A DNA stretch of 14,995 bases. It comes from Chlamydiia bacterium. GTDB lineage: Bacteria; Chlamydiota; Chlamydiia; Chlamydiales; Parachlamydiaceae. How positions within the stretch are numbered: position 1 is the first letter of the stretch; each line of letters opens with the position of its first letter. A program made the translations under genes and the position numbers. The stretch spans positions 1 to 14,995 of the forward strand of contig JBBSJT010000055.1 of the NCBI GenBank assembly GCA_038257035.1, written 5' to 3'. The notes below the pieces were generated by a model. That model was not told the DNA's origin. It saw only the letters and a list, made by a program, of their open reading frames with translations, and ran no database searches. Positions 1-14,995 of the stretch are shown piece by piece.

Positions 1-756
1 ATACCCAACAATCACACCCTTATAACTATCCGGAATTGTAGTTGTTAAAATAAGTTTTGCCTTTGGAGCATAATGACGATAGAGTTGTCCAGGACATAGA
101 GGGGTTACATTATTTTTAGGCAGAATAATTTCAGCCTTGATTCCGATGACTTTGAAAATATCTTCCTGACTTAAAGCTCCTTGTCGAATGATTTTAATAG
201 GATTGTTAGGATCGTTTGGATCTTGATAAAGAATGGTTGATTCCAATCCGTTAATACATTGTCCGCCATCTAAAACAGGAAAATCGATTCCAAAATCTGT
301 TTCTACATGTTGTCGATTGGTGGCCGATGGTCTTCCTGAAATATTGGCAGAGGGCATGACAAGAGGGCCTGTAAGCTTTAGAAGCTCTATTGCCAATGGA
401 TGATTTGGAATTCTGAAGGCAGCAGTTGTTAAATTGGCCCTTGCTTTGGATGGGACTTTATTTTCAATGATGGGTAAAACTAAAGTTAAAGGGCCTGGCC
501 AAAACGCATCTGCTAATTTGAAAAAATTTGCGTCCGGGTTTAGTAGATAGGGTAATATTTCATTTTTATCGGCAACATGGATGATCAACGGGTTATTTGC
601 AGGGCGGCCTTTTAATGCAAAAATTTTTTCAATTCCTGCAGGTTTAAAAAGGGAGGCTGCCAATCCATAGACCGTTTCCGTCGGAACAGCAACGACTTCT
701 GATCGATTAATTAACTCTAATGCTTGTAAAAGGGTTATATCCACTTTCTTCTCCAT
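1..756 (-). CDS. sua5: L-threonylcarbamoyladenylate synthase (Sua5/TsaC/YrdC family, with C-terminal SUA5 domain); 3' end runs off the window
   Basis: Not in the ORF track because it is truncated. Manual translation from ATG at 756 (or GTG at 744, preceded by GGAG) gives MEKKVDITLLQALELINRSEVVAVPTETVYGLAA...KGRPANNPLIIHV...FWPGPLTLVL...PSANISGRPSAT...PGQLYRHYAP, all hallmark Sua5 motifs. The frame is open to position 1. Confidence 0.93.
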   Translation of the reverse strand, partial: MEKKVDITLLQALELINRSEVVAVPTETVYGLAASLFKPAGIEKIFALKGRPANNPLIIHVADKNEILPYLLNPDANFFKLADAFWPGPLTLVLPIIENKVPSKARANLTTAAFRIPNHPLAIELLKLTGPLVMPSANISGRPSATNRQHVETDFGIDFPVLDGGQCINGLESTILYQDPNDPNNPIKIIRQGALSQEDIFKVIGIKAEIILPKNNVTPLCPGQLYRHYAPKAKLILTTTIPDSYKGVIVGY

Positions 757-890
757 TCTGAATATTCTGATCAAGTCACACTCGATCATACCAATAATGT
801 CTAAATTTTTTATTTTTACGTAGCACTAATATATACTTGTTCTACTTCAAAATGAAGAAATTTAGGCCCCTACATTTTATAACATTTGAA

Positions 891-1019
891 TTTTTTACAG
901 GATATGCACGATCGCTTCGCGGCATGATAAGCAGGATAATATCAACCTCCTGCTTTACCGGGGGTTGAGATTATCCTGCTTATCGTGCCGCGTAGCGATC
1001 GTGCATATCCTGTAAAAAA
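891..1019. repeat. Long palindromic element: 60-bp inverted arms (4 mismatches) around a 9-nt loop, with arms built from ~9-bp units
   Basis: 891-950 TTTTTTACAGGATATGCACGATCGCTTCGCGGCATGATAAGCAGGATAATATCAACCTCC pairs with 960-1019. Units: ACAGGATAT / GCACGAT / GCATGATAA / GCAGGATAA. Confidence 0.95.
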
Positions 1020-1085
1020 AATTATTGATGTAATTCTAGTTAGATCGGCATAGTTTTTTTATTTATCTGTATTCCAGTAGTTCGA

Positions 1086-2303
1086 TTATTTAAGCTGTTG
1101 GATGCTGGTTTTTAGGGCTTGAATAAAGAAATCAATTTCATCTTTGCTGTTATAAAGGGCAAATGAGGCTCTTGCAGTGGAGGTAATTCCAAAATGGCGC
1201 ATGACAGGTTGTGTGCAAAGATGACCTGAGCGAATGGCAATGCCTTGTAGATCGAGCAATGTGGCAATGTCAAGTGAATGGATGCCATCGGCTACAAAAG
1301 TTAAAATAGCGCCCTTATTAGCTGCCTGTCCAAGAATTTGAACTTCAGAAATTTCTTCCATTCGAGATGTTGCGTGCACTAAAAGATCATGCTCATGGGC
1401 ATAAATTGCTTCAATTCCAATATTGTTAATATAATCAATTGCAGCGTTCAAGCCCATAACTTCGGCAATAAGCGGGGTTCCTGCCTCAAATTTTAAAGGC
1501 AAAGTATTGTACGTGGTTTTTTCAAATGTAACTTTCTCAATCATGTCTCCGCCACCCTGATAAGGTGGCATTGCATTTAGTAGTTCTTCTTTACCATATA
1601 AAATACCGATGCCTGTCGGGCCATAGAGCTTGTGCCCTGAAAAAACAAAAAAATCGGCATCCAAATCTTGCACATCAATTTTCATGTGAGGTGCGCTTTG
1701 TGCGCCATCCACAAGAAACTTAGCACCCATTTGATGCGCCATTTGAATCATTTCTTTGATTGGATTAACTGTACCCAATGCATTGGAAACGTGAGTTATG
1801 GCAACAAGTTTTGTTTTAGCATTTAAAAGTAGGGCGTAATTCTCTAAATTAATTTCACCCAAATCATTCATAGGGATGACTTTAAGAACAGCACCGCGAT
1901 CCTCACAGAGCATTTGCCAAGGCACGATATTTGAATGATGTTCCATTTCTGAAATAAGGATTTCATCGCCTTTATTTATAAAAGCTTTTCCAAATGAATA
2001 GGCCACCATATTGATCGATTCTGTCGTTCCACGAGTAAATATGATCTCTTCATTTTTTTTTGCATTCAAAAACTTGGCAACTTTTGCACGTGTCTCTTCA
2101 TACTTATGCGTTGCAAAACTAGATAGCTCATAAATGGCTCTATGAACAGTTCCATAATGGTTTTGATAAAAATCTGTGATTGCATCGATCACACAATTTG
2201 GTTTTTGTGCAGTTGCTGCTGAATCCAAATAGACAAGAGGCTTTCCATGCATTTTTGTTTTCAATAAAGGAAAGTCTTCTCGCAATTTTGAAAAATCAAC
2301 CAT
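1086..2303 (-). CDS. sufS: Cysteine desulfurase, SufS (group II) family
   Basis: N-terminal motif YLDSAATAQKP, PLP-lysine motif SGHKLYGPTGIG, catalytic Cys motif RSGHLCTQP. Last gene of the suf cluster; overlaps the end of sufD. Confidence 0.96.
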   Translation of the reverse strand: MVDFSKLREDFPLLKTKMHGKPLVYLDSAATAQKPNCVIDAITDFYQNHYGTVHRAIYELSSFATHKYEETRAKVAKFLNAKKNEEIIFTRGTTESINMVAYSFGKAFINKGDEILISEMEHHSNIVPWQMLCEDRGAVLKVIPMNDLGEINLENYALLLNAKTKLVAITHVSNALGTVNPIKEMIQMAHQMGAKFLVDGAQSAPHMKIDVQDLDADFFVFSGHKLYGPTGIGILYGKEELLNAMPPYQGGGDMIEKVTFEKTTYNTLPLKFEAGTPLIAEVMGLNAAIDYINNIGIEAIYAHEHDLLVHATSRMEEISEVQILGQAANKGAILTFVADGIHSLDIATLLDLQGIAIRSGHLCTQPVMRHFGITSTARASFALYNSKDEIDFFIQALKTSIQQLK

Positions 2304-3624
2304 TTTTTATTTCTTTTCCAAACGTTTTAGCTTGTTCAATAATCATTGTTTTTAGAGATTCAATTGTAATCAAATCGATGACCTCTTTGCAGAAACCAAA
2401 AAGCAATAAATTTTTAGATTCAAATTCAGAAATTCCACGAGATCTTAAACAAAAAAGCTGTTCCTGATCAAGTTGTCCGAATGTCGCACCATGCGATGCT
2501 TTTACATCGTCTGCAAAAATTTCCAAATTTGGTTTACTAAAAGCCATTGTGTGATCGCTGAGAAGTAAATTTGCATTGAGTTGAAAAGCATCTGTTTTTT
2601 GAGCAGCTTGTTTTACTAATATTTTACCCTCAAAGCTTGATTTTGAAAAATCGTCTAAGGCACCTTTAAACAGTTGTCTTGAGCGACAATTAGGAGCTTG
2701 ATGATCAATGAGGACATGATAATGCTGCTCATTATTATCTTTTAACATCCAAAGATTGTTTAAAGCACATTCTGAATTTTCACCAATCAATGTCATTTTA
2801 TAATCGCGTCGAATGGCAGAAGATCCGTTTGAAAAAGAAATGCTTTCAAAAGTGCTGTTTTTCTTTAAAATCGCACGAGTTGCTTCAAAATGGTAAAAAT
2901 CGTCTGATTTTTTACTGATCATACAATTGAGGCGTACATGGGAGTCTTCTTCGATGGCAAAATCAGAAACATGATTAACAAAATGATCACCAATCGATAA
3001 AAATTCTTGGGTTAAAACGCATTCAACAGATGAGTGTGCTCCCACAAAGACTTGAAGACGAGGATTTAAAATCATTGATTCATTTGGGGAATCGATTAAA
3101 TGAAGAATTTGTATTGGTTTTTCCAAAACAGTTTTAGGCGGCAAATAAATAAAGATCCCTTCATTTTGCAGTGCGGCGTTTAAGGCTGCAAAAGGATCCG
3201 ATTCATTTTTTAAAGTCTTTGCAAAATGATTTGTTAAAAATGAGCTATAGGTATGCATCGCCTCATTTAAAGAAGAGATAACAACACGGGTTGAAACATT
3301 GGTAGTATTGGAAAATTCTTTTGAATAACGACCGTTGACTAATACAATAAAGGAGTTTTGGCATTCAGGTAATACAAATTTTAAAACCGTTTCAACGCTT
3401 ATTTTTGGCTCATAAGAGGAAGATTGATACTGTTTTTCAAAGAATTTTCGCAAAGGAACGTAGCGGAAAGCTTCCTGTTTTTTTGTCGGCAGTCCTAAAG
3501 CTTTAAATTGATCAAATGCTTGAACTTTAATTTTTTGAAGCATCCCTTTATCGCCTTTTTCAAGAAAAAGCTCATCCAACGTTCTTTGGAAATCTAAATT
3601 TTGCCCATTTAAAGTATTTGTCAT
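2296..3624 (-). CDS. sufD: Fe-S cluster assembly protein SufD
   Basis: Motifs LPTKKQEAFRY, FEGKILVKQAAQKTDAFQ, KPNLEIFADDVKASHGAT and CLRSRGI. Lies between sufC and sufS. Confidence 0.94.
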   Translation of the reverse strand: MTNTLNGQNLDFQRTLDELFLEKGDKGMLQKIKVQAFDQFKALGLPTKKQEAFRYVPLRKFFEKQYQSSSYEPKISVETVLKFVLPECQNSFIVLVNGRYSKEFSNTTNVSTRVVISSLNEAMHTYSSFLTNHFAKTLKNESDPFAALNAALQNEGIFIYLPPKTVLEKPIQILHLIDSPNESMILNPRLQVFVGAHSSVECVLTQEFLSIGDHFVNHVSDFAIEEDSHVRLNCMISKKSDDFYHFEATRAILKKNSTFESISFSNGSSAIRRDYKMTLIGENSECALNNLWMLKDNNEQHYHVLIDHQAPNCRSRQLFKGALDDFSKSSFEGKILVKQAAQKTDAFQLNANLLLSDHTMAFSKPNLEIFADDVKASHGATFGQLDQEQLFCLRSRGISEFESKNLLLFGFCKEVIDLITIESLKTMIIEQAKTFGKEIKNG

Positions 3625-4388
3625 TAAACAACTTCCTCAATTTCCGGTGACTTAACCAACCAATCATACCCTTTTTCTTCAAGCTGCAAAGCAAGATCAG
3701 CATTACCTGACAGTGTAATCACACCATCGAGCATTACATGGACGAATGCAGGTTTAATGTAGTCGAGCAATCTTTGATAATGCGTAATTAAGATCAGTCC
3801 CATTTCAGGATTCATGATTTGATTTACGCCCTTTGAAACTATTCTCATGGCATCAATATCAAGTCCTGAATCCGTTTCATCTAAAATTGCAAGAGTCGGA
3901 TTTAAAATAGCCATCTGTAAAATTTCATTGCGTTTTTTTTCTCCGCCTGAAAATCCTTCATTTAAATTTCTTTCCATGAATTCAGATTTTATTTCCATCA
4001 TTTTCATTTTGTCTTTAAGCAAAATTTCAAATTCTTCAACCGATAATTCAGGCTGAAGATTAGCTTTTGCTTTGGCATTATAGGAAAGACGCAAAAATTG
4101 AACATTGCTAACACCCGGAATTTCGATCGGATACTGAAAGCTCATAAAAAGACCAAGGTGAGCGCGCTCTTCCGGTTCAAGTTCCGTTAAATTTTGTCCT
4201 AAAAACCAAATTTCGCCTTGAGTGATCTCATAACTTGGATGACCTGCCAACACTTTTGCAAGAGTTGATTTACCGGCTCCGTTAGGCCCCATAATGGCGT
4301 GAACTTCACCTTTATTAACTTTTAGATCTAATCCTTTTAAGATTTCTTTGCCATCAATTGATACGTGCAAATCTTTAATTTCTAACAT
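3624..4388 (-). CDS. sufC: Fe-S cluster assembly ABC-type ATPase SufC
   Basis: Walker A GPNGAGKST, signature FSGGEKKRNE, Walker B LAILDETDSGLDID, and the ITHYQRLL H-loop. Confidence 0.97.
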   Translation of the reverse strand: MLEIKDLHVSIDGKEILKGLDLKVNKGEVHAIMGPNGAGKSTLAKVLAGHPSYEITQGEIWFLGQNLTELEPEERAHLGLFMSFQYPIEIPGVSNVQFLRLSYNAKAKANLQPELSVEEFEILLKDKMKMMEIKSEFMERNLNEGFSGGEKKRNEILQMAILNPTLAILDETDSGLDIDAMRIVSKGVNQIMNPEMGLILITHYQRLLDYIKPAFVHVMLDGVITLSGNADLALQLEEKGYDWLVKSPEIEEVV

Positions 4389-4390
4389 CT

Positions 4391-5839
4391 TTATCCTACA
4401 GAGTTTTCTAACTTTATGCTTAATAATTTTTGGGCTTCCGCTGCAAATTCTAATGGCAGCTTATTCATAACTTCACGGCAAAACCCATTGACAACCATTC
4501 CAACTGCATCTTCTTTGGTAAAGCCCCTCGATTGAAAGTAAAAGAGGATTTCATCATTAATTTTTGAAGTGGAGGCTTCATGCTCAACCTGTGAGGTTGC
4601 ATTGGAAACTTCGATATATGGAAATGTGTTGGCAGAGCATTGATCTCCAACTAACATGGAATCGCATTGCGTATAGTTTCTTGCGCCGGAGGCTTTTTTT
4701 GCGACTTTAACAAGACCGCGGTAACTGTTATGGGATTGATCTGCCGAAATTCCTTTTGAGATAATTGTCGATTTGGTGTTTTTTCCAAGGTGGATCATTT
4801 TAGTTCCGGTATCAGCCTGCATTTTACCATTTGTTAAAGCAACGGAGTAAAACTCACCAACGGAGTTATCACCTTCAAGGATAACACTTGGGTATTTCCA
4901 GGTAATTGCGGCACCAACTTCAACTTGGCTCCATGAAATTTTAGAACCCTTGCCAGCAGCTCGTCCTCGTTTGGTTACAAAATTATAAATCCCACCAAGG
5001 CCGGTTTCAGGGTTTCCTGAGTACCAATTTTGTACCGTGGCATATTTAATTTGCGCGTTATCAAAGGCAACTAATTCTACAACCGCCGCATGAAGTTGAT
5101 TGTTGTCAAAGGCAGGTGCTGTACAGCCTTCTAGATAACTGACAAATGAATCTTCTTCTGCAATAATTAATGTGCGCTCAAATTGACCTGTTTCTTTGTC
5201 ATTAATTCGAAAATAAGTGGAAAGCTCCATGGGTGAAATTACCCCTTTTGGAACATAAACAAAAGATCCATCGGTAAATACGGCAGAATTTAGTGCGGAA
5301 AAGAAATTATCGCCGATAGGAACAACTGTTGCTAAATATTTTTTGATCAATTCAGGGTATTTTTTTATCGCTTCTGAAATGGAACAAAGAATAACGCCTG
5401 CATCGTCTAGTTTTTTCTTGAATGTTGTTCCGATCGAAACAGAATCAAAAACCATGTCAACAGCTACGTTGCTAAGGCGCATTTGTTCATCTAGTGGAAT
5501 TCCGAGTCTTTCAAAGGTCTTTAAAATTTCAGGGTCGACTTCATCTAGGCTATTAAGGGATGGTTTTTTCTTTGGCGCCGAGTAGTAGCAAATATCTTGA
5601 TAATCAATTTTTGGATAACTTGCATTTACCCAATCAGGCTCTTCCATCTCAAGCCATTTACGATAGGCTTTTAGACGAAATTCAAGCATGAACTCAGGCT
5701 CTTCTTTTTTTGCTGAAATTGCGCGTACAATATCTTCGTTCAAGCCTTTTGGAAGTTTGTCGGTTTCTACATCTGTTACAAATCCATATTTATAAGAGCT
5801 AAAGTTTGAATTTTCCGTCGTGCTTTCAGGTATTGACAT
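4391..5839 (-). CDS. sufB: Fe-S cluster assembly scaffold SufB
   Basis: Motifs [50 protein letters not shown] and EHEASTS. Confidence 0.97.
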
Positions 5840-6162
5840 TTGTTATTTTCTCCAAAAATAATGTGTATATCTTAAGCTCTTCTAATACCCTTAATAAATT
5901 AGACGAATCTCTTGAATGGTAAAAGTTATGAAAAGCTAAGAAATAATACTTTTGATTTTAACATAAAAAGGCGAATATTTAAAGCTAAAAATTAGGAAAA
6001 GAGGAAATTCCAACTGAAATGAATTCAAATAAATTATTTAATTTGTATCTAATCAAATTAATTTTATTATATAAATATTTTTTTTATCTTCAATTTCTTG
6101 CAGAAAAAATTAAAAAGATGGATGCTATCTATATAAGTACTTAAAAAGAGGAGAAAAGAAAC

Positions 6163-6714
6163 ATGAAGGTCACCGAACAAGCCAAGGCTAAAATGCTTCT
6201 TGCACAAGAACATTTAAAAAACGATCTTAAAGGAATTAGAACAGGTAGAGCAAATCCTGCGATGTTAGATAGTATCTTTGTAGATGTGTATGGACAGCAA
6301 ACACGTATTAAAGATATTGCTTCCGTTACAACTCCGGAACCCAGACTTTTACTAATAACACCTTTTGATAGACAAAATAATAGCGCAATTGGTAAAGCAA
6401 TTGAAAAAGCAAATTTGGGTTTCATGCCAATCGTTGATGCCAATTGCGTGCGCATTAAGATTTCACCGATGGATGATTCGATGAGAAAAGATATGATCAA
6501 GCTTGCTTACAAAAGATGTGAAGAGTCTAAGGTTAGCATCAGAAATGCAAGACGCGAATTTAATGATATAGCAAAAAAACAAAAAAATGCTGGTGATTTG
6601 ACAGAAGATGTTTTGAAAAAAATCGAAAAAGAGATACAAGAGATGACAGATAAGTTCTGTAAGGAATCTGACGAAATCACGGCGAAAAAGGAAAAGGAAA
6701 TTAGTACGATTTAG
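6163..6714 (+). CDS. frr: Ribosome recycling factor
   Basis: Motifs [22 protein letters not shown] and KVSIRNARR; 183 aa; purine-rich RBS GAGGAG upstream. Confidence 0.96.
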
Positions 6715-6732
6715 GCAAAAAAACTTTTTTTA

Positions 6733-6774
6733 GATATTTGCATTTTTTTTGTTGCAAAAAAAAATGCAAATATC
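6733..6774. other. AT-rich 18-bp inverted repeat between frr and the tRNA genes (possible hairpin), overlapping a candidate tRNA promoter
   Basis: GATATTTGCATTTTTTTT (6733-6750) pairs with AAAAAAAATGCAAATATC (6757-6774). TTGCAA (6752-6757) ... TAAGAT (6776-6781), with an 18-nt spacer, overlaps it. Confidence 0.6.
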
Positions 6775-6842
6775 ATAAGATAACACCTTCTTAAAGCAAA
6801 CGTAATGTTCACACATTAGTTAGCTAGTAAAATAAGAAAAAC

Positions 6843-6917
6843 GGCCCCATCGTCTAGCCTGGCCTAGGACACCGGATTTTCATTCCGATAACAGGGGTTC
6901 GAATCCCCTTGGGGTCA
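6843..6917 (+). tRNA. tRNA-Glu (anticodon TTC); CCA not encoded
   Basis: Acceptor stem GGCCCCA/TGGGGTC; anticodon arm CCGGA-TTTTCAT-TCCGA with TTC at 6879-6881; T arm AGGGG-TTCGAAT-CCCCT. Confidence 0.95.
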
Positions 6918-6923
6918 ACGTTT

Positions 6924-6996
6924 GAGACTTTAGCTCAGTCGGTAGAGCATCTCACTTTTAATGAGGGTGTCGATGGTTCGAGTCCATCAAGTCTCA
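6924..6996 (+). tRNA. tRNA-Lys (anticodon TTT); CCA not encoded
   Basis: Acceptor stem GAGACTT/AAGTCTC; D arm GCTC-AGTCGGTA-GAGC; anticodon arm TCTCA-CTTTTAA-TGAGG with TTT at 6957-6959; T arm GATGG-TTCGAGT-CCATC. Confidence 0.96.
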
Positions 6997-6999
6997 AAT

Positions 7000-7042
7000 A
7001 AGCATGAAATAAGAGTAAAATCTTATTTCATGCTTTTTTTTT
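7000..7042 (+). terminator. Rho-independent terminator of the tRNA pair
   Basis: Perfect 15-bp stem AAGCATGAAATAAGA / TCTTATTTCATGCTT, loop GTAAAA, running into a T-tract, directly after tRNA-Lys. Confidence 0.88.
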
Positions 7043-7083
7043 GCTCCCATCCAAAACGTTTTTTTATCACTATAACGCTATGA

Positions 7084-7349
7084 GGGATTTTTTTACCGCG
7101 AAGGACGCGAAGAGAGCGCGCTTAGCAGCGCGAATAAGAAGGGATTCGAAAAGTTATTAATGAAAACCATTTGTTTAAAATTGTTTTTGACAAAACAATT
7201 TTGTTAATCACCCTCTTTGCAAATTGCAAAGAGGGATAAAGATAAAATCTACAGATTTCCTTCCTCTTCGCGCTCTTAGCGCGCTTCTTCGCGTTTCTTC
7301 CCGCAGCGAAGCATGCGCTTCTTCGCGTTCTTCGCGGTAAAAAAATCCC
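7084..7349. repeat. 266-bp inverted-repeat element (MITE-like) with GC-rich arms of ~9-bp NNCGCGAAG units and two internal palindromes
   Basis: Left end GGGATTTTTTTACCGCGAAGGACGCGAAGA matches the reverse complement of the right end at 29 of 30 positions. Arms continue imperfectly to ~7142 and ~7259. The AT-rich core holds palindromes at 7177-7202 and 7211-7235. Confidence 0.9.
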
Positions 7350-7440
7350 CAGAAGAGGTATAACGTGGTAAAAAACGATAGTAAAAGGTCTACATTTATT
7401 TTTTTAATTTTTATAGTGTGGATAAATTATACAAACACTC

Positions 7441-8013
7441 GTGGAAAATTATTTTATGCCTTTACCTCCTAAAAATAATTCTGAAGAAAACATTCCTGAA
7501 AGACCTTTGGAGTGCGGTGATTGCAAAAAGCCAATTGCCGTCCGTTATACTGAAATTGTAAATGGTACTTACACCCATACAAGTATGTGCAAAGATTGCC
7601 CCGAACTGCAAAGACGCTTGCACGGGTTAAGTTTTGTTGAGCAAACGGCAGGATCCCATCCGACTAAAACCGGCGTTGCTTGCGGAAACTGTGGCACAAC
7701 ACTTCAAGCATTACGTGTAGGAGCTCTTTTAGGGTGCAGTAATTGTTATGAGATTTTTAAAGACATTATTATTTTAGAACTTTTAAACCTTGGAAAAATT
7801 TCTGCGCGTGCGGCAAATGCAAAAAGAAATACCCCTATACATATCGGCAGAATTCCGGGGGAATCTCTTAAATTCAATCCTTCTGCTCAACTCATTGCCT
7901 TAAATGAGGCTTTAACTGAAACGTTAATGCAAGAAGATTATGAGCAAGCAGCCATTCTTAGAGATCAAATTAAAGCGCTGACTGATAATTCAGGAGAACC
8001 GGATGAAAAATAG
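7441..8013 (+). CDS. mcsA: McsA-family protein (protein-arginine kinase activator; CXXC motifs plus C-terminal UVR domain); start could be ATG at 7456
   Basis: Four CXXC motifs (CGDC, CKDC, CGNC, and CSNC within LGCSNCY), the HIGRIP motif, and UVR motif EDYEQAAILRDQIK. Overlaps the start of mcsB. Confidence 0.9.
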   Translation: MENYFMPLPPKNNSEENIPERPLECGDCKKPIAVRYTEIVNGTYTHTSMCKDCPELQRRLHGLSFVEQTAGSHPTKTGVACGNCGTTLQALRVGALLGCSNCYEIFKDIIILELLNLGKISARAANAKRNTPIHIGRIPGESLKFNPSAQLIALNEALTETLMQEDYEQAAILRDQIKALTDNSGEPDEK

Positions 8014-9073
8014 TAATGAAAAAGAAAACATTATTTTAAGTCTTGCAAACCCTTGGATTAATAATGAGAACAATATATGGCTTGCCTCAACACTTGAAGT
8101 TTATCGAAACATCGAAAAATATTTATTTCCTGAAAAGCTAGATACCGAGCGACAAAAACAAGTTATTAACCTTGTTGGTCCTGAAATTTTAAAATTAAAA
8201 CAAGAACAAAAACCGACTCTCATATTAGCAGAAGAGATTAATCCACTTGCCAAACAATTTTTAGTCGAACATTTTTTAAGCATTCAAAGTTTTCAAAATA
8301 CGCATGTCGGAGAAGCTTTTATCATAGACCAAACAGGTGAATTTTTAGCCTGCGTTAACATTCATGACCATATCCGTTTAAAAATCATCGATTGCCATGG
8401 CGAGCTAGAAAATAAATGGAATGAACTTTTAATAGCAGAATCTACCATCGGTAAAGCAATCCCTTATGCATTTTCTTCAAAGTTCGGTTTTTTAACCTCT
8501 GATCCTTCTTTTACGGGGTCGGGGCTTTTAGCAACTGTATTTTTACAACTTTCAGCATTAATACAATTGAATAAGCTTGATGAAATTCTTGAAAAACATA
8601 CCGATGAGTTGATCTTGATTACAGGGATTCAAGGAAATCCAAATGAATTTATAGGCGATGTTTTGGCTATAAGAAACAATCAGACACTTGGAGTTACCGA
8701 AGAAATGATTATTTCTTCAATTCGTGCCCTGACAACTAAATTATTAACGGAAGAAAATCGGGCAAGAAACGAAATTCGAACAAGTCAGAATGCACATATT
8801 AAAGACCTTGTCAGCCGTGCATACGCCATTTTAATACATTCGTACCAGATTGAATCTGTTGAGGCATTAAATGCCATAAGCTTGATCAAACTTGGAATAG
8901 AGCTTGGTTGGATCAGTGGATTGACTTATCTTGAACTTAACAGATTGTTTTTCAATTGTAGAAGATCGCACCTTCTTTCCAATTTTGGAGATGTTATTCC
9001 ACAGGACGAGTTGCCTCATAAACGAGCGGAGTTCATTCATGAGGCGTTTAAAAATAGCGAACTTAAAATTTAA
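8003..9073 (+). CDS. mcsB: McsB-like protein arginine kinase (ATP:guanido phosphotransferase fold) with divergent active-site motifs
   Basis: Motifs FLVEHFL, VNIHDHIRL (NEEDH position), YAFSSKFGFLTSDPSFTGSGL, NNQTLGVTEE, SRAYAIL, EALNAISLIKLG and RAEFIH. Coupled to mcsA. Confidence 0.88.
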   Translation: MKNSNEKENIILSLANPWINNENNIWLASTLEVYRNIEKYLFPEKLDTERQKQVINLVGPEILKLKQEQKPTLILAEEINPLAKQFLVEHFLSIQSFQNTHVGEAFIIDQTGEFLACVNIHDHIRLKIIDCHGELENKWNELLIAESTIGKAIPYAFSSKFGFLTSDPSFTGSGLLATVFLQLSALIQLNKLDEILEKHTDELILITGIQGNPNEFIGDVLAIRNNQTLGVTEEMIISSIRALTTKLLTEENRARNEIRTSQNAHIKDLVSRAYAILIHSYQIESVEALNAISLIKLGIELGWISGLTYLELNRLFFNCRRSHLLSNFGDVIPQDELPHKRAEFIHEAFKNSELKI

Positions 9074-10140
9074 AGATCGTATGGCAGATTAGTATAAATG
9101 ATTTCTGGTTCTTTCAAGAGTTTTGAAAGGATCAAATCAAAAACAATTTTACCTTCTTGAGTTGTTAAATCTTGAAATAATAAATCCTTTGCTGCAAAGC
9201 TACCCTTAGATGCTGCATCTTTTAAAAAGAGAAAAAATTTATAGCTTGGATCTTGTTTTTTTTGTTTATTGCCCAAAAATTCAACAAGTGCCTTCATTAA
9301 AGAGACTCTGCAATCGTTTTCAGCATCAGTTTTATTAAATTTTGCAAGGTCCGCCTTTGCTTGATTTAAGTCAGCCGGAAGAGAGAAGTGACCCTTTTTG
9401 TCTAGCAACTTTAAGTAACATAGATTAACTTCTGCAAGACTTGAATATTCCGGAGCGTTTTTTAAAGCAGCAATTTCCCTATATGTTTCCATAGCTAATT
9501 GTTTATGCATTTTTCTATATTTGTCCGTCCTTGCAAGACTTCTTCTTTGATCATGTAACTTTGCAATGTTTAGATGAGCTTCAACATCGAGGCTTTCAGC
9601 CCCAAGTTTAAAATAAGCCAAAGCCCACTCTTCATCTTTTTCAATTGTACCTCGGCCTTCCAAATAAATCTGACCCATTTCATTATATGCTACGCCACCA
9701 AGAGGAAGTTTTGCCATTTGACGCAATTCAGCTAAAGCATTTTCAAAATCATTAAGATCTTGATAAATGATTACACGTTTCGTACAGGCTGATAGTTTTA
9801 GATTTACATCAGTTGTCATGGCTAAAGCTTTTGCATATAAATCCAATGCTTCTTTTTTATCTGATTCCAAGTTAGAGGCGGCTTTATTGTTAGCTAATTG
9901 GAAAAAATCTAAATCGGTTTTTGGTTCAACTTCAATTTTTTCTTCTATAACAATCTTTTCTTCAATGATGATTTCGTTAGAAATTTCCATGCGAGGGCGC
10001 TTAACTTCTTTTGATTTTAAGCTGTCTTCCAATTGACTCATTCTTCTTTTGCTTTCTTTAATTGCTTCTGCCATTGGCACGTATTTTACACCAAATTTCT
10101 CTCGAATTGCCTTACGAACGCTTGCTGAACCGGTATCCAT
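9070..10140 (-). CDS. TPR/Sel1-like repeat protein; true start probably ATG at 10312, separated by a 1-nt frameshift
   Basis: TPR-like ALDLYAKAL...FENALAEL and Sel1-like AYNEMGQIYLEGRGTIEKDEEWALAYFKLGAESLDVEA. The frame is open upstream to ~10308. Its stop codon overlaps the convergent mcsB stop by 4 nt. Confidence 0.75.
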   Translation of the reverse strand: MDTGSASVRKAIREKFGVKYVPMAEAIKESKRRMSQLEDSLKSKEVKRPRMEISNEIIIEEKIVIEEKIEVEPKTDLDFFQLANNKAASNLESDKKEALDLYAKALAMTTDVNLKLSACTKRVIIYQDLNDFENALAELRQMAKLPLGGVAYNEMGQIYLEGRGTIEKDEEWALAYFKLGAESLDVEAHLNIAKLHDQRRSLARTDKYRKMHKQLAMETYREIAALKNAPEYSSLAEVNLCYLKLLDKKGHFSLPADLNQAKADLAKFNKTDAENDCRVSLMKALVEFLGNKQKKQDPSYKFFLFLKDAASKGSFAAKDLLFQDLTTQEGKIVFDLILSKLLKEPEIIYTNLPYDL

Positions 10141-10358
10141 GACAGGTGTTCTTTTAAAAGTTACTTTTTGGACACTAGGTGTTTCTGAAATAGTTGGGGT
10201 GTCTAAAATAATTGATGGAGCTTCAAAGGAAGAGTCATATCGGGAATGAAAGAAGTTGGCCTTCCAGGTGATAATTTTCAGGATAAAAATGGTTATTTGT
10301 AACGTTATTCATTAGTTATTTCCTTATTTATTGAATGAATTTTTATATTAAAAAGTTA

Positions 10359-10387
10359 AGTATAAGGAAGTTAAGTTTGATTGTCAA
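10359..10387 (-). promoter_or_regulatory. Sigma70/sigma66-type promoter for the Sel1/TPR gene
   Basis: On the minus strand: TTGACA (10387-10382), 17-nt spacer, TATACT (10364-10359). Followed by an AAGGA RBS and ATG at 10312. Confidence 0.75.
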
Positions 10388-10400
10388 CTTCTATTAAAAT

Positions 10401-10566
10401 GACAAAAGGGACAAAAGGGACAAAAGGGACAAAAGGGACAAAAGGGACAAAAGGGACAAAAAAACTTTGTAAATTATATCACATTAGTTATTCTTTGAAG
10501 ATACTTTCAAGACGGTGGGAATGTCCTTTTAGTCCTTTAAGTCCTTTTTGTCCCTTAAGTCCTTTA
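10401..10566. repeat. Inverted pair of 9-bp tandem-repeat arrays
   Basis: Left arm: 6 perfect GACAAAAGG units plus a partial unit (10401-10461). Spacer: 60 nt. Right arm: 5 degenerate complementary units TGTCCTTTT AGTCCTTTA AGTCCTTTT TGTCCCTTA AGTCCTTTA (10522-10566). Confidence 0.93.
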
Positions 10567-10577
10567 AAATCTTTTTC

Positions 10578-12200
10578 TCAAGGTTTATTTTGAATAACCG
10601 GAAGTATAATTTGCGATGGATAATCTTTACCCACAAATAGGCTGTTCTTTGCAACGGAACATAAGCCTTTATTGGCACCGGTTAGGCCGACGTTGAGATT
10701 TTTCTCATATTTTGGATAATTTGAACTGCTGATAGAGACACGAATTTTGTGTCCCTTTGCAAAGACCAAGCTTGTTGACCAGAGATCGACGTTAATTTCT
10801 TTTGGATGTGTCAAGTCGGGGTTTGCAGCATGGTGGAAACCGGTACGGTACATACCGTCTAAAATTAAAATGCTACGACCATCAGGGTAAACGTCAGTTA
10901 AACGCACAACAACATCAGTATCTTGTTTGTCAGAGGCAAAAAACAGTTTTGCAAAAATACGCCCTGTAATTTCAAGTTCTTCTTGTAAAACATCTGATGT
11001 GAAAGTTAAAACATCATCGCGTTGTTCAATGCATTGCTGATCTTTTGGGCCTGACTCTAAAAAGAGATTGCTTCCGCCACAAGTTGAAATAACAGCTTCC
11101 GGATCATAACGGTAAGTGAAGGCAGTTTTATTAGCTGAGGAAGCGGTTTTTGTGATTTTTTTATCTTCGTTTAAATAAAAGCTAGTAGGGGTGGAGGGTA
11201 CCGGCCAAACATCCGATGATTTCCAGACGTTTCCGGAAGATGGCTCATCAGAAAATGGTCCCATTACATAATAAGTAACGGCAGGAATTTCATCCATTCC
11301 ATTTTTAATATCTTTTAAGTGATAGTCAAACCAGCGGTTTGGCTTCATGTCAAAAGGTGGAGCATAGCCTAATTTTGGGACTTCAAAGTCGCCAAGTTTA
11401 GTTGAAAGAGGAAAATAGTGTGTCCAAGGCCCGATAATCAGTTTTTGAGTATTGCGAGCGCCTATTGCTCCCTCATTTTGTCTTGAAGTAAAGCTGTCTA
11501 ATGTGCCTTGCAAGAAGGTATCATACCATCCTCCATAATGCAATCCCGGAACTTTAACAAGATGGGCCATTTTGACAGCATCTAAATGTTCCCAAAAGTG
11601 GTTATAAAAGGGTTGGTTGCATACCTGGGCAAGAACGCCTTGGTCCTTGGCATAAAGCCCAAGCCAGCCTTCGACTTGATTTTTTAAAAGTTGTCCACCG
11701 GGAAAAATCGCATGATGGTAAAGAGAGGCGGGTGCTGTTCCAATGTATTGGCATTTAAGGGAGGGAGGTGCGGTTGGAGCCATGAGAACTTGAGTAAGGC
11801 CTGCAGCTGAAAAACCTAAAGTACCGATTTTTCCGTTGGTATATTCAGATTTTGCAAGCCATTCAACAGTGTCATAGCCATCCTGATGTTTCCACCAGCC
11901 ATCACTTAAGTAAGGAAATGTTTTACCTTCAATATCGATTGCGCTTCTTGTGTCTTGAATGGCTACAACATAGCCATAAGCATTTAAAGCAGCGTAGCTT
12001 TTCCAAGGTTCTGCGCATCTTCCGCCGGGGAGGCGTAATAGAATGCAGGGTAAATTTTTTGCGTCTTTACAGGGCAAATAAAGGTCGATGGGAAGTTCTA
12101 CGCCATCCCTCATAGGGACTTGCAAAGTGACCGTTGGCTCAAGAGCTAGTAAAACATGAATGTTAAATAAAAAAGCGAATATGTATCGAAATATTTTCAT
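10578..12200 (-). CDS. CocE/NonD-family (peptidase S15-like) alpha/beta hydrolase with probable signal peptide
   Basis: Motifs VPMRDGVELPIDLYLP, YVVAIQDTRS, DGYDTVEWLA, nucleophile GFSAAG, GGWYD, IGPWTH, and C-terminal DTDVVVRLTDVYPDG and GHKIRVSISSSNYPKY. Hydrophobic N-terminus MKIFRYIFAFLFNIHVLLA. Confidence 0.9.
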   Translation of the reverse strand: MKIFRYIFAFLFNIHVLLALEPTVTLQVPMRDGVELPIDLYLPCKDAKNLPCILLRLPGGRCAEPWKSYAALNAYGYVVAIQDTRSAIDIEGKTFPYLSDGWWKHQDGYDTVEWLAKSEYTNGKIGTLGFSAAGLTQVLMAPTAPPSLKCQYIGTAPASLYHHAIFPGGQLLKNQVEGWLGLYAKDQGVLAQVCNQPFYNHFWEHLDAVKMAHLVKVPGLHYGGWYDTFLQGTLDSFTSRQNEGAIGARNTQKLIIGPWTHYFPLSTKLGDFEVPKLGYAPPFDMKPNRWFDYHLKDIKNGMDEIPAVTYYVMGPFSDEPSSGNVWKSSDVWPVPSTPTSFYLNEDKKITKTASSANKTAFTYRYDPEAVISTCGGSNLFLESGPKDQQCIEQRDDVLTFTSDVLQEELEITGRIFAKLFFASDKQDTDVVVRLTDVYPDGRSILILDGMYRTGFHHAANPDLTHPKEINVDLWSTSLVFAKGHKIRVSISSSNYPKYEKNLNVGLTGANKGLCSVAKNSLFVGKDYPSQIILPVIQNKP

Positions 12201-12250
12201 TCTTTAGTTTTTCCTTAAACACAACCGGTCAATTGCTTAAAACGAGTTAA

Positions 12251-12541
12251 TTACTTTTTTGCAAGAGAGCGGGCTGCTAATCTTGATTTTGTACGGCTTG
12301 CTTTATTGATTTTGAAAACGCCTTTTTTAACGCCTTTATCCATCATGCTGTATACTGCGTTAAGTTTTTCTTTAATCGCTTCAGCTTCACCTTTTGGCAA
12401 GATTTCTTCAAAATTGCGAATTGCAGTTCTTACTTTTGATTTAAATGCCTTATTTCTCAAACGTTTTTTTTCATTTTGAATATCACGTTTTAGAGCTGTT
12501 GGACGCTTAACTTTTTTTACTTCTTCTTTTTCATTAGCCAT
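12251..12541 (-). CDS. rpsT: 30S ribosomal protein S20
   Basis: Basic 96-aa protein with KRDIQNEKKRLRNKAFKSKVRTAI...MDKGVKKGVFKINKASRTKSRLA; GAGG RBS. Confidence 0.96.
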   Translation of the reverse strand: MANEKEEVKKVKRPTALKRDIQNEKKRLRNKAFKSKVRTAIRNFEEILPKGEAEAIKEKLNAVYSMMDKGVKKGVFKINKASRTKSRLAARSLAKK

Positions 12542-12574
12542 TTGTTCCTCTCAGGGTTAATCTATTAAGAGAGA

Positions 12575-12603
12575 ATTATATGCAGTAGTTAATAAATTGG
12601 CAA
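12575..12603 (-). promoter_or_regulatory. Sigma70/sigma66-type promoter for rpsT
   Basis: On the minus strand: TTGCCA (12603-12598), 17-nt spacer, TATAAT (12580-12575). Confidence 0.78.
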
Positions 12604-12638
12604 GTAAGAATCTTAAGGGTTGCATTTTTTTTAAGAAT

Positions 12639-13397
12639 TCATTCCTGTTTGGTAAGTATAAAGATTTCATTGCACGAGGAACTCTCTTCAATCATGGCAA
12701 ATTTTTCTTGGATTAGATCCCTTATAAAAGGATACATATCTTTATCGCCTTGATAGATCTTTTCGCCTTCTATAGTAACATTACGTTGTGTACTTCCTTT
12801 GGGGTGAATTTCTAAAATGTTCCAACGATTATCAAAAGTGCTTTGATGAAAAACAATGATACTTGAAGATTCACATGCAAAATAAGAGTGATAATCTTTT
12901 TTATAATTTACATGCATTGCAATAAATGGGTTATTGTTTGGATCCCATCCGCGCACCATGGATTCACCAATTTTGATTTTTCCAATCTTCATTAAACCCA
13001 ATTGGCCTTTCATGGAATCCTGCCATGGCAAAATTTTCAACTCATGGACTTTCTTTTTGCCACCGCAAAGATTATAAATAACTTTTTCTGCACTTCTGTA
13101 CTGACGAAGTTTTAGGATAAAGATACATAAGCCATTAATTATTAAATCATTTTTAATGTAATCATTCTCTAGTTCGTCAATTTTTCTTTTACAAAGGATG
13201 CCTTCTAAAATGATGCTTTTTCCATAAAGCCCGATTTTATTTTCGTTCTCAAGTGTAAGTTTTTTAATGTATGCATCTCTATAGGCCACATTTACAGAGT
13301 GAATTTTGCTATCGTCGGGTAAGTATTCTTCAAAAATAAGATTTTGCACATCTTTTGGCAAAATTTCTAATGTTGAGGATGATGAGATATTATTCAT
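12639..13397 (-). CDS. Hypothetical protein with N-terminal F-box-like motif; paralog of 13593-14792; candidate secreted effector
   Basis: Ser/Asn-rich N-terminus MNNISSSST, then LEILPKDVQNLIFEEYL (F-box-like LP..V...IF..YL). Shares KIGLYGKSIILEG, IYNLCGGKKKVHELKI and GESMVRGWDPNNNPFI blocks with its neighbour. Confidence 0.7.
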   Translation of the reverse strand: MNNISSSSTLEILPKDVQNLIFEEYLPDDSKIHSVNVAYRDAYIKKLTLENENKIGLYGKSIILEGILCKRKIDELENDYIKNDLIINGLCIFILKLRQYRSAEKVIYNLCGGKKKVHELKILPWQDSMKGQLGLMKIGKIKIGESMVRGWDPNNNPFIAMHVNYKKDYHSYFACESSSIIVFHQSTFDNRWNILEIHPKGSTQRNVTIEGEKIYQGDKDMYPFIRDLIQEKFAMIEESSSCNEIFILTKQE

Positions 13398-13426
13398 TGT
13401 TAATCCATTTAACTGATTATCTAAAA

Positions 13427-13455
13427 ATCTTATCTTTTTTTTAAATAGATGGCAA
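13427..13455 (-). promoter_or_regulatory. Candidate sigma70/sigma66-type promoter for the 252-aa gene
   Basis: On the minus strand: TTGCCA (13455-13450), 17-nt spacer, TAAGAT (13432-13427), about 30 nt upstream of the ATG. Confidence 0.6.
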
Positions 13456-13481
13456 TATTTGGATTAAATTTTGGAGAGTAT

Positions 13482-13574
13482 TGTAGCACCACGCCGTGGT
13501 GCATTACTATTTTTATCATTACCGGTGGTGAAACCGCCGGAATAATTAAATAGCACCACGGAAGTGGTGCTACA
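13482..13574. repeat. Inverted pair of GTAG-type REP-like palindromes (REPIN-like) with a central hairpin
   Basis: TGTAGCACCACGCCGTGGTGC (13482-13502) and, on the opposite strand, TGTAGCACCACTTCCGTGGTGC (13574-13553). Central hairpin CCGGTGGT-GAA-ACCGCCGG (13522-13540). Confidence 0.8.
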
Positions 13575-13592
13575 TCCTAGGTAAGATTAGCT

Positions 13593-14792
13593 CTAGCTTT
13601 GCTTTGTGAGCTTGAACATGCCACGATCCGGGTTTTCTGCATCGTAGAGGCAACTGCCGGTAGTTAATAATTCTTTAACGGTCGGGAATAAATTATAGGT
13701 GGTTGAATATTGTGAATATTTCATTTCATTCTTATTTTCAATAAAGAAAGTCCCTGTTTTCCCTGTTTTTATGCCAAACTCATTAACAGAATCACCCGCA
13801 TCGCTGTGCATTAATCCTGTGAAGCCACTATTATTCCAAACCGTTGGATTATTATATCTTTGCTTCAATACAGTTATAGTATTTAAAAGTTTGCAGTCCT
13901 CGTGATCTTTTAGAGTAGAAGAATAACCGCTACCTGTTTCTTTAAGGAGTCCTTGTTGTTGAAGCATTAGAAAAACGTTTCCCGGCTTTTGCAAACTGAT
14001 TGTGAGGAAAGGGGAGCCATTGTAGTCCAAACCTCGCATCACTGTTTCACCTTTGAGGTGTTTAAAGTATTGACTTCCATTTGCGTTGCCCTCCGAAAAA
14101 ATCTTTAAATTATGGAATTTATCTTTACCCCCACAAGCATTATAAATTGTATGTTCGGTGGTTCTTTGCTGGCGGATACGTTCCATCTGAGATTTGATAT
14201 CTTCACATTTTATTGTGTATGATGAATAAAGATCACTCATGAGTTTTTTCAACTTAGGCACAGAATTTAGTTGTTGAAGAGCATCTGCCGCCCCTTGATT
14301 TGTGTAATAAAGCACATTTAAAGCTTTCTCAGATTTACCCATTGGATTGCTAAGAGCATTGGTAAAAAGAATTGGAATGGGGCTATACCAACTCTTTTTA
14401 GGCGAACTGATTGTTTCTAACTCATTTTCAATTTCTGTTTTTTGAAAATTATAAGTTTTTTCGGTTTCAAATAACTCATCGCAAAGAGGAAGTCCTTTAA
14501 GAATTAAGCTTTCTTGGTATAAACCTACTTTTTGTTCCGTCTCCATCTTCAGTTTATTGAAAAGGTTATTTCTTGATTTGTGATCGACCATGACAGTAGG
14601 ATTATAATCCTTAATGTGATCTTGTATCTCTTTAGGCAAAGCTTGAATTTTTGGTTGAATAACTTCATTGAAAAATTTGGCTTCAGAAGCGCGGTCTATT
14701 CTAACGTTCGGAACATAGCCTTTAATTTTATCTTGTATGTTTTGAGGTAAAGCTTGAAAATTTGTTTCAAAAGATGGTGTATTTGTAATCAT
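13593..14792 (-). CDS. Hypothetical protein with two tandem F-box-like N-terminal repeats and coiled-coil segments; paralog of 12639-13397
   Basis: Repeats QALPQNIQDKIKGY and QALPKEIQDHIKDY; blocks KVGLYQESLILKG, IYNACGGKDKFHNLKI and GETVMRGLDYNGSPFL; AAGGA RBS. Confidence 0.72.
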   Translation of the reverse strand: MITNTPSFETNFQALPQNIQDKIKGYVPNVRIDRASEAKFFNEVIQPKIQALPKEIQDHIKDYNPTVMVDHKSRNNLFNKLKMETEQKVGLYQESLILKGLPLCDELFETEKTYNFQKTEIENELETISSPKKSWYSPIPILFTNALSNPMGKSEKALNVLYYTNQGAADALQQLNSVPKLKKLMSDLYSSYTIKCEDIKSQMERIRQQRTTEHTIYNACGGKDKFHNLKIFSEGNANGSQYFKHLKGETVMRGLDYNGSPFLTISLQKPGNVFLMLQQQGLLKETGSGYSSTLKDHEDCKLLNTITVLKQRYNNPTVWNNSGFTGLMHSDAGDSVNEFGIKTGKTGTFFIENKNEMKYSQYSTTYNLFPTVKELLTTGSCLYDAENPDRGMFKLTKQS

Positions 14793-14834
14793 TTTTATCC
14801 TTAATTTTGAATTAATTAATTAACAATAAAGATA

Positions 14835-14863
14835 ATAATAACAGAAACATTAATTAATCGCAA
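14835..14863 (-). promoter_or_regulatory. Candidate sigma70/sigma66-type promoter for the 399-aa gene
   Basis: On the minus strand: TTGCGA (14863-14858), 17-nt spacer, TATTAT (14840-14835). Confidence 0.55.
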
Positions 14864-14889
14864 TAGTTTTAATAAAATTGGGAAATTTT

Positions 14890-14935
14890 AGCCGCGGATG
14901 CGGCGACAGCATGTAGCCACGGGTGTCAACCCATA
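14890..14935. repeat. GC-rich REP-like remnant with two small hairpins
   Basis: GCCGC-GGAT-GCGGC followed by GACAGCATGTAGCCACGGGT-GTCA-ACCC, a GC-rich island within very AT-rich intergenic DNA. Confidence 0.5.
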
Positions 14936-14995
14936 CGCATTAAGCTAAGCGATTAAATTGTTTAAAAATCTGAAAATGATAGAATTTTTTTAAGG

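Follow-up and report, generated by a model that had tools for sequence, protein, structure and literature searches.

Gene-less hairpin repeats in a Parachlamydiaceae genome, probable non-autonomous members of a GxxExxY hairpin-cassette class

Three intergenic hairpins

The window, i.e. the whole stretch of 14,995 nucleotides analysed here, belongs to a 2.37-Mb Parachlamydiaceae assembly of an environmental chlamydia (genome G000) and contains three intergenic palindromic elements, E1, E2, and E3. E1 lies between sufS and sua5 (minus strand), E2 between a tRNA-Lys gene and an mcsA-like gene (plus strand), and E3 between an S15 peptidase gene and a Sel1-like ORF (minus strand), so that all three are flanked by co-directional genes, as a preceding sequence-only reading had stated. 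An inverted-repeat scan reproduced the coordinates and inverted arms given in that reading, and self-BLAST extended the repeat units to 803-1064, 7059-7374, and 10394-10587. The arms of E1 (891-950 and 960-1019) are 60 nt long and 93% complementary around a 9-nt loop. E2 has a terminal inverted repeat of 43 nt (7071-7113 and 7320-7362, 84%), and in its fold ~7084-7145 is paired with 7258-7349. The arms of E3 (10400-10458 and 10522-10580) are 59 nt long and match at 73%, with 63 nt in between. All three are genuine long hairpins, with RNA dG values of -102.0 for E1, -126.7 for E2, and -65.7 for E3 (z-scores of -19, -15, and -9 relative to mononucleotide shuffles). No terminator-like site overlaps any of them, in agreement with the earlier view that E1 and E2 are not terminators; the tRNA-Lys terminator proper is at 7000-7035, immediately upstream of E2.

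The left arm of E1 (891-950, inverted repeat I1) starts with T6-AC, followed by the motifs CAGGAT/CACGAT/CATGAT/CAGGAT, and the scan and the fold place the loop at 951-959 and the complementary right arm, with its GT-A6+ end, at 960-1019. Outer layers repeat along with this core, as seen in the self-BLAST segment (803-1064) and in the flanks of 30 compared copies. The left layers (803-890) hold a 'mid module' and a match to the motif AAGTAGAACAAGTATATA (830-847, minus strand), and the right layer (1020-1064) is a degenerate mid module of the TATTATTG..GAGAC type. In E1, the outer layer has TATATA at its end, and GTAG is present in the separate outer module. In E2, the left arm (7084-7145) starts with GGGA-T7-ACC and continues in CGCGAAG-type units, and the right arm (7258-7349) is made of CTTCGCG units with a period of 9-10 and ends in GGT-A7-TCCC. 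The E2 interior (7146-7257) is conserved in E2 copies (query positions 22-263 matched) and an inner hairpin is found at 7198-7248 (inverted repeat I24), while the outer layers (7046-7083, T7-ATCAC..TATAACGCTATGAG; 7350-7392, ..GTATAACGTGGT-A6..) were found in 78 copies. In E3, a perfect left array (10401-10461) and a degenerate complementary right array (10522-10580, GTCCTTTAA x5, 80%) enclose a spacer (10462-10521) that holds the conserved inner sequence of the E3 family, ..TTTCAAGACGGTGG. The borders of the elements are fuzzy, with weaker palindrome layers extending outward.

Tandem units of ~9 bp had been read in the arms of all three elements. This holds for E3, in which Tandem Repeats Finder reported both arrays (10401-10461, GACAAAAGG x6.8, 100%; 10523-10567, period 9, x5.0, 80%), and in part for E2, in which it reported the right arm only (period 9-10 at 7264-7286, 7265-7304, and 7319-7336); in the E2 left arm, CGCGAAG can be read to repeat once at an offset of +9. 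For E1 it does not hold as worded, since Tandem Repeats Finder reported no tandem array and the spacings among CAGGAT, CACGAT, and CATGAT are 9, 16, and 9, i.e. degenerate. Clean 9-nt CAGGAT arrays are present in E1-type arms of relatives (L087). Overall, the arms consist of inverted tandem units of 8-9 nt, purine-rich on the 5' side and with an (A/T)AC start, which are clean in E3, partial in E2, and degenerate in E1. The outer end TTTTTTAC..GTAAAAAA, which had been noticed in E1 and E2, is indeed common to both and is general across the hairpins of the assembly, where 141 complete hairpins have the form T>=4-A(A)C ... G(T)T-A>=4. TAC/GTA ends predominate among the copies, and some families have a T-run-AAC start and a GTT-A-run end.

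Repeat families and empty sites

The hairpins of the window belong to large gene-less palindromic repeat families. None is single-copy; by BLASTN the assembly contains ~106 loci of E1 (49 of them at contig ends), ~105 of E2, and ~40 of E3, and eight related families together make up 338 segments and 68,451 bases, or 2.89% of the assembly. The families are old, with a median pairwise identity of 73-82%. The two arms of a copy match each other more closely than they match those of different copies (0.88 vs 0.78 in E1, 0.82 vs 0.78 in E2, and 0.86 vs 0.81 in the CAGTGAG family). Compensatory change is weak in E1, as 93.2% of positions are paired in 13 same-length copies vs 92.1% when the arms are re-dealt, the maximum being 93.3%. 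The 19-nt end of the E1 arm occurs with at most one mismatch in 62 of 401 genomes of the phylum, representing 46 of 212 genera, and the reversed 19-mer gave essentially no matches in the same genome sample. At nearly every base, the E1 arm is conserved throughout the phylum.

The copies in the window are shown to be insertions relative to related genomes, and none is fixed at its locus; E1, E2, and E3 are all absent from the orthologous sites of two genomes of the same genus. In the relative G053, the sua5-sufS gap measures 48 nt vs 297 nt in the window (E1), positions 7045-7387 correspond to 13 nt (E2), and the gap from mcsB to the peptidase gene is 161 nt vs 1.5 kb in the window, where it holds the Sel1-like ORF and E3. 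The tRNA-Lys/mcsA site is also empty in the relative L023, with the right flank conserved. The outer left layer of E2 lies within the DNA missing from both relatives, whose empty sites bear out the outer right layer as well. No mobility event was seen; in a ~92%-identical relative, contigs break off where the elements begin or end here too, and no empty-site joint turned up. No target-site duplication was found in the 8-nt flanks of 139 elements (direct identity 1.78, chance ~2; inverted 3.74), and no transposase or RAYT was found to accompany the E1, E2, and E3 families.

GxxExxY genes between the same arms

Arms of E2 enclose a gene elsewhere in the same genome. At G000:C7:922-1592, an ORF matching PF13366 (GxxExxY / PDDEXK_3) with 138.9 bits is located inside E2 arms. 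E1-type arms surround GxxExxY genes in other genera (G005, G009, G024, G041, G051, G011, and G031); in G005, a TIGR04256 ORF (129.8 bits, L055) lies inside such arms, and this cassette is followed by three tandem internally deleted copies. Across the bacterial family, inverted arms of tandem 8-9-nt units, counted at an inverted-repeat score of at least 16, are found at 34 of 42 GxxExxY loci (24/30 and 10/12), and clear arms are missing at the other eight. At the loci of IVP, the four-helix-bundle protein of PF05635, inverted unit-array arms occur in 13 of 20 cases. The association with GxxExxY and IVP cassettes, raised in the sequence-only reading, is therefore borne out, and so is its idea of empty cassettes as far as E2 and E1-type arms are concerned. 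For E3 the idea found no counterpart, since E3-type GGACWAAAA arms have no cargo partner in the 42 GxxExxY loci or in the four E3-type loci of relatives that were read out of 12 fetched.

Within the assembly, a candidate cognate gene is found only for E2 (via contig C7) and for the CGCAAAG family (via C17). The CAGGAT-clade GxxExxY gene is absent despite 121 E1 arms; E1, with ~60 elements and no cognate gene in the assembly, may be either a dead family or one whose master copy falls into an assembly gap. BLASTN matched the interior of the C7 cargo to none of the gene-less E2 copies, and therefore these copies did not arise by recent deletion of the C7 gene.

All six proteins with CAGGAT arms form one clade (support 93/97). 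Arm-word labels require 15 changes on the protein tree vs a mean of 22.0 after shuffling, and none of 200 shuffles was as low. On these sequences, arm word and protein clade are shown to be inherited together; the co-clustering does not show binding. In 22 sequences compared, residues E37, D76, E86, and K88 do not vary. The predicted model (pLDDT 89.4) matches solely PD-(D/E)XK nucleases, all weakly, namely lambda exonuclease, Cas4, OkrAI, AddAB, and Hjc (E 1.7e-3 to 0.2). The partner protein belongs to the PD-(D/E)XK superfamily, with the conserved E, D, and ExK on a predicted restriction-endonuclease-like fold, and the predicted nuclease looks intact.

E1, E2, and E3 are probably the non-autonomous, gene-less members of a hairpin-cassette class whose full-length form carries a GxxExxY gene; E3 is assigned to it by architecture only. 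The full-length cassette, ~450-760 bp, would consist of a small PD-(D/E)XK gene (GxxExxY / PDDEXK_3) between two inverted arms of tandem 8-9-nt purine-rich units with an (A/T)AC start. It may spread as DNA, with its nuclease recognising the unit arrays of the cassette's own arms in a sequence-specific manner, and gene-less copies may be mobilised in trans by the cognate nuclease, like MITEs or REPINs, and then decay neutrally. As a long hairpin without its own promoter or terminator, the insert would be tolerated at the 3' ends of genes and in the gaps between co-directional ones. The earlier proposal of a class of non-autonomous insertional hairpin repeats is supported by the multiple copies, the empty sites in relatives, and the cargo versions of E2 and E1-type arms. 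Its suggestion that the elements are recognised by geometry is not supported; arm words go with protein clades, and the sequence of the E1 arm is kept across the phylum, two observations that point to sequence-specific recognition.

Alternative readings and known systems

Since the stems are very stable and lie between co-directional genes and at 3' ends, they could be host-selected structural RNA or DNA (RNase III operon-processing sites, mRNA stabilisers, or supercoiling sites) rather than selfish DNA, and RNase III cleaves the closest described relatives, the intervening sequences of rRNA (PMC4990558). However, the same sites are empty in relatives, the copies have decayed to the identities given above, divergent genes flank 23 of 126 classified hairpins, and an Rfam search of the elements returned no family match. 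Among 63 co-directional elements, G:U-compatible mismatches number 92 in the sense and 101 in the antisense orientation (p 0.56), and transversions make up the majority of arm mismatches (539/959). The lack of strand bias favours a DNA-level element and lends no support to the dsRNA or RNase III role that had been offered for the stems; host selection is an unlikely explanation.

It is similarly improbable that the elements are REPINs, i.e. paired REPs mobilised by RAYT (Y1 HUH) transposases of the genome. True RAYT/REP systems do coexist here; there are nine Y1_Tnp matches at ~7 loci, five of which have one own repeat family on both sides, the classic layout, while two have different families per side or repeats on one side only. 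Also, the hairpins are long (~100-300 nt) and, like REPINs, enriched between convergent genes; the REP next to the C29 RAYT starts with TTTACCGCGGAGCGG, resembling the E2 end TTTACCGCGAAGG, and a RAYT boxed by high-copy palindromes could drop from a short-read assembly (smallest contig ~1.5 kb). However, E1, E2, and E3 (families 1, 0, and 3) flank none of the seven Y1_Tnp loci in the assembly, and the same arms box GxxExxY genes instead of RAYTs at the armed loci. The GTAG or CGTC tag carried by REP ends, as described in PMC3733652, is missing at the ends of E1, E2, and E3, which are T-run-AC...GT-A-run. The preferred GxxExxY cassettes do resemble REP/REPIN and RAYT systems in their dispersed intergenic hairpins of ~100 nt or longer, in one gene copy boxed by repeats that are otherwise scattered gene-less, and in several family-specific systems per genome. 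They differ in that the boxed gene encodes a predicted PD-(D/E)XK nuclease rather than an enzyme of the HUH Y1 type, and in that the arms are tandem-unit arrays.

Bacterial MITE types include Correia, RUP, Nezha, and Chunjie. The small size, terminal inverted repeats, high copy number, and lack of ORFs would suit ordinary MITEs mobilised by the transposase of a DDE insertion sequence (e.g. IS630-type, TA target), as would the TATATA at the end of the E1 outer layer and the IS3-family element bracketed by one E3 pair. This is very unlikely, however, as target-site duplications are missing and the IS3 element, present once and bounded by TG..CA ends of its own, is nested inside an E3 copy. No other insertion sequence was matched between E3 arms and no autonomous one with E1, E2, or E3 ends; among repeats with at least five copies, just two segments exceed 600 nt (C91, with a 438-aa ORF, and C4:14346-14968). 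The elements share with MITEs non-autonomy, inverted ends, high copy number, intergenic location, and the breaking of short-read assemblies, but lack target-site duplications and a matching transposase-bearing insertion sequence, and almost the entire element is a single palindrome.

Integron attC sites are imperfect palindromes with RYYYAAC .. GTTRRRY ends, and the elements are similar in their imperfect palindrome, short conserved ends, variable centre, and overlapping size range, some families having AAC and GTT next to the T-run and A-run. However, integron-type recombination sites are a scarcely credible reading, since most copies have TAC/GTA ends and are singly dispersed between housekeeping genes without co-oriented arrays, and the ORF is enclosed within a hairpin instead of lying between two sites. 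An independent local origin of the three elements by slippage and hairpin formation, which might account for the perfect E3 9-mer array and for unit numbers that differ among copies, can be dismissed, because each element is part of a dispersed family whose arms and interior are conserved; the copy numbers refute this reading.

According to PMC4990558, intervening sequences (IVS) of Coxiella and Leptospira 23S rRNA have an S23p (PF05635) four-helix-bundle ORF within terminal inverted repeats, which pair into a long stem, with two to three strain-variable tandem GACAGAT heptamers adjoining the ORF; the ORF decays, and origin and mobility are described as unexplained, a mobile-element origin being proposed. 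Likewise, the cassettes enclose a small ORF in stem-forming inverted repeats with short tandem repeats beside it, and this bacterial family also has PF05635 cassettes whose arms are unit arrays. Unlike IVS, which occupy helix 25 or 45 of 23S rRNA, the window elements have protein and tRNA genes as neighbours, and the partner gene is GxxExxY instead of S23p. In two relatives, G009 and G057, the 23S gene is free of inserts (2949 nt vs a 2925-position model), and that of G000 is absent from the assembly. While the window elements have 5' purine-rich units of 8-9 nt, the IVP cassettes of the family mostly have pyrimidine-rich, GC-rich 5' units, mostly of 6 nt (10 of 13 armed loci: L089, L091, L093, L096, L098-L100, L102, L103, and L105); of the others, L088 has the purine-rich unit AATTCAGA, L101 the 8-nt unit CTTGATCT, and L097 no clear unit. 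Hundreds of dispersed gene-less copies further separate the present elements from IVS. GxxExxY hairpin cassettes may be selfish DNA of a kind for which no description was found in print, and what is new here is how numerous the gene-less copies are and that arm words are linked to protein clades.

Structure, copy number and age of the hairpin elements

The three intergenic hairpin elements of the window, E1 (891-1019), E2 (7084-7349) and E3 (10401-10566), are real, and the first observation made on them was largely right. E1 is a 129-bp near-perfect palindrome with 60-nt arms (93% complementary) and a 9-nt loop; in E2 the terminal inverted repeats are 43 nt long (84%), with additional pairing beyond them; and in E3 a perfect (GACAAAAGG) x6.8 array lies opposite its degenerate complement. 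Their existence is borne out by inverted-arm and fold analyses, with RNA dG of -102.0, -126.7 and -65.7 and z scores versus shuffles of -19, -15 and -9 for E1, E2 and E3, respectively. The sequence-only reading had ascribed 9-bp tandem units to all three; Tandem Repeats Finder detected a 9-nt period in E3 and in the right arm of E2, and no array in E1, where CAGGAT-like motifs are spaced 9, 16 and 9 nt apart. E1 and E2 had also been considered not to be intrinsic terminators, and a terminator scan gave no overlap with any of the three. In an Rfam scan of the window, the gathering score was reached by two tRNAs only.

The window lies on contig C55 of a 2.37-Mb, 210-contig assembly (G000) of 36% GC and carries sua5, sufS/D/C/B, frr, tRNA-Glu, tRNA-Lys, an mcsA/mcsB-like pair, a Sel1-like ORF, an S15 peptidase gene and rpsT. 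Two Parachlamydiaceae MAGs supply the closest named relatives (70-73% identity) of its McsB-like protein.

BLASTN against the window's own genome found about 106 loci for E1, 105 for E2 and 40 for E3, and the elements are therefore members of dispersed families rather than local oddities. Because 49 of the 106 E1 loci are located at contig ends, E1-type repeats break the assembly, and hairpin repeats account for the fragmentation of Parachlamydiaceae drafts into many contigs. In a self-comparison, short repeats with at least five copies make up 4.8% of the assembly (660 segments), the biggest clusters being those of E2 (108 segments), E1 (82), a family with the arm word CAGTGAG (48) and E3 (31). 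Eight families of E1-E3-like architecture amount to 338 segments and 68,451 bases, or 2.89% of the assembly; gene-less hairpin DNA at about 3% of a 2.4-Mb environmental chlamydia genome is unexpected, since the lineage is usually regarded as streamlined. Median pairwise identity within families is 73-82%, and the copies are old.

The end TTTTTTAC..GTAAAAAA, first noted as common to E1 and E2, extends to other families. A structural search for at least four T followed by A(A)C and 12 nt, and later by the complement of these and at least four A, returned 141 complete hairpins of 70-380 nt, plus one of 663 nt. Therefore, this end is a general feature of several families, whose unit words differ (CGCGAAG, CAGGAT, CAGTGAG, CGCAAAG and ACGCAGAG).

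Insertion relative to relatives, borders and the level of selection

Empty sites, which the earlier reading had suggested seeking in relatives, were found in two same-genus genomes (G053 and G052; 68-76% DNA identity to the window) at all three loci, and in one MAG locus (L023) at E2. The sua5-sufS gap is 48-50 nt in G053 and G052 versus 297 nt in the window, and the G053 counterpart of window 7045-7387 is 13 nt. In G053 the peptidase gene lies 161 nt after mcsB, so that the Sel1-like ORF and E3 are both absent there. L023 has a 123-nt tRNA-Lys/mcsA gap and keeps the right flank as at window 7393 onwards, which places the E2 insert, including its outer layers, at about 7046-7392. Comparison of these sequences indicates that E1, E2 and E3 are insertions. 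In another Parachlamydiaceae MAG (L024, 2290-2400) the tRNA-Lys/mcsA gap is filled by a different, unrelated palindrome (..CTGTTAACAAATTAAATTAAGCAC..GTGCTTAATTTAATTTGTTAACAG..). Both E3 and the Sel1-like ORF (9070-10140, 356 aa, with a weak Sel1 match) are lacking in G053, G052, L023 and L024. On the minus strand at 10359-10387, an 11/12 sigma-70-like site (TTGACA, 17 nt, TATACT) abuts the left edge of E3 and faces this ORF.

Exact borders could not be taken from the same-genus genomes owing to their divergence. The 8-nt flanks of 139 hairpins gave no target-site duplication, direct identity being at the chance level (1.78/8) and inverted identity 3.74/8. The palindrome extends outward as weaker layers specific to each family, and the borders are fuzzy. 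The outer layers of E2 are TATACCGTTAGGAGGGA and, farther out, T-run-CACCACGAAG; those of E1 are a 'mid module', of which four or more types exist, and AAGTAGAACCAGTATATA, an outer module with 99 matches (up to three mismatches) versus 8 in a shuffled genome. Modules on the left and right of one element may differ in type. The E1 outer module (window 830-847) also occurs head to head as a GTAG-tagged palindrome, GTAGAACCAGTATATACTGGTTCTAC, at 7 junctions (e.g. the C5:86 flank); this palindrome may be the REP of some RAYT or a part of the E1 element.

Among contigs from 4 DNA runs mapped to the window, no joint cleanly deletes an element. Those of a relative of about 92% identity end at window positions 766/1085, 7049/7377 and 10032/10600. 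Two joints, 917->994 and 921->989, were rejected as empty sites and are shorter E1-family variants. With respect to neighbouring genes, 126 classified hairpins comprise 40 convergent, 63 co-directional and 23 divergent cases (background 238, 938 and 283), which is a twofold enrichment of the convergent class.

Stems maintained for the sake of the sense transcript should show arm transitions that favour G:U pairs on the sense strand. In the 63 hairpins between co-directional genes, G:U counts are 92 sense versus 101 antisense (p 0.56), and transversions make up 539 of 959 arm mismatches. The mismatch counts lend no support to selection on RNA structure. Arms fit their own partner better than the arms of other copies (E1, 0.88 vs 0.78; E2, 0.82 vs 0.78; CAGTGAG family, 0.86 vs 0.81), and the own arm is the best partner in 6/26, 8/77 and 4/31 copies, respectively, with about 1 expected by chance. 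This excess is consistent with copies that arose as palindromes from different masters, or with a degree of homogenisation between arms. Column-wise compensatory change is weak in 13 same-length E1 copies.

Cassettes carrying GxxExxY and four-helix-bundle genes

The sequence-only reading noted that similar arrays in other bacteria flank genes for GxxExxY (PF13366) and four-helix-bundle (PF05635) proteins, and such arms are present at 34/42 GxxExxY and 13/20 PF05635 loci of the family. PF13366 occurs in 55/73 family genomes, with 1 to 38 matches each, and the gene lies between inverted tandem-unit arms at 24 of the 30 best loci (score at least 16) and at 10 of 12 further loci; the further set includes arms of CGCGAAG type in G031 and of CAGGAT type in G024. 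In the window's own genome, full E2 arms (left T7-ACCGCGAAGACCGCGAAG..., right ...CTTCGCGGT-A7) enclose a PF13366 ORF of 138.9 bits at C7:922-1592. On C17, a second GxxExxY gene is preceded by a degenerate CAACGCAAA arm and followed by a complete CGCAAAG-family hairpin. In another genome (G005 L055, C4:901800-903700), a 147-aa TIGR04256 ORF (129.8 bits) lies inside E1-type arms; this intact cassette is followed by three tandem copies that keep the arms and both ORF ends and lack the ORF middle, an array which can be viewed as a snapshot of a possible origin of gene-less copies. By BLASTN, gene-less E2 copies showed no trace of the C7 gene.

PF05635 is present in 34/73 family genomes, with 34 matches in G008 alone. 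On C166 of the window's own genome, such a gene (55.1 bits) lies between short AATTCCAA-type arms. At ten of the 13 armed loci (L089, L091, L093, L096, L098-L100, L102, L103 and L105) the 5' arm is rich in pyrimidines and in GC, with a period of mostly 6 nt (GTGCCC, CTTGCC); of the remaining loci with arms, L088 has a purine-rich unit, AATTCAGA, L097 has no clear unit and L101 has CTTGATCT, of 8 nt. The majority of PF05635 arms differ from GxxExxY arms in period and are opposite in polarity.

E3-type 9-mer hairpins match 16/73 family genomes. No E3 cargo was found in the 42 GxxExxY loci, nor in the four that were read out of twelve E3-type loci from relatives; these four are all gene-less, with variable unit numbers, some unequal between arms. 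In one E3-type hairpin (L118, G006:C10, 1390-1690) about 6 units face about 25 units of GGGACAAAA, and arrays can therefore expand on one side. Overall, the proposal that the window elements are empty cassettes is supported for E2 by the C7 arms and for E1 by the G005 arms, and for E3 it is plausible, with no cargo found.

Four arm pairs 1.5-2.1 kb apart were considered as autonomous long versions and rejected. Those on C57, C27 and C3 enclose ordinary ORFs; the C57 pair is two separate elements according to the match table, and C27 and C3 are probably likewise, to judge by their ORFs only. The C4 pair (L048, C4:32200-33950) is an E3-family hairpin with a nested single-copy IS3-family element (HTH_Tnp_1 and rve ORFs, ends TTGTCCCCA..), whose transposase is the only one found between E3 arms.

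For PDDEXK_3, the family to which the GxxExxY protein belongs, PMC3424549 gives the function as 'Unknown' and notes 'multiple transfers'. Across 22 sequences, residues E37, D76, E86 and K88 and the GxxExxY motif do not vary. A confident AlphaFold model (pLDDT 89.4, pTM 0.83) matched solely PD-(D/E)XK nucleases, all weakly (E 1.7e-3 to 0.2): a restriction-endonuclease-like protein, lambda exonuclease, OkrAI, Cas4, AddAB and Hjc. By sequence, the PDB holds no relative at E <= 1. On these grounds, the protein looks like an active nuclease, and its own arms would be a concrete candidate substrate, hence a testable role, for the family.

A maximum-likelihood tree built from 32 GxxExxY proteins groups all six with CAGGAT arms in one clade (support 93/97) and the two with ACGATA arms in a separate clade, and those with CGCAAAG arms fall within one 8-row clade. 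Arm labels require 15 changes versus a shuffled mean of 22.0, and none of 200 shuffles was as low. This agreement shows that the gene is inherited, or moves, together with its arms; since relatives have labels in common, it falls short of proof of binding. The C7 protein stands alone on a long branch, and the G000 assembly has no CAGGAT-clade gene.

With up to one mismatch allowed, the terminal 19 nt of the E1 arm were found in 62/401 sampled genomes of the phylum, in 46/212 genera and several families, with none in two well-sampled families (0/30 and 0/35); the reversed pattern gave essentially zero matches. The copy number of this arm end reaches 121 in G000 and 194 in another family. Whole-element E1 DNA matches 20/73 family genomes and neither of two same-genus genomes. 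Arm words are conserved across families of the phylum and could mark horizontal exchange among chlamydiae.

Possible mobilisation and relation to known systems

One explanation for the spread of E1-E3 is mobilisation by a REP-associated Y1_Tnp (PF01797) transposase, or RAYT. The window's own genome has seven Y1_Tnp loci (on C29, C119, C105, C7, C25, C48 and C68), two of which contain interrupting stop codons. Five (C29, C105, C7, C25 and C68) are flanked on both sides by a single repeat in inverted orientation; clustering assigned the same family number to both sides for C29, C105, C7 and C25, and two (31 and 107) for C68. The C119 locus has differing families per side, and at C48 one side alone carries repeats. 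One chlamydial genome therefore has several true RAYT/REP systems, but none of the seven loci is in contact with E1, E2 or E3. A RAYT boxed by high-copy palindromes could be missing from the assembly, and this explanation survives at a low level.

Repeats of this sort are also present in the window. At 13475-13575, two short GC-rich hairpins (GTAGCACCACG..CGTGGTGC; ACCGGTGGTGAAACCGCCGG) match the repeats flanking the C29 Y1_Tnp gene; both were flagged in the terminator scan, and they are classical REP-type hairpins separate from E1-E3. A GTAG-tagged repeat (..CATGTAGCCACGGGTGTCAACCC..) at 14886-14932, with 21 self-matches, is of the type flanking the C119 gene, and the adjoining 14913-14967 is multi-copy in G053 too. 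The REP beside the C29 RAYT (about 9485-9911) starts TTTACCGCGGAGCGG, close to the E2 end TTTACCGCGAAGG (window 7088-7104), which could be coincidence or common ancestry of the ends.

It is possible, though on balance doubtful, that GxxExxY proteins act as mobility enzymes for a new class of prokaryotic DNA element, with gene-less hairpins of the E1-E3 type as passengers. In this inferred mode of movement, a PD-(D/E)XK nuclease of about 115-135 residues would read the tandem 8-9-nt words of its own inverted arms, one word per clade, and would shift the whole hairpin without target-site duplication and without a transposase or recombinase of known family. Gene-less hairpins would be non-autonomous passengers, able to multiply into the hundreds even where the lineage is obligately intracellular.

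The literature searched, supplements aside, holds no account of GxxExxY cassettes, nor of such palindromic repeats or MITEs in chlamydiae. No insert was present in the 23S gene of G009 or G057, and the gene is unassembled in G000, G008 and G055. The rRNA intervening sequence of Coxiella is described as having a 28-bp terminal stem, excised by RNase III, and variable-number tandem heptamers upstream of a decaying S23p ORF, its origin being left unresolved. If GxxExxY proteins do mobilise their own arms, ORF-bearing rRNA intervening sequences would be a special case, namely cassettes that landed in rRNA, and these long-unexplained sequences would be tied to a broader hairpin-cassette family.
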